Below are positions 1 through 64,000 of a stretch of 64,000 nt of DNA, piece after piece (within the stretch, counting starts at the first letter, position 1; each line of letters begins with the position of its first letter). A program made the translations under genes and the position numbers. Source of the DNA: an uncultured Gemmatimonadales bacterium (GTDB taxonomy: Bacteria > Gemmatimonadota > Gemmatimonadetes > Gemmatimonadales > GWC2-71-9); NCBI GenBank assembly GCA_963795085.1, contig CAWCFX010000001.1, positions 1 through 64,000 on the forward strand. The letters are read 5' to 3'. The notes under the pieces were generated by a model. The model was not told the origin of the DNA. It worked only from the letters and a program-made list of their open reading frames with translations, and searched no databases.

Positions 1-2057
1 TGATGGGGTTGATCGACGAGACGAAGGATGGGCAGCGCCGATTCGGCGTCGGGCATTTCGACCTCGTGATCATCGATGAGGCGCACCGTTCGGTCTTCCA
101 GAAGTACCGCGCCATCTTCGACTACTTCGATTCCCTGCTGGTCGGGCTGACGGCGACGCCCAAGGACGAGGTCGACCGCAATACCTACGGCCTCTTCGAC
201 CTGGAGAACGGCGTACCGACCGACGCGTACTCGCTCGATGACGCCGTGCGGGACGGCTTCCTCGTCCCGCCGCAGGCTGTTCGGTCCGCTCAAGTTCCAG
301 CGCGAGGGCATCAAGTACGACGAGCTTCGGAAGAGGACAAGGACCAGTGGGACGCGCTCGAGTGGGATGACGATGGCGGCGTCCCGACAAGGTCGAGGCG
401 GAGGCCGTCAACAAGTGGCTGTTCAACAAGGATACGGTCGACAAGGTCCTCGCGCACTTGATGACCCGCGGCCTGACGGTGGACGGCGGCGACGGCTGGG
501 CAAGACGATCCTCTTTGCCAAGAACCAGCCCCACGCCGACTTCATCGCCGAGCGGTTCAACGCCAACTACCCGCACTACATGGGCCATTTCGCGCGGGTC
601 ATCACCTTCAAGGTTGAGTACGCCCAGAGCCTGATCGACGACTTTTCGAACAAGGACAAGGCGCCTCACATCGCGATCTCGGTGGATATGCTCGATACCG
701 GGATCGACGTCCCTGAAGTCGTCGAATCTTGTCTTCTTCAAGCTGGTGCGGTCGAAGACCAAGTTCTGGCAGATGGTCGGCCGAGGTACTCGACTCGCCC
801 AGACCTGTTCGGACCGGGCCAGCACAAGGAGTTCTTCTACTCTTCGACTACTGCCAGAACCTGGAGTATTTCAGCCAGGACGTCCCACCGACGGAGGGAA
901 AGTTGGCGAGTCCCTCGGCAAACGCCTGTTCAAGACGCGTCTGGAGCTGATCGGGGCCCTGGATCGCGAGCCGAGGAAACAGCGACAGTGCGAGTCAGCG
1001 CGTAGGCGCCCGGAATACCCTGAGCCCCAGACCGAGGCGGATGTGCGCCAGGCCGCCGCGGAACGCTACTGATGAAGTGAAGGCCATGAACTCTCGAGAA
1101 CTTTGTCGTGCGGCCCAAGCGGCGACTGGTCGAGAAGTACGCCAAAGCCCGAGATCTGGGCCGTGCTGACGCCGGAGGCCCTGCGGAGCTGGCACACGAG
1201 GTGGCCGGCCTTCCGTCGGAGCGGGAACCGGAGGCGAGGAAGCCAAACGTTTCGATCTGATCATGCTGCGGCTCCAGCTGGCGGTGACTGAAGCGGAACC
1301 CTGCTTCGAGCGCCTGCGCGACCAGGTCATGGAGATTCGCCGGCCTGCTGGAGGAGAAGTGCGCGATCCCCAGGTCGCGTGCAGATGGAGCTTCTGCCGG
1401 ACCTCCAGACGGACGAGTGGTGGCAGGACGTGACGGTGCCAATGTTGAGAGCTGCCCGGCGCAAGGTCAGGGGACTGGTCCAGCTGATTGACAAGCATAG
1501 CCGGCGGCCGATCTATACCGATTTCGAGGACGAGATGGGTCAGGAGACCAGTTATTCTCTTCCGGGATTCGGTGGCCCGGATGACTTTGCCAGGTTCCGG
1601 GCCAAGGCCCAGGCGTTTCTGCGCAAGCACCAAGGACCATGTTGTCATTCGAAAGCTCAGGTTGAACAAGGCCCTGACGCCGGCAGACTTGGCCGAGCTG
1701 GAGCGCCTTCTGAGGGGAGCGGAACCGGAGCAAGAGCAGACATAGAACGGGCAAAGAACGAGGGCGACGGTCTGGGTTTGTTCGTGCGGTCGCTGGTGGG
1801 CCTGGCCGGGAAGCGGCCAAGCAGGCGTTGGCCGGGTTCATGTCCGGTAAGACGCTGAGTGGGAACCAGATCGAGTTGCGTGGATCTGGTCGTGAACCAT
1901 CTTACCGAGCATGGGGTGATGGAGGCTTCCCGGCTTTACGAGTCACCGTTTATGGATCTGACGCCCAGGGGCCCGGAGGTTCTGTTCGGAGCGGGGGCAG
2001 TTGAAGAATTGATCGCGTCATTGGAGGCCGTGCGGCGGGTCGGCAATGGTTGCCTGA
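1..2057 (+). pseudogene. hsdR: Type I restriction enzyme R subunit (EcoAI/EcoEI-like DEAH helicase), 5'-partial, with many frameshifts (pseudogene or sequencing errors)
   Basis: Motifs spread across all three + frames: [60 protein letters not shown], and a C-terminal LYESPF segment typical of the EcoEI R C-terminal region. Probable stop TGA 2055-2057. Confidence 0.85.
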
Positions 2058-2200
2058 GCGCAGGCCCTTTCCTCGGGCCAGGTGGTGCATACCGGATACT
2101 TGTTCTAGAACGCTACTACTGACCTGTTGGCAATCTTGATCTGGACTAGCCCTCATGTCTTTTTGACTGTGACGTCCACACCACCTTTGGCGCGCCTCCA

Positions 2201-2772
2201 ATGGTTATCCCGGAGTGCCAGTTTCAACCGTGGGTTGGCAGCCTGTACGAATCCGGACCTGACGATACGGGGCGGCGCTGCCTGCTGCTGGTGAATTCGA
2301 CTACGGCAGTTGACGCTAGATCGCCCGGTGTAACGCAGTGGGTGGTGGGAAGACACCTTGCGTCCGAGGCTCGCGAGCGCAGTCTGACCAAAATGACGAG
2401 GCTACTGGCCCGAGGACTTGGATTGTCCTCAGCGGATGGAGACGACCTGTGGTCCCGTATAGCCTTCTACAATTATGTGCAATCGATAGTTGGACAGGTA
2501 CCCGGCAACGGCCCAATCAGCCAGCCTGGGATCTGTCCGGGCCCCCGTTCGAAGCAGTAGTCCGAACCCTTCGACCGAATTACGTACTGGTGTTTGGTTA
2601 TGCGCTTTGGGAGAACCTCAGGTGCGTCGCCCCAACCAAACACGTCCACATCGGGAAGGTCCAGTCTTCCCTGGATGTCTTTGCCGCCCGGCTACCGCAT
2701 CCAGCTTATCCACGGTTCAGCTATACCAAGCTGACGTCGGTGGTGAGAGACCTGAGAGCCTGCGCCAATTAA
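2201..2772 (+). CDS. Uracil-DNA-glycosylase-like superfamily protein, frameshifted
   Basis: Joining ORFs 2201-2560 and 2338-2772 gives FQPWVG..Y, LLL(GES)xYG (GES restored by a frame correction near 2290), W.RIAFYNYVQ, RQRP...W, LRPNYVLVFG.LW and LPHPA. This matches the UDG-like GES and HP motifs. Confidence 0.55.
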
Positions 2773-2984
2773 ACAAACATGTTATCGTGGCGGGCCCAAT
2801 TGTCCCGGCAGCGCTTCAGTTGAACGGTATTCGACTCCGGCCCCAGCCACTGGAGTCATGACGGCGCCAGAACGATGTTCCACTGATTCCGCTTGGTAGC
2901 AAGAGCAGCCCCGCGACTATCCTGATTAGAGAGAGATAGTCAGCCGGCTTGACTCGCTCGGCGAACCTGATCCGATCACCGAAC

Positions 2985-3266
2985 ATGGGGTTCCTTCTTA
3001 TGATCATCTTTTCTCAGATTCTGGTGCAGGACCAAGTCGGCGTCTCCAGGCCCAAGTCGATTGCCAGGCCCGGGAAACAAGTGTCACCACAGCGGAGTGC
3101 AGGATCTGGAGTATCCATATCTATCGCGATCGAAGAGAGAGAGCCAAGGTCAGGGGCCGGAAGGTGCAGGTCTTGTGGCTGCAGGGGCTATCGGCCGAAC
3201 AACCCGAAGAACGACTATTGCAAAGACTGCGGAAATTGCTGGTACATGCATGACAGTGTTTCGTAG
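2985..3266 (+). CDS. Small protein with a hydrophobic N-terminus and a Cys-rich C-terminus
   Basis: ATG 2985; MGFLLMIIFSQILV, then CRSCGCRGY...YCKDCGNCWYMH. Confidence 0.5.
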   Translation: MGFLLMIIFSQILVQDQVGVSRPKSIARPGKQVSPQRSAGSGVSISIAIEEREPRSGAGRCRSCGCRGYRPNNPKNDYCKDCGNCWYMHDSVS

Positions 3267-3364
3267 CCGTATTCGGAACTTTGTCGAGCACCAGCGACTT
3301 GACGGAATCGATTGCAATACCTAAGGTTAACTTCCTTTCGGCATATCTTCGGCAGGGGGCCAAC

Positions 3365-4120
3365 TTGGGCGACAGGACAGGGATCCAGTGGACCGACGCG
3401 ACGTGGAATCCTATGACCGGCTGCACGAAGATGACAACCGGTTGCGACTACTGCTATGCCGCTGCTGTTGCCCAGACGAAGACGCGGGATGTCTATCTCA
3501 ATAAAGCACCCGTAAAGAATACAGATAGAAACCGGGCTGACCCCTTTGCTCCGCGGTTCTGGGAAGAGCGCCTGGAACAACCCCTCCGCTGGAGAAAGCC
3601 CCGGCGCATATTCGTGAACAGCATGTCCGACGTATTCCATGCGCACTTTTCACTCGACATGATTCAACGCATTTTCGACGTGATGAATCGCGCGACATGG
3701 CACCAGTTTCAGGTGTTGACCAAGCGTCCGGAACGGGCGGAACGACTGGCCGACCGGCTCACTTGGTCTGACAATATTTGGATGGGTACGTCCATAGAGA
3801 CCATCGACGTAGCTGCCCGGGCAGATCATCTCCGGAATGTGCCGGCCACAGTGCGCTTCATCAGTGCAGAACCCTTGCTCGGGCCACTGGAGGCGCTCGA
3901 TTTGACCGAGATCGATTGGGTGATCGGCGGGGGCGAGAGCGGAGCAGGCTATCGGCGGTGTGATTCGGAATGGGCGAGGGGATTACGGGATCTCTGTTTG
4001 CGTTCGGGAGTGGCTTTCTTCTGGAAGCAGTGGGGGGGCAGAACTCCCAAGGCAGGTGGGCGCATGCTTGACGGGCTTCAATGGAACGAATACCCGGTCG
4101 AGTTACAAGTGGTGGACTAA
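3365..4120 (+). CDS. DUF5131 / phage Gp37-Gp68 family three-Cys (radical-SAM-like) protein
   Basis: TGIQWTDATWNPMTGCTKMTTGCDYCYA, FVNSMSDVFH, FQVLTKRPER, RFISAEPLLGP, WVIGGGESG, FFWKQWGG. TTG start 3365 follows GGGGG. Confidence 0.92.
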   Translation: MGDRTGIQWTDATWNPMTGCTKMTTGCDYCYAAAVAQTKTRDVYLNKAPVKNTDRNRADPFAPRFWEERLEQPLRWRKPRRIFVNSMSDVFHAHFSLDMIQRIFDVMNRATWHQFQVLTKRPERAERLADRLTWSDNIWMGTSIETIDVAARADHLRNVPATVRFISAEPLLGPLEALDLTEIDWVIGGGESGAGYRRCDSEWARGLRDLCLRSGVAFFWKQWGGRTPKAGGRMLDGLQWNEYPVELQVVD

Positions 4121-5001
4121 AACAGGCTGCCTTGGTTTCCTTGAATGCTGGTGCGCCTGATCCAGTTGGCGATCCTGTTGGCGACCGGGTTATCAGCCGC
4201 GAAGAGCATTTTGTAGAGCCGCTGCTGACCCCGCAGGTACGCGTCAACCATTGGCCCGGCTTCGCACCAGAGCGTCTTGAGTTGGCGGAGGTAAAGATCG
4301 ACCAGCGCGTTTTTCAGTTCCCTCGATTGCCCCTGTCACCCTTCGCTCCGCCAGGGTCCGCCAGGCATCGGTTACCAGAGCGGTCGAGGGTGCCTGCAGT
4401 ATCTTTCTCGCCCACTTGACGCATACGAAATAAGTCTCATGATCGCCATGTCGAGTGGCAGCAAGGCATAGAGGTCGATGCTTCTGTGGCCAACCGCCTT
4501 CAGCGCCTGCATCGAGTCCCACGGCCACTGCCGGGGAGCTTCCATGTCAGCGAAAACAAGGATGTACGCCTCACGAGGGATGCGCGCCAGAACCGACGCA
4601 ATCTCTATGTTTGCATCGCCATGAATGCACTGAATACGGTTCGCTGCTACCTGACTTCCGCCGGACTCGACCAACCGGCAGACCCGCGTTTCGAGAGCAT
4701 CATGGTCCCTCCGGTTGGCGTTTACGAACACGGCGTCGGTGAAACCGATGCTCTCTCTACCTGCCCCCGCGTACCGCAGGATTCTCAACGGTGACCCGTC
4801 GAATTCTTCGCCCGATCCACCCCGCACCACATTCTTGCCGGGCCCTGCAAAGAGATCGATGTAGTAGCGTTGTCGTTTCGGGCCGTGGCCTGTATGGCAG
4901 CGGGGCAGTATTCGTCGAGGAAGGAGAGCTTCGTCTTTCCCCAGGGGCCGTTATCCCGGGCTCGAAAGCAACCCATCCTGAGCAGTCACGATTCTGCTCA
5001 C
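4117..5001 (-). CDS. tcmP: Three-Cys-motif partner protein TcmP (SAM-dependent methyltransferase-like), frameshifted
   Basis: ARDNGPWGKTKLSFLDEY, YIDLFAGPG (after frame correction), FDGSPLR, GDAN, LVFAD, LYKMLFAA and C-terminal QGSLF* (stop 4117-4119). Adjacent to DUF5131, its usual partner. Confidence 0.8.
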
Positions 5002-5177
5002 GAGGCTTTGGTCCCCAGGCTGTGAGGCCGACTATTCCACATTGGTGCTCTCAGGGAGTTTAGGGTTGAGTATGCACTTGGAAATGATTGGCGCAAGGGG
5101 AAAATAATAGGCGTGGTCGGCCGAGTCGTCTGGCCTGGCTTGCCAGGACTAAGTCAAGCTAATGGGACCGGGAGTCG

Positions 5178-5780
5178 TTGCATGAGCGTCCCTGGAGTAG
5201 TGAGTGGCCGCGTGGGAAGGCCAAGGCGGGCCAGTTCCAGCTATGCAGCAGGAATCGGATTGCGGCGGCGGTGGACCTGCTCGCCCGGCATGCCCGGCCC
5301 CGCCAGGCGCTCTGGATCGCCGCCGGACTCGGCGATATCAAGGGAGTGAAGCGGTTCCTCGACCGCGAGGGCCGCCCGACCGCGGAAGCGCGGCGGCTCC
5401 GTCCACCCTTCGACCTGGTCGGTTTCCCGATGCTGTCGCATCCGGACCCGGAGGATGAAGAGATCCTGATGGAAGCGTTCGTGGTGGCCATGCTCAATCG
5501 CCGGCTCGCCGTGCTGGAATACATGGCGGCGCACGGGACCCCGGTGAACAGCCTGGTGTTCAGCAACCCCGCGATCGGCGTGGCGGTGGGCAACGGGTGG
5601 GCCGATGTCGTCGAGTGCCTGGTGCGCTGCGGGGCCGACCTGGACCTCAAGGGATGGCAGCCCAACCAGTCGGCGCGGGAGATCGCCGGCGAGATGCTGG
5701 CGCAGTTTCCGGAGGATGCGGCTCGGCGGGAAATCGCCAGGCTCTGCGGGTTGAGCCCTGAGACCGGTGTAGGACGGTAG
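5178..5780 (+). CDS. Ankyrin-repeat-like protein, probably 5'-truncated
   Basis: AIGVAVGNGWADVVECLVRCGADLD resembles an ankyrin repeat. Host-like GC-rich codons begin only near 5260 and there is no convincing start. Confidence 0.55.
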   Translation: MHERPWSSEWPRGKAKAGQFQLCSRNRIAAAVDLLARHARPRQALWIAAGLGDIKGVKRFLDREGRPTAEARRLRPPFDLVGFPMLSHPDPEDEEILMEAFVVAMLNRRLAVLEYMAAHGTPVNSLVFSNPAIGVAVGNGWADVVECLVRCGADLDLKGWQPNQSAREIAGEMLAQFPEDAARREIARLCGLSPETGVGR

Positions 5781-6077
5781 GACGGTAGGACGGACTGGAA
5801 ACCGAGCGGAGTCATTGCGAGGAGGCCGCAGGCCGACGAAGCAATCTTCTCACCTGCCCCGGACAGCAGATTGCCACGTCGCGCTACGCGCTCCTCGCAA
5901 TGACTCCGTGTCACCCGGCGCTCCTCGCGAGTAGGACGGTAGACGGTAAGACGGTACGGCGGACTGGAACCCGAGCGGAGTCATTGCGAGGAGGCCGCAG
6001 GCCGACGAAGCGAATCTTCTCACCTGCCCAGGACAGCAGATTGCCACGTCGCGCTACGCGCTCCTCGCAATGACTCC
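5769..6077. repeat. Two tandem cassettes: GTAGGACG 8-mers followed by a ~100 bp REP-like palindrome
   Basis: CGGAGTCATTGCGAGGAG...CTCCTCGCAATGACTCCG at 5807-5908, and a near-identical copy at 5977-6077. Confidence 0.9.
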
Positions 6078-6293
6078 CATGCCGACCTGCGTTCCCCCTT
6101 CCCCCGACGGGGGAAGGGGGATAGGGGGTTAGGGATCCGAACAGGGGAAGGGGGACCCTAAAGGACTTCCGCGCTCGGTCGCAGGGGGTTAGGGATTACC
6201 ACGTCGCGCTGCGTCGCCCCTGCAACTCTCCGCTGCCCGCTTCCCCGCCGCCTCTCTGCCCAACGACCCCGTTCCGGGGTACATTCTCTGGCA

Positions 6294-8831
6294 ATGCCCA
6301 CCAAGACGCCCCACGTCGGACTCTCCCCCGGGGTCCGCATCTTCGCCCTTTCCCTCGCGGCGTTTGCCCTGGCAGGGGGGTGTCTCTCGTTCCTGGGGTG
6401 GGCGCTGGACATCTTCCGCCTCACCGACTGGTTTGACCGCGGCATTTCCATCCAGCCCAACTCGACGCTGGCTGTCATGGCGGGAGGAGCCTCGGTCCTG
6501 TGTCTCGTGATGGGTCACCCGAGGCTGGCGGCGATTCCTGGCATGGTTTCCCTCTTTTTCGGCGCCGCCACGCTGTTTCAAATGTTCTCCGGGGTCAACC
6601 TGGGAACGGACGAGTTGTTTCTCTTCGGCCGGCCCTGGGGGAATACCGCGACGGTGTCCCCGGGGCGTATGGGGCTGCCCGGATCAGTATGCTTCACTCT
6701 GCTGGGCCTGGCTGCCCTGGTGGTCGGCCGGGGAGCCAGGGGACGCAAGGCCACGGTGGTCCTGGCGCTGGCGGCGACGTGCCTGGCCACGCTCTCCGTC
6801 CTGGGGTACCTCTATCACGCGAATCAGCTCTACACGCTTCCCCGCTATACCGCCATCGCGCTGCAGAACTCGATCATGATCATCGCGATCGGCCTCGGGC
6901 TTGTCGCGACCCAGACCGACCAGCCGCCGATGCGCATCGTGATGGAAAACAGCGGCGCCGGGCTGCTGGTTCGGCGGGCCCTTCCAATCATCATCCTGGT
7001 GCCGATTCTGCTGGCGTGGCTGCGCACGCTGGGGGAAGAGGCCGGCCTTTTCGACGCCGGGATGGGCCGCTCCCTGCTGATCCTGCTTCTGCTCTTCATC
7101 ATGATCGGGGGCCTGTGGTGGATCGTGCGGCCGCTGGCGCGCCATGAATCGGAGCTCCGGGAAGCCCAGGCCAGGCAGGCGCTGCTGGCCGAGGTGGGGC
7201 AGCAGTTCGGGAGGGGCGAGGACGCCGGCGCCACGCTGGGCATGGTGTGCCGCCAGGTCGCCCGGCACTTCGGTGTTTCCCGCGCGGGGTACAGCCGGGT
7301 GGACCAGGAATCGCGCCGAATTACCATCGAGCACGATTACGCGGAGGCGGGGATGACCCCGCTGGAGGGGGTCTTTCCGCTCGCCGAGGACTCCGGTTTC
7401 TCCCAGCAGGAAGCGAACGGAAGACAGGAGACCGTTGTCTCCGACCTGTCGAGTCGCCCCGCCAGGCGGGAGGAAAATGAACGGTTCTTCCCGCCGCCCG
7501 GCGCCCGTGCCATCCTGGTGATTCCCCTGGTCCGCGGCGGACAGTGGGTCGCCGATTTCTGGCTCACGCACCACGAGGCTCGGCCCTGGTCGGCGGCCGA
7601 CGTCACCCTGATGCGGACGCTGGCGGACCGGGTACAGGCGGCGGTCGAGAACTGGGAATTCATCCGGCAGCTGCAGCGGGCCAATGTCCAACTCCTCCAG
7701 GCCAGCCGGATGGAAGCGCTCGGGCGGCTGGCCGGGGGGCTGGCGCATGACTTCAACAACCAGCTCCAGGCCATGTCCGGCTTCGCCTCGTTCATCCAGC
7801 GGGATCCCGATGTCCAGAACCAGTCCCGCCGCGACCTGGAGCAGATCCAGAAGAGCGTGGAACGCATTGCCAGCCTGATCCGGCAGCTCCTGGCGTTCAG
7901 CCGCCAGCAGGTCCTCATCACCGAGGTGATCGAGCTGGGTTCCGCAGTGGTGGACTCACTGACCCTGCTCCGCCAGTTCCTGGGCCCCACGATCGAACTC
8001 AGGGTGGAGACGGGACAGCAGCCGCTCTGGGTGAAGGTGGACCGGTCCCAGTTTCACCAGGTCCTCGTCAACCTGATCATCAACGCCCGCGACGCCATGC
8101 CGGAGGGCGGCACGGTCACGATCACGGTCGTTCCGGTGGATGGCAGTGAGCTGGCCAGGAGCTGGCGCGGAGTGGCGCCGGGCAGCTACAGCTGTCTCTC
8201 GGTGAGCGATACCGGCGTCGGTGTCGCGGAGGCCGATCTTCCCTATATCTTCGAGCCGTTCTTCACCACCAAGGCGCTGGGGCAGGGGACCGGCCTCGGT
8301 CTCGCCACGGTCCATGGCATCGTGAGCCAGAGCGGGGGGCATATTGATGTCCGGAGTGAGCCGGGGGCGGGCGCGAGTTTCCGGGTGCTTCTTCCCCTCA
8401 CCGAGGAACCGGCCCCGACGCCGGCCCGGCCTCCGGCCGGCCCGATGGCTGGGAGGGCCGGTTCCCGGATTCTCGTGGTTGATGACGAGCCCATGATCCG
8501 GGACATCCTGGTCCGGAGTCTCCAGTCGAGCGGTTACAACGTGACCGCCGCATCAAACGGCTCCGAAGCCATCACCTGCCTGGAGGGCGCCGCCTTCGAC
8601 CTGGTCATCAGCGACGTCGTGATGCCCGTCATGGGCGGCGCGGAGCTGGGCCGGATCATGGCTCGCCGTTTCCCCGATCTTCCGCTGATCCTGATCTCGG
8701 GATTCCCCCTCGATGCTTCGTTTACCGCCGCGGAACGGCCGCCGATGTTTCTTCCGAAGCCGGTGCGGATCGAGGAGCTGCTGAGTGCGGTGGCGGGCCG
8801 GATCGGGGGGCTGACGACGGCGCGGGAGTGA
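6294..8831 (+). CDS. Membrane-bound hybrid sensor histidine kinase (multi-TM, GAF, HisKA, HATPase, REC)
   Basis: About 7 hydrophobic helices; H-box GGLAHDFNN, NLIINARDAM, FEPFFTTK, GTGLGL; receiver ILVVDDE...VISDVVMP. Confidence 0.95.
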   Translation: MPTKTPHVGLSPGVRIFALSLAAFALAGGCLSFLGWALDIFRLTDWFDRGISIQPNSTLAVMAGGASVLCLVMGHPRLAAIPGMVSLFFGAATLFQMFSGVNLGTDELFLFGRPWGNTATVSPGRMGLPGSVCFTLLGLAALVVGRGARGRKATVVLALAATCLATLSVLGYLYHANQLYTLPRYTAIALQNSIMIIAIGLGLVATQTDQPPMRIVMENSGAGLLVRRALPIIILVPILLAWLRTLGEEAGLFDAGMGRSLLILLLLFIMIGGLWWIVRPLARHESELREAQARQALLAEVGQQFGRGEDAGATLGMVCRQVARHFGVSRAGYSRVDQESRRITIEHDYAEAGMTPLEGVFPLAEDSGFSQQEANGRQETVVSDLSSRPARREENERFFPPPGARAILVIPLVRGGQWVADFWLTHHEARPWSAADVTLMRTLADRVQAAVENWEFIRQLQRANVQLLQASRMEALGRLAGGLAHDFNNQLQAMSGFASFIQRDPDVQNQSRRDLEQIQKSVERIASLIRQLLAFSRQQVLITEVIELGSAVVDSLTLLRQFLGPTIELRVETGQQPLWVKVDRSQFHQVLVNLIINARDAMPEGGTVTITVVPVDGSELARSWRGVAPGSYSCLSVSDTGVGVAEADLPYIFEPFFTTKALGQGTGLGLATVHGIVSQSGGHIDVRSEPGAGASFRVLLPLTEEPAPTPARPPAGPMAGRAGSRILVVDDEPMIRDILVRSLQSSGYNVTAASNGSEAITCLEGAAFDLVISDVVMPVMGGAELGRIMARRFPDLPLILISGFPLDASFTAAERPPMFLPKPVRIEELLSAVAGRIGGLTTARE

Positions 8832-8892
8832 GCGGGGGCGGGGGGGCATACCGTGCGCCGGGCGCAGTTGAACAACTCGGTTGCTGGTAACC

Positions 8893-9530
8893 GCGAACTC
8901 TGCGACAGCTCTGCGTACTCAGCGGTGAGCTGTGCCCGCCAAGGGGGCAAGGGGGCAGGGGGCCAGAGGGCCAAACACCTTCCTCAGGGGGCAAGGGGGC
9001 AAGGGGGCCAGAGGGCCAAACACCTTCCTCAGGGGGCAAGGGGGCAGGGGGGGCCAGAGGGCCAAACACCTTCCTCAGGGGGCAGGGGGCAGGGGGGCCA
9101 GGGGGCCGAACGACTTCCTTCTGTCATTTCGACCATTTGCTACTTTGTTGTTCGTGCTTTTGTGATAGTCAGGCTCGAATCCAGTGTGCGCCAGCCTGCG
9201 AACTCAGCGAAGTTTCCAGCGTACTCAGCGGTGAGCTGTTCCCGCCAAGGGGGCAAGAGGGCCAGAGGGCCAACCAACTTCCTTCCGGCATTTTCGACCA
9301 TTTGGTCGTTTGGTCGTTCGTGCTTTCGTGACCAGGCAGGCTCGAATCCACGAGACCGCAGCCATCTCGAGATGATTCCAGGCCCTGCGAGGTGGTAAGC
9401 AGATTGCCACGTCGCGCTGCGCGCTCCTCGCAATGACTCCCCCTGACCCACTGACCCACCGTCCCACTGACCCACTGTCCCACTGTCCCACTGACCCACC
9501 GTCCCACTGTCCCACTGCGGTGAGCTGTTG
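8893..9530. repeat. Composite intergenic repeat block (45-46 bp G-run tandem units, shared modules, half REP, CCCACT 8-mers)
   Basis: AGGGGGCAAGGGGGCAAGGGGGCCAGAGGGCCAAACACCTTCCTC-type unit x3-4 at 8941-9107; GCGGTGAGCTGT x3; G(A/T)CCCAC(T/C) array at 9445-9516. Confidence 0.9.
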
Positions 9531-9542
9531 CCCTTGCGAGGC

Positions 9543-9971
9543 TCAGGGCCTGGCCGGAAATGATCGAAAGAGGCGGACTTCCACGATGTCCCCCAGGGAG
9601 GACCGGTCGAGCCCGTCCACCAGGGTGCGGCCCTGGGCGGCCATGACCGGGCGGAAGATCTCTTCCCGCCGTTCCCAGGCGGCCGAGTCGGGGTATTCGG
9701 TATGGAGTTCGACATCGTAGTCGCCGAGCGTATCGGCGCGGACGCGAAGCTGGTAGCCCGCGATAATGCCCTGGGCCAGGAGGGTGCGGCGGGACCGGGC
9801 CCAGTTCACCTGGTAGAAACGAATGAGGCGGGGCAACTCTCCCGGCCGGGCGCGGACGTACGCCACCTCGACCATCTGGGGATTTGGCTGGTCCTGCGCG
9901 GCGAGGGGTGCCGCGCCGGCGAAGGCAAGCAGGGTGATGCCGAGGGCGAGGATGGATGGCTTCAAGGTCAT
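9543..9971 (-). CDS. Secreted hypothetical protein (possible NIPSNAP/dimeric alpha-beta barrel fold)
   Basis: Signal peptide MTLKPSILALGITLLAFAGAAPLAA-Q; host-like codon usage. Confidence 0.7.
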   Translation of the reverse strand: MTLKPSILALGITLLAFAGAAPLAAQDQPNPQMVEVAYVRARPGELPRLIRFYQVNWARSRRTLLAQGIIAGYQLRVRADTLGDYDVELHTEYPDSAAWERREEIFRPVMAAQGRTLVDGLDRSSLGDIVEVRLFRSFPARP

Positions 9972-10069
9972 GGCTCGGCGGGTCAGGGTGAGAACTCCGG
10001 TGATGTGTCCATATGGCGAGAGGGGACGACAGTCACGGCTGCCAGTCGCACATCCATAGGACGGCAGGC

Positions 10070-10445
10070 AGCAGCTCACCGCTAACGGATAGTCATTGCT
10101 TTTTCTATCACAAAAGCACGAACAACAAAACAGAAAATACTTCAAATACCGGGACACAAGAGGGCAAGGGGGCAGGGGGCGCCAGAGGGCCAAACACCTT
10201 CCTCAGGGGGCAAGGGGGCAGGGGGGGCCAGAGGGCCAACAACTTTCTCAGAGGGCCAGGGGGCCAGGGGGCCGAACGACTTCCTTCTGTCATTTCGACC
10301 ATTTGCTACTTTGTTGTTCGTGCTTTTGTGATAGTCAGGCTCGAATCCAGTGTGCGCCAGCCTGCGAACTCAGCGAAGTTTCCAGCGTACTCAGCGGTGA
10401 GCTGTTCCCGCCAAGGGGGCAAGGGGGCAAGGGGGCCAGAGGGCC
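10070..10445. repeat. Second copy of the composite repeat block
   Basis: 10261-10423 is essentially identical to about 9095-9257. A 25 bp perfect inverted repeat lies at 10105-10129 / 10310-10334. Confidence 0.9.
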
Positions 10446-10473
10446 GAAAGACTTCTAGCGGCCAACCAGGCCC

Positions 10474-10911
10474 TTACCTCTCAATCGCCTCGACCTTCAC
10501 CCGGACCAGGTAGCTCTCCGGCGGTATCGGCTGCGTGGACATAGGCGCCGGCGTCAGATCCACCAGCGTCACCCGGAGACCCCACGACTCTCCGCTCTTC
10601 TCCCCTTCCATGGTATTCAGCAACACCTGCTCCGTCGGTCCCTGGGTTCCCCGCGGCGGCCCCACCCCCAGCTCGGCCCGGGCATTGCCGGCCCAGACAC
10701 ACGTGACATCCGCCGGGCAGCGCGAATCCTCGAGCACCCCGCTGAAGCGGATCGCGATGTTCTCCACGAACGTGGTCTCCCCCACCCGGAGGGTGATTTC
10801 ACCGGTGGCGGCCTGGCCCTGGTCCTGGGTGGGCGCCGGGGACCGGTTGTTCTGGCAGGCGCCGAGGCTCAGGGCAACCGCAACGAGCAGGAACGACGGT
10901 AAAGCCCTCAT
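10474..10911 (-). CDS. Lipoprotein with DSRCPxDVxCVWAG motif
   Basis: Lipobox LSLGAC; EDSRCPADVTCVWAG. Confidence 0.85.
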   Translation of the reverse strand: MRALPSFLLVAVALSLGACQNNRSPAPTQDQGQAATGEITLRVGETTFVENIAIRFSGVLEDSRCPADVTCVWAGNARAELGVGPPRGTQGPTEQVLLNTMEGEKSGESWGLRVTLVDLTPAPMSTQPIPPESYLVRVKVEAIER

Positions 10912-11125
10912 GGTATGATGCGGCACGTTGGACCTCCACGACGATGCATAAAGTGGGAATACTCAACTGCAACAGCTCACCGCAATGACTCCCATGTAGT
11001 TCCGGCCCTGAGATTGCCACGCCGGCCTGCGGCCTCCTCGCCATGACTTCGGTGCGGTATGCTGTTGCTATTGTGCCGGTGGACTGCTCGCAAATCGATC
11101 ACCGGCTCCTGGCCGCATTCGCTGT

Positions 11126-11482
11126 TCACCGCTCAGCCTTCGCCGTCCGTCCCCGCTGCCAGGGCCAGTGGCCCTCCAGTTCCACCTCCAGCGCGAAGCT
11201 CAGGAAGGTCCGGATCAGGACGATAACCGCCAGGACGATGACCCGCTCCAGCGTGGGGATTTCAGCCACGGTGCGGATAATGTCCGCCGCCACCAGGAAT
11301 TCCAGGCCGAGCAGGATGGCCCGGCCCAGCTGGCGGCGGTACGAGCGGTAAACAATGGCACCGCCCTCGGAGCGGGACCGCAGGCTCAGCCCCAGGGCCA
11401 CGAAAGGGCCGAGGACCATGACGAGGACGCCGCCTGCTTCCATGATCCGGGCGGCCAGGGTGACGATATCGGGAAACTCCAT
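11126..11482 (-). CDS. DUF1622 family membrane protein
   Basis: RRQLGRAILLGLEFLVAADIIRTV and IVLIRTFLSFALEVELEGHWPW. Confidence 0.9.
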   Translation of the reverse strand: MEFPDIVTLAARIMEAGGVLVMVLGPFVALGLSLRSRSEGGAIVYRSYRRQLGRAILLGLEFLVAADIIRTVAEIPTLERVIVLAVIVLIRTFLSFALEVELEGHWPWQRGRTAKAER

Positions 11483-11559
11483 GGCAACCGCTCCTCGGGG
11501 TTCATTCCCTTTTTCACGTTGAAATCTGCGGATGCTGGCGCTGCCGGCCCGGTCTCACT

Positions 11560-12087
11560 TCAGACTTTCACCCGGCCCCGAAACCCCCGCGCCGCATAAT
11601 ACGATTCTGCGCCGTTGTGATAGGTAAAGACCTGGCCGAACCGGCGGTCGCAGAAGAGGGCCCCGCCGAGCTGCCGGATGGCGGGTGGCGTCTGGATCCA
11701 GCTCGAGGTCCTGGTGTCGAACTCGCCCAGCTGCTGCAGCTCGCGGTACTGCTCTTCGGTGAGCAGCTCGATGTCCATCTTCGCGGCCAGGTCGAGCGCG
11801 CTGCCTTTGGGCTTGTTCGCTTTCCTCGCCTTGAGCGCGGCCCCGTCATAACAGAGGCTCCGGCGGTCCTTCGGGCTCTCGGCGGAGCAATCCACGAAGA
11901 TGTACTCCCCGGTCTTTCTATCGTGGCCGACGACGTCCGGCTCGCCGCCGGTGCGTTCCATCGCCTCGAGGGCGCGGCGCCGGTCGGGATGGGCGTCGAG
12001 CCGGGCCCGGACACTGGCCCAGTCCAGGCCCGGGTGGCGGGCCGAGTGCTTTTCGAAGCGGGCCTGGAAAGTTTTGAGGAGGTCCAT
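11560..12087 (-). CDS. DUF4256 family protein
   Basis: MERTGGEPDVV, DCSAESPKDRRSLCYD, GGALFCDRRFGQVFTYHNGAESYYAARGFRG. ATG 12087. Confidence 0.88.
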   Translation of the reverse strand: MDLLKTFQARFEKHSARHPGLDWASVRARLDAHPDRRRALEAMERTGGEPDVVGHDRKTGEYIFVDCSAESPKDRRSLCYDGAALKARKANKPKGSALDLAAKMDIELLTEEQYRELQQLGEFDTRTSSWIQTPPAIRQLGGALFCDRRFGQVFTYHNGAESYYAARGFRGRVKV

Positions 12088-12111
12088 GGGTGAAGGGGGC
12101 AAGAGGGTGGG

Positions 12112-12503
12112 AAGTGGGTAAGTGGGTAAGTGGGTAAGTGGGTAAGTGGGTAAGTGGGCAATCTGGTGGATGGGCCGGGGAAAGCAACGGTAGGACGGTA
12201 GGACGGTAAGGCGGGACCGGAAACCAAGCGGAGTCATTGCGAGGAGGCCGCAGGCCGACGAAGCAATCTTCTCACCAGCCCAGGACAGCAGATTGCCACG
12301 TCGCGCTGCGCGCTCCTCGCAATGACTCCGTGGCAGGCCAGCGCTCCTCGCAATGACTCCCCCTGGCCCCCTGACCCACTGACCCACTGACCCACTGTCC
12401 CACCGACCCACTGTCCCACCGACCCACTGTCCCACTGACCCACTGACCCACTGACCCACTGACCCACTGTCCCACTGACCCACTGTCCCACTGTCCCACT
12501 GTC
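12112..12503. repeat. 8-bp microsatellites (AAGTGGGT, GTAGGACG, G(A/T)CCCACT) plus a third REP-like palindrome (12229-12330)
   Basis: Directly visible tandem 8-mers, and a full copy of the 5807-5908 element. Confidence 0.9.
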
Positions 12504-12549
12504 CCCTTTATCCCCTTACCCACCAACCAGTTACACCAGCCCCCCGGAG

Positions 12550-12578
12550 TTGTGTTAAGTCCTTGACTCAACTAGATT
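12550..12578 (+). promoter_or_regulatory. Possible sigma70-type promoter of gyrA
   Basis: TTGTGT-N17-TAGATT, ending ~46 bp upstream of the ATG. Confidence 0.35.
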
Positions 12579-12624
12579 TGAGGCTTCAGCCGCACACCGC
12601 TTCAAGCCCAATTCCTGGAACGTC

Positions 12625-15132
12625 ATGACCGGACCCGATACTCGAGAACGGATCCTCCCGCGTCTCATCGAGGACGAGCTGCAGCAGTCGTTCATCAACT
12701 ACTCGATGAGCGTCATCGTCTCCCGCGCGCTGCCCGACGTGCGCGACGGGCTGAAGCCGGTGCACCGCCGGATTCTCTACTCGATGAGCGAACTCGGGCT
12801 GGTGCCCGGCCGGCCCTTCAAGAAGTCCGCCACGGTGGTGGGCGACGTGCTCGGCAAGTACCACCCCCACGGCGATTCTTCCGTCTACGACGCCCTGGTC
12901 CGGATGGTCCAGGACTTCTCGCTCCGCTATCCGCTGGTGGCGGGGCAGGGCAACTTCGGCTCGGTGGACGGCGATCCCGCCGCCGCCTATCGCTACACCG
13001 AGGCCCGGCTCACCCCGGTCGCGGTGGCGATGCTGGACGACATCGACAAGAACACGGTCGATTTCCAGGCCAACTTCGACGACCGGCTGAAAGAGCCGAC
13101 CGTCCTCCCCTCCAAGATCCCCAACCTGCTGGTCAACGGCTCCAGCGGCATCGCCGTCGGCATGGCCACCAACATCCCGCCCCACAACCTCCGGGAAGTG
13201 GCCAAGGCAGTGCAGCACCTGGTGGACAACCCCGAGGCGACCGTCGGCGACCTCTGCAAGTTCATCAAGGGACCCGATTTCCCCACCGGGGCCTATATCT
13301 ACGGCCGGCAGGGAATCAAGGAGGCCTACGAGCACGGCCGGGGCCGGGTGGTGATGCGGGCCAAGGCCCAGATCGAGGAGCGGGAGAGCAAGGGCAAGTC
13401 GTCCATCGTGGTGACCGAGATTCCCTACCAGGTCAACAAGGAGAACCTCAAGAACCACATCATCGGGCTGGCGCTGGACAAGAAGATCGAAGGGATCAGC
13501 GACGTCCGCGACGAGTCGGACCGGGACGGCATGCGCCTGGTGGTGGAGCTCAAGCGGGACGCGATTCCCAACCTGGTGCTGAACCAGCTTTACAAGCACA
13601 GCGCGATGCAGTCCACCTTCGGGGTGATCATGCTGGCGCTGGACAACGGCGCCCCCAAGGTGATGAACCTGAAGGAGCTGCTGGAGAAGTACATTGCCCA
13701 CCGCCACACGATCATCATCCGGCGGACCCAGTTCGACCTCGACCAGGCCCAGGCCCGGGAGCACATCCTCGAGGGCCTCAAGATCGCCGTCGATAACATC
13801 GACGAAGTGATCAAGATCATCCGCGGCTCCAAGGACACCGAGCAGGCGGACGAGCGGCTGCGCAAGAAGTTCAAGCTCTCCGAGAAGCAGACCGAGGCCA
13901 TCCTCAACATGCGGCTGGCCCGGCTCACCGGCCTGGAAATCGACAAGCTGGAGGCCGAGCTGACCGAAGTCCGCTCCACGATCAAGGACCTGAAGGCCAT
14001 CCTCGCCTCGAAGGACCAGCGGATGTCCATCCTCAAGGAGGAGATGGACGACGTCGCCAAGCGGTTCGGCGACAACCGGCGGACCGAGATCCTGGCCGAC
14101 CAGGAGGATTTCTCGGTGGAGGACCTGATCGCCGAAGAGGACATGGTGATCACCATCAGCCACGCCGGGTACATCAAGCGGATCCCGGTGACGACCTACC
14201 GGCGGCAGCGCCGGGGCGGCCGGGGGCTGACCGGGATGCAGACCAAAGAGGAGGACTGGGTCGAGCACCTGTTCATCGCCAGTACCCACGACTACGTCAT
14301 GTTCTTCACCAACCGGGGGCAGATCTACTGGCTCAAGGTGCACGAGATTCCCCAGGGCGGCCGGGCCGCGCGGGGCAAGCCGGTGGTGAACTGCATCGCG
14401 ATCCGGCCCGACGAGACGGTGGCCGCCGTGGTGGCGGTGCGCCAGTTCTCCGACGACATGTGGCTGATGTTCGCCACCCGCCAGGGCACCGTCAAGAAGA
14501 CGATCCTCTCGGCGTACGGGAACGTCCGCTCCAACGGCATCAACGCCATCAACATCGACGAGGACGACGAGCTGATCGACGTCCAGCTGACCGACCAGTC
14601 CAGCGATATCGTGCTCGCCACCAGCGAGGGGATGAGCATCCGGTTCCACCAGAGCGACGTGCGCGAGATGGGCCGGGTGGCCGGCGGCGTGAAGGGGGTC
14701 GAACTGGATACCACCGACCGGGTCATCGGGATGGTGGTGGTCCGCCGGGACGCCACCCTGCTGGTGGTCAGCGAGAAGGGCTACGGGAAACGGAGCGAGC
14801 TGTCCGATTACCGGGTCCAGCGCCGGGGCGGCAAGGGTATCATTACCCTCAAGAAGACCGAGAAGACCGGCGCCATCGTCGCGCTCAAGGAAGTGCAGCC
14901 CGACGACGAACTGATGATGATCACCCGCGCCGGCGTGATCATCCGGTCCCCGGTCAAGGATATCCGGGTGATCGGCCGCAACACCCAGGGTGTCCGGGTG
15001 ATGAACCTCGACGCCGGGGACCTGGTGGTGGACGTGGCCCGGGTGGTGAAGGAAGACGAGGCCGGGATCGAGGAGAACGGCAACGGGGTGGCGGCGGCGG
15101 CGGAGGTGGAGGGGGAGGAGATCGAAGAGTAG
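12625..15132 (+). CDS. gyrA: DNA gyrase subunit A
   Basis: [29 protein letters not shown], catalytic AAYRYTE, GyrA box QRRGGRG and C-terminal pinwheel repeats. Confidence 0.98.
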
Positions 15133-15216
15133 GCGTCCCCGGCCGGGGCGCCTTCATGAATGCATCGGCGCTTGCCTGGCCATTATTCCGGGCGTAGGTT
15201 GGCGGTGGAGGTGGCG

Positions 15217-16182
15217 ATGACGGCTGTCCAGCGGGTCTCTATAGAAAACATCCGGGACGCGGCGGCGCTGATCGAGGGCGTGATCATCCGCACGGCCATT
15301 CGGGAGGCCCCCCGGCTTTCCGTCGAGCTGGGTTTTCCGGTCCTGTTCAAGGCCGAACACCTGCAGCCGGTGTGCGCCTTCAAGATCCGGGGCGCCTATA
15401 CCGCGATGGCCCGGCTGACCCCCGCGGTCCGGGCCCGCGGGGTGATCACCTACTCCAGCGGGAACCACGGCCTGGCGGTGGCCTATTCCGCCGACCTGCT
15501 CGGGATCCGCTCGGTGATCGTGATGCCGGAGACGGCCCCCCGGATCAAGGTGGAGGGGGTGAAGAAAAATCGCGGCGAGGTGGTCTTTGCGGGAACCACC
15601 AGCGCCCACCGGCTGGCGAAGGCCGAGGAGATCGTGGCCGAGGAGGGCCTGATCATGATCCCGCCGTTCGAGCATGCCGACGTGATCGCCGGGCAGGCCA
15701 CCTGCGCCGTCGAGATCCTGCAGCAGCGCCCCGACGTCGAAACCATCCTGGTGCCGGTGGGGGGAGGCGGGCTGCTGGCGGGGGTCGCCACCGCGGTGGC
15801 CGCGCTCAAGCCGGAGGTGCGGGTGGTCGGGGTGGAGCCGGTGGGCGCCGCCAAGCTGACCGCGGCGCTCGCGGCCGGCCACCCGGTGACCCTGGAGAGC
15901 ACCGAGAGCATCGCCGACGGCCTCCGGCCGCTCGCCATCGGGGACATCCCCTGGGCCCACATCAACGGACTGGTGACCGAAACCGCCCTGGTGACCGACG
16001 AGGACCTGGTCCAGGCGGTGCGCTACCTGCACAAGGAAATCCTGTACAAGGTCGAGCCCTCCGGGGCCGCCACGACCGCGGCCATCCTGGCCAAGAGGAT
16101 TCCCAACCTCAAGGGACCGGTCGTGGCGATCATCAGCGGCGGCAACATCGACGTGGCGTACTTCGGCAAGTTGACGCACTGA
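15217..16182 (+). CDS. PLP-dependent threonine/serine dehydratase (serine racemase-like)
   Basis: FKIRGA (PLP Lys), SSGNHG, PVGGGGL, VEPSGA, ISGGN. RBS GGAGGT before ATG 15217. Confidence 0.92.
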   Translation: MTAVQRVSIENIRDAAALIEGVIIRTAIREAPRLSVELGFPVLFKAEHLQPVCAFKIRGAYTAMARLTPAVRARGVITYSSGNHGLAVAYSADLLGIRSVIVMPETAPRIKVEGVKKNRGEVVFAGTTSAHRLAKAEEIVAEEGLIMIPPFEHADVIAGQATCAVEILQQRPDVETILVPVGGGGLLAGVATAVAALKPEVRVVGVEPVGAAKLTAALAAGHPVTLESTESIADGLRPLAIGDIPWAHINGLVTETALVTDEDLVQAVRYLHKEILYKVEPSGAATTAAILAKRIPNLKGPVVAIISGGNIDVAYFGKLTH

Positions 16183-17613
16183 ATGAGCACCGCCCCCCGC
16201 ATCATCGTGGCCGACGACGACCAGGCCCTGTCCCGGACTCTGTCCTGGATCCTCAAGGAAAACGGCTACGACGTCACCACGGTCCCCAACGGCGAGAACC
16301 TGGTGGAACGGCTCGCCGCGGAACAGTACGACCTGCTCCTGCTGGACATCATGATGCCGAAGGTGGACGGGCTCCAGCTGCTGGAGCGGGTGAAGAGCGA
16401 CGTGCGGTTCAAGGACCTGCCGGTCCTGATGATCTCCTCGATGCCCCCCGAAGAGGCCACGGTCCGTTCCCTCGGCCTCGGCGCCGCCGATTTCATCTCC
16501 AAGCCGTTCCGGGTCCGGGAACTGCTGGCCCGGGTGAAGGCGCACCTCCGGGTGGGGCGGGAGCTGAACCAGGCCCGGGCCGAGGCGCGGAGCCGGAGCG
16601 AGATGGTGGAGATCCTGCAGGAGGTCACCGCCTCGCTGAAGGCCGACGAGATCTACCAGATCCTGGTGCGGCGGGTGGCCCGCGGGCTCAAGATCTCCAA
16701 GTGCTCGATCATCCTGGCCAAGGCAGGGGACGAGTACGGCACCGTGGTGGCGGCGTACGAGAACCCGATGCTCCGGAACATGCAGGTGGAGCTGCGCAAG
16801 TACCCGGAGATCAGCCAGGCGCTGGAGTCGGGCCAGCTGGTGCTGGTGCAGGACGTGCTGACCGACCCGCTCTACGACGCGGCCCGCTCGGAGTGGGGCG
16901 AGGACGGCACCTACGTGCCCACCCGCTCGGCGATCGCGCTGCCGTTCTTCCTCCGGAACGAGCCCACCGGGGTGTTCTTCCTCCGCACCACCGCCGACGA
17001 TCCGCCGCTCAACCAGGCGGACGTGTCCTTCGCCGACCAGGTGACCAAGGCCGCGGTGGCCGCGCTGGAGAAGGCGTACGACCTGGAGAGCGCGGTGGCG
17101 GGCCAGGAAGAGTTCAAGCACCTCGCCGAGACCGACCCGCTGACCGATACGTACAACCGGCGGGCGCTGGTGGAGAAGCTGGCGGGGGAGCTGGACCGGA
17201 CCACCCGCTACGGCACCGTGCTGACCTGCCTGATGCTGGACATCGACAACTTCAAGCACATCAACGATACCTACGGCCACCTGATGGGCGACCGGGTGCT
17301 GCGGCTGATCGCCGGCATCCTGCGGCGGGAACAGCGCTCGGTGGACGTGGTGGCCCGCTACGGCGGCGAGGAGTTCGTGGTGCTGCTCCCGGAGACGGGG
17401 TTGAGCGGGGCCCGCATCTTCGCCGAGCGGATCCTGCGGCGGGTGGCGGGGTTCGATTTCGGCGAAGGGGGCCGCTCGGTGCGGGTCACCGTCTCCATCG
17501 GCATCGGCACCTATCCCGACGAGCGGGTCAACGACGGCGAGTCGCTGCTTCGGCTGGCCGATACCAACCTCTACAAGGCCAAGAACGACGGCCGGAACCG
17601 GTTCCGCGATTGA
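16183..17613 (+). CDS. Diguanylate cyclase (REC-GAF-GGDEF)
   Basis: Receiver LLLDIMMP; TDPLT, DIDNFKHINDTYGH, I-site RSVD and RYGGEEF. Confidence 0.95.
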   Translation: MSTAPRIIVADDDQALSRTLSWILKENGYDVTTVPNGENLVERLAAEQYDLLLLDIMMPKVDGLQLLERVKSDVRFKDLPVLMISSMPPEEATVRSLGLGAADFISKPFRVRELLARVKAHLRVGRELNQARAEARSRSEMVEILQEVTASLKADEIYQILVRRVARGLKISKCSIILAKAGDEYGTVVAAYENPMLRNMQVELRKYPEISQALESGQLVLVQDVLTDPLYDAARSEWGEDGTYVPTRSAIALPFFLRNEPTGVFFLRTTADDPPLNQADVSFADQVTKAAVAALEKAYDLESAVAGQEEFKHLAETDPLTDTYNRRALVEKLAGELDRTTRYGTVLTCLMLDIDNFKHINDTYGHLMGDRVLRLIAGILRREQRSVDVVARYGGEEFVVLLPETGLSGARIFAERILRRVAGFDFGEGGRSVRVTVSIGIGTYPDERVNDGESLLRLADTNLYKAKNDGRNRFRD

Positions 17614-18674
17614 GCACACGCCGCTGTCCCCGCTGCGGGAGCACCTTCGAATCGCCCGCCCGCTTCTGCCAGAACGACGGCTCGCCGCTGATCGACGTGC
17701 AGACCCCCGCCGGGGCCACGCCCGCGGTGGGATCCCGCACCGAGGTGCGAAAAGCACCGGCCACGCCCAAGGGCGGGGTGGACCGGGCCAGCAGCCTGAT
17801 GGGACAGATCCTCGATGGCCGCTACCAGGTGCTCAAGAAGCTGGGTGAAGGCGGGATGTCCTACGTGTACCTGGCCCGCGAAACCGCGACCAGCGAGACG
17901 GTGGCCATCAAGGTGCTGAGCCCCAAGCTCAGCAACGAGCAGAGCTCGGTGGAACGGCTGCGCCGGGAGGCGGGGCTGGCCATGCGGCTGGAGCATCCCA
18001 ACGTCTGCAAGATTCTCCGGCTGGGCGAGACCGAAGACGGGCTCATCTACCTGGTGATGCCGTACCTGCAGGGCGACCTGCTGAGCGACCGGGAGATCAA
18101 GGGCGGCCCCTTCTCCCTGGAGGAGGGGATGCCGCTCCTGATCCAGATGTGCCGGGGCCTCCACCATGCGCACGAACTGCACATCATCCATCGCGATCTC
18201 AAGCCCGAGAACGTGATGCTGGTGGACGATCCCGATGCGCCGGGCACGCTGCGGGCGGTGGTCATGGATTTCGGCCTGGCCAAGGAGCGGCGGGCCGAGC
18301 CCGAGGTGGCCAAGCTCACGGCCACCGGCATCGTGCTGGGGACGCCCGAGTTCATGAGCCCGGAGCAGATCCGCGGCAAGCCCCTCGACGGCCGCAGCGA
18401 CGTGTACGCCCTGGGCATCCTCGCCTTCGAGATGTTCACCGGCCAGCTTCCCTTCCAGGGCCGCTCGGCGCAGGAAATGATGATCGCGCGGCTCCGCGGC
18501 AACGCCATGCCGCTCCGGCAGGCCAAGCCGGACCTGCCCCCCAAGCTGGAGCAGATCCTCGCCAAGTCGCTGGAGACGGAGCCGGAGAAGCGCTGGCCCA
18601 GCATGGCGGCGTTCGCCGAGGCGCTGTCGGGAGTGGGCGGCGGGACGCTGTTCAACAAGCTCTTCAAGCGATAG
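17610..18674 (+). CDS. Cytoplasmic Ser/Thr protein kinase with N-terminal zinc ribbon
   Basis: TTG start overlaps the cyclase TGA. CPRC...FCQNDG, LGEGGMSYVY, VAIKVL, HRDLKPEN, DFG, GTPEFMSPEQ. Confidence 0.92.
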   Translation: MSTRRCPRCGSTFESPARFCQNDGSPLIDVQTPAGATPAVGSRTEVRKAPATPKGGVDRASSLMGQILDGRYQVLKKLGEGGMSYVYLARETATSETVAIKVLSPKLSNEQSSVERLRREAGLAMRLEHPNVCKILRLGETEDGLIYLVMPYLQGDLLSDREIKGGPFSLEEGMPLLIQMCRGLHHAHELHIIHRDLKPENVMLVDDPDAPGTLRAVVMDFGLAKERRAEPEVAKLTATGIVLGTPEFMSPEQIRGKPLDGRSDVYALGILAFEMFTGQLPFQGRSAQEMMIARLRGNAMPLRQAKPDLPPKLEQILAKSLETEPEKRWPSMAAFAEALSGVGGGTLFNKLFKR

Positions 18675-18714
18675 CGCCCGCCCCCCCCTCACAGATTGAC
18701 GCCGCTGCCCGTCC

Positions 18715-19803
18715 ATGAAACGCTATCCCGCCTTTGATCCCCCCGAATATCTCGACTGGGTCCCCGACGCCGGACTGGTCCGGGAGTTCCGCGCGACCAT
18801 CGCGGGCGCGCCGGAGCGGCAGGCGCGGGTGGCGCGGCTGGGACGGGACCAGCTGCTGGACCTCTACCGGCGGCTGCTCCGCGCCCGGCTCCACGATATC
18901 GGGCTCAAGCGCTGGGTTCGGCAGGGGGTGATCTCCAAGGCGTGGCTGGGGACGGGTGAAGAGGCGACCACGGTGGGGCCGGTGTACGCGCTCGACCCGG
19001 CCCGGGATTTTGTCGCCCCCATGATCCGGAACGCCTCCGCGTGCTGCGACATGGGGATGTCCCTCGCCGGCATGTTCCGCGGCTATCTCGCCACCAGCAA
19101 CTCTCCCTCCCGCGGCCGGGACGTGCATATCGGGTCGCTGGAACACCACGTGATCTCGCCGGTCTCGCCGGTGGGCACCATGGTGCCGGTCTGCCTGGGC
19201 GTGGCCATGGCGGCGCAGATCCGGGGCACGCCGCTGGTCGCGATGACCTGGGTGGGAGACGGCTCGGCCAAGGTGGGCGTTACCCACGAAGGGCTCAACT
19301 TCGCCGCGGTGCGGAAGGCGCCCCTGGTCATCATCCTCCAGAACAACCAGGTCGCCCTCGGCACCCGGCTGTCCCAGCACCACCTGGCCGACTCGTTTCG
19401 CGACTGGCCCGAGGCGTACGGGATCCAGGGGTGGAGCTTCGACGGCAACAACGTGCTCGATGCCTACGCGGCCACCGCGCTGGCGGTGGAGCAGTGCCTG
19501 GCCGGCGAAGGGCCCATCCTGCTGATCGCGGAGACCTTCCGGATGGGCGGCCACGCGACGCACGACGAGCGGGAGGCGCGGGAGACGTTCGCCCCGGAGC
19601 TGTTCGTGGAGTGGGGCCGGCGCGACCCGATCGGGCTCTACGAGGAGTATCTCAAGGGCGAGGGCGTGCCGGAGGCGGACCTGGCCGGGATCGAGGGCGA
19701 GGTGGAGGCGGAGGTGGAACGGGCGGCGGCGGAAGCGCTGGCGGACAAGGAGAAGCTGCCGGAGCCGGCGAGTGCGCTGGATGACGTGTACGCAAACGGC
19801 TGA
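18715..19803 (+). CDS. TPP-dependent 2-oxoacid dehydrogenase E1 alpha subunit
   Basis: GDGS...QNNQ TPP motif; RMGGHATHD; DPI. Confidence 0.9.
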   Translation: MKRYPAFDPPEYLDWVPDAGLVREFRATIAGAPERQARVARLGRDQLLDLYRRLLRARLHDIGLKRWVRQGVISKAWLGTGEEATTVGPVYALDPARDFVAPMIRNASACCDMGMSLAGMFRGYLATSNSPSRGRDVHIGSLEHHVISPVSPVGTMVPVCLGVAMAAQIRGTPLVAMTWVGDGSAKVGVTHEGLNFAAVRKAPLVIILQNNQVALGTRLSQHHLADSFRDWPEAYGIQGWSFDGNNVLDAYAATALAVEQCLAGEGPILLIAETFRMGGHATHDEREARETFAPELFVEWGRRDPIGLYEEYLKGEGVPEADLAGIEGEVEAEVERAAAEALADKEKLPEPASALDDVYANG

Positions 19804-19824
19804 TAGCTATCCAGGAGGTGAGAC

Positions 19825-20646
19825 ATGAATCGCAAAGGGTTGGCATCAGGCGCGGCGATTGCCGCGGTGTCGTTTCTGGTCGGGGTGGCGGGAGCGTGGC
19901 TGCTGCACCGCGAGCTGACGCCGGGGGATCACGAGCCGGCACCGGCGGATGCGGTCACCACCCACGGCGAGTGGATCTATATCCCGCGGGGGACCGACTC
20001 GATCCGGGCCTACGCGGCCTATTCGGAGCGGAGCAGCCTGTCTCCGGGGATCATCGTCATCCATGAGATCTTCGGCCTGACGGATTGGGAGCCGACGGTG
20101 GCGGACCGGCTGGCGAAGAGCGGGTATATCGTGATCGTGCCCGACCTGCTCTCCTCCAAGCATGGCCGGACGCCGGCGGACCAGGCCGAGGCCCGGCAGC
20201 TGGTGGGAGACCTGGAGCCGGAACGGGTCACGGCGGATCTCGACGCCGCCTACGCCTGGCTCAACAGCCAGCCGGCGGTGAAGAAGGACCACATCGGCAC
20301 CATCGGGTTCTGCTGGGGCGGAGGCCAGAGCTTCCGCTACGCGACGACCAACCCCAATCTCAAGGCGGCGGTGGTCTGCTACGGGCCGGCGCCGGAGCCC
20401 GCGGCCCTGGGGCGGATCAACGCGCGGGTGCTGGGCGTGTATGGCGGGGAGGACGCGCGAATCAATTCCGCGTTGCCCTCCGTCGATAGCACGATGAAGG
20501 CGCTGGGCAAGCCGTTCGCCCACGACATCTATCCGGGGACCGGCCATGGCTTTCTCAAGCCGGGCCGCCGGGGGAGCGACGGGCCCGAGGTGGAGCGGGC
20601 GTGGACGCGGATCCTGGGGTTCTACGGGGAAACCCTGAACAAGTAA
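19825..20646 (+). CDS. Dienelactone hydrolase family protein (N-terminal anchor or signal)
   Basis: VIHEIFGL, GFCWGG, GHGF. Confidence 0.92.
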   Translation: MNRKGLASGAAIAAVSFLVGVAGAWLLHRELTPGDHEPAPADAVTTHGEWIYIPRGTDSIRAYAAYSERSSLSPGIIVIHEIFGLTDWEPTVADRLAKSGYIVIVPDLLSSKHGRTPADQAEARQLVGDLEPERVTADLDAAYAWLNSQPAVKKDHIGTIGFCWGGGQSFRYATTNPNLKAAVVCYGPAPEPAALGRINARVLGVYGGEDARINSALPSVDSTMKALGKPFAHDIYPGTGHGFLKPGRRGSDGPEVERAWTRILGFYGETLNK

Positions 20647-20655
20647 GCGGTCTCC

Positions 20656-20949
20656 ATGGTTCATCACATCGTGCTCTTCCAGTTCACGGCCTCCGCCACG
20701 CCGGGCCAGCTGGTCGAGGCGGCCGCGGCGCTGGAGGCGATGAAGGACGGGATCCCCGAGATCCAGGCGGTCCGGTTCGGGCCCAACCTGGGGCCCAGCG
20801 CGGGGGAGTACAGCCATGTGCTGCTGGTGACCTGCGAGGACATGGGAGCGGTGCAGCGGTACCTCGACCACCCGGTGCACCGGCAGACGGTGGACCGGTA
20901 CCTGGGGCCGATCCGGGAGGCGAGGCTGGCGGCGGACCTCGAGGTATAG
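20656..20949 (+). CDS. Dabb family (stress-responsive alpha/beta barrel) protein
   Basis: MVHHIVLF...YLDHPVH...AADLEV. Confidence 0.88.
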   Translation: MVHHIVLFQFTASATPGQLVEAAAALEAMKDGIPEIQAVRFGPNLGPSAGEYSHVLLVTCEDMGAVQRYLDHPVHRQTVDRYLGPIREARLAADLEV

Positions 20950-20954
20950 GCTGT

Positions 20955-21017
20955 GGGCGTCCGGGTTGGGTCCCGGCTGGGCGTCCGGGCTCGGTCCGGG
21001 CTGGGCGTCCGGGCTCG
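20955..21017. repeat. Short ~24 bp tandem repeat (CTGGGCGTCCGGGCTCGGTCCGGG, ~2.5 copies)
   Basis: TGGGCGTCCGGG occurs three times at roughly 24 bp spacing. Confidence 0.7.
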
Positions 21018-21040
21018 TACTGGAAACCACGTTCCGACGC

Positions 21041-21422
21041 GCTTCACCGCAGAGTAGCGCAGACACAAAAGAGAGTTTCGCAGAGGACTACATAAGAATA
21101 AGAACTACAGAACTACAAAAGAAGAAACAGGAGCAATAACAGCAAAAGGACGTATATCTCTTTCTTTGTCAGTGCCTGTGCCCGCACCCGAGGGCTGGGC
21201 GACTACAAGAACTAGACACGAAGACACGAACTACAAAAGACGAAACAGAAGCAACTAACAGCAACAGGATTTCGTTTACTCTTCTTGATTGTTTCTTTTG
21301 CTTCGTGCTTTCGTGACCAGGCAGGGCCAGCCCTCGATAGTGTTCTGTTTGTCTATTTCTTTCTTTGTCAGTCAAGGCTGTTCCTCTGCGATCTCTCTTT
21401 ACAGCTTTGCGTTCTCTGCGTT
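21041..21422. repeat. AT-rich composite palindromic repeat element
   Basis: Imperfect terminal inverted arms (CGCAGAG..GAGAG..CGCAGAGG / CCTCTGCG..CTCTC..CTCTGCG), with internal AGAACTAC, TTCTTTGTCAGT and TTCGTGCTTTCGTGACCAGGCAGG modules. Confidence 0.8.
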
Positions 21423-21450
21423 AGAGCGCCTCGAAGCTCGACGTGAGACG

Positions 21451-23046
21451 ATGCCTACGCCCGCACCCCGACACATGACTATGCTCCCTCTCCTCGCCGC
21501 TTTCCAGGTCCTCGCCCCGGCCAACACGCCGAGGCCCGTTCACGACGCGATCCACTACGACGTGCTCATCTCGATCCCGGCCGAGGGGAAGACCATTTCC
21601 GCCCAGGTGCGGACCCGGTGGCGGCTGGCATCGGGTGCGCCGCTCCTGATGGAGCTGGATTCGGTGCTCGAGGTCAGGGACGTCGAGGTCAACGGCCGGC
21701 GGGTGACCCGATTCGAGCGGCGGGGAGACGTGATCCGGGTCCCCATCCGGGGCCGGGCCGGCGATACCGTCACCAGCCTGGTCCGCTACGGCGGGCAGCC
21801 GCGGGACGGACTCATCATCCGGGACAGCGCCGGGGTGCGCACCGTGTTCGCCGACAACTGGCCCAACCGAGCCCATCGCTGGCTGCCGCTGCAGGATCAC
21901 CCGAGCGACAAGGCGACGGTCACCTTCCAGGTCGCCGTTCCCGAGGGGTACCAGGTCATCGCCAACGGTGACCCGCAGCCGGTGACCCGGGATGCCGGGG
22001 GTGCGGCGATCTGGACGTTCCGGATGGACCGCCCCATTCCCGCCGCGACCATGGTGATCGGTGTCGCCCGGATGGCCCGGACCCGGCTGGCGGACGGCGG
22101 GTGCGCGCTCAAGTGCGTGCCGATCGAGATCCTTACCTATCCGGAAGATTCCGCCTTCGCCGTGAGCGGCCCCTTCCGGCGGGCGCCGGAGATGGTGGAT
22201 TTCTTCAGCCGCGTCGTCGGCGAGTTCCCCTATTCCCGCCTGTCCCACGTGCAGACCAGCACCATCTTCGGCGGGATGGAGAACTCCACCGCCATTTTCT
22301 ACGACGAGAAGGGCTACCGCGCCCGCACCATGGGCGAAGGGTTGGTCGCCCACGAGACGGCGCACCAGTGGTTCGGCGACGCGGTGACCGAGCGGGAGTG
22401 GACCCATCTCTGGCTGTCGGAGGGGTTCGCCACCTACTTCACCGCGCTCTGGGCCGAACACCTGGGCGGCGATTCCGCGCTGGCCGCCGCCATGAAGGAA
22501 GAGGCCGACGGATTGTTCCAGGCGCCGGTCATCAACCGGCCCATCATCGACAGCGCGGACAACCTGCTCCAGCTGCTCAACCCCAACAATTACAACAAGG
22601 GCGCCTGGGTCCTGCACTCCCTCCGCGGCCTGCTGGGCGACTCGGCGTTCTTCGGCGGGATCGCCCGGTTCTATGGCCGCTACCGGGACAGCACGGTGCT
22701 GAGCGAGGACTTCCAGCGAGTCATGGAGACGGCGTCAGGCCAGGAGCTGGGCTGGTACTTCCGCCAGGCGCTGGGGCAGCCCGGCTACCCGCAGTTGTCC
22801 ATCGCCCAGCGCTATGACTCGACCGCCAAGGCGCTGACTATCGAGATCCGCCAGGTGCAGCCCCAGGCGTGGGGCACCTTCCGGTTGCCCGGGTTCGAGA
22901 TCCTGGTGGATGGGCTGCTGCTGCGGGTGGACGTGGAGGGGCGGGAATCCTCCTTTACCTTCGACCAGTTCCCGGGGCCGGCGGCGGAGATCCAGGCGGA
23001 CCCGAACGGGTGGTGGCTGATGACCGCGGTGAGAAGTGAGAGATAA
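21451..23046 (+). CDS. M1 family zinc aminopeptidase, probably secreted
   Basis: GGMEN; HETAHQWFG...WLSEGFATY; YNKGAWVLH. Start codon uncertain (21451 or 21475). Confidence 0.92.
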   Translation: MPTPAPRHMTMLPLLAAFQVLAPANTPRPVHDAIHYDVLISIPAEGKTISAQVRTRWRLASGAPLLMELDSVLEVRDVEVNGRRVTRFERRGDVIRVPIRGRAGDTVTSLVRYGGQPRDGLIIRDSAGVRTVFADNWPNRAHRWLPLQDHPSDKATVTFQVAVPEGYQVIANGDPQPVTRDAGGAAIWTFRMDRPIPAATMVIGVARMARTRLADGGCALKCVPIEILTYPEDSAFAVSGPFRRAPEMVDFFSRVVGEFPYSRLSHVQTSTIFGGMENSTAIFYDEKGYRARTMGEGLVAHETAHQWFGDAVTEREWTHLWLSEGFATYFTALWAEHLGGDSALAAAMKEEADGLFQAPVINRPIIDSADNLLQLLNPNNYNKGAWVLHSLRGLLGDSAFFGGIARFYGRYRDSTVLSEDFQRVMETASGQELGWYFRQALGQPGYPQLSIAQRYDSTAKALTIEIRQVQPQAWGTFRLPGFEILVDGLLLRVDVEGRESSFTFDQFPGPAAEIQADPNGWWLMTAVRSER

Positions 23047-23049
23047 GGC

Positions 23050-23835
23050 GTGAGAAGGCCCCTGGTTTGCCTGGTGGCCGCGTCCCTCTCCCTCCTCGCT
23101 CTTGGGGGGTGTCGAGTCTCCATGTCCCCCGTCAAGAACCGGGTGGGGGTGGGAGTGGAGTCCTACGTGGTGTTCGATGCCCCGGGCGAGGACGGGCAGG
23201 GCGATCTCTACGTGGGATCCGGCAGCGGCGGGAAGGTGTTCCGGGTGACGTTTTCCCGGGTGCACGAGACGGCGCCGGCGCTTTCGCCCGACGGGGTGAT
23301 GCTGGCCTTCGTGCGGGGGGCCCGGGCGGAAGATTCGGCCGGGCACCGGGTGTGGGTGATGAACCTGCTGAACGGGGCGGAGCGGGAGATCGCGTCGCCG
23401 GAAGGCGCCTGGCCCCGCCGGGTGGCGTGGTCGCTTGACGGTGGGACGCTCTACCTCGACACGCCGCGCGGTGTCTATCGCGCCGACGCACCGCCCAGGT
23501 CCGGGCCGACGACGGCGGTGGAAGCCGCGGAACGGGCGAGAGCCGACACCACGCTCTCGGTCCCGCTGGGCGACCCGGTGCGGGCGCTCGCGGCCCCCTG
23601 CGACAGTGGCGGCGGGATCTGCGCTCTAACTCCCGGGGGGTCGCAGCCGCTGGCCCCGAGGGGCCGGGCGGCCTTCCGGTGGGGCGCCGACTCGGTGGGC
23701 TATTTCCTGGATGGGCGGATCCTGGTCCGGCCGCTGGGCGGCGGAACCACGAGAGAGGTCACCTGGAGCGGGATGCCGGAGGGCGTGGGGCGGGCGACGG
23801 CATTTGGGCCACCACAGAGCACCAAACTGCCTTAA
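23050..23835 (+). CDS. Lipoprotein with TolB-like/PD40 repeats
   Basis: Lipobox LALGGC; PALSPDGVMLAF, VAWSLDG. Confidence 0.75.
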   Translation: MRRPLVCLVAASLSLLALGGCRVSMSPVKNRVGVGVESYVVFDAPGEDGQGDLYVGSGSGGKVFRVTFSRVHETAPALSPDGVMLAFVRGARAEDSAGHRVWVMNLLNGAEREIASPEGAWPRRVAWSLDGGTLYLDTPRGVYRADAPPRSGPTTAVEAAERARADTTLSVPLGDPVRALAAPCDSGGGICALTPGGSQPLAPRGRAAFRWGADSVGYFLDGRILVRPLGGGTTREVTWSGMPEGVGRATAFGPPQSTKLP

Positions 23836-24185
23836 CTGACAAAGAAAAAGCAACCGGTCTCAACTGACAAAAGAAAAAGCAACCGCCTTGGACTGACAAA
23901 GAAAAGAAATAAACAAGAACAACAAACCCAATTCCTGGTTTCCCAGTTTTTTGTTCTTTTTCTTCTTTTGTAATTCTGTAGTTCTGTAGTTCCAGGAGTG
24001 CGGGGGTTCAGGCTTGGATGCGCTTCACCGCAGGGTAAGAAAACCGCCTTAACTGACAAAGAAAAAGAAAACAAACCCACAAACGACAACCCAATTCCTG
24101 GCTTCCCGGTATTTGTTCTTTCTTCTTCTTTTGGAGTTCTGTAGTTCTGTAGTTCTGAGTTCTGTAGTTCTGCAGTTCTTTGAAG
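23833..24185. repeat. AT-rich composite repeat (ACTGACAAA module x4, duplicated ~120 bp block, TTCTGTAG 8-mers)
   Basis: ACTGACAAA near 23836, 23862, 23892 and 24052; block 23892-23995 resembles 24051-24175. Confidence 0.85.
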
Positions 24186-24203
24186 TCGCGCTTTTGTTCC
24201 TCG

Positions 24204-24701
24204 CTAGTGCCGCGCGAACACCGAAGTCTTTCCATCCCCGAAGGCAATCACCTCGTAGGGGTCGCTCCGGTCCCCTTCCATGCCGGGAGACCCTGTCACC
24301 ATTCCCGGCACCGCCAGCCCGGTCACCTTCGGCTTTTCCCTCAGCAGGCGCTGGATATCGGCGGCCGGCACGTGCCCCTCGATGACATAACCGTTGACCA
24401 TGGCGGTATGGCAGGAGTGCATGGGCTCGGGCACGCCGAGCGTCGTCTTGACTGCCGCCATGTCGCTGGTATCGCGCGCCACCACGGTAAACCCGCTGGC
24501 GCGGAGGTGGTCCACCCACTTGGAGCAGCAGCCGCAGGTGGGGCTCTTGTACACGGTGACTTCGACAAGCGCCGCGTCTTCCTCGGCCGCCGCGCTCTCC
24601 AGGGCCACGGCCGGCTTCTCCGACCCGGTGGCAAACGCGGCGACGGCGACGGCCAGGATGGCGACGGCGGACAGGATGCTCCAGCGGCTCACGGCTTTCA
24701 T
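24204..24701 (-). CDS. DUF411 (CopG-like) periplasmic metal-binding protein
   Basis: YKSPTCGCCSKW, HSCHTA, IEGHVPA, LAVPGMVTGSPGME. Confidence 0.92.
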   Translation of the reverse strand: MKAVSRWSILSAVAILAVAVAAFATGSEKPAVALESAAAEEDAALVEVTVYKSPTCGCCSKWVDHLRASGFTVVARDTSDMAAVKTTLGVPEPMHSCHTAMVNGYVIEGHVPAADIQRLLREKPKVTGLAVPGMVTGSPGMEGDRSDPYEVIAFGDGKTSVFARH

Positions 24702-24774
24702 GCTCCCCCCAGGTGACTGGCTCTTCGAGATATAATCGGCAACAGTGAAATGTTGATGAAGGTCCGGTTCGGCG

Positions 24775-26625
24775 CTAGTTCACGTTCTCTTCCCGGATCT
24801 GGCGCCAGCCCTGCGGCCCCCTGGTGAGGGTGGCAATCAGGGTCCGGCCCCGGTCCTGGCTCCGGCCCCGCTTGATCACGCTCTGGGCGTAGCGGACCCG
24901 GGCATAGGTGGTGGCCTCCCGGCTGGTCACGTTGAGCACGGTGTAACTGGCCTTGACGCTGTCCACGCCGCGGTCCTCGAACAGGTTCCGCCAGTTCCGC
25001 TCCTCGTTGGCCGTCATGTTGGGGAGGAGGCGTTTCACCTCGCCCAGCTGGCGGGCCTCGATGGCGGCCGCCAGCTCCTGGAAGTAGTCGGTGATTGCCG
25101 CCGAGTCGGAGCGGGCCGCGCGCGATGGCGGCGGGGCGGCGGTGGCTTCGGTGGCGCGCGCCGGCCGGGGACCGCCGCCGGGCTGTCCGCCAGGCTGGCC
25201 GCCAGTTGCGCCCCGGGCCGGCCGCTCGGTCTTCTCCCACATCGAGGCCGCATTGGTCAGCAGCACCGCCGCTTCGGCCTTCCGGTCCATGCGGGAGAGC
25301 GAGTCGGCGATCCGGCGGACCGAGTCCCCGGCCGCGAGCTGGGCCGGTGTGGCCCCCGCCGAGAGGGCGCGCTGGCGGGCATAGGTGGCAGCGCCCTGGG
25401 CGGCGAGGAGCAGGCTGTCCACGCCGGCGGTCCCCGGCTCGGGCGCGGCCACCGCGACAGGAACCGGCTCCTCCTTGCCGCGGAGCAGGATGACGGCTGC
25501 CACCGGCGCGGACAGCCCCACCGCGATCATCAGGGGCTTGGCCAGCCGGGCGACATTCCGCTGGAACCGGAACACCGAGGCGGCAACCATCCCGGCCTCG
25601 CTCTGCCCGGCGGCCGCCTGGAGCGCGGCCCGGAGCTCATCCGCCGAGGCCCAGCGGTTTTCCCGGTCCTTCTGCAGGCACTTCATGACCGCCGCGGCAA
25701 GCCCCGACGGCACCGTGGGCCGGAGCATCCGGACATCGCTGGCGGGCGTCAGCACGTGCTGGCGGATCAGGTCGGCGCCGCTGGTCCCGCCAAAGGGAGG
25801 CTTGCCGGTGATCATGTGGTACGCCACCACTCCCAGCGAGTAGATGTCGGAGCGCTGGTCCACGTCCTTGTCGCCGCTGCCCTGTTCGGGGCTCATGTAC
25901 AGCGGGGTGCCGATGAGGACGCCGGTGCCGGTCAGGTTGGCGTCGGTGGAACTCAGCATCTTGGCGATCCCGAAGTCCATCAGGAGCACCCGCCGCTCCG
26001 GCCCCTCCAGCATGATGTTGTCGGGCTTGATGTCGCGATGGATCAGCCCGACCGCATGGGCCGCCGCCAGCGCGCTCGCCGCGTCGTCCAGGATCCGGCA
26101 GGTCTCGGCGACCGGGAGCGGGCCGTCCCGTTCCAGCAGGGCCTGGAGCGTCTCGCCCTTGATCATGGGCATGACGATATAGGCCAGCCCATCCTTCTCG
26201 CCGATGGTGTAGATGGGGACGATGTTGGGGTGGCGGAGCTGCGCCGCCGTCATCGCCTCCCGCTCGAACCGGTCCATGAAGTTGCTGGACATGGCCAGTT
26301 CCATGCGAAGCACCTTGATGGCCAGGTCCCGCTTGAGCCGGCGGTCGAAGGCGGTAAAGACCAGGCCGAACCCGCCCCGACCCAGGAGTTCGCGGACCTC
26401 GTAACCGTCGCCCAGGGCCAGCTGGAGCCGTTGCCGGCTCTCGGCTTCGTCGCCCGGGCGCTCGGCCAGCTCGATCCGGCCCTCGGTCGGCGCGGCCGGT
26501 ATCCGGGGAGGGGCGGCGGGGGCGGAGGGGGGCTCGGGCGAGGCTTCGCCGCAGACGCTGCAATAAATTGCTTCGTCCGGGATGGGGGTCCGGCAGGCCG
26601 GGCAATCGCGTTGGGCGGGAATCAC
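24775..26625 (-). CDS. Membrane Ser/Thr protein kinase (zinc ribbon, kinase, TM, extracytoplasmic domain)
   Basis: CPAC...CSVC; LGRGGFG, HRDIKPDN, DFG, GTPLYMSPEQ; TM LMIAVGLSAPVAAVILL. Confidence 0.93.
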   Translation of the reverse strand: MIPAQRDCPACRTPIPDEAIYCSVCGEASPEPPSAPAAPPRIPAAPTEGRIELAERPGDEAESRQRLQLALGDGYEVRELLGRGGFGLVFTAFDRRLKRDLAIKVLRMELAMSSNFMDRFEREAMTAAQLRHPNIVPIYTIGEKDGLAYIVMPMIKGETLQALLERDGPLPVAETCRILDDAASALAAAHAVGLIHRDIKPDNIMLEGPERRVLLMDFGIAKMLSSTDANLTGTGVLIGTPLYMSPEQGSGDKDVDQRSDIYSLGVVAYHMITGKPPFGGTSGADLIRQHVLTPASDVRMLRPTVPSGLAAAVMKCLQKDRENRWASADELRAALQAAAGQSEAGMVAASVFRFQRNVARLAKPLMIAVGLSAPVAAVILLRGKEEPVPVAVAAPEPGTAGVDSLLLAAQGAATYARQRALSAGATPAQLAAGDSVRRIADSLSRMDRKAEAAVLLTNAASMWEKTERPARGATGGQPGGQPGGGPRPARATEATAAPPPSRAARSDSAAITDYFQELAAAIEARQLGEVKRLLPNMTANEERNWRNLFEDRGVDSVKASYTVLNVTSREATTYARVRYAQSVIKRGRSQDRGRTLIATLTRGPQGWRQIREENVN

Positions 26626-26716
26626 GGCTATGAATTAGTGGCCAAAACCGTGCCGCGGCAAGGGGTTGAACCGGAGGGCCGGGAAGGAGGCCAGGGACTG
26701 CGGGGATTTGTTTCGG

Positions 26717-27166
26717 CTAGAGGCCGATCAGCCATCGGATGATCAGGAATGCCGCTCCGGTGATGCCCAGGAACAGGGTTCCGGCGGCCACGGCGAGCCC
26801 GACCATGAATCCGCGGTCGTTTCGGCGGGCCCGATCCGGCAGCACCGCGGAGCGTTCGAGGAGCGCCACATTGCGCGCGTTGGCTTTCCACCCCGCGTCA
26901 AAGAGGTCGCCGGCCAGCGGGACCACGCCGATCACCGATTCAACCAGGACGTTCCACCCCATGCGGAGGAGGGTGGCCCGGGAGGCTCCCAGCCGCGCGG
27001 CCTCGACGACGATGTAGCCGGACAGGAGCATGCCGGCGGCGTCGCCCACCCCGGGGATGAGGCCCAGGATGGGGTCCAGCCCGATGCGCATCCGGGTTCC
27101 CGGAATCGGGATGCTGTTGTCGAGGAGCCAGGCGAGGCGGCGGATTCGTTCCAGGGCGGCGGGCAT
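26717..27166 (-). CDS. DUF4112 family membrane protein
   Basis: LLDNSIPIPGTRMRIGLDPILGLIPGVGD; GDLFDAGWKANARN. Confidence 0.9.
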   Translation of the reverse strand: MPAALERIRRLAWLLDNSIPIPGTRMRIGLDPILGLIPGVGDAAGMLLSGYIVVEAARLGASRATLLRMGWNVLVESVIGVVPLAGDLFDAGWKANARNVALLERSAVLPDRARRNDRGFMVGLAVAAGTLFLGITGAAFLIIRWLIGL

Positions 27167-27178
27167 GGGCGGCTGGGG

Positions 27179-27535
27179 TCAGCGAGTTCCGATCCAGGAG
27201 AAGAGGGCGATCGCGAGAAAGACCGGCCATGCAAGATGGCGCCCCCGGCTGGCGGCCAATGTGACGAGTGACGATATCCCGAAGGTGACGGCGGAGACGG
27301 TTCCGATGACCCGGTGGTCGCCCTCGGGAAGCGCCAGGAACAGCGCCGCGAACCCCCACCAGGCGATCGAGGTGATGTGCCAGGCGAAGCGGAGGACCCG
27401 GCGCCGGAAAACATCGGCAAAGACCGGGGGGTCGCGACGGAGCAGGGGCTGGATAATGAAGCGCTCGCCCAGGTAGCTGTGGGCCAGTCCCACGGCCAGC
27501 GCCAGTGCCGCCGCGGCGAGGAGCCAGGGATTCAC
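27179..27535 (-). CDS. Hypothetical 4-TM membrane protein
   Basis: Hydrophobic helices; HSYLGER and FAWHITS motifs. Confidence 0.75.
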   Translation of the reverse strand: MNPWLLAAAALALAVGLAHSYLGERFIIQPLLRRDPPVFADVFRRRVLRFAWHITSIAWWGFAALFLALPEGDHRVIGTVSAVTFGISSLVTLAASRGRHLAWPVFLAIALFSWIGTR

Positions 27536-27597
27536 GGGTATCTCCGGGTGTGATGGCCGTCCCTCCGGGCCGGTGGGGGCAACCGTTAGGTTGGACT

Positions 27598-27987
27598 ATG
27601 CCTCGCCTGTTGCTGACCCTGGTGGCCCTTTTCGGGCTGTCGATCCCGGTTGCCGCGCAGACCGATTCCACGGCCGCGCCGACCCGGGTTCTCACCCATA
27701 CCTTCACCACGCCCAGCAGTGAGTTTGTCCGGGTGCGGCTGGAATCGGGCCAGCGCTACCGCGCGCGGGTGAACCACGCCCGGGCCCGGTTGGAGGCCCG
27801 CCCGGTGAGTCCGGGCGTCCAGCCGCCCCGGGTACGGACCGACGGCCGGAGCGCGGGATACCGGGCGTTCGTCATCGAGCCGCAGGTGACCGCCGAGTAC
27901 GAGATCCGGGTCCTCGGACTGCAAGAGGGGGCCGTAGTGCTCCTGATCGACCGTACGCCCCCGCGGGCCCCGCGGGACAGCTCCTAG
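27598..27987 (+). CDS. Secreted hypothetical protein
   Basis: Signal peptide MPRLLLTLVALFGLSIPVAA-Q. Confidence 0.7.
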   Translation: MPRLLLTLVALFGLSIPVAAQTDSTAAPTRVLTHTFTTPSSEFVRVRLESGQRYRARVNHARARLEARPVSPGVQPPRVRTDGRSAGYRAFVIEPQVTAEYEIRVLGLQEGAVVLLIDRTPPRAPRDSS

Positions 27988-28020
27988 TGGACAGTCTCAC
28001 ATGTTTCAATAGTCGCTGTC

Positions 28021-28173
28021 GAACAGCTCACCGCGGAGCCACGAAGCACACGGAGGTAGCACGGAGCACCCACCGTAGCGGGCTCAAGAGCCGCAATCCC
28101 AATACCCTGGTGGCAGCATGAAGCTTCTTCGTGCTGCCTTCGTGAACTTCGTGACTTTGCGGTGAAACAGTTC
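28021..28173. repeat. Long imperfect inverted repeat of the TCACCGC/CACGAAG family
   Basis: Arms 28021-28066 and 28127-28173, between convergent genes. Confidence 0.8.
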
Positions 28174-28207
28174 TTGCCCACCTGATCAGAACATTGGATA
28201 CGGTCCT

Positions 28208-28924
28208 CTAGAGCGTGATCTGCAGTCCCGACGTCAGCAGCCGGTCGGTCTTCTTGAACCCCGGCTCCGGCTCGCTGTCGTACCGGATGACGTAGGAGAC
28301 CTTGAGGCCGATCCGGCTGGAGAGCGGTGCCACCACGGCCGTCTCGGCGTTGATCCGGAGGTCGTCGCTCGCCTCGAGATTGGGCATGATTTCGATGGTC
28401 TGCAGCAGGTAGGTCGTAGGCTTGAAGTTGTGCTGAAAGAGCCCGGCGCCGCGCCCCGAGGTGAAGTTGTTGTCCACGTCGAGCACCGAGCGCTGCTGGG
28501 TGAACGACACGCCGCCTTCCACCTCCACCTTGTTGCGGTCCGTGTTGACCAGCTTGACGGCGATACCGGTGCCTTCCTCCAGGCGCCGCGAGATGCCGGC
28601 GAACCGGTTCCGGTCGAAGCTGCCGAACCCGAAGACCGCCACGGCCGGGGTGAGTGCATAGTCGCCGCGGAGACCGGTGCGCCAGAGACTGGTGGTCGTG
28701 GTCCCTTCGGACCGGCCATATACCAGGGCGAAGAACTGCTTGATCGTCATCCGGTCGCGGTTGAGGGTGATCTTCTCGCCCACGTTGACCGTCGTGACAT
28801 TGCTGTTGCCCGCGGTGTTCACCAGCCCGATATCGCCGGTAAACTCCACCGGGCGCGGCTCGTCCTGCGCGGCGGCCGGCACCGAGCCCAGGGCGGCGAG
28901 CAGGATCCACAGGTGGCGGCTCAT
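28208..28924 (-). CDS. DUF481 (YdiY-like) outer-membrane beta-barrel
   Basis: Signal peptide; GLVNTAGNS; RYDSEPEPGFKKTDRLLTSGLQITL. Confidence 0.85.
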   Translation of the reverse strand: MSRHLWILLAALGSVPAAAQDEPRPVEFTGDIGLVNTAGNSNVTTVNVGEKITLNRDRMTIKQFFALVYGRSEGTTTTSLWRTGLRGDYALTPAVAVFGFGSFDRNRFAGISRRLEEGTGIAVKLVNTDRNKVEVEGGVSFTQQRSVLDVDNNFTSGRGAGLFQHNFKPTTYLLQTIEIMPNLEASDDLRINAETAVVAPLSSRIGLKVSYVIRYDSEPEPGFKKTDRLLTSGLQITL

Positions 28925-29090
28925 CGGGGCCTTTCGGGTTGGATGCGAAACAGCGTCAGGGATTCGGGATGAGCCGGGCGGTCACGGTGGCGGTCCAACC
29001 CTTCCCCTCCGCGGCTGGTTCCTTAAGATAAGACGACTCCCTCCGAGGGCACAAAGCCACCGCCTCCTTCCTGTTCATGGAGCTATTGCA

Positions 29091-30440
29091 ATGAGCGAAC
29101 CGGGCAGTCCAGCATCGCGGCGCGATTTCGTGAAGGCCGGTGTGGCCGCAGGCACGGTGGCGGCCCTGGGTCCCCTGGCTCCCGCCGGTCCTCACCCGGT
29201 GATGGAGGCGGACCAGCTGGCGGCGCCTCCCCTGGCGACGGTCCGGATCGGGTTTGTCGGCGTGGGCGGCATGGGGATGGTCCACGTGGAGAACCTGCTG
29301 CATATCCCGGGCGCCCAGATCACCGCCGTGTGCGATATCGTCGAGGCGAAGGTCGCCGCCGCCCAGGACAAGGTCGTGGCGGCGGGATCTCCCCGGCCGG
29401 CGGGCTACGCGCGGGGTCCCCGCGACTTCGAGCGGATGGTCGCCGAGGAGGAGCTGGACCTGGTCTATACCGCCACGCCGTGGGAGTGGCATGTCCCGGT
29501 CTGCCTCGCCGCGATGCGGGCCGGGAAGCACGCCGCGACCGAGGTGCCGGCGGCGTACACGGTGGACGACTGCTGGGACCTGGTGGAAACGGCGGAGAAA
29601 ACCCGGCGCCACTGCGTGATGATGGAGAACTGCTGCTACGACCGCCGGGAGATGCTGATGCTGAACATGGTGCGGCTGGGGTTGTTCGGGGAGCTGCTGC
29701 ACGGCGAGGCCGGGTACCTGCACGACCTGCGCAGCATCAAGTTCAGCACCGAGGGCGAGGGGCTCTGGCGGCGGGCCCATGCCATGCGCCGCAACGGCAA
29801 CCTCTACCCCACCCACGGACTGGGTCCCATCGCGCAGTGCATGGACATCAACCGCGGCGACCGGCTGGAATACCTGGTCTCGATGAGCAGTAACGCGCGG
29901 GGGCTGCACCAGTACGCCGAGGAGCATTTCCCGGAGGGCGACCCGCGGCGGAGCGAGCGCTTCGTGCTGGGCGATGTGAACACGGCGCTGATCCGCACCG
30001 TCCGGGGCCGCACCATTTACCTGGCGCACAACTGTGACAACCCGCGCCCCTACAGCCGGCTCAACTCGTTGCAGGGGACCCGGGGCATCATGTCCGGCTA
30101 TCCCGACCGGGTGCATCTCGAAGGGCGGAGCAAGGGGCACGGGTGGGAACCGCTGGACGCATACTACGAGCAGTACGAGCATCCCCTCTGGAAGTCCGAC
30201 GAGGTGAAGAACCAGACCGGTGGGCACGGGGGGATGGATTTCCTGGAGGACCGGCGGCTGATCGAATGCCTGCTGGCGGGGAAGCCCACGGACCAGAACG
30301 TGTATGATGCCGCGGCGTGGAGCGTGATCACCCCGCTCACGGAGCGCTCGGTGGCGAACCGGAGCCGGTCGGTCGAGGTCCCGGATTTCACCCGGGGCAA
30401 GTGGAGAACGACGCCCCCGCTGGACCTCGGGGAGGTGTGA
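29091..30440 (+). CDS. Tat-exported Gfo/Idh/MocA family protein, GH109 (alpha-N-acetylgalactosaminidase-like)
   Basis: SRRDFVK Tat motif; GFVGVGGMG; ATPWEWH; EVPAA; MENCCY; YLHDLR; LYPTHGLGP; GGHGGMDF. Confidence 0.9.
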   Translation: MSEPGSPASRRDFVKAGVAAGTVAALGPLAPAGPHPVMEADQLAAPPLATVRIGFVGVGGMGMVHVENLLHIPGAQITAVCDIVEAKVAAAQDKVVAAGSPRPAGYARGPRDFERMVAEEELDLVYTATPWEWHVPVCLAAMRAGKHAATEVPAAYTVDDCWDLVETAEKTRRHCVMMENCCYDRREMLMLNMVRLGLFGELLHGEAGYLHDLRSIKFSTEGEGLWRRAHAMRRNGNLYPTHGLGPIAQCMDINRGDRLEYLVSMSSNARGLHQYAEEHFPEGDPRRSERFVLGDVNTALIRTVRGRTIYLAHNCDNPRPYSRLNSLQGTRGIMSGYPDRVHLEGRSKGHGWEPLDAYYEQYEHPLWKSDEVKNQTGGHGGMDFLEDRRLIECLLAGKPTDQNVYDAAAWSVITPLTERSVANRSRSVEVPDFTRGKWRTTPPLDLGEV

Positions 30441-30475
30441 TCAGGGGGCAATTGAAGGCCTCCCGGGGGGTCCAG

Positions 30476-30501
30476 GGAACCGATTACCCTCCCCGGGCGT
30501 A
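30476..30501 (+). promoter_or_regulatory. Putative ECF sigma promoter of msrAB
   Basis: GGAAC-N17-CGTA, ending 35 bp upstream of ATG 30537. Confidence 0.5.
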
Positions 30502-30536
30502 TCTCTAGTGAATACTGAGACCCACCAGGAGAGACC

Positions 30537-31657
<1,121 letters not shown>

Positions 31658-31673
<16 letters not shown>

Positions 31674-32101
31674 GCGGCGTCGCCAACGCCGATCGTCCCG
31701 CTGTCCAGCACCTCTCCAAAGACTCCGCCCCGCCAGCCGGTCTGCATGGCGGCGCGGAGCCCGGGGTGGGCTTCCTCCATCCGTTCGCAGGGCCGGGTTT
31801 CTCCGAGTATCCGTACCCGGCACGCTCCGATCTTCAGCACGCGGCCGCGGGACTCCGCCAGCGATATCCCGCTGACCATGAGGTTGGCCCTCCTGGCCTG
31901 GGGCGGAAGAGCCGCACCCACCTGGTCCATCAGCGATTCCCAGGCCTCCTGCTCGATGATGGTGACCTGCCGCCGGCGTCCCTGGTCGGCGTTCCCTTCG
32001 ATGCCGCGGCCGGCAACCAGGGCGGCGCGCACCGCGGGATCCATGAGACCCCGATGCACCCGCTTGATCCAGATCCCCTGCAGGCGTCCCGGCATGGTCA
32101 T
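31658..32101 (-). CDS. MOSC domain protein
   Basis: GIEGNAD...[33 protein letters not shown] overlap with the upstream gene. Confidence 0.88.
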
Positions 32102-33108
32102 TCGGGGGCGACCTTCCGGGATCCTTCGGGCCATTGTCCCTCGAGGAACCGGCGCAGCGCCTGGGTCACTTCGGTTGGCCGGTCCAGCCAGCTGCGGTGA
32201 CCGGCACCCGGAACGAGGAGGAGCCTCCCGTCGGCCGGGAGGCCTGCCCAGAGCCGGCTCCCTTCCAGGGAGACCCGGCTCCGTTCGCCTTCAACCACCA
32301 GGACGGGGATCGTCACCCGCCGGAGTGCAGCGGAAAAGTCATACTCCGCGCCGAGCGCTCCCAGGGCGGCCATCCTCGCCAGCCGGCGATGCCGGAGCAC
32401 CTGAGGGGGATAGTCGCAGGTGTCGCCACCGGCCGTCCGGGACCCGGGACCGCCTTCCTGGTACATCGGTCTCGAAAGTTCCTGGGATTCCCGGCAGAGA
32501 TCGGAGAGCAGCGTGTCTCCGGCCACGGCCCAGAGACTGTCGATGCTGCGTAGCCGGCGCTCCACCTCGGGAGTTCGCTGGGCATCCATCAGCAGCAGTC
32601 GCTTGACATACTGCAGGCCGCTGGGCGCCATCGGGCTCAACAGGATCATCCGCTCCACGCCCCGGGGTGTCGCGAGGGCATAGTGCAGCGCGATGGCCGC
32701 TCCCCAACCGAATCCGGCCAGGGAAAACCGGCCCAGCCGAAAGTGCCGCCGTACCGCCTCCAGGTCCGCCACGTGCTTCTGCAGCGTGAGCCGCGATGCC
32801 TGGCTCGCCAGTTCGGACTGTCCGGCACCCACCTGGTCGTACATGATGATGGTGTAACCGGCGCCGGCGAGGGCTTCCAGGTCGTAACCCTCGCGGAGAC
32901 CGGTCGCCGGGCCTCCATGCAGGAAGATCAGCGTGTCCCGCCCCGAGCCCACCGTCCGGTAGAAGATCTGCAACCCGTCCGCCGCCCTGAGGGTGCCTTC
33001 GGTTGCCGAAGCGCCGGGAGTCGGGGAGAGCGTCTGCGCGGATGCGGAGACCGGGGCACCGAAGAGCGCCAGGCCCAGTGAGACGAGAAGGCGGTGTTGT
33101 CGTCGCAT
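32098..33108 (-). CDS. Secreted alpha/beta hydrolase (proline-iminopeptidase-like) lacking the nucleophile Ser
   Basis: Signal peptide; LHGGP; YDQVGAGQS; GFGWG at the nucleophile elbow; GAGH. Confidence 0.85.
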   Translation of the reverse strand: MRRQHRLLVSLGLALFGAPVSASAQTLSPTPGASATEGTLRAADGLQIFYRTVGSGRDTLIFLHGGPATGLREGYDLEALAGAGYTIIMYDQVGAGQSELASQASRLTLQKHVADLEAVRRHFRLGRFSLAGFGWGAAIALHYALATPRGVERMILLSPMAPSGLQYVKRLLLMDAQRTPEVERRLRSIDSLWAVAGDTLLSDLCRESQELSRPMYQEGGPGSRTAGGDTCDYPPQVLRHRRLARMAALGALGAEYDFSAALRRVTIPVLVVEGERSRVSLEGSRLWAGLPADGRLLLVPGAGHRSWLDRPTEVTQALRRFLEGQWPEGSRKVAPE

Positions 33109-33155
33109 TGTATGGGGAAAATACAACTGGAACAGCGGTTGTGCGGCCGGAAGGG

Positions 33156-33671
33156 CTAAGCCTTGCCCACGGACCTGACGGAGGAGAGAAAAACGATTAC
33201 GAAGGCGGCGGTGGCGCTGACGACGCCGATGGCGAGCCCAATGGCGCCCCCGATGCCGAGGGCATCTGTCGCCAGCCAGGTCCAGGAAGGGAGACTGCCG
33301 GTCCCCGAGGCCAGGGTGAGTTGGGAAATCAGTTCCCCGGCGGCTCCGCCGAGGATGCTGGACCGATAGACCCACCCCGTGGAGGCATCATAGCTCCGTC
33401 CGGGCCGCAGGGCGCGATAGAGGAGGAGCAGCCCCGAGAGGCCCAGCGCCATGGCGGCGGCACCGGGCCGAACCAGCATCAGGATGGCCAGGGTAGCCGT
33501 GAGCGCCAGCAACACCAATCCAGCCGTAATGACCATGGGCCACCGCATGGCCTGGCGGGCCTCGCGGGAAGCTCTGGCGACTTCGGCTGGAAAGGCAGGG
33601 TAGGCAAGTCGGTGGCGGACCACGACATCCCCATCTACCGACTGCTCGAGCGGGAGACTCATGACACTCAT
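33156..33671 (-). CDS. Hypothetical membrane protein
   Basis: Three or four hydrophobic stretches; no recognised motif. Confidence 0.55.
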   Translation of the reverse strand: MSVMSLPLEQSVDGDVVVRHRLAYPAFPAEVARASREARQAMRWPMVITAGLVLLALTATLAILMLVRPGAAAMALGLSGLLLLYRALRPGRSYDASTGWVYRSSILGGAAGELISQLTLASGTGSLPSWTWLATDALGIGGAIGLAIGVVSATAAFVIVFLSSVRSVGKA

Positions 33672-33853
33672 TCTGGGAAAGCTGGCGTGCTGGAGAGACC
33701 GAACTGACGCTCTCTAAATCGCACCGTTGGGTGAATTCGTCAAGGGGGGAAATTGGAGCGGGGGGGGTGTGACATCGAGTGGTGGAGGCGTACTACGAAA
33801 GTTTATTGGGTGCCGTACCACCACCACAATCCAAAGCCCTACGCGCCTGGAGT

Positions 33854-34123
33854 TCAGCGCCTGCGGGCCTGCTGAATAAACGCCCCGACCAGGGGATGGA
33901 GTGCCCCGGCCAGGGCACGGCGTTCCGGCTGAAAGAGAGTGGCCACAAAGTAGGGGTGGCCCGGAATTTCAATCGCGCGAGCCTCGCCGGCTTCATCGAC
34001 AGCGCCGATCCGTAGGCCGTCCTCCCGCGGAGCGAACACGAGGTCCCGAACAAAGGGGGCAAGAGGGTAAGTGGTCCAGGGGGCAAGGGGCTTGAGGTCT
34101 CGCGCAATTCGCGTGGTCTTCAT
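33854..34123 (-). pseudogene. Internally deleted remnant of a short CTP-synthase-like glutamine amidotransferase
   Basis: Begins MKTTRIA and ends GEARAIEIPGHPYFVATLFQPER...HPLVGAF, but is only 89 aa. The middle is G-run repeat sequence. Confidence 0.65.
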
Positions 34124-34488
34124 CCGGGCACCCGGGCCCGCCGCACGATCCACAGGACTCCGAGCCCCGCCACGCCCGACAGGATCATGACGGCGATGCC
34201 CTCTCCGATGGTGGCGCCGCCCCAGGCGATGGGTGCCAGGCCGCCCGAGACGGCCATCGCGGCAAACCATGCCGTCATGACCGGCCGCAGGCCGCGCCAC
34301 CCGAACAGGAGCGACAGGAGACCCAGCAGGGCGAGCACGCCGTAGAGCAACTGGGTGATTCCGGAGAGCTGCTGCAGGGAGGTTTCGGCGTTCACCCAGT
34401 CCTGGACGCCGTTCCAGGCTCCCAGGAGGCCGATGCCGGTCAGCAGGAGAAGAGAGAGAGCGAGCCAGAGATCAACACGTCGTCGCAT
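34120..34488 (-). CDS. Hypothetical 4-TM membrane protein
   Basis: Four hydrophobic segments; part of a co-oriented gene run. Confidence 0.75.
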   Translation of the reverse strand: MRRRVDLWLALSLLLLTGIGLLGAWNGVQDWVNAETSLQQLSGITQLLYGVLALLGLLSLLFGWRGLRPVMTAWFAAMAVSGGLAPIAWGGATIGEGIAVMILSGVAGLGVLWIVRRARVPG

Positions 34489-34500
34489 GCGGCGTCCGGG

Positions 34501-35049
34501 TCAGGGGCCGGCTTTCGTCCAAACGATCTGGCCGGCGATGGCGTCGAACACTTCACGCAGGGTCCACAGTTCGACCGGTCCGACATAGCCGTAGTCGTAC
34601 ACCATTCGGGTGCCGGCATCCCGCCGGAACGCCCCCAGTACCGCGCCCGGAAGGTCGGTGTAGGTCGCCTTGAAGGAATCGGGCATGGCCATGAACTCGA
34701 ATCGGTCAAGCAGCCAGGCAAGCCGCCCATAATCCTGGATCGTGATCCGGCCGTGATATTCTCCCTCCCGCTCCACGAACCGGATTCCCCGGTAACGCGC
34801 CGTGCCGCCGCGGTGGAACACCGCCTCGTAGCTCGGGCAGGTGCCGAAGCAGGGGTCCCGCCGGAGGTAGATCGAGTCGTACGGCAGGCGGGCCCAGAGC
34901 GAATCTTCGCTCTCGACGCCCACGCCCGGCTGCCGGAGGAAATCATACGGGTCGGGGGCAGCCGCCCTGCAGCCCAGTGCGGCGACGAGGAACAGGACCG
35001 GGGCCAGGGATGCCGGGCGGGGATTGGAGACGGGACAGGCCTTGCGCAT
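34501..35049 (-). CDS. DUF6438-like lipoprotein
   Basis: Lipobox ALGC; LRRDPCFGTCPSY; TDLP. Confidence 0.8.
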   Translation of the reverse strand: MRKACPVSNPRPASLAPVLFLVAALGCRAAAPDPYDFLRQPGVGVESEDSLWARLPYDSIYLRRDPCFGTCPSYEAVFHRGGTARYRGIRFVEREGEYHGRITIQDYGRLAWLLDRFEFMAMPDSFKATYTDLPGAVLGAFRRDAGTRMVYDYGYVGPVELWTLREVFDAIAGQIVWTKAGP

Positions 35050-35052
35050 CAG

Positions 35053-35634
35053 TCAGTTGGCATGACAGGAGACATCGATCGCTCCCACTCGCCCCTGGCG
35101 AAGTTCGAACCGGAGGGCGCAGGAATCGTCGGTCGTGAAGGGATAGGCCAGGATACCGGCGCCCTCAGCCTTGCCTTTCCCATAGACCTGCTCCACCTCC
35201 GACGTCGAGGCCCCGACCCGGACCGCATCTCCCGTAATGCAGGACGCGGCGGTGCAATGGAGTCCGACGACTCGATGTTCCACCAGCCGGACACTGAGTC
35301 CCGGATACTCAGCGACGATCGCACTGTCTCCCAGCGCTTCGTCCCAGGTTGTCCGGGAGCTGCGGGGCGCGCCGAGCAGGCGGTTCAATTCATCGCCCGA
35401 GGAGCCCCAGAGTACTCCATTCACCACGGCGCGCTCTACGGTAATGCGCGACCCGGTGAGGCCGGAGGAATCCGCCGGCAGCGGCAAGGTATCGCCGGCG
35501 GGGCGGGCCGTGGTGTCCCCGGCCGGGACCAGGCCCCGGGCATCGGGCAGGGAATCGGCACCCGCGCGCGAATTGTCCCTGGAGCACGCCGTGATGGCGA
35601 GGAGAGCAAGGGCGAAGGTCCGAATGGTGGTCAT
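35053..35634 (-). CDS. Hypothetical lipoprotein
   Basis: Lipobox AITAC; RBS GGAG before ATG 35634. Confidence 0.75.
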   Translation of the reverse strand: MTTIRTFALALLAITACSRDNSRAGADSLPDARGLVPAGDTTARPAGDTLPLPADSSGLTGSRITVERAVVNGVLWGSSGDELNRLLGAPRSSRTTWDEALGDSAIVAEYPGLSVRLVEHRVVGLHCTAASCITGDAVRVGASTSEVEQVYGKGKAEGAGILAYPFTTDDSCALRFELRQGRVGAIDVSCHAN

Positions 35635-35716
35635 GGATTCGCTCCAGTTGGGGGTCGTTGGCGCTATTGGCGGTGCCAAGGTAACAGCCGGTCGCGGCCG
35701 TCCCGTGCGACCTGGC

Positions 35717-36475
35717 TCACGCTTCGGGTTTCCTTCCGGCCAGCACGCCCAGCGGCCACCGTACGACCTGGGGAGTGGCTGGGTCGCCCCATACTCTTCC
35801 CAGCGCGCCGGACAGTGCCGGGACCGGGTCGGTTCCGGTCTCCGCCCGGCAGCGCTTCACCGCGGACCAGGTGGCCACGTATCCGAGGAGCTGCGGGAGG
35901 GTCCAGGTGACAGCCATGTCAAAGGGGGGCGGCTCCACCCGGTCGAAGGGAAGAGTTATGGAGCGATAGCCGTCCTCCACCAGCCGGCGGTTATCCGGCC
36001 ACCACCTGGTGATCTCGCCGTAGTAGAAATCGCGAAGGACCTGGTTGACGTCCGGCTGGTCCACCTGGAAGGCACCGTAGGTCCAGATCGCCAGGACACC
36101 ACCGGGCCGCAGTACCCGGTTCACGGCCTTGAAGAAAGAATCCAGGTCCATCCAGTGGAGCGCCTGCGCAACGGTCACCGCATCTGCGGTGGCATCCGCA
36201 AGCGTTGGAGCGCCCGCTTCTTCGACCCGGTATTCCACGCCGGGGTGCGGAATCGCCCGGCCGATCTGGCCGGCACTCGCGTCGGTCGCGATGACCCGGT
36301 CAAAATACCCGGCGAGAGCCACGGCCGCCTGGCCGTTGCCGGTCGCCGCGTCCCACGCCAGCCGGCGGCCCGGGGCGATGGCGGCGACCCAGCGAAAGAG
36401 TTCGTCGGGGTACCGGGGCCGGTACTTCGCATAGGACTCGGCGTCCTGGCCAAAGTGATCGGGGGCCCGGTACAC
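35717..36475 (-). CDS. Class I SAM-dependent methyltransferase
   Basis: YRPRYP; WDAATGNGQ; VAQALHW; RVLRPGG. Confidence 0.92.
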   Translation of the reverse strand: MYRAPDHFGQDAESYAKYRPRYPDELFRWVAAIAPGRRLAWDAATGNGQAAVALAGYFDRVIATDASAGQIGRAIPHPGVEYRVEEAGAPTLADATADAVTVAQALHWMDLDSFFKAVNRVLRPGGVLAIWTYGAFQVDQPDVNQVLRDFYYGEITRWWPDNRRLVEDGYRSITLPFDRVEPPPFDMAVTWTLPQLLGYVATWSAVKRCRAETGTDPVPALSGALGRVWGDPATPQVVRWPLGVLAGRKPEA

Positions 36476-36481
36476 TTGCGC

Positions 36482-36949
36482 TCAGTAGGACCGGTTCTCG
36501 AACCCGACCAGGATCTGGCTGACAGTGCCGGTGATGCCGATGAGACGGAACTCCGCAAAGGGTGTGATGCCCCGGAGGGGAATTCGGAAGCCGCCCTGCG
36601 CCATCCAGCCAAAGTCCGTCTGGGTGAAGGGCCCGACTTCGCGATAGCTCATGCCGGCGCCGCCGCCGAGGTAGGGCTGCACCCTCCATGGCGCGGGCGA
36701 CCATTGGGCCCCCAGCAGCGCGAAGACGGTGGTGCCCGGCTCTTCGATGACCGTGGTGACCGCGAGCTGGGTCCGGGTTCCCGGCGCGATACTCACCCCC
36801 AGGTGGGCGCCGAGCAGTTTCTGGGTCTGGTCATCGGAGACATCGGCACCGCCGTGGAGGCCCAGGGTCCAGCGCCCCGCGGCGTGCTGCGCCTGGCTGG
36901 AAGAGATGGCGAGGAGGGAAAGGAGCACGAGCAGGAAGCAGGAGCGCAT
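36482..36949 (-). CDS. Small outer-membrane beta-barrel protein
   Basis: Signal peptide; PYLGGGAG; amphipathic strands. Confidence 0.75.
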   Translation of the reverse strand: MRSCFLLVLLSLLAISSSQAQHAAGRWTLGLHGGADVSDDQTQKLLGAHLGVSIAPGTRTQLAVTTVIEEPGTTVFALLGAQWSPAPWRVQPYLGGGAGMSYREVGPFTQTDFGWMAQGGFRIPLRGITPFAEFRLIGITGTVSQILVGFENRSY

Positions 36950-36958
36950 TTGATAACC

Positions 36959-38095
36959 TCAGCGGGGCGGGGCTTCAAGGAACAGGGCTGCCAGCCGGGG
37001 AGCATCTCTGGTAAAGGTACGGTCGCTGTTGACCAGCATGGCGATGACCAGTCGCTCTTCGGGATAGATCTGGAGGGAGGCCGTGCCGCCCATGGCGCCG
37101 CCGGTGTGGCCGACCCGGCGCCGGCCGCCCGGTTCGGTGACGATGGACCAGCCCAGTCCGTAGCCGGTTGGTTTCCCGTCGCGGGTCTGCTGCGAGGTCC
37201 AGAGCAGCGCCACCGTTTCCGGGCGGAGGAGGCGATGGGTCAGGATCGCATCGCCAAAGCGGGCCAGGTCCTCGCTGGTGGACAGGAACCCGCCGCCCGC
37301 CCACTTGTAGCTGTTGTCAACATAGGGGGCGTTCAGCATGCGCCCGGGCGGCTCGACCCAGGCGTAGAAGTCGGCCCGGTGGGGAATGATGCTGTCGGCG
37401 AATTCCGGGTAAGTTTGCGCCAGGCCGGCCAGCTGGAAGACCGAATCGCGCATGTACGTGAGGAACGGCATGCCCGAGGCGCCTTCGACCACGGCGGAAA
37501 GCAGGTTCCAGCCGTAGGAGGAATACTGGTAGCGGGTCCCCGGCTCGAAGAGCAGGGAGTCGCCGCTGAACATGGCCAGCCCTTCATTCACCGTCTGGTA
37601 ATGTCGCTGGTTCGCGAATTCGCCCTGGCGATAATGCCGGATGCCCGCGAGGTGGCCGGCCAGCTGTCGCACCGTGACCGGGTAGCGTTTGACTGGAAAC
37701 GAGGGAACGTAGCGCTGGACCTCACGGTCGAGATCGAGGCGGCCCTGCTCCACCAGCCGGCCCAGGGCGGCGGCGGTGAGTGGCTTGGAGACGCTGCCGA
37801 TGCGGAACACGGTGTGCGGCGCCGCCGGCACCGCCTGCTCGATGTCGGCGAGTCCGAATCCCTCGCTCCAGACCAGCTCGCCGTTGATCATGACCGCCAC
37901 CGTGGCGCCGGGCGAACCCAGCTCGGCCATTCGGCCGGCGACCAGGCGGCGGGCCTGTTCGATCGCTGCCTGCCGGGCGACCGGTGCCTGGGCCACCTGT
38001 GCGGCCAGAGGCGCGGACCCGAGCGCCAGGGCAAGGGCGAGAAAGGCGGTTGTGGCAGGGACGCGGCGGGTGTTTCTTCGGGGCCTGAGCTTCAC
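36959..38095 (-). CDS. Serine hydrolase, beta-lactamase/class C-like family
   Basis: IGSVSK, YSS, GHTG. GTGA overlap with the cupin gene. Confidence 0.92.
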   Translation of the reverse strand: MKLRPRRNTRRVPATTAFLALALALGSAPLAAQVAQAPVARQAAIEQARRLVAGRMAELGSPGATVAVMINGELVWSEGFGLADIEQAVPAAPHTVFRIGSVSKPLTAAALGRLVEQGRLDLDREVQRYVPSFPVKRYPVTVRQLAGHLAGIRHYRQGEFANQRHYQTVNEGLAMFSGDSLLFEPGTRYQYSSYGWNLLSAVVEGASGMPFLTYMRDSVFQLAGLAQTYPEFADSIIPHRADFYAWVEPPGRMLNAPYVDNSYKWAGGGFLSTSEDLARFGDAILTHRLLRPETVALLWTSQQTRDGKPTGYGLGWSIVTEPGGRRRVGHTGGAMGGTASLQIYPEERLVIAMLVNSDRTFTRDAPRLAALFLEAPPR

Positions 38096-38508
38096 CTGTG
38101 GTCCTCCCGGTCGTAGGGGATGATGTTCTGCCACTCGCTGGCGTCGGAGCGGGCGACCACGGCAATAACCGGGTCGGACTGGCTCAGGTTAAAGACCTCG
38201 TGCGGGACGCCGGGCTCGATGAAGATGAAATCGCCTGCGGCATTCTCAACCACCTCGACCAGCCCGGGTCCGTACTCGTGGCGGACCCGGCCTTCCAGGA
38301 TGTAGAGCATCACCTCGAACCCCACGTGGATGTGGGCGTAGGCGACCCCGCCAGGCGGGATGGTCGCCACGTTCATGGAAAGCTGCCGGGCCGGGACGTT
38401 CTTCTCCGAGAGCCCGGCCTTATAATGGATACCGTTCCAGTCCCGGCAGTTGCCGCCCGCCCGGATGACGAAAATACCGGCGTGACCCTCCGCCTTGGGC
38501 AGATCCAT
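38092..38508 (-). CDS. Cupin domain protein
   Basis: AHIHVGFE...GDFIFIEPGVPH. Confidence 0.9.
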   Translation of the reverse strand: MDLPKAEGHAGIFVIRAGGNCRDWNGIHYKAGLSEKNVPARQLSMNVATIPPGGVAYAHIHVGFEVMLYILEGRVRHEYGPGLVEVVENAAGDFIFIEPGVPHEVFNLSQSDPVIAVVARSDASEWQNIIPYDREDHR

Positions 38509-38531
38509 GTTGCAAACCAATCAGGTAACGG

Positions 38532-38915
38532 GTGACAGGTAACCGGGTTTCTGCGCTACGGCTTCTGGGACGGGCCCTGCTGCTGCGCTGTCCCCACTGC
38601 GGGGCGCGGGGAACCTGGCATTCCTACTACCGCCAGAAAGACCGCTGCCCGGGCTGCGGCCTGGTCTTCAACCGGGGAGAGCAGGGCTATATCGTCGGCG
38701 CCTACATGTTCAACATCGTGGCGGCGGAACTCGTCTTCGCTGCGCTCCTGGTCGGCGTGCTGCTGCGTACCTGGCCGCGCCCGCCCTGGACCTGGCTGAC
38801 CTGGGGCGGAGCAGCCCTCATGGTGCTGCTCCCGCTGATATTCTATCCGTTCTCCCGTACCCTGTTTCTGGCGTTTGACCTGATCTTCCGTTCCCACCGG
38901 GACGAGGCGTCCTGA
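38532..38915 (+). CDS. DUF983 family protein
   Basis: RCPHCG...CPGCGL followed by two TM helices. Confidence 0.85.
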   Translation: MTGNRVSALRLLGRALLLRCPHCGARGTWHSYYRQKDRCPGCGLVFNRGEQGYIVGAYMFNIVAAELVFAALLVGVLLRTWPRPPWTWLTWGGAALMVLLPLIFYPFSRTLFLAFDLIFRSHRDEAS

Positions 38916-38942
38916 CCACTTGCCCCGCCTGCTTCTCACGTC

Positions 38943-39368
38943 TCACTTCGCGAACACCTGGCTCATGTCCCGGAAGCTCTTGAACTCGAGTGCGTTGCCC
39001 GCCGGGTCGAGAAAGAACATGGTGGCCTGCTCTCCCACCTGGCCCTGGAAGCGGATGCCCGGCTCAATGATGAACCGGGTGTCACGGGCGCGGAGCCGGT
39101 CCGCCAGCGCGTGCCACGCGGACCACTCCAGGATGACCCCGAAGTGACGGACCGGTACGTCGTGCCCGTCCACCGGGTTCGCAGCGGCGGCGCCGGTCTC
39201 TTCCGGGGCCAGGTGGGCGACCACCTGGTGCCCATAGAAATCAAAGTCGATCCACCGGTCGGAACTGCGGCCTTCCGCGCAACCCAGCACACCACCGTAG
39301 AAGGCGCGTGCCTGCTCGAGGTCGTCCACGGGAAATGCCAGGTGGAAAAGCGGAGTGGTCCGGGTCAT
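38943..39368 (-). CDS. VOC/glyoxalase family protein
   Basis: [26 protein letters not shown]. Confidence 0.92.
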
Positions 39369-39847
39369 GGGCTGGTTCGACTTCCCGTAACGTTGAAAGT
39401 GCAGGCAATACTGGACAGGATGGGCTGGTACCCCGCATAAGGATCGAAGGCCCGGCCGCTAAAGGCGAGATTGTCATCGAGGCTGCCCCGAATCTCCATG
39501 CCGTAGCCGAGCGAATCCTGCCGGACCAGGTGGAGAAGGACGGAGCGGTTCTGCACGTTGATCGTCCCATAGACGGTGCCCGACATGCCGCCGGCCGAAG
39601 TCCAGAGATCGGTAAAAGTGAGTGAACCCGCAGGCAACACGTCGTCCTCGGACCCGGATACCCCTACGGTAAAGTCGCGGTCTGCGATGCTGTCCGCGCA
39701 GGGCAGGCTGTCGCCCAGCGCGAGCGTCCAGGTCCCGGCGAGGCTGCTGACCGCAATACCGCCGCCGCCGCTGGTCGCGGCATCCTGACCGCACCCCAAC
39801 GTCGCCAGGAGTACGGCCGGCATCAGAAGCCGGTGCAGCCCACGCAT
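39365..39847 (-). CDS. Hypothetical lipoprotein
   Basis: Lipobox ATLGC; RBS GGAGG; ATGA overlap with the VOC gene. Confidence 0.75.
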
Positions 39848-39860
39848 TGGGTTCCTCCGG

Positions 39861-41249
39861 TTATCGCCCTGAACGACCGCGGCCACCGCTCCCGCTCCCC
39901 CGGCCACCCTGGCCGCCCCGACCGCCACGGCCGCCACCGCCGCTTCCACCGGTCCGGTTCCCACCGGGACGGTTTCCGCCCGGTGTCCCCTGCCTGGCGG
40001 CGGCGGTCGCCCGCCGCTCGGCGTTGATCTTCGCCCGGGCCCGGTCCTCCGCCTTCCTGGCCTTGATCGCGGCGATCCGTTCCGCCAGGGGGACCTCGAA
40101 CGTGGCGTCGGGCGCCGCCTTGTAATTGAAGTCCGGCAGCAGCACCTGGGGAAGCCGCTTGCCCACCACCCGCTCGATGCGCCGGAGATCGCCTTCCTCC
40201 GCTGGCGCCATGAAGGTGAAGGCATCCCCCGTCAGCTCGGCCCGCGCCGTCCGGCCCACCCGGTGGATATAGTCCTCGGGGACCGCCGGCACATCGAAGT
40301 TCACCACGTGGCCCAGGGCCTCGATGTCGATGCCGCGGGCCGCGATGTCGGTGGCCACCAGCACCCGGTACTTGCCGCTCTTGAACCCGGCGAGCGCCTC
40401 GGTCCGCTGCGGCTGCGACCGGTTGCCATGAATCCGCTCGGCCTTGATGCCGTGTTTCACCAGGAACTTGGTCAGCCGGTCGGCGCGATGCTTGGTCCGG
40501 GTGAAGACCAGCGCCTCTTCCATGTCGCCCCGCTTGAGCAGGGCCAGGAACAGTTCCGACTTGAGTTCCTGGGGGACCGGGTACACCGCCTGGGTAATGC
40601 CAACCGCGGGCGCCGCCTGGCGCTGCTGGTTGATAGTGACCGGGTTCTTGAGCATTTCCCGGGTGAGGGTCCGGATCTCCGGCGGCATGGTGGCGCTGAA
40701 GAACAGGGTCTGCCGTCGAGCCGGGAGGTGGCGCAGCACCCGGCGGATGTCGGGCAGGAACCCCATGTCCAGCATCCGGTCCGCTTCGTCAAAGACCAGG
40801 AACTCCAGGCCGGCCAGCTTCGCGTAGGGCGCCTTGAAATGATCGAGCAGGCGGCCCGGCGTCGCGATCAACACGTCCACCCCGGTGCGGAAAGCATGTT
40901 CCTGCGGTCCCATCCCGACACCGCCATACACCGCGGCGGCGCTCACCGGGGTGTGCACCGCCAGGTCGTTGAGGTCGGCGAGGATCTGGGCGGCGAGTTC
41001 CCGGGTCGGCGTCAGCACCAGCGCCCGGGTAATTCCCCGCGGCTTGTCGATCAATTGGTGGAGAATCGGCAGCAGAAACGCCGCCGTCTTCCCGCTGCCG
41101 GTCATGGCGCAGGCGAGCACGTCCCGGCCCTCCAGCGCGGGGGGAATCGCGTCGTTCTGGATCGGGGTCGGCTTGGGAAACCCCAGTTCCTTCAGGCCGC
41201 GAAGCAGGCTGGGGTGGAGCTTAAGAGAACTGAACGGCACTGGGAACAT
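39861..41249 (-). CDS. DEAD-box ATP-dependent RNA helicase (RhlE-like) with RGG tail
   Basis: PTPIQ, TGSGKT, PTRELA, TPGRL, DEAD, SAT, ARGID, HRVGRTAR. Confidence 0.96.
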   Translation of the reverse strand: MFPVPFSSLKLHPSLLRGLKELGFPKPTPIQNDAIPPALEGRDVLACAMTGSGKTAAFLLPILHQLIDKPRGITRALVLTPTRELAAQILADLNDLAVHTPVSAAAVYGGVGMGPQEHAFRTGVDVLIATPGRLLDHFKAPYAKLAGLEFLVFDEADRMLDMGFLPDIRRVLRHLPARRQTLFFSATMPPEIRTLTREMLKNPVTINQQRQAAPAVGITQAVYPVPQELKSELFLALLKRGDMEEALVFTRTKHRADRLTKFLVKHGIKAERIHGNRSQPQRTEALAGFKSGKYRVLVATDIAARGIDIEALGHVVNFDVPAVPEDYIHRVGRTARAELTGDAFTFMAPAEEGDLRRIERVVGKRLPQVLLPDFNYKAAPDATFEVPLAERIAAIKARKAEDRARAKINAERRATAAARQGTPGGNRPGGNRTGGSGGGGRGGRGGQGGRGSGSGGRGRSGR

Positions 41250-41293
41250 CCTCTCAGGTAAAGAACAGGTCCAGGCAGCGCGCCCACTGCATC

Positions 41294-41975
41294 AATCACG
41301 AATGCACGAACTACAAACTGCAAAAGCGTGAACTACAAAGTTCCAAAAAATATAAAAAACAAAACGCTCTCGGGGGCTGACCCCGCCTGATCACGAAAAC
41401 ACGAACTACAAACTGCAAGAGCGTGAACTACAAAGTTCCAAAATAGATAAAAAACAAAACGCTCTCGGGGGCTGACCCCGCCTGATCACGAAAGCACGAA
41501 CTACAAACTGCAAAAGCGTGAACTACAAAGTTCCAAAATAGATAAAAAACAAAACGCTCTCGGGGGCTGACCCTGCCTGATCACGAAAGCACGAACTACA
41601 AACTGCAAAAGCGGCAACGACAAAGGACGAAACAGGAAAAACAAAATACTGTCGGGGGCTGACCCTGCAGCGCCGAAACAGAAACGAGCTACGCAGAGGG
41701 TAACAGCCTTGACTGAACAAAGAAAAAGACATTGACAAAAACAGCAACGAAACAGCTACCTGCCCTGATTCCGGTCCTCTTTGATGGTTTCGTCCTTTGT
41801 AGTCCGGTTGTTTGTCTTTCCCGTCGTTCTCTTAAGGCTTCGTCTTTTGTAGTCCGGTTGCTTGTCGTTGATAAAGGCGCCGGGGTCAGGTTTACGCTTC
41901 TTCTTTCGTTGTTCGTGTTTTCGTGATTGCAGGCACAAGCGGCACGGCTCAAACTGCCAATCACGAATGCACGAA
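41294..41975. repeat. 95-bp tandem repeat (3 full copies plus a partial one) within an AT-rich composite element
   Basis: Units start at 41295, 41390, 41485 and 41580. AATCACGAATGCACGAA occurs at both 41294 and 41959. Confidence 0.92.
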
Positions 41976-41983
41976 GGAAATCC

Positions 41984-42277
41984 TCAAGTCCGCTCCCTGG
42001 ATTCCAGCCGCGCGCCGATGAAGTACAGCATGCCTGCGTTCACCGCGTAGGAAGCGAGCAGGACGGGCCATAGCGACGGGGTTCCGGGCTCGATGACGCC
42101 GCCCACGGTGCGGGTCCAGGGCAGGCCGAGGGCGATCAGGGCCGGTCCGGGGAAATCGAAACGGGCGGGGGTGAAGATCGCGTGGTAGGAGACAAACCCC
42201 AGGGCGGCCGAGAGCAGGAGGATGTAACCGGCCGCCGCGCGCCTGCCCCAGCGGGAATGTCCCCAGGACATACTCAA
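41984..42277 (-). CDS. Small hypothetical membrane protein
   Basis: Hydrophobic segments; directly downstream of the TetR gene. Confidence 0.55.
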   Translation of the reverse strand: MSMSWGHSRWGRRAAAGYILLLSAALGFVSYHAIFTPARFDFPGPALIALGLPWTRTVGGVIEPGTPSLWPVLLASYAVNAGMLYFIGARLESRERT

Positions 42278-42283
42278 TCGGAA

Positions 42284-42919
42284 TCAGTGCTCCGTCTTGG
42301 CGGCGATGGCATCCCAGGCGGCCTCCAGGGCCATGCTGACCTGGGGGTGGTCGCCGGTCCATTCCCGGGCGCAGATCCGGATGGCCACGAACTCGACCAG
42401 GGCGAACCAGACCGAGGCCCACAGTTCTGCGGGGCCCGCCCGCACGATCCCGTCCGACTTGCCCATCGCGATCACCTGCTGCAACGCTTCTGACAACTCC
42501 CGGGCGGCTTCCCGGCTCTTGTCGTCCAGGTGGGTATCGTCATGCGGATAGAACAGCATGCGGACGACGGCCGGGTCCCGCTCGGCGGCATCGACAAGGG
42601 CCCGGGCGAAACGGACCAGCCGTTCGGCGGGCCGGAGCGATTTGTCGGCGTCCATGTCCCGGATCTGCCGGGTGGCCCAGCGCTGGGCCCCCCGGTAGAT
42701 CTCGTTGAGCAGGTGCTCCTTGCCGGTGAAGTGGCGGTAAATGGTGCCCTCCGCCACCCCGGCCCGTTCGGCGATCATCGGGGTCGTGGTGCCCCGGAAG
42801 CCCACCGTGGTATAGAGGTCGAGCGCCGCCCGGTGGAGCCGCTGCCGGGTCGCTTCGCCGTCGCGCTTGGCGGGAGAACCGGGAGGGGTGGGCGGGGGGG
42901 GGCTGGGCGGCGCACTCAT
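42284..42919 (-). CDS. TetR/AcrR family transcriptional regulator
   Basis: AALDLYTTVGFRGTT...IAERAGVAEGTIYRHFTGKEHL. Confidence 0.93.
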   Translation of the reverse strand: MSAPPSPPPPTPPGSPAKRDGEATRQRLHRAALDLYTTVGFRGTTTPMIAERAGVAEGTIYRHFTGKEHLLNEIYRGAQRWATRQIRDMDADKSLRPAERLVRFARALVDAAERDPAVVRMLFYPHDDTHLDDKSREAARELSEALQQVIAMGKSDGIVRAGPAELWASVWFALVEFVAIRICAREWTGDHPQVSMALEAAWDAIAAKTEH

Positions 42920-43002
42920 GGAGCCCAATCTAACCGAATGAATCGGGAAGAGCAGGGAAGGCGGTTACTTTGCGGCAGACTGGCCGTTGAAACTGGAGGA
43001 GG

Positions 43003-43521
43003 ATGCAGGTGTTGAATTTCCCCGAGCTCTGGAAGCACGCGCTGACGTACCAGGAGTTTGTCGAAGGGAGCGGTGCGAACCGGGGACTCTGGGAGGGCCT
43101 CTACCGGCTGGCCCGGCTGCCTCCCTGGTCGCTGGCGCCCGATGGGCGGGCCCGGAGGCTGCTCGTGCTGGTCGAAGACTGGTGCGGGGACGCGTCCAAC
43201 ACGGTGCCCGTCCTGGCGCGTTGGGCAGAAGCGATGGCGGAGGCCGAGTTGAAGGTGCTCCCGCGAGACCAATATCCCGAGGTCATGGACCGCTACCTGA
43301 CCAACGGGTCTCGCTCCATTCCCATCGTCATCGTCCTGGACCGTGGCCTGGCCGAGCTGGGGCACTGGGGACCGCGGCCGGCCGAGCTGCAGCAGTGGGT
43401 CATGGCAAACCGGACGGTAATGCCCAAGGCGGAGCTATATCCCGAGGTACGTAAATGGTACGCCCGGGACCGGGGAGAGACGACGCTCAAAGAGGTGTTG
43501 GCAGTCGGCAGTGATCGGTAA
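43003..43521 (+). CDS. Thioredoxin-like protein (monothiol WCGD family)
   Basis: LVEDWCGDA; LTNGSRSIP; WGPRP. Confidence 0.88.
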   Translation: MQVLNFPELWKHALTYQEFVEGSGANRGLWEGLYRLARLPPWSLAPDGRARRLLVLVEDWCGDASNTVPVLARWAEAMAEAELKVLPRDQYPEVMDRYLTNGSRSIPIVIVLDRGLAELGHWGPRPAELQQWVMANRTVMPKAELYPEVRKWYARDRGETTLKEVLAVGSDR

Positions 43522-43561
43522 GCAGGGACACTCAGCACTCAGTACTCAGTACTCCGTAGTT

Positions 43562-44707
43562 CTAGAACAACCACCCTCCGTTCATCGTGAAGTTCCAGCC
43601 CTCGTCGCCCCTGGCGAGGTTGAAGGTAAAGATGGTGGACCGCAGGATCCGCATGGCGATGCCCCCGCCTCCGCCGACCTTCAGGTCGTCCGTGGTCAGC
43701 CGGAAAGCCTCCTGTTCGAACACCCGTCCCGCATCCACGAAGGCGACCGCGCTGATGGCGCCCAGGGTGGCGAGGTCCAGGATATTGTGGCGGATTTCCA
43801 GGTTGCCGAAGAGCACGCCTTCCCCGGTAAACCGGCCTTCATCGTAGGCGCGGTGGGTGTCGTCGCCGCCGAAGATGGTGATGGTGTTCTCCCACATGGG
43901 CAGTTCGAACCGGGCGTGCAGCGGAGGCCCGTCGGTCATGCCGGCTCCGCCGATTCGCGCCCCGATCACGGTTCCTTCACGCGGGGAGACAAATCCGCGA
44001 ATGGCGCCGTGCACCCGCCGGTAGCCGGTACCGCCGCTCCCCGCGGCGACGCCGGCTTCGGCGAAAATGCCCCGCGTCGTATTGAACTCGCTGTCCCGGG
44101 TGTCCAGAATCAGGGTGACCCGGCCGGTGACGTCATCGTCCTTTACCTCGCGGGCAAACTGGGAGCGAAACACCGATGGCCCCGGCAGGTCGCTCATCAG
44201 GCTCCGCTGGTACCCCACCGCCCCGCTGATGTGCAGCGGCCCGGTGATCCGCCGGGTGATCTCGCCGTTGACCAGCATGCGCTTCCGCCGCATCCGGTAA
44301 TAGAAAGGCTGGTTGTCGTTGACGCTGTCGGCATCGAACGTCGAGTTGTTGCCGATGCCGAAGAAGCCGAGCCGCGCTTCCCGCACCAGGGAGGCCGTGG
44401 CCGCCAGCCGCCAGCCGTCCTTGAGAGCCGGCACCCGCAGCAGCGCGGTGGCGAAGTAGCTGCTGTTGAGGCTGGCGCCCAGGTCGAGGCTCAGGTTGCC
44501 GAGGAAGGGGAACGGGGAGAGATAGTCGTCCACCGGCCGGGTCCATTGCAGCTTGACGGCGGCCATGGGAAAATCGTTGGCACCGCTGGTGATGTACGGG
44601 TAGCGGCTGTCCACCCATTCCTGGGCTTGCGCGCGGCCGGCGGTCGCCAGCAGGATCGCCGCCAGCGCCGTCGCCCGAATCCAGCGGTTGGCGGGAATGG
44701 CGCGCAT
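43562..44707 (-). CDS. Omp85/BamA-TamA family outer-membrane barrel without obvious POTRA domains
   Basis: Signal peptide; ILDTRDS; GGDDTHRAY..GRF; NLEIR; FVDAGRV; C-terminal WLF. Confidence 0.85.
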   Translation of the reverse strand: MRAIPANRWIRATALAAILLATAGRAQAQEWVDSRYPYITSGANDFPMAAVKLQWTRPVDDYLSPFPFLGNLSLDLGASLNSSYFATALLRVPALKDGWRLAATASLVREARLGFFGIGNNSTFDADSVNDNQPFYYRMRRKRMLVNGEITRRITGPLHISGAVGYQRSLMSDLPGPSVFRSQFAREVKDDDVTGRVTLILDTRDSEFNTTRGIFAEAGVAAGSGGTGYRRVHGAIRGFVSPREGTVIGARIGGAGMTDGPPLHARFELPMWENTITIFGGDDTHRAYDEGRFTGEGVLFGNLEIRHNILDLATLGAISAVAFVDAGRVFEQEAFRLTTDDLKVGGGGGIAMRILRSTIFTFNLARGDEGWNFTMNGGWLF

Positions 44708-45747
44708 CAGCGGGGTCCCTGGTAGAGGTAGGCGGTGTCCGGGGAGGAGGCCCCGGTGCCGTCGTGCACCGCGTACTTGGACGGGAACATCGAGGCCGCC
44801 CCGTACTCGCCCCGCTTGTTGAGGGCATAGAAGGTCAGCTGGAAGCGGGGCTGCCCCCGTTCGTCGAGGAGCCGGGGCGGGGTCATGGCGACCACCCGCC
44901 GGCAGGTTTCCAGCGCGGCATCCGCCGGTTTCATCCCCCGCCGCATGTTCTCCACGGTCAGGAACCCGCCGCAGACCATGATGTTGGATTCGCCCCGTCC
45001 GGTCGAGCCGGCGGCGCCGATCTCGTTATCGGTGTACTGCCCGGCTCCGATAATCGGAGAATCTCCCACCCGTCCCGGGATTTTCCAGGCCAGGCCGCTG
45101 GTGGTGGTCACGGAGGAAATGTCGCCGGCGGCGTTGATCACGTTCAAGTTGATGGTCCCGGTGGGGCGGCCCACCACCATCGACTCATTCTCCGGGACGT
45201 TGAGATAGTCATCCTCCGCGCCCCGGTTGGCCCGCCACGTCAGCCAGGCCTGCCGGCTCTCCGGGGTCATCAGGTCCTCTTCCTTGAACCCGTAGGACAG
45301 GGCGAACCGCTTCGCCCCCTCGCCAACCAGCATGATGTGGTTAGTGTACTTGAGGACCAGCTTGGCGACCTCGCTCGGGGTCTTGATCCCTTCGAGCGAG
45401 CCCACCGCCCCCGCGCGCCGGGTCGGGCCGTGCATGCACGACGCGTCCAGCTGGACGATGCCCTCTTCGTTGGGGAGGCCGCCGTAGCCGACCGAGGAGT
45501 CGCCGGGATCGAGCTCCTGGATCTTGACGCCTGCCACGGCGGCATCGAGCGTGTCACTGCCCCCCACCACCAGTTCGACCGCCCGGGTCACCGGCGCCAG
45601 GCTGTTATTGGAGGAGATCGCCACCGGGCGGGCTGGCGGCCGCCTGATAACCGCCGGGGCCGCCAGCGCGGAGCCGGGCAGCGCCGCGGCGGCCACGAGC
45701 GCGCCGCTGGACTCGAGAAACCGCCGGCGGGAAACGGGATAGGGCAC
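44707..45747 (-). CDS. Tat-exported Ntn-hydrolase: glycosylasparaginase / isoaspartyl peptidase family
   Basis: SRRRFL Tat motif; VGYGGLP..LDASCM; GTI autocleavage site; TTTSG..KIPGRVGDSPIIGAG; STGRGE. Confidence 0.92.
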   Translation of the reverse strand: MPYPVSRRRFLESSGALVAAAALPGSALAAPAVIRRPPARPVAISSNNSLAPVTRAVELVVGGSDTLDAAVAGVKIQELDPGDSSVGYGGLPNEEGIVQLDASCMHGPTRRAGAVGSLEGIKTPSEVAKLVLKYTNHIMLVGEGAKRFALSYGFKEEDLMTPESRQAWLTWRANRGAEDDYLNVPENESMVVGRPTGTINLNVINAAGDISSVTTTSGLAWKIPGRVGDSPIIGAGQYTDNEIGAAGSTGRGESNIMVCGGFLTVENMRRGMKPADAALETCRRVVAMTPPRLLDERGQPRFQLTFYALNKRGEYGAASMFPSKYAVHDGTGASSPDTAYLYQGPR

Positions 45748-45916
45748 AGACACACTCCATGAGTTCGGGGGCTTGCCCAGCAAAATCGAATGGGATAAAA
45801 GACGACTCTTCCAGCCCTGTCAACTATAGGCGCTGGGGATGGTCGAGGTGGTGGGCCGGATCACAGGGCCGGGCCCGGCGCTCGACTTTGCGCCAGCCCG
45901 GACCCGTGGCTCCGGA

Positions 45917-47317
45917 TCAGTAGCCCGGATTCTGCACGATATTGGGGGCCACGTCGATCTCCGAGAGTGGAATCGGATACAGCGTCTGGAAGGCGGGAAT
46001 GCCCAGTACCGTTTCCGCGACCCCGCGGCGGGTCAGGTCGGACCACCGGTCCCCTTCCATGGCCAGCTCGAGGAACCGCTGCCGGTCGATCTCGGCCAGC
46101 ACGTCGGCCTGGGTGGTTACCTCGACGCCCAGCGTGAGCGGCGCCAGCCCGGCCCGGACCCGGATCTTGTTCACTTCATCCAGGGCCGGCTGCAACTGGC
46201 TCATTCGCGCCAGCGCTTCCGCCTTGATCAGGAGCACCTCGGCAAAGCGGATGGCGTGAATATCTTCCCCTCCGGCGGTGGTGGGATACCGGGTGCCCCA
46301 GGCATCCGGCTCAGTCAGCGGCAGGAAGGAGCCGGTGATCGACCAGGTGAGCCGGGCGTCGGTCGAGGGATCGTAGGGGTCGACAAAGGCGTCGATCAGC
46401 TCCTGGCTGGGAGCCAGCTCACACCCGCCGCCGACGTCGCAGGAAATCCAGTAGTACATGTACTGGTACTGGATGTCGGTAAAGGTAACCTTGAAGATGT
46501 CCTCCGGCGTGTCCTGGCCGTCGGCATCGAACAGGTCGCTGAAACTGGCGGCCAGGTCGTAGCCCCGTGCGATCACCGCGTTCGCGCTGCTGTTCGCGTT
46601 GGCGTAGTCCTCGAGGAACAGATACACCCGGGCCTGCAAGGCATCGACGGCGCCCAGGGTGGCATGGTTCGCCGGCGCGGTGCTGGTCATCAGCGACCCG
46701 GCCTGCTGCAGGTCGCTCAGGATCTGGGCATAGGTCTCCGCCTCGGTGCTCCGGGCAATCTGGGAGGCCTCCTCCACGCTGGCCGCCGGCTCCAGCCGCA
46801 GCGGCACCCCGCCGAACACCTTCACCAGGTTGTGGTAGTGGAGCGCGCGGAGGAAGTACGCCTCGCCCAGGATCTGGTCCCGCTCGGCCGGGTCGAGCCC
46901 GGTGACCGAGGGGACCCGATCGATCAGGACGTTGGCCCGGTGAATCGCGGCATAGATCGACGCCCAGATGTCCTCGATCACCCCGTTGTTCGACAGCAGC
47001 TGGTTGGCATCGGCGTCGGCGTAGCTGTTGGAGGTGCCATCGTCGTCGTGGACCGAGTTGTCGGACGACAGGTCGCCGAAGAGATAGAAGTCACCGCCGT
47101 AGTAGCTGTCCTCCTGCAGCGCTGCATAGGCTCCCGCGAGCGCCGCGCGGGCGCCTTCCGGGGTCGTGATGGCAATATCCTCCGGCAGTTCGTCCACCGG
47201 GTTCTGGTCGAGGAGCGAGTCGCAGCCGGCCAGGGCAACGGCCAGCAGGAGCGCGGTCCCGGTCTTTTTCAGCATGGGGAAGGTCCTCGCCACGGAATGA
47301 AAGAGTTGGCTGGTCAT
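45917..47317 (-). CDS. RagB/SusD family nutrient-binding lipoprotein
   Basis: Lipobox ALAGC; GEAYFLRALHY; FGGVP; IRFAEVLLIKAEA; ELAMEGDRW; PIPLSEI..PN..QNPGY. Confidence 0.95.
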   Translation of the reverse strand: MTSQLFHSVARTFPMLKKTGTALLLAVALAGCDSLLDQNPVDELPEDIAITTPEGARAALAGAYAALQEDSYYGGDFYLFGDLSSDNSVHDDDGTSNSYADADANQLLSNNGVIEDIWASIYAAIHRANVLIDRVPSVTGLDPAERDQILGEAYFLRALHYHNLVKVFGGVPLRLEPAASVEEASQIARSTEAETYAQILSDLQQAGSLMTSTAPANHATLGAVDALQARVYLFLEDYANANSSANAVIARGYDLAASFSDLFDADGQDTPEDIFKVTFTDIQYQYMYYWISCDVGGGCELAPSQELIDAFVDPYDPSTDARLTWSITGSFLPLTEPDAWGTRYPTTAGGEDIHAIRFAEVLLIKAEALARMSQLQPALDEVNKIRVRAGLAPLTLGVEVTTQADVLAEIDRQRFLELAMEGDRWSDLTRRGVAETVLGIPAFQTLYPIPLSEIDVAPNIVQNPGY

Positions 47318-47319
47318 GG

Positions 47320-50300
47320 TTACCACCCCGCCTGGATGCCGAAGATCCACGTCCGGGCCAGCGGATAGGCATAGAAGTCGCTGCCGAGGGAGATGTTGGC
47401 CCCCGATCCGTTGCTGTTGAGGTCCGGGTCATAGCCGGTGTAATCAGAGCTGGTGATCAGGTTCCGGCCGGTGATGTACACCCGGGCCTGTTCGAAGCCG
47501 AGAATGCCGCCGATCCGCAGGGGAACATCGTAGCCCAGCGTGAGGTCCTGCAGCCGCCAGTAGGACGCATCCTCGACAAACCGGCTGGAGACTACCCGGG
47601 CGTTGGAGGTGCCGTCATAGCTGGCCCTGGGCACCTCGGTGACGTCGCCCGGCTGCTGCCAGCGGTCCATCTGGTCGGCGAACTGGTTGTCCTCGTAGTA
47701 GCCACCCGCTCCGCTGAAAATCCGCATGGCGTTGAAGATCTCCCCGCCCTGGCTGAAGGTGACGAAGACGCTGAGGTCGAAGCGGCCGTAGCTCAGGTTG
47801 TTGGTGAGCCCGCCGACATAGTCGGGATGGGGGCTGCCCACGATCTGCCGGTCGTCGGCGGTGATACTGCCGTCGCCGTCGGTGTCCTCGTAGATGGCAT
47901 CGCCGGTCTGGGGATCTACGCCCATGAACCGGAGCGCGTAAAAGGCGCCCAGCGGCTGGCCCACCTCGACCCGGTTGATGCTGCGAATGCCGGCCGTGAA
48001 CGGCTCGTCGTTGAAGAGCTTGGTGACCTCGTTCCGGTTGGCGGCCAGGTTGAGGGAAGTGGCCCACCGGAAGCCGCCGGGCCGCGACCGCTCGATGTTG
48101 ACGGTCTCCAGCTGAACCTCGAAGCCGTTGTTCTCCATGTTGCCCACGTTGTCGGTGATGCTGGAGAACCCGCTGGTGGTGGTAATCGGGCGGGCCAGCA
48201 GCATGTCCCGGGTCAGTTTCCGGTAGTAATCGATGCTGAACCCGATCCGGCCCCGGAACATCTCGGCGTCGAGGCCGACATTGAACTGCCGGGTGGACTC
48301 CCACTTGAGGTCCGGATTGGCCAGGTTGGCCGGGGCCAGGCCGCCCTCGCTGCCATAGTTGGAAGTGAAGAAGGTGCCCTGCCAGGAGTAGTTGCCGATC
48401 TCCTGGTTGCCGGTGAGCCCCAGGCTGGTCCGGATCTTCAGGTGCTCGAAGGTGCTCGAACCGGCCATGAACGATTCTTCGCTCAGGACCCAGCCTGCCG
48501 AGGCCGCGGGGAAGACGCCCCACTTGTTGTTGGCGCCGAACCGGGACGACCCATCGCCCCGGAGGCTGGCGCCCAGCAGGTACTTTCCGCGGAGAGCGTA
48601 ATTGGCCCGTCCGAAAAACGAGATCAGGTTGCTTTCGTTCCGGGACCCGTCGAACGTCACCGGGGTGGTGGCGTTGCGGACCTGGGTAAACCGGTCGTTG
48701 GTAAGTCCTTCCCCGCGGATAAAGTTCAGCTCTCCCCGGTTGAGTTCCAGCGCTCCGCCCCCTGTCACCTGGAAACTCTGTCGCTCGCCCAGGCCCGGGG
48801 TGTACGTGAGGAAGCTCTCCATCACGTACCGGTTCGCGTTGGAGTAGGCGCTCTTGGCGATGCCGTTGGCGCTCTGGGCATAGGTGCCCTCCACCCGGGG
48901 GCTTTCGTACTGGGACTCCCGCAGGTTGAGCAGGTCAACCCCGCCGCGAGCGGTGAACAGCAGCCCGTGCCGCATGTTCCACCGGGCCTCCGCATTACCG
49001 ACAATCCGGAGGGTACGGGCCTGGGCCGTATTGAGGCTGGCCAGCGCCACGCTATTGGGGTACTGGAGCCCGTCGGTGAGACCGCTGAACTCGCCGTCCG
49101 GCCGCCGGACGGCCACCAGCGGCTGGTTCCCCACCACGTTGGTAATAATGCCGGTCGAGCTGCCGTCGTTTTCGATCCGGTCGTTGACCTCTCCGGAAAT
49201 GCCCAGCGACGTGCTCAGCGAAAACCGGTCGATCGACCCGAAATCCAGGTTCGCCCGCCCCGACGCACGCCGGTAGGCCGACCCGATCACGATGCCGTTC
49301 TGGTCGAAATAGCTGCCCGAGAGCCGGTAGCGCATCCGCTCGTCACCGCCGGTCAGGCCCAGCTCGGTGTTGCTGAGCGGCGCCCGCCGCAGCACGGCGT
49401 CCTGCCAGTCGGTGTTGATCTGGTCATCCACGCCCGCCACCCCGAAGTAGTCGGAGCCGTAGCCGTCGTTCTCCGCGGCTTCGTTGAAATACTCGAGATA
49501 CTGCGCCGAGTTCAGCAGGTCGAGCCGCTTGGATACCGCCTGGGTCCCGATGTAGCTGCTGATCGTCGCCCGGGTCCGGCCGGCGACTCCGCGCTTGGTG
49601 GTGATCAGCACCACGCCGTTGGATCCCCGGGAGCCGTAGATCGCCGCGCCCGCCGCGTCCTTGAGGATGTCGATCGAGGCGATGTCGTTGGCACTCAGCC
49701 CGGTTACCCCGGTAATGCTCTGGCCCCCCATGTCGAGCTGGGCCAGCGCCTCGGACGTCATCGGAATGCCGTCCACGACATACAGCGGCTGGTTGCTGGC
49801 CAGCACCGAGGCGGAGCCCCGGATCCGCACCGTCAGGCCGTTGCCCGGGTTGCCGGCGTTCTGCACCACGGTAACGCCGGCCGCGTTCCCCATCAGGCCC
49901 GCGTCGGGACTGGCCGCCGACGGATCGAGTTGCTCGCCCCCGACCGAACTGACCGCGTTGGCGAGATCGGCACGCCGCATGGTGCCGTAGCCGACCACGA
50001 CCAGGTCATCCAGCCGCACGACCCGATGCTGGAGCCGGAAATCCGCGACGGCTTCCTGGGTCGCCGACACAGTGATCTCCCGCTCGGAGGCCAGGTAGCC
50101 CACCATTCGCACTCGCAGCGCCTGGGTCCCGGCCGGGACGCCGGTGAGAGCATAGGTGCCACTGGAGCGGGTAATCGTGCGGATGTCCGTGCCGACGACC
50201 GAAATCTCGGCACCGTCGATGGGCACGCCGCCGGCCGAGTCGGTAATGGTTCCGCGTACCGTACCGGTCTGCGCGAAGGCGGGTTGGGCCAGGACCGGCA

Positions 50301-50346
50301 GGGCTCCCAGCAACAGCAGGAACAGCAGCAAACGTCGGATGGTCAT
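47320..50346 (-). CDS. SusC/RagA family TonB-dependent transporter
   Basis: Signal peptide; LVVVGYG; PLYVVDG; ILKDAAGAAIYGSRGSNGVVLITTKRG; NPDLKWE; YPLART. RBS GGAGG. Confidence 0.96.
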   Translation of the reverse strand: MTIRRLLLFLLLLGALPVLAQPAFAQTGTVRGTITDSAGGVPIDGAEISVVGTDIRTITRSSGTYALTGVPAGTQALRVRMVGYLASEREITVSATQEAVADFRLQHRVVRLDDLVVVGYGTMRRADLANAVSSVGGEQLDPSAASPDAGLMGNAAGVTVVQNAGNPGNGLTVRIRGSASVLASNQPLYVVDGIPMTSEALAQLDMGGQSITGVTGLSANDIASIDILKDAAGAAIYGSRGSNGVVLITTKRGVAGRTRATISSYIGTQAVSKRLDLLNSAQYLEYFNEAAENDGYGSDYFGVAGVDDQINTDWQDAVLRRAPLSNTELGLTGGDERMRYRLSGSYFDQNGIVIGSAYRRASGRANLDFGSIDRFSLSTSLGISGEVNDRIENDGSSTGIITNVVGNQPLVAVRRPDGEFSGLTDGLQYPNSVALASLNTAQARTLRIVGNAEARWNMRHGLLFTARGGVDLLNLRESQYESPRVEGTYAQSANGIAKSAYSNANRYVMESFLTYTPGLGERQSFQVTGGGALELNRGELNFIRGEGLTNDRFTQVRNATTPVTFDGSRNESNLISFFGRANYALRGKYLLGASLRGDGSSRFGANNKWGVFPAASAGWVLSEESFMAGSSTFEHLKIRTSLGLTGNQEIGNYSWQGTFFTSNYGSEGGLAPANLANPDLKWESTRQFNVGLDAEMFRGRIGFSIDYYRKLTRDMLLARPITTTSGFSSITDNVGNMENNGFEVQLETVNIERSRPGGFRWATSLNLAANRNEVTKLFNDEPFTAGIRSINRVEVGQPLGAFYALRFMGVDPQTGDAIYEDTDGDGSITADDRQIVGSPHPDYVGGLTNNLSYGRFDLSVFVTFSQGGEIFNAMRIFSGAGGYYEDNQFADQMDRWQQPGDVTEVPRASYDGTSNARVVSSRFVEDASYWRLQDLTLGYDVPLRIGGILGFEQARVYITGRNLITSSDYTGYDPDLNSNGSGANISLGSDFYAYPLARTWIFGIQAGW

Positions 50347-50383
50347 GAGATGCCTCCGGAGGGTGTACGGCATGCCGTGATCG

Positions 50384-51292
50384 TCATGGTGAATCGGTGG
50401 GTGAGGGAAGACGGGCCCGGCCGCGGGCCGGATCGAACCGGCTGCCGGGAGGGAGGACATGGGTGACCAGGCCGGAAACACCGAGCAGGGTCTGGTCCGG
50501 TGGAGTGATACGGGCCTGCCTGGCATCGTAGATGACCACCGATCCGAGGCCGACCACCAGCCAGGTGCCATCGGGGCCGACTTCCAGGGCGGTGCTTTCG
50601 TCAATGCCGACGCCCAGCAGGCCGGGGCGTTCCAGGACCACGCTCAACAGCCGGTTGTGGCGCTCCCGGGCGATGAAATGCTGGTCCACGACCGTGCCAG
50701 GAAGGAATCCGAACCCTGGAGCGATCTCGATGCTTGCCCGGGTGATGCTGGAGAAGGTGTCGCCGTAGTAACCACTGGTATCCGGGGGAGAACGGAGCTG
50801 GTTCCCGGTGATCATGGAGTCCGACATGATGGCGGCGCCCGCAGAGGTTCCGCCGACTACCGCTCCAGCCCGGTAGCGGGCCCGAATGGCACGAAGGACG
50901 GGCGTGCCCTGCAGGACCGCGGTGAGGCGGGCCTGGTCGCCGCCGGTAAACCAGATGCCGGTCGCCCCGGCCACCAGGGCTTCCGCCTGCTCCTGCAGCG
51001 CCTCCTCGCGGGTCACCAGGAGGACCGTGGCGGTCGCACCCAGCGCCTCCAGGTCGGCGGCCTTCTCGCGGCCCGCCTCCAGCGGTGCTCCGCTGGCCAG
51101 CGGCACCACCACGATGCGGGCCGATCCGGCGCCTCCGGCCAGCTGGACGAATCGGCTCACCATGGCCGGCGTTTGTCCGCCGCCGCCCACGATGAACAGG
51201 GAACCCTGGCCGGCTCCCTGGAATGAAAGCGCCGTGGCCGACAGCAGCAGGGTGGTAACGATCACGAGGGTCCCCCTGGCGCACGATGCCAC
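50384..51292 (-). CDS. cphB: Exported cyanophycinase (peptidase S51)
   Basis: Signal-like N-terminus; LFIVGGG; WFTGGDQARL; GGTSAGAAIMS (Ser); VDQHFIARERHNRL (His plus Arg pair); GVGIDEST (Glu). Confidence 0.88.
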   Translation of the reverse strand: MASCARGTLVIVTTLLLSATALSFQGAGQGSLFIVGGGGQTPAMVSRFVQLAGGAGSARIVVVPLASGAPLEAGREKAADLEALGATATVLLVTREEALQEQAEALVAGATGIWFTGGDQARLTAVLQGTPVLRAIRARYRAGAVVGGTSAGAAIMSDSMITGNQLRSPPDTSGYYGDTFSSITRASIEIAPGFGFLPGTVVDQHFIARERHNRLLSVVLERPGLLGVGIDESTALEVGPDGTWLVVGLGSVVIYDARQARITPPDQTLLGVSGLVTHVLPPGSRFDPARGRARLPSPTDSP

Positions 51293-52062
51293 CCGGCGCC
51301 CAGGCTCCGGGACACCCGCCCGGCTGCCTCGCCGAGCAGCCGGGCCATGCGGGTTATCGCCTCGGGGCCGAACCGGGCGGCGGGGCCGCCCACGCTCATG
51401 GCCGCGATCACCTGCGCCTCGTGGTTCCGAACCGCCGCGCCCAGCGCCACGTACCCCATCTCCAGCTCTTCGATCGCCGTGGCGTACCCGCGCTCAAGCA
51501 CCGCGGCCAGCTCGGTGCCCAGCCGGGCCTGGCTGGTGATGGTATTCGGCGTGAGCCGGGCCAGCCTGAATCCGGCGGGCCGCTCGGGGCCGAGCGCGGC
51601 CAGGAGGACCTTCCCGGTGGAAGTGGCGTGGGCCGGCCAGCGGCTCCCCACGATGGGCGCCGGGCTGAGCTTGTGCCGGCCCTGGACCTCGTCGAGCACC
51701 AGTACGTCGGTGCCGGCGAGGATCTCGAGGCTGGTGGTTTCCCCGGTCACCCGGGCCAGCTCGACCAGCTCGGCATGCGCGACCCGCTGGAGCGTGTTCG
51801 TTCGCTGCGCCAGCGATCCCAGTTCAATGGCCCTCGGCCCCAGGTGGAAAGTCCCGGTGGTGCGGTTGCGGACCACCAGCCCCTCGCGCTCCAGGGCGGT
51901 CAGGATCCGGAGCGCGGTGCTCCGGGTAAGCGAGACCGAGCGGGCGACATCGGCCAGCGCCCACTCGGGCGCCGCGTCGCTGAAGACGCGCAGGATGCCA
52001 AACGCCCGGGTGAGCGCTTGAGTGCCCTGCTGGGGTCGAGACAATGTGGCACGGATGTTCAC
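51262..52062 (-). CDS. IclR family transcriptional regulator
   Basis: QALTRAFGIL...HTH; HATSTGKVLLA; RGYA..EELE.G; AAMSVGGP. Confidence 0.93.
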   Translation of the reverse strand: MNIRATLSRPQQGTQALTRAFGILRVFSDAAPEWALADVARSVSLTRSTALRILTALEREGLVVRNRTTGTFHLGPRAIELGSLAQRTNTLQRVAHAELVELARVTGETTSLEILAGTDVLVLDEVQGRHKLSPAPIVGSRWPAHATSTGKVLLAALGPERPAGFRLARLTPNTITSQARLGTELAAVLERGYATAIEELEMGYVALGAAVRNHEAQVIAAMSVGGPAARFGPEAITRMARLLGEAAGRVSRSLGAGWHRAPGGPS

Positions 52063-52139
52063 TATATGGATAATGTCGGGCTCGACAGAGATGCCGTCAA
52101 GACCCTAAGTTCCGGAGCCTCTTATCTTTTCCGGTACCG

Positions 52140-52796
52140 ATGCCGCGAATCTTCTTCTGGGATGCCGACACCCAGCACGACTTCATGCACGCCGACGGCC
52201 GGCTCTACGTCCCCGGCAGCCAGGAGATCATCCCCGCGCTGGCCGGCCTGACCCGGTACGCGCACGACCGCGGCATCCGGATCATCGCGACCGCCGAGGA
52301 TCATCTGGCGGGCCACCGGGAACTGAGCGATCAGCCCGACTACGTGGAGACCTTTCCTCCCCACTGCATGCGGGGCACCCCGGGACAGGCCAGGATCCCG
52401 GAGACGGCGCTGCGGAACCCGCTGGTCCTGGAACCCGAGATCAGCGCCGCCGCGGCCGCCGACCGGGCGCCCGGCCACGACGGCGACCTCCTGTTCCACA
52501 AGCACTGGTTTGATCCCTTCACTAATCCTCACCTGCTGCCGGTTCTGCGGGCGCTCGATCCCGACGTGATCGTGATGTACGGCGTGGCCCAGGACACGAG
52601 CGCCCGGCATGCGGTGGAGGGCCTCGCCCGCCACCGGCCGCACACCCGCCTGTATTTCGTGGTGGATGCCTCCCGCGCCCTGCGGCCGGAGGTCGGAGAG
52701 CACCTGCTCAAGGAGTGGGCGGAAGAGGGCGTCCGGCTGGTTCGGGCCGCCGAGATCCTCGAGGATGGTATCCTGGGCCGGTACCTGGATGCCTGA
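52140..52796 (+). CDS. Isochorismatase/nicotinamidase (PncA-like) family protein
   Basis: WDADTQHDF; EDH; FPPHC..GTPG; GVAQDTS. Confidence 0.88.
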   Translation: MPRIFFWDADTQHDFMHADGRLYVPGSQEIIPALAGLTRYAHDRGIRIIATAEDHLAGHRELSDQPDYVETFPPHCMRGTPGQARIPETALRNPLVLEPEISAAAAADRAPGHDGDLLFHKHWFDPFTNPHLLPVLRALDPDVIVMYGVAQDTSARHAVEGLARHRPHTRLYFVVDASRALRPEVGEHLLKEWAEEGVRLVRAAEILEDGILGRYLDA

Positions 52797-53844
52797 ACCG
52801 GCCATCCGCGGCTTTCTCCCCGATATCGCCGATGATGCCGGGCCTGCCGGTGTGCCACGGGCCGAGCCCCTCGCGCTGCAGGCCCTGCTGCGAGACCTCT
52901 TTCGGACCACCCGCCCGGTAGCGCTGGTGCCCGCCTCCTCCGGGGGCATGATGGAAGCCGCTATCCGAAACGGCGTCCAGGAGCGGGTCCTGGTAGTGAT
53001 CGGCGGAGAAGACGGCGCCCGCTTCGCCGGCGTAGCGGAGTCCTGCGGCAAGGACGTAGTCCGGGCCATGGTGCCGCCGGGACGGACCCTGGAAGCCGAG
53101 CACCTGGCCCAGTTTCTCGACGGGCCCGAAGTGGACGCGGTCGCGCTGGTGCATGCGGAGACCTCAACTGGCGCGCTGGCCCCGCTGAGCGACTTGGCGC
53201 GGGTGGTGCACGCCCGGAAGGACGTTCACCTCCTGGTAGATACCACAGGCTCCCTTGGGGCCTCTCCGGTGGAGACCGACGGGTGGCAGCTCGACTTCGC
53301 CTTTTCATCGTCCGAGAAGGGCCTGGCCCTGCCACCCGGACTCGGGCTGGGCGTTGCCAGCAGCCGGCTGCTCGCCCGGGCGGCGAACCTCCCCGGCCGG
53401 GGCCGCTACTTTGACCTCGTTCGCCTCTCCCAGGCGGCTGGCGAAACCGGGTTTCCCGAGATCCTGCCCCACACGGACGCGCTGGCCGCCCGGCTGGAAC
53501 AGATCCGGGCCAGCGGAGGCTTGGAGGCCCGCTGGAAGCGCCACCACGAGATGCTCAACCTGGTCGAGGAGTGGGTTCTGCTCCGACCCCCGTTCCAGCT
53601 GCTCGCGCCGGAGGGCCGGCGATCGTGGTCGGTGTCGTGCCTGCGGCTCCCGCCGGGGCTGGTGGGCGACGAAGTCGTGCAGGCCATGCGGGCAAAAGGG
53701 TGGCGCATCGGGACGGGATGGGGGGATTTGCGGATCTCAACCCTCCGAATCGGCCACATGGGAGAAGCCACACCGGCTGACCTCAGCCATCTCCTGAGCG
53801 ACCTGGGTGAGGTCACGGCCGCGAAACTCGCGCCCAGTATGTGA
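52789..53844 (+). CDS. Class V PLP aminotransferase (alanine-glyoxylate/serine-pyruvate-like)
   Basis: MEAAIRN; VHAETSTG; LVDTTGSLG; SSEKGLALPPGL; LRIGHMG. Confidence 0.88.
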   Translation: MPEPAIRGFLPDIADDAGPAGVPRAEPLALQALLRDLFRTTRPVALVPASSGGMMEAAIRNGVQERVLVVIGGEDGARFAGVAESCGKDVVRAMVPPGRTLEAEHLAQFLDGPEVDAVALVHAETSTGALAPLSDLARVVHARKDVHLLVDTTGSLGASPVETDGWQLDFAFSSSEKGLALPPGLGLGVASSRLLARAANLPGRGRYFDLVRLSQAAGETGFPEILPHTDALAARLEQIRASGGLEARWKRHHEMLNLVEEWVLLRPPFQLLAPEGRRSWSVSCLRLPPGLVGDEVVQAMRAKGWRIGTGWGDLRISTLRIGHMGEATPADLSHLLSDLGEVTAAKLAPSM

Positions 53845-53881
53845 CATTCTTCACAGCCGGGGGTGGGGGCCGCCCTATCTT
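53840..53881 (+). promoter_or_regulatory. CRP/FNR-family box plus -10 element (promoter 1)
   Basis: Perfect TGTGA-N6-TCACA at 53840-53855; TATCTT at 53876-53881. Confidence 0.6.
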
Positions 53882-53884
53882 AGC

Positions 53885-54040
53885 GAAAGAGCTCTGACGG
53901 CGTTTCCGCAAAGATGCCAGGGCATCGAGAGTAAACGCGGCTTTCGACCCAGGTAGTGCCGTCGGGTTCTTTCCCCTCACACCTCCAGTCAGTACAATCC
54001 TCGCTCCTTCCTTCCGACGAACCGGGCTCGCGTTGGCCCG
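53885..54040 (+). ncRNA. Putative structured small RNA 1
   Basis: G-U-containing stem 53885-53902 / 53957-53973 begins at the predicted TSS, followed by CU-rich single-stranded tracts and a hairpin. Confidence 0.4.
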
Positions 54041-54064
54041 TTTCGGCCGCCCGGCCTCCGGCAA

Positions 54065-54107
54065 TGTGATCCAGTTCACCGCAGGCGCCCCGGCAATGCG
54101 GCATCTT
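54065..54107 (+). promoter_or_regulatory. CRP/FNR-family box plus -10 element (promoter 2)
   Basis: TGTGA-TCCAGT-TCACC at 54065-54080; CATCTT at 54102-54107, nearly the same spacing as promoter 1. Confidence 0.55.
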
Positions 54108-54112
54108 CCGTC

Positions 54113-54283
54113 ACCGAGATAGGCGCAGGGTGGCCGAGAGAGACTACCTGCACTGCCTCCCCACGAGGCGAAGCGCCAGTCTCTTCACATAGATGGACGG
54201 CCGTTGTACGAGATCACTAGCGAAAACGCCGGGCGCCCCCCGCCCACGTTCCAGCTACTCCCGTACAACGGCCGTCTTTTTTT
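54113..54283 (+). ncRNA. Putative structured small RNA 2 ending in an intrinsic terminator
   Basis: Hairpin GCCTC-CCCAC-GAGGC inside a GAGACT/AGTCTC stem; perfect 15 bp stem 54196-54210 / 54262-54276 followed by T7. Confidence 0.45.
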
Positions 54284-54303
54284 CATCCATTCCCTGACGC
54301 CGG

Positions 54304-55617
54304 CTACCGCTTCTCTTTTCCATTACCGGCCAGCTTGAACCGCTGGACCGACGTGGTCAGCTTTCCGCTGGCGGTGGCCAACTGGGTCGCCGAGTGGGCG
54401 ATCTCCACCGTGGAGGCGCTCAGCTCCTGGGCGGAGGCCGCGATCTCTTCGGCGGCGGCCGCAAACTCCTCGGTTCCCTCGGTGACCCCACTCATCCGGT
54501 TGGCGATCCCGTCCACCAGCTGGCGCACTTCGCCGGCGGAGGTCGAGATCTGGCGGGTCCACAGGTCGTTGGCCTCGGCTTCACTCGCGACCTGGCTTAA
54601 CCCGAGGACGGCGGTGTTGGCGGCGTCCCGGGCGGCCGCTCCGCCCTGGCCCAGCCGGAGCAGCCGGTCGCGGGCCGTCTTTACCCGGGCTTGCACCAGG
54701 TCGACCGTCTGGCTGGTCGTGGTGGCCGCCTGGGCGGCCTGCCCCGCCAGCTTGCGCACCTCTTCGGCGACCACCGCGAATCCCCGCCCCTCGGAGCCGG
54801 CCCGGGCGGCCTCGATGCCGGCGTTGAGCGCGAGCATGTGAGTCTGCCGGGCGATGGCCTTGGTCTGGGCCACGAATTTTTCGATCTCTTCCGATGCGGT
54901 GGCGAGGGCTTCCGCCTCGGTGGCCCCCAGCTCGATCTCCTCGGTGAGACTGCGCAGCTGGAGGGAACTGGCGTTCAACTGGTCCTGGTGGGACCGGGCA
55001 GTGCGCGCGAGCGAGGCGTTCCGGTCGGCGGCCTCCCGGGCGCCCTCGGCGAGTGTGCGGGCGATGGTGAGGATCCGGGCGGCGTCCTGGGCGGCCTCCC
55101 GCACCAGGGCCGCCTGCTTGTTGGCCCGGTCGGTCAGGTCCCCACAGGTTCCCGCGACCTCCTGGGTGGAGGCGCTCATCTGCTGGGTCGAGGCGGAAAT
55201 CTGGGTGGCCAGCGTCACGGCATCGCCGGCCGAGGTTCTGATGGACTCGACCAGCCCCCGCAGTTCGGAAACCATGAAGTTCACGCCGTCCACCAGGGTG
55301 AGCACTTCGCCGCTGGCCTGGTGCACCGCCACCCTGTCCCGGGTCAGGTCGCCCTGGGCGACGTCGCCCACGGTGGCGTCCAGCGTGACCAGCGGCTGGA
55401 CCACCCGCCGCTTCAGCCGGAGGACGATGTAGGCGAGGGTGATCCCCATGATCCCGCCGATCAGCAGGAGCTGTCTCCAGCTTCGGGTCACCAGGCTCAG
55501 CGGGGTCATCCCCAGCGCCTGGCTGAAAAGCAGGATGACGAGTACGAGGAATACCAGGGTCGCTCCGACCGCCAGCAGCGACATCATGCGAATCAGGGAG
55601 TAGCTCTTCTTAGCCAT
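54304..55617 (-). CDS. Methyl-accepting chemotaxis protein (2 TM, HAMP, signalling domain)
   Basis: [37 protein letters not shown]. Confidence 0.95.
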
Positions 55618-55724
55618 TGACCGGTTCGGGGAGGATGGCGGAAGCTAGAAGAACGGGGGCAAGCGGGCCAGTGGCCCGGAAGGCCGCGCTGCCGCCCTGC
55701 CCGCGGGCCGTCTAGATTCCCGGC

Positions 55725-58163
55725 ATGTCCGAAGCGATTTATCAGCCCGATGCCGTCGAGGCCAAGTGGCAGGCCCGCTGGGCGGAGCGGCGCACCAACG
55801 AGCCCGATCTGGCCGGGGCGGCACGGCCTTTCTACAACCTCATGATGTTTCCCTATCCCTCCGCGGAGGGGCTGCACGTGGGGAACATGTTCGCCTTTAC
55901 CGGCAGCGATATCTACGGCCGGTTCAAGCGGCTGCAGGGCTACCAGGTCTTCGAGCCGATCGGGTTCGATGCTTTCGGCATCCACTCCGAGAACTTCGCC
56001 ATCAAGCAGGGCATTCATCCCGGCGAGCTGATCCCCCGGAACATCACGACCTTCCGGCGGCAGCTGCGGCGCATCGGGGGCATGTTCGACTGGCGGCACG
56101 AACTGTCCACCACGGATCCCGGGTACTACCGCTGGACCCAGTGGATTTTCCTGCAGCTGTTCAAGCATGGCAAGGCCTACAAGAAACGGGGCGCCGTCAA
56201 CTGGTGCCCCGAGTGCAAGACCGTCCTGGCCAATGAACAGGTCATCAATGGCTTCTGCGAACGCCATCCGGAGACCCGGGTGGAGCAGCGGTTGCTGGAG
56301 CAGTGGTTCTTCCGGATCAGCGAGTATGCGCCCCGGCTGCTCGACAACCTGGACCGGCTCGACTGGTCGGACAGCACCCGGCAGGCCCAGCGAAACTGGC
56401 TGGGCCGCTCCGAAGGCGCCCAGGTCGTGTTCGAGGCGACGGACCCCGCGGGCTCCGGGGTGCCCCTGGACGTGTTCACCACCCGGCCCGATACCATTTT
56501 TGGGGCCACCTACCTCGTGCTGGCCCCGGAGCATCCCGCCGTCACGGGCCTGACCGGGCCGGCGCAGGCGGCCGCCGTGCGCGCCTATCTCGAGCGCACC
56601 GCCGGGATGGACCTGGTGACCAGGAAAACGGTCAAGGAAAAGACCGGCGAGTTTCTCGGTACTTACGCCATCAACCCGGCCACCGGGCACCGTATCCCGG
56701 TGTGGATCGCCGACTACGTCCTGACCGATTACGGCACCGGGGCCATCATGGCCGTGCCGGGCCACGATGAACGCGACTTCGAGTTCGCCCGGAAGTTTGG
56801 TCTCCCGGTTACCCGGGTGGTCGCCGGGCCGGGCCAGGACGGGGGCACCCCGCTCGAGGAGCCGTACACCGATGCCGAGGGAGTGCTGGTGAACTCGGGC
56901 AGCCTGGACGGCATGCCGGTCCCGGAGGCAATCCGGGCGGCGGTGGCCATGCTGGCGGCAAGGGGAGCCGGGCGGGGCGTGGTCAACTACAGGCTTCACG
57001 ATTGGTGCATCTCCCGGCAGCGCTACTGGGGCCCGCCCATCCCGATCATCTATTGCGATCGCTGCGGGACCGTACCGGTGCCGGAACGCGACCTGCCGGT
57101 CATCCTCCCCCCGATCGACGACTTCCGCCCTGACGATACCGGCGTCTCGCCCCTCGCCCGGCACGAAGAGTGGTACTACGTGCCCTGCCCCGCCTGCGGC
57201 GAGCGGGCCCGCCGGGAGACCGATGTTTCCGACACCTTCCTGGATTCCTCGTGGTACTACCTGCGGTATCCGAGCACCGAGTTCGCGGACCGGCCGTTCG
57301 ACCCGGCGCTGTCCCGGAAATGGCTCCCGGTCGCGACCTATATCGGGGGCAACGAGCACGCGGTGCTCCACCTGCTCTATTCCCGGTTCATCGCGATGGT
57401 GCTGCAGGAGGCGGGGCTGGTGGAGTTCGAAGAGCCGTTCACCCGGTTCCGGGCCCACGGTACGATCGTGAAAGATGGCGCCAAGATGTCCAAGTCGCGG
57501 GGCAACGTGGTGGTACCCGACGAGTACATCAACCGCTGGGGCGCCGACACCTTCCGCATGTACCTCATGTCGCTGGGCCCCTTCCAGGAGGGTGGCGATT
57601 TCCGGGACGCGGGGATCAGCGGGCCCCGCCGGTTCCTGGACAAGGTCTGGCAGCTGGTCTCGGAAACGCTGGCGACCGATGCCTGCGGTGAGATCACCCA
57701 CCGGGTGCTGGTCAAGTGGCATCGGACCAAGGCCAAGGTGGCCGAGGACATGGAGGAGCTCAAGTACAACACCGCCATCGCGGCGATGATGGAGCTGGTC
57801 AACGCCCTCCGGGAGGAAAACTGCTGTGAGCGGCAGATCGTGGAAGACCTGGTCGTGATGCTGGCGCCGATTACGCCCCACTTCGCCGAGGAGAACTGGG
57901 AGCGGCTCGGCCACGGCGGATCGGTGTTCGAGGCCCGCTGGCCCGGGTGGGATTCCGCACTGCTGGTGGAGGGGACGGTAGAGGTGGTGGTCCAGGTGGG
58001 AGGCAAGACCCGCAGCAAGGTCTCGGTGCCGCGCAACGCGGGGCAGGACGAGGTGCTCGCCGCCGCCCTCGGCGACGAGGCCACCCGCCGGTTTACGGAT
58101 GGCAGGTCGACCCGGAAAGTCGTCTATGTCCCCAACCGCTTGATCAACATCGTGGTCCAGTAG
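55725..58163 (+). CDS. leuS: Leucine--tRNA ligase
   Basis: MFPYPS..LHVGN; FTTRPDT; YGTGAIMAVPGHDERD; DWCISRQRYWG; KMSKS. Confidence 0.98.
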   Translation: MSEAIYQPDAVEAKWQARWAERRTNEPDLAGAARPFYNLMMFPYPSAEGLHVGNMFAFTGSDIYGRFKRLQGYQVFEPIGFDAFGIHSENFAIKQGIHPGELIPRNITTFRRQLRRIGGMFDWRHELSTTDPGYYRWTQWIFLQLFKHGKAYKKRGAVNWCPECKTVLANEQVINGFCERHPETRVEQRLLEQWFFRISEYAPRLLDNLDRLDWSDSTRQAQRNWLGRSEGAQVVFEATDPAGSGVPLDVFTTRPDTIFGATYLVLAPEHPAVTGLTGPAQAAAVRAYLERTAGMDLVTRKTVKEKTGEFLGTYAINPATGHRIPVWIADYVLTDYGTGAIMAVPGHDERDFEFARKFGLPVTRVVAGPGQDGGTPLEEPYTDAEGVLVNSGSLDGMPVPEAIRAAVAMLAARGAGRGVVNYRLHDWCISRQRYWGPPIPIIYCDRCGTVPVPERDLPVILPPIDDFRPDDTGVSPLARHEEWYYVPCPACGERARRETDVSDTFLDSSWYYLRYPSTEFADRPFDPALSRKWLPVATYIGGNEHAVLHLLYSRFIAMVLQEAGLVEFEEPFTRFRAHGTIVKDGAKMSKSRGNVVVPDEYINRWGADTFRMYLMSLGPFQEGGDFRDAGISGPRRFLDKVWQLVSETLATDACGEITHRVLVKWHRTKAKVAEDMEELKYNTAIAAMMELVNALREENCCERQIVEDLVVMLAPITPHFAEENWERLGHGGSVFEARWPGWDSALLVEGTVEVVVQVGGKTRSKVSVPRNAGQDEVLAAALGDEATRRFTDGRSTRKVVYVPNRLINIVVQ

Positions 58164-58176
58164 CCGGGCGGGCCGG

Positions 58177-59298
58177 CTACAGCAGCTTCACCAGCCACTC
58201 ACCGACGAAGTACCCCACGATCGCCACACCGAGACCCACGATGAACATATCCATGCCGCTCTTGATGACGCCGCGCCCGGTGAAGAAGCTGCGCGCGGCG
58301 CCCACGCCGAAGTGGGAGAGCATGGAGATGGCGAAGGACGTCCAGATTGCCGACGGGCCCGTCAGGAACAGGAACGGCGCGACGGGAATGAACGCGCCGA
58401 AGGCGGTCGCGGTCCCGGTGATCCATGCTTCCCGCAGCGGGGTGGAACTGGCCTCGCCGATCTTGAGTTCCTCGCGGACTTTCTCCTCGAGGGCCCGGTC
58501 GGGATCGGTCATCACCGAGGTCGCCAGCGCCGAGGCCTGTTCCTCCGGAATCCCCTTGGCCTGGTAGAGCAGGGAAAGCTCTTCGCGTTCGATTTCCGGC
58601 ATCAGCCGGATCTCTTCCTTTTCCATCGCGATTTCGTGCTCGAACACCTCCCGCTCGCTCTTGGCGGCGAGGTAGCCCGAGGACCCCATCGACAGGGCAT
58701 CGGCGACCATGCCGGCGACCCCGGCCACCATGACGGCGTGGCCGGTGGTGCCGAGCGACTCCTGAGCGCCGATCATCCCGGCCACCAGCCCGAAATTGGC
58801 CGTGAGACCGTCGTTGAATCCGTACACCACGTTCCGGAGGAAGCCGCCGGCCCCGGTCTTGTGCCAGGGTTCGCTGCTCGCGCCGCTCAGCCCCGCCAGC
58901 GACTCGGCGTGCTGGGCCGATTCCCGGGCCAGGGTGAGCGCGGTCGGCGCGACGGCGCTTTCCGGAGACTGCCGATAGAGGCTGAGGTAACTCTTGACCT
59001 CCCGCCCCTCCTCTTCGAGCAGCATGGGAAGCACCGACCGAACGCCGAACTTCCGGGCGATCCAGATAGTGGTACGCGCCCTGAGGCTGGGACGATGATC
59101 GGGGACCGCATGGCCATGTTCCCGCAGCAGTTGCGCCCACATGGCGACATGGCGGTCCTCGACATCCGAGAGACGGCGGTAGATGTCTGCCCGCTTCGGG
59201 TCCGGCTCGGCGGCCGCTAGTTCCCGATACAGGAACGAAGCGTCAGCTTCGTCGGCAAAGTGATGCAGCCAGTTTGATGGGGCGGGAGACGGGGCCAT
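58177..59298 (-). CDS. VIT1/CCC1 transporter with N-terminal ferritin/rubrerythrin-like domain
   Basis: DE...LY...EDRH helices; LRNVVYGFNDGLTANFGLVAG; ALSMGSSGYLA. Confidence 0.9.
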   Translation of the reverse strand: MAPSPAPSNWLHHFADEADASFLYRELAAAEPDPKRADIYRRLSDVEDRHVAMWAQLLREHGHAVPDHRPSLRARTTIWIARKFGVRSVLPMLLEEEGREVKSYLSLYRQSPESAVAPTALTLARESAQHAESLAGLSGASSEPWHKTGAGGFLRNVVYGFNDGLTANFGLVAGMIGAQESLGTTGHAVMVAGVAGMVADALSMGSSGYLAAKSEREVFEHEIAMEKEEIRLMPEIEREELSLLYQAKGIPEEQASALATSVMTDPDRALEEKVREELKIGEASSTPLREAWITGTATAFGAFIPVAPFLFLTGPSAIWTSFAISMLSHFGVGAARSFFTGRGVIKSGMDMFIVGLGVAIVGYFVGEWLVKLL

Positions 59299-59395
59299 GG
59301 GGGAAATCTAACCGGTCCGCTTGACGGCCCGGTGTCGCGGGGGGCATACTGACTGGGCGGCCCCGGCCGCATGCCCCCACTCCAGGAGAGTTCCC

Positions 59396-60781
59396 ATGTC
59401 CCCCAGTGCGTTTCGCACGTGGCGTTCCGTCGCGGCCGCCGGCGCCATTCTCGCGGTCGCCGCCTGCGCGGACCAGCCCACCGCGCCTCCCGCGGCGCCG
59501 CCCTCCCAGGCTCGCGTCACCGCCGCCACCCTGACCCCGGTGCCCGGCCGATTCATCGTCCTGACCGAGCCCGGACGCCCTAGCGCCGTCGCCGGCCTGG
59601 CCAGTGCGTATCCCGGCCAGGTCGAACAGACCCACCGCGAAGCCGGTATTCTCCTGCTGCGTGACTTGACGGCAACCCAGCTTTCCAGCCTGTCGGCGAC
59701 GCCCCAGGTGACCCGGGTCGTCCAGGACATGTCGCTCCTGTGGATTCCGCCCGCCAGCGATATGCGCGCCGCTGTCATGGAAGCCAGTTCCGGTGTGGCC
59801 GCCCAGGGGACCGACCAGAGCGGAGCCCAGTTCTACGCGTTTCAGTGGAACATCCGCCAGGTCCAGGCGCCGGCGGCCTGGAACGCCACCCCCGGCGGAC
59901 TGGGAAAAATGGTGTGCGTGCTTGATACCGGGGTGGACCCGGGTCATCTGGATACCAATGGCAAGGTGGACCTGGGCCGCAGTGCTTCCATGGTCGCATC
60001 AGAGCCGTTCATCGAGGACCTCAACTTCCACGGCACCTTTGTCTCGGCGCTGGTCAGCAGTCGCGGCATCGCCATGGCCTCGGTGGCCCCCGACGCCATG
60101 CTCTGCGCCGTCAAGGTGCTCAACGTCAACGGTAGCGGTTCCTTCGGCGACGTGATCAACGGCATCCTCTTCGCCGCCGGCAACGGCTCGGATGTGATCA
60201 ACATGAGCCTGGGCGCCTACATCGACCGGTCAGTCCCGGGATCCGATGTCCTGACGGACGCCCTTCAGCGCGCCATCAACATCGCCACCGACCGCGGAGT
60301 CCTGGTCGTGACCTCGAGCGGAAACGACGGGATCAACCTCGACGAGGACGGCCCCCAGTTCGCCCATATCCCTTCCCAGCTTCGCAACGTGATCAGCGTG
60401 GGGGGGACCGCGCCCATCAACCAGCAGAACTTTGACCTGCTGGCCTCGTACTCGAACTTCGGCGGCCGCACCGGCCTGCACCTGGTCGCGCCCGGGGGTG
60501 ACCTGGTAGCCGGAGGCGCGACACCGGACCTGGTGCTCTCCGCCTGTAGTCGCTACAGCGTCTTTTTCAACTGCGGCAGCGGTCTCAGCTACCTGTTCGG
60601 AGCAGGCACCAGTTTCGCTTCCCCGGTCGTCGCCGGCGCGGCGGCGGTGGTGGAGTCCCAGCAGGGCCCGCTCTCGCCGACAGCGTTGGGCGCCTGCGTC
60701 ATCCGATCGGCTGACCCCGTGGGCCCGGCCCGGATCTTCGGCAACGGGAGGCTCAACGTGATGGCCGCATCCGGCTGCTGA
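59396..60781 (+). CDS. S8 subtilisin-like serine protease, lipoprotein
   Basis: Lipobox AVAAC; VLDTGVD, HGTFV, SSGND, GTSFASP. Confidence 0.93.
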   Translation: MSPSAFRTWRSVAAAGAILAVAACADQPTAPPAAPPSQARVTAATLTPVPGRFIVLTEPGRPSAVAGLASAYPGQVEQTHREAGILLLRDLTATQLSSLSATPQVTRVVQDMSLLWIPPASDMRAAVMEASSGVAAQGTDQSGAQFYAFQWNIRQVQAPAAWNATPGGLGKMVCVLDTGVDPGHLDTNGKVDLGRSASMVASEPFIEDLNFHGTFVSALVSSRGIAMASVAPDAMLCAVKVLNVNGSGSFGDVINGILFAAGNGSDVINMSLGAYIDRSVPGSDVLTDALQRAINIATDRGVLVVTSSGNDGINLDEDGPQFAHIPSQLRNVISVGGTAPINQQNFDLLASYSNFGGRTGLHLVAPGGDLVAGGATPDLVLSACSRYSVFFNCGSGLSYLFGAGTSFASPVVAGAAAVVESQQGPLSPTALGACVIRSADPVGPARIFGNGRLNVMAASGC

Positions 60782-60841
60782 GCAGTTCTCAGCTGTACCA
60801 GCAGGATGCCTGACATGTTCCAAGTTGTTGATTGGTATATA

Positions 60842-60897
60842 CTTACAGGCTCCTCGGCCGCTGAACCCGGCGGCCCGAGGGGCCCGTAGTTTTTTAT
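60842..60897 (+). terminator. Probable intrinsic terminator downstream of the S8 gene
   Basis: Long hairpin TACAGGC-CCTCGG...CCGAGG-GCCCGTA followed by a T run. Confidence 0.5.
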
Positions 60898-60966
60898 CGG
60901 AAGCTCGCTCATTCCCCGGTCCCACCCCTGCAACCAACGGGGCCATTCCCGCATCTTTAACGAACC

Positions 60967-61506
60967 ATGGCCGAACTCCTCGCAATCGCGAACGCCGACG
61001 TTGTCCTGGCCCGGGCCCGCACCGGTGACGCCGAAGCTCTCGAGACCCTGTTCCGGGCCTACGAGGGGCCGGTGTACAACCTGGTTCGCCGGATCTGCCG
61101 GACCGCGGAGGACGCGGAGGACGTCCTGCAGGAGACGTTCTTTGAAGTCTGCCGCAACATCCGGCAGTACCGGGGCGAGGGCAGCCTCTGGGGCTGGATC
61201 CGTACGGTAGCGTCCAGCAAGGCATTGATGCGGCTGCGGCGCAACAAGTACCGGGACACCGACGATCTGGCGGACGAAATTTCACCGGCCCGGAAGGAAG
61301 ACACCCTGCTCCGCATGGACCTCGAAGCGGCCCTGGAGCGGTTGCCGGAAATGTCCCGCGCCGTGGTGTGGCTGCACGATGTCGAGGGGTACACCCATGA
61401 GGAAATCGCCGGGATGATGGGTAAGACGGTGAGCTTTTCGAAGTCGCAACTGGCGCGGGCCCATGCCCGGCTGCGACGGTGGTTGGGAGAGGAGGCTGTC
61501 GTATGA
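60967..61506 (+). CDS. ECF RNA polymerase sigma factor
   Basis: DAEDVLQETF; WIRTVA; ALERLP...VVWLHDVEGYTHEEIA...SKSQLARA. Confidence 0.95.
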   Translation: MAELLAIANADVVLARARTGDAEALETLFRAYEGPVYNLVRRICRTAEDAEDVLQETFFEVCRNIRQYRGEGSLWGWIRTVASSKALMRLRRNKYRDTDDLADEISPARKEDTLLRMDLEAALERLPEMSRAVVWLHDVEGYTHEEIAGMMGKTVSFSKSQLARAHARLRRWLGEEAVV

Positions 61507-62111
61507 ATCATCTGAACATGGAACAACTGATCCAGTTGCGCGGGCCGGCCACCGATCCGGGGACCGGTGATGCCCGGGCGCACCTGGATACCTGCCCTGC
61601 CTGCCAGGCTGAACTCGATCGTCTGCACCAGCGGGTGGCGCGGTTGCGCGCCCTGCCATCGATGCGGCCCGCCCGCGATGCCTGGCCTTCCGTCCGGACG
61701 CGGGTGGCCGCCGAGCGGCACCAGCAGCAGACCCGCTGGATGGGCATTGCCGGACTCGCCATGGCCGCCGCGGTGATCCTCGCGGTCATCGTGACCGATG
61801 TGTCCAATGTCGAAGATCTCGGTGCATCCACGGCGGTGGCGATCGACTCGGCCAAGGCGCAGTCGCGGCAACTGGAGAGTGCCATTCAGCAGTACGACCC
61901 GGAACGCAGGGTGACCGACGGCCGGACCGCCAGGGTGGCCGCCGAGCTGGAGTACCAGATCGCCGAACTGGACCGCGAACTGCAGCGGGTCCAGCTGGCG
62001 GAAGACCTGGCCCGGGAACAGCGGACTCTGCGCCTCTGGCGCCAGCGGGTTGGACTGCTGGACGCGCTGGTGGACGTCCACGTCACCCGCGCCAGCAACG
62101 TGGGATTGTAG
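61503..62111 (+). CDS. Zinc-binding (HxxxCxxC) membrane anti-sigma factor
   Basis: ATGA overlap with the sigma gene; HLDTCPAC; single TM. Confidence 0.85.
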   Translation: MNHLNMEQLIQLRGPATDPGTGDARAHLDTCPACQAELDRLHQRVARLRALPSMRPARDAWPSVRTRVAAERHQQQTRWMGIAGLAMAAAVILAVIVTDVSNVEDLGASTAVAIDSAKAQSRQLESAIQQYDPERRVTDGRTARVAAELEYQIAELDRELQRVQLAEDLAREQRTLRLWRQRVGLLDALVDVHVTRASNVGL

Positions 62112-62121
62112 GATCCGGCCC

Positions 62122-62991
62122 ATGACACGAGAACGCGCCTGGATGGCGGTGGCCCTGGCGGCCGGCATGGCGGCTTCGGCTTCGGCCCAGGAACGGGAGC
62201 GGGTGCCCCCGCCCACCGTCCAGGAACGGATCCGGGTCGGCCCCACCGGCGACCGCGTCTACCGTTTCAGTAACCGGGGCAAGATGGGTATCACGGTCAA
62301 CATCCGTCCCCAGGCCACCGACTCCATCGGGGCGCTGGTGGACGCGGTGAGTCCCGGAAGCCCGGCCTTCAAGGCAGGAATCCAGGCCGGTGACCTCATC
62401 GTCCGGTTCAACGGCCAGTCAGTTGTGACCCTGGCCCGCGAGGGGCGGAAGCCGTCTCCCGGCCTCGCCCTCCTCGAGGTCGCTTCAACCCTGAACGCGG
62501 GAGATACGGCACGGGTGGACTACCGGCGGGGCCGCAGTCGCGGCAACGCCACCATCGTGCTCGAGCCGGCTTCGGAGTACGCCTTCACCACCCAGTTCCT
62601 GGAGCGGGGCCCGGGCGAGGACGTGTTTATCGCGCGAGAATGGTCGGAAGGCATGCCGCCCGCCCTCAGTATGCAGGAAGAGTCTTTCGAGCGGGTCCCG
62701 TTCATGCTGCCTTACAAGAGCATCGCCACGCTCGAGCTGGCTCCCATGAACGCCGGCCTGGGGCAGTACTTCGGGGTGTCCACCGGCGTACTGGTGATCA
62801 ATACCCCCGATGGGTCCAGCCTGAATCTCAAGAGCGGGGACGTGGTGATGACCATCGATGGCCGACGGGTCTCCAGCCCCAACCAGCTGTTTCGCGTACT
62901 TCGCAGCTACGATCGGGGTGAGCCGTTCCGGCTCGAGGTGATGCGCATGAAGCGAAAGGAAGTGGTGCGGGCTACCCTGGAGGACCGCTGA
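62122..62991 (+). CDS. Exported tandem-PDZ protein
   Basis: Signal peptide; VSPGSPAFKAGIQAGDLIVRFNG; LKSGDVVMTIDG. No protease motif. Confidence 0.85.
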   Translation: MTRERAWMAVALAAGMAASASAQERERVPPPTVQERIRVGPTGDRVYRFSNRGKMGITVNIRPQATDSIGALVDAVSPGSPAFKAGIQAGDLIVRFNGQSVVTLAREGRKPSPGLALLEVASTLNAGDTARVDYRRGRSRGNATIVLEPASEYAFTTQFLERGPGEDVFIAREWSEGMPPALSMQEESFERVPFMLPYKSIATLELAPMNAGLGQYFGVSTGVLVINTPDGSSLNLKSGDVVMTIDGRRVSSPNQLFRVLRSYDRGEPFRLEVMRMKRKEVVRATLEDR

Positions 62992-63023
62992 GTTCCCGGC
63001 GCCCGCACCGGAGTTAAAAGACG

Positions 63024-63058
63024 AAGGCACGAGATCTCATGGATTTCGTGCCTTTTTT
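63024..63058 (+). terminator. Intrinsic terminator between convergent genes
   Basis: AAGGCACGAGATC...GATTTCGTGCCTTTTTT. Confidence 0.7.
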
Positions 63059-63078
63059 GCCGGGGCCGCGCGGCTGGC

Positions 63079-63321
63079 CTATTCCTGCTGCTGGGGCGCA
63101 AACAGGAAGGTTTCCATGTTGCTGAAGAGGAACTCCTTGGCCTTGGCATCGCGCGGGTCCAGCGCGTAATGATTCATCAACTGCTTCTGGGTGGTCAGCC
63201 ACTCCTGCCAGCAGGCATTGCAGATCTGCTGAAAGACCTTGAGGCCGATCTCGTTCTGAAAGGGGCGAAACGGCATCTGCTCACGTTCCTGCCCGCACCG
63301 GGTGCATGGGATGTCTGCCAT
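63079..63321 (-). CDS. yggX: Oxidative damage protection / Fe(II) trafficking protein (YggX family)
   Basis: PF..EIG.KV...IC..CWQEWL..Q..LMNHY.LD.......FL...ME.FLF. Confidence 0.85.
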   Translation of the reverse strand: MADIPCTRCGQEREQMPFRPFQNEIGLKVFQQICNACWQEWLTTQKQLMNHYALDPRDAKAKEFLFSNMETFLFAPQQQE

Positions 63322-63339
63322 GAGCGAAAGCTAGCAGGC

Positions 63340-63624
63340 TCAGCGAGTGACCGCAGTCCCCCGCCGCAGGGCCTTTACGCCGCTGGCCGTGCCGAGTCCG
63401 GCCCCAATGCCAAACAGGGCGCTGGCGGTTGCGGTCACCAGGGGAAGGGCCGAGATCGGCCAGGTCAGCAGCATCCCCAGCGCGGCGATGAAGAAGGGTG
63501 CGGCCGGGTTGTAGATGGCGTCCACGAAGCGAAGCCGGCGAGCCACGAAACGGCGGGTGGCCAGAAAACCAACCAGGCCGGCGGCGAGGGTAATGGCGGC
63601 ACTGACCCAGGAAAAGATGAACAT
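63340..63624 (-). CDS. Small hypothetical membrane protein
   Basis: Three hydrophobic segments; RRFVARRLRFVDA. Confidence 0.7.
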   Translation of the reverse strand: MFIFSWVSAAITLAAGLVGFLATRRFVARRLRFVDAIYNPAAPFFIAALGMLLTWPISALPLVTATASALFGIGAGLGTASGVKALRRGTAVTR

Positions 63625-63754
63625 AGGTTGCTCACGCGTAGGAGTTTAGCGAACTTGTGTGTTCCAGTACGGAACGCCTCGCGGCCAAGTTTCACCCATT
63701 CCGTGGGCACCGACCCACGACCAGCCGGCCCTCTCGTCCTCCAGGGCCGCGGTA

Positions 63755-64000
63755 TTACCATCGGATCGCCGCACTCCCCCACATGAACCCGCTCCCAAAG
63801 GCGGTGACCACCAGCAGATCCCCGGGTTCCAGCCGCCCGGCCTTGACGCATTCATCGAGGGCAATCGGTATCGTGGCCGCGGTCGTGTTGCCGTAGTACA
63901 TGATGTTATTGAAGACCTGGTCGTCCCGCAGCTGCAGGCTCTTCTGGACGCCTTCCGCGATGCGGAGGTTGGCCTGGTGCGCGACCAGGAGCCTGATGTC
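63755..64000 (-). CDS. fabH: 3-oxoacyl-ACP synthase III (FabH-like), C-terminal part; runs off the window
   Basis: Read from 64000: DIRLLVAHQANLRI...NIMYYGNTTAATIPIALDE...AFGSGFMWGSAAIRW*. Not in the supplied ORF track. Confidence 0.88.
   Translation of the reverse strand, partial: DIRLLVAHQANLRIAEGVQKSLQLRDDQVFNNIMYYGNTTAATIPIALDECVKAGRLEPGDLLVVTAFGSGFMWGSAAIRW

Follow-up and report, generated by a model that had tools for sequence, protein, structure and literature searches.

The six co-oriented genes on the minus strand at positions 43562 to 52062 of the analysed Gemmatimonadota DNA (64,000 nucleotides, hereafter the window) form two units: a four-gene cassette, IclR-S51-SusC-SusD, which is conserved in Gemmatimonadota, and an Ntn hydrolase-Omp85 core pair, which is near-universal in the order and is not part of the cassette. 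The cassette is rather likely to import cyanophycin oligomers, the predicted substrate, through SusCD for periplasmic cleavage to beta-Asp-Arg. An earlier note on this DNA had joined all six genes into one complete scavenging route. The gene families that it named were borne out by open reading frames and profile scores, and its non-Bacteroidota host is a member of Gemmatimonadota; the six-gene route did not stand.

Gene content of the cassette and the S51 enzyme

The cassette would be transcribed from a putative promoter (52072..52100, minus strand, as for all features below), composed of a TTGACG -35 element (52100-52095), a 17-nt spacer and a GACATT -10-like element (52077-52072). The first gene encodes an IclR-family regulator (51262..52062; 266 aa; PF01614, PF09339), whose GTG start is overlapped by a candidate operator (52046..52062), a 17-bp imperfect palindrome that the regulator may bind and at which a leaderless transcript may begin. 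As had been noted, the IclR stop and the S51 start overlap in GTGA (51265-51262).

The second gene encodes an exported cyanophycinase-type S51 peptidase (50384..51265; 293 aa; PF03575). It passed the TIGR02069 profile with 186.5 bits (cut-off 126.6) and stayed far below the PepE cut-off (27.4 versus 156), and TIGR02069 was the best profile for all 30 of its 30 close homologs. The hydrophobic N-terminus and the intact catalytic triad (S141/H196/E223) agree with the earlier reading. The enzyme also has equivalents (Q111, D194, Q195, R200, R202 and R205) of all six cyanophycinase substrate-pocket residues described in PMC3235067 (Gln101, Asp172, Gln173, Arg178, Arg180 and Arg183), and the three pocket arginines are kept in 47, 47 and 46 of the 47 S51 proteins of its exported clade. 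Its predicted structure is closest to CphB of Synechocystis PCC 6803 (PDB 3EN0, 7UQW; Z 34.2, rmsd 1.5-1.6 A), versus Z 21 for PepE; HMM and fold together led us to reject a PepE or MccG-like identity. The best PDB sequence match is 7UQV, titled pseudo-CphB, which we take to be inactive; our literature search found no paper on pseudo-CphB. The enzyme would hydrolyse cyanophycin to beta-Asp-Arg, both this substrate and the periplasmic location being predicted.

CphB is cytoplasmic and cphA-linked; the S51 here differs in its signal peptide, in an insertion behind the nucleophile and in the lack of the acidic GGAEDK-type motif. The hydrophobic N-terminus was found in 47/47 exported-clade proteins versus 0/8 of the cphA type, and the CphB acidic motif GG[AG]E[ED] in 0/47 versus 8/8 (the window enzyme reads GGGGQ). 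The exported clade and the cphA-linked CphB type form separate branches of the S51 tree; locus L045 was excluded from the N-terminus, residue and motif counts, and L045 and L205 from the tree. Gemmatimonadota also have iadA-cphB-cphA-cphA' operons, in which the enzyme is of the CphB type. Because the acidic motif is absent from the exported clade, side-chain specificity may differ. The cassette could then import a wider or different range of Asp-rich or beta-aspartyl peptides, among them polyaspartate, Lys-type cyanophycin or the isoAsp peptides of damaged proteins, with an S51 that keeps the carboxylate-binding arginine pocket and is altered in side-chain specificity. The loss of the motif in the whole clade and the clade-specific insertion point this way, as do the many solo exported S51 copies near other peptidases (M61, Met-zincin, S8, TldD) and the S51 family members with other substrates described in PMC9239234. 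However, every residue reported critical for cyanophycinase activity is retained, the close homologs all prefer the cyanophycinase profile, and no role for the N-terminal acidic motif of CphB was found in the literature searched. We regard this alternative as unlikely and prefer cyanophycin as the cargo.

The third gene encodes a SusC TonB-dependent transporter (47320..50346; 1008 aa), which scored 748.5 against TIGR04056 (cut-off 368.25), was also over the cut-off of TIGR04057 and belongs to a Gemmatimonadota-type clade (tree support 0.989). Only 2 bp separate it from the adjacent SusD lipoprotein gene (45917..47317; 452-466 aa, with a second ATG at 47275; PF14322, PF07980). SusD has the lipobox LAGC, with its Cys invariant in 25/25 sequences, and a pI of about 4.2. 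Its predicted structure (pLDDT 74) confirmed the SusD fold and holds no ligand information; among solved SusD structures, a dextran SusD comes nearest in sequence, at low similarity. The tandem SusC-SusD, the hydrolase and the regulator fit the PUL-like architecture proposed before, but a CAZyme is missing: as the note had seen, a profile search for glycoside hydrolase (GH) and PL families gave no match in any of the six genes, whereas another SusCD of the same genome has GH13/GH2.

Conservation and regulation in Gemmatimonadota

The sample comprised 401 Gemmatimonadota genomes, and synteny was counted by tblastn, since the ORF caller missed some genes. The S51 clade was found in 47 genomes and the SusD clade in 48, and both occurred in 34 versus 5.6 expected if independent, an expectation that treats related genomes as independent. 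In 21 of the 401 genomes S51 and SusCD are neighbours on the same contig, three more are split by contig ends, and 10 further genomes carry both genes unlinked; 14/48 SusD-clade genomes are without an exported S51 and 13/47 S51 genomes without the SusD clade. In 20 of the 21 linked genomes, from two families, S51 lies directly 5' of susC, and the linkage is spread over the SusD tree (a quick tree). IclR is directly 5' of S51 in 14/21 cassette genomes. The synteny suggested earlier is thus conserved for IclR-S51-SusC-SusD and not for Ntn, which lies beside 3/18 cassettes. Other arrangements occur: one locus has SusD, then S51, then M14, and genome G206 retained susCD and lost IclR and S51. A cultured carrier is Gemmatirosa kalamazoonensis KBS708, on plasmid 2 (NZ_CP007130.1, about 653.8-659.1 kb). 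S51 was also found on both of the metagenome contigs (L248, L249) that encode a close SusD and extend a long way upstream of it, and among more distant metagenome SusD loci, many of them short, 1/75 has S51 (L318). In a 50% library search for SusD homologs, one of the 10 clusters looked up was named, as Hymenobacter.

The IclR subfamily occurs in 30 of the 401 genomes. After a first palindrome guess had failed, the operator consensus GTGAAAC-N3-RTTCCAC was found in 21/21 IclR loci, and in its right half T, C and A are invariant, although these are not anchor positions. TTGAC stands 39-42 nt ahead of the operator in 19/21 loci, in a script that was anchored on TTGAC. The window copy is degenerate (score 10.4 versus 18.7-26.4 elsewhere). 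The operator matrix gave 34 genome matches above score 13 versus 4-74 for 20 column-shuffled matrices, and therefore no IclR regulon is callable. At 7/30 loci, the subfamily member stands at the head of a GcvT-FAD oxidoreductase module.

SusC/SusD could instead carry an unrelated cargo, either a glycan or, in connection with the IclR-GcvT/SolA/Rieske module, a compound of the methylated amine or osmolyte type, with S51 as a frequent passenger. This reading, which we consider improbable, draws on IclR-SusC-SusD loci without S51 (L225, L227) and an IclR-SusC locus (L340), on an IclR paralog in the window's own genome that heads GcvT-FADox-FADox-Rieske, and on the SolA/Rieske genes that flank many cassettes (GcvT/SolA/Rieske-type in genera g13 and g8 and at L109); roughly half of the SusD-clade members are orphans. 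On the other hand, S51 keeps its place 5' of susC across two families, and the 10 genomes with unlinked copies retained both genes. For small solutes, a SusD lid is rarely required. Of 48 scanned neighbour proteins of orphan SusDs, one, beside the most distant member, was clearly a glycoside hydrolase (GH95).

The cassette boundary and the Ntn-Omp85 pair

The 169-bp gap between susD and Ntn contains a long GC-rich hairpin directly 3' of the susD stop (45852..45920; -45.3 kcal/mol; no U-tract; z -3.35, equalled by 1/200 shuffles), which is probably the end of the cassette transcript, and a conserved promoter of the Ntn-Omp85 pair (45793..45825; AGTTGACA, 17 nt, TTTTAT, with TAAATC or TAAACC in relatives). 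Because the gap holds both, the six genes are assigned to two transcription units. A simple promoter/terminator scan gave nothing above chance, and Rfam gave no match.

Downstream lie a Tat-exported, glycosylasparaginase-like Ntn hydrolase (44707..45747; 346 aa; PF01112) and a POTRA-less Omp85-type barrel (43562..44707; 381 aa; PF01103 only, with NF047779 at 102.7, under its cut-off of 200), coupled, as first observed, by TGATG (44709-44705), in which the stop of Ntn and the start of Omp85 overlap. The Tat export proposed in the note agrees with the motif SRRRFL and with a TAT_signal score of 22.1 bits, slightly under the cut-off of 22.7. The nearest solved structure is PDB 9gaf (E 6.5e-59), versus E 1.5e-26 for 2zak. 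Ntn shares the fold family, the Thr nucleophile and the GRVGDSPIIG motif with bacterial glycosylasparaginase (9GAF, 1P4K) and IaaA/EcAIII (2ZAK) and is much closer to the former; however, its cleavage site G197-T198 has Gly-Thr where glycosylasparaginase has Asp-Thr, and it is a Tat-signal-bearing, Omp85-paired core gene.

Ntn occurs in 40/41 genomes of the order, with Omp85 directly after it in 26/29 relatives' loci, and TTGAC lies upstream in 21/30 loci, 18 of these without an upstream cassette (counted by eye). Among the 18 S51-SusC-SusD loci with sufficient downstream sequence, 3 have Ntn next to the cassette, all from one genus; genome G004 of the same genus has Isochorismatase-Ntn-Omp85 with no cassette, and G020 has Ntn at the same site without a cassette. 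Although the genes are co-oriented, G001 and G002 retain the adjacency, no beta-aspartyl hydrolase other than Ntn was recognised in the genome and glycosylasparaginases have low beta-aspartyl dipeptidase activity according to PMC10206079, one co-regulated pathway with Ntn as its dedicated dipeptidase and Omp85 as part of its machinery is very improbable, and a six-gene operon was rejected on core status, synteny, own promoter and hairpin, with Ntn missing beside 15/18 cassettes and scoring 103.5 bits against the PRK10226 beta-aspartyl-peptidase (IaaA) cut-off of 567. With the boundary corrected, Ntn-Omp85 is a separate conserved pair that deserves its own study.

Proposed route and known systems

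We propose that the four-gene cassette, autoregulated by IclR, scavenges environmental cyanophycin, a nitrogen-storage polymer set free by other bacteria. SusD would bind soluble fragments, SusC would take these up in a TonB-energised step, and the cyanophycinase, which bears a signal peptide, would trim them in the periplasm to beta-Asp-Arg. That the cassette holds neither a dipeptidase nor an inner-membrane transporter counts against this reading. The dipeptide could be cleaved by host genes outside the cassette, by IadA where present. In the window's genome (93% complete), iadA, a CphZ-like gene and YfcC were not found, and there is one S51 and one Asparaginase_2 (PF01112) gene. The latter, the neighbouring, separately transcribed Ntn, is the sole candidate for a beta-aspartyl hydrolase that the genome yielded and would probably take this step, the cassette having perhaps landed 5' of an ancestral Ntn-Omp85 operon in this genus; a dipeptidase role for this glycosylasparaginase-like clade was not shown in the literature searched. 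The earlier note had taken the lack of a cyanophycin synthetase as a sign of scavenging. The absence extends to the whole genome, where no cphA scored over the cut-off, and to three incomplete congeners; however, cphA is present in 6/10 other cassette genomes tested, so that its absence is not diagnostic of scavenging.

The concept of a cyanophycin utilization locus is already known (PMC10206079), from Salinivirga cyanobacteriivorans L21-Spi-D4 of the Bacteroidetes (Ben Hania et al. 2017, via PMC10206079 and PMC6243061), and susCD in Gemmatimonadetes had also been noted (PMC5753385). In that locus, as described there, a cyanophycinase is likewise clustered with transport genes for scavenging, a prediction from genomes; the cassette here is without its iadA, YfcC, Por-secretion-domain enzyme and extra surface lipoproteins, and has an IclR and a Gemmatimonadota host. 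The clustering of cyanophycinase with a transporter, as in PMC10206079, was thus found in the 21 genomes with linkage on one contig, and an in-cluster iadA or iaaA was not. Compared with the PULs and SusCD utilisomes of PULDB and PMC5753385, with which it shares tandem susC-susD, hydrolase and regulator, the cassette has no CAZyme, its hydrolase is an S51 peptidase and its regulator an IclR; a peptide-importing SusCD comparator is RagAB, by the title of PDB 6SLN. The CphE enzymes of Pseudomonas alcaligenes and P. anguilliseptica are likewise Sec-exported and scavenging, but by the description in PMC3235067 they are about 43 kDa when mature and released to the medium, whereas the S51 here is CphB-sized and tied to SusCD. 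New here are the phylum, its specific SusC clade, the IclR with a conserved candidate operator and the cultured carrier; in our search of the openly accessible literature, no listed title dealt with a cyanophycinase-SusCD locus of Gemmatimonadota.

L318 is a Bacteroidota-type SusC-SusD-lipoproteins-M20-S51-YfcC locus. Its S51 (40% identical to the window S51) is another member of the exported clade, whereas its SusC (31%) clusters among low-GC, non-S51 SusCs (support 0.999), outside the Gemmatimonadota clade (0.989). This fits separate SusC-S51 coupling events in the two phyla, on a single example, because only one of the 75 more distant loci had S51. It is a tentative and rather unlikely extension that the Gemmatimonadota clade and an exported cyanophycinase were coupled without any link to the Bacteroidota event, as a minimal "import first, cut in periplasm" polyamide system, that the IclR subfamily also controls methylated-amine catabolism, the cassette being one branch of a regulon that draws nitrogen from lysed cells, and that a periplasmic glycosylasparaginase-like core enzyme finishes the route.

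In the literature searched, loci for cyanophycin scavenging are predicted from genomes; the route that has been tested is extracellular CphE releasing shared dipeptides. For asking whether SusCD carries a non-glycan polyamide, this cassette of three or four genes offers the simplest version and, if the proposal is true, an abundant but little-known phylum would gain a definite part in nitrogen scavenging.

A four-gene cassette upstream of an older Ntn-Omp85 operon

The locus at 43562-52062 of the window is real and conserved, yet the cassette comprises four genes (IclR-S51-SusC-SusD) and not six. Profile matches confirmed the expected families for the six co-oriented genes of the earlier note, all on the minus strand: IclR, Peptidase_S51, SusC, SusD, Asparaginase_2 (Ntn) and Omp85. 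Both overlaps it described were found in the sequence, GTGA for IclR/S51 and TGATG for Ntn/Omp85; the intergenic gaps are 37 bp for S51-susC, 2 bp for susC-susD and 169 bp for susD-Ntn. The host genome (3.89 Mb, completeness 93%) is indeed non-Bacteroidota, the three closest named records of the window SusD all being Gemmatimonadota. For the Ntn protein, said to be Tat-exported, the Asparaginase_2 match held, but the Tat signal was only near threshold in the profile search.

The proposal that the six genes form one complete route did not survive comparison with relatives. The Ntn gene was detected in 40 of the 41 genomes searched (host genome counted), and in 26 of the 29 loci from relatives it is followed by Omp85. 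In G004, a 94% complete genome of the same genus, the order is Isochorismatase-Ntn-Omp85-thioredoxin without any insertion, and in G020 the same genomic site is free of the cassette. A strong hairpin lies just past the susD stop, and a TTGAC box stands 5' of Ntn in 21/30 loci, 18 of these without the cassette (counted by eye), the window copy of the box region being at 45825-45818. Of the 18 S51-SusC-SusD loci whose sequence was followed for at least about 4.5 kb beyond susD, 3 have Ntn next to the cassette, namely those of the window, G001 and G002, all of one genus. Because Ntn-Omp85 stands without the cassette in relatives, has its own TTGAC box and adjoins the cassette in one genus only, the cassette is an insertion upstream of an older operon. 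The pair itself (43562-45825, minus strand), a putatively Tat-exported glycosylasparaginase-like Ntn and a POTRA-less Omp85 barrel, has a promoter of its own and is conserved throughout the order. The convergent thioredoxin/Omp85 gap at 43521-43562 contains short, GTACTGAG-like direct repeats, and a similar run occurs elsewhere in the genome.

The S51 peptidase and its linkage to SusCD

The S51 protein scored above the cyanophycinase cut-off and well below that of PepE in the profile search, and its predicted structure (pLDDT 91) fits CphB (Z 34) better than PepE (Z 21). It has counterparts of all six residues, Gln101, Asp172, Gln173, Arg178, Arg180 and Arg183, listed as critical in a passage of PMC3235067 citing Law et al. 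2009. A second S51 type in the phylum, mostly within iadA-cphB-cphA-cphA' operons, falls apart from the window type in the tree; a hydrophobic N-terminus, called by a hydropathy heuristic and not a signal-peptide predictor, is present in 47/47 of the window-type clade versus 0/8 of this second type. These features agree with the exported, cyanophycinase-type S51 proposed earlier, as predicted from sequence. Caution comes from the acidic N-terminal motif of CphB, which is missing from the window-type clade, and from the best PDB sequence match, which bears the title pseudo-CphB. Loci L037-L043 are operons for cyanophycin synthesis in Gemmatimonadota with the gene order iadA-cphB-cphA-truncated cphA', and L045-L047 hold a third type in the phylum, divergent longer S51-like proteins (460-520 aa) with weak matches.

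Among 401 Gemmatimonadota genomes, window-type S51 (E < 1e-50) was found in 47 and window-type SusD (E < 1e-45) in 48; both occurred in 34 versus 5.6 expected under independence, a contrast that is overstated because relatives are not independent. In 21 genomes the two were neighbours on the same contig, in 3 they were separated by contig ends, and a further 10 had both but unlinked. The conserved neighbourhood expected by the earlier note was thus recovered for S51-SusC-SusD, headed by IclR in 14 of the 21 linked genomes, but not for Asparaginase_2. The S51-linked SusDs are dispersed across the SusD subfamily and two families in a quick tree. S51 is also present on L248 and L249, the two metagenome contigs that combine a close SusD with sufficient upstream sequence, and a plasmid of Gemmatirosa kalamazoonensis KBS708 (NZ_CP007130.1) has cyanophycinase, SusC and SusD in the same order. 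Counting against the cyanophycin reading, the enzyme is absent from 14/48 SusD genomes, SusD is absent from 13/47 S51 genomes, and orphan SusDs are flanked mostly by unrelated housekeeping genes. At L228 (G206:C5), a site shared with cassette-bearing relatives, IclR and S51 were lost and susCD retained. Downstream of the cassette, L109 and L203 carry an M14 carboxypeptidase-like gene, with a 37% homolog elsewhere in the host genome, whose product may be a further enzyme that hydrolyses dipeptides or peptides.

The IclR regulator and its candidate operator

In each of the 21 IclR loci examined, a TTGAC box is followed, mostly after 39-42 nt, by a 17-bp palindrome that overlaps the IclR start codon and lies in coding sequence; TTGAC and the left half of the palindrome served as anchors. 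Three bases of the right half are invariant though the encoded residues vary. We infer that IclR represses its own near-leaderless transcript via this candidate operator. A scan of the host genome with the palindrome matrix gave matches not above controls; the top match was a tandem GGAAT-rich repeat region (G000:C1, about 628774-630070).

The IclR subfamily is rare (30/401 genomes). Its members stand at the head of S51/SusCD or, in 7 of the 30 loci, of GcvT-FAD oxidoreductase modules; the two module types may reflect a shared signal or different cargo. The host genome also has the second type: at L329:2899-9259 (G000:C4, about 117900-124259), an IclR paralog (50%) with an operator-like site at its start leads a GcvT-like gene, two phytoene-desaturase-like FAD oxidoreductases and a GbcA-like Rieske gene, possibly a methylated-amine module.

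Cyanophycin degradation and known systems

No cphA, iadA, AstE/AspA-type (CphZ-like) gene or YfcC was found in the host genome, which has one S51, one Asparaginase_2 and one PTR2 peptide transporter. The lack of cphA agrees with the earlier note; its scavenger inference is weakened, since 6 of the 10 other cassette-bearing genomes checked have cphA. Of the 24 sampled genomes with the cassette, 12 gave iadA-type matches (E < 1e-60). Both counts indicate that cyanophycin producers also carry the cassette. Phylum-wide, iadA was above cut-off in 70/401 genomes. By sequence comparison Ntn is closest to glycosylasparaginase, a family to which a passage of PMC10206079 ascribes low beta-aspartyl dipeptidase activity. 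By elimination, as the other candidates are absent and there is only one Asparaginase_2, the neighbouring Ntn may cleave beta-Asp-Arg in this genome, as a candidate and not a dedicated part of the cassette.

susCD genes in Gemmatimonadetes are already noted in a passage of PMC5753385. The host genome has three further SusC genes (L330:7642-12032, L331:6932-11160 and L332:7012-16888), one of which lies with SusD and GH13/GH2 in a true PUL; downstream of each of the other two lies a 440-aa protein that lacks a Pfam match at 1e-8, and no CAZyme was found among their scanned neighbours. L318, a Bacteroidota-type metagenome locus, has its S51 inside the window's exported clade, whereas its SusC falls outside the window's SusC clade. 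This one example would therefore fit independent coupling of S51 and SusCD in Gemmatimonadota and Bacteroidota.

The cyanophycin utilization locus, proposed in 2017 for Salinivirga cyanobacteriivorans L21-Spi-D4, is reported in PMC10206079 to include iadA (or iaaA) in the cluster, unlike the window cassette. We lean modestly towards the cassette working like such a locus; its minimal design, its phylum, its candidate operator and a cultured test strain make it noteworthy.
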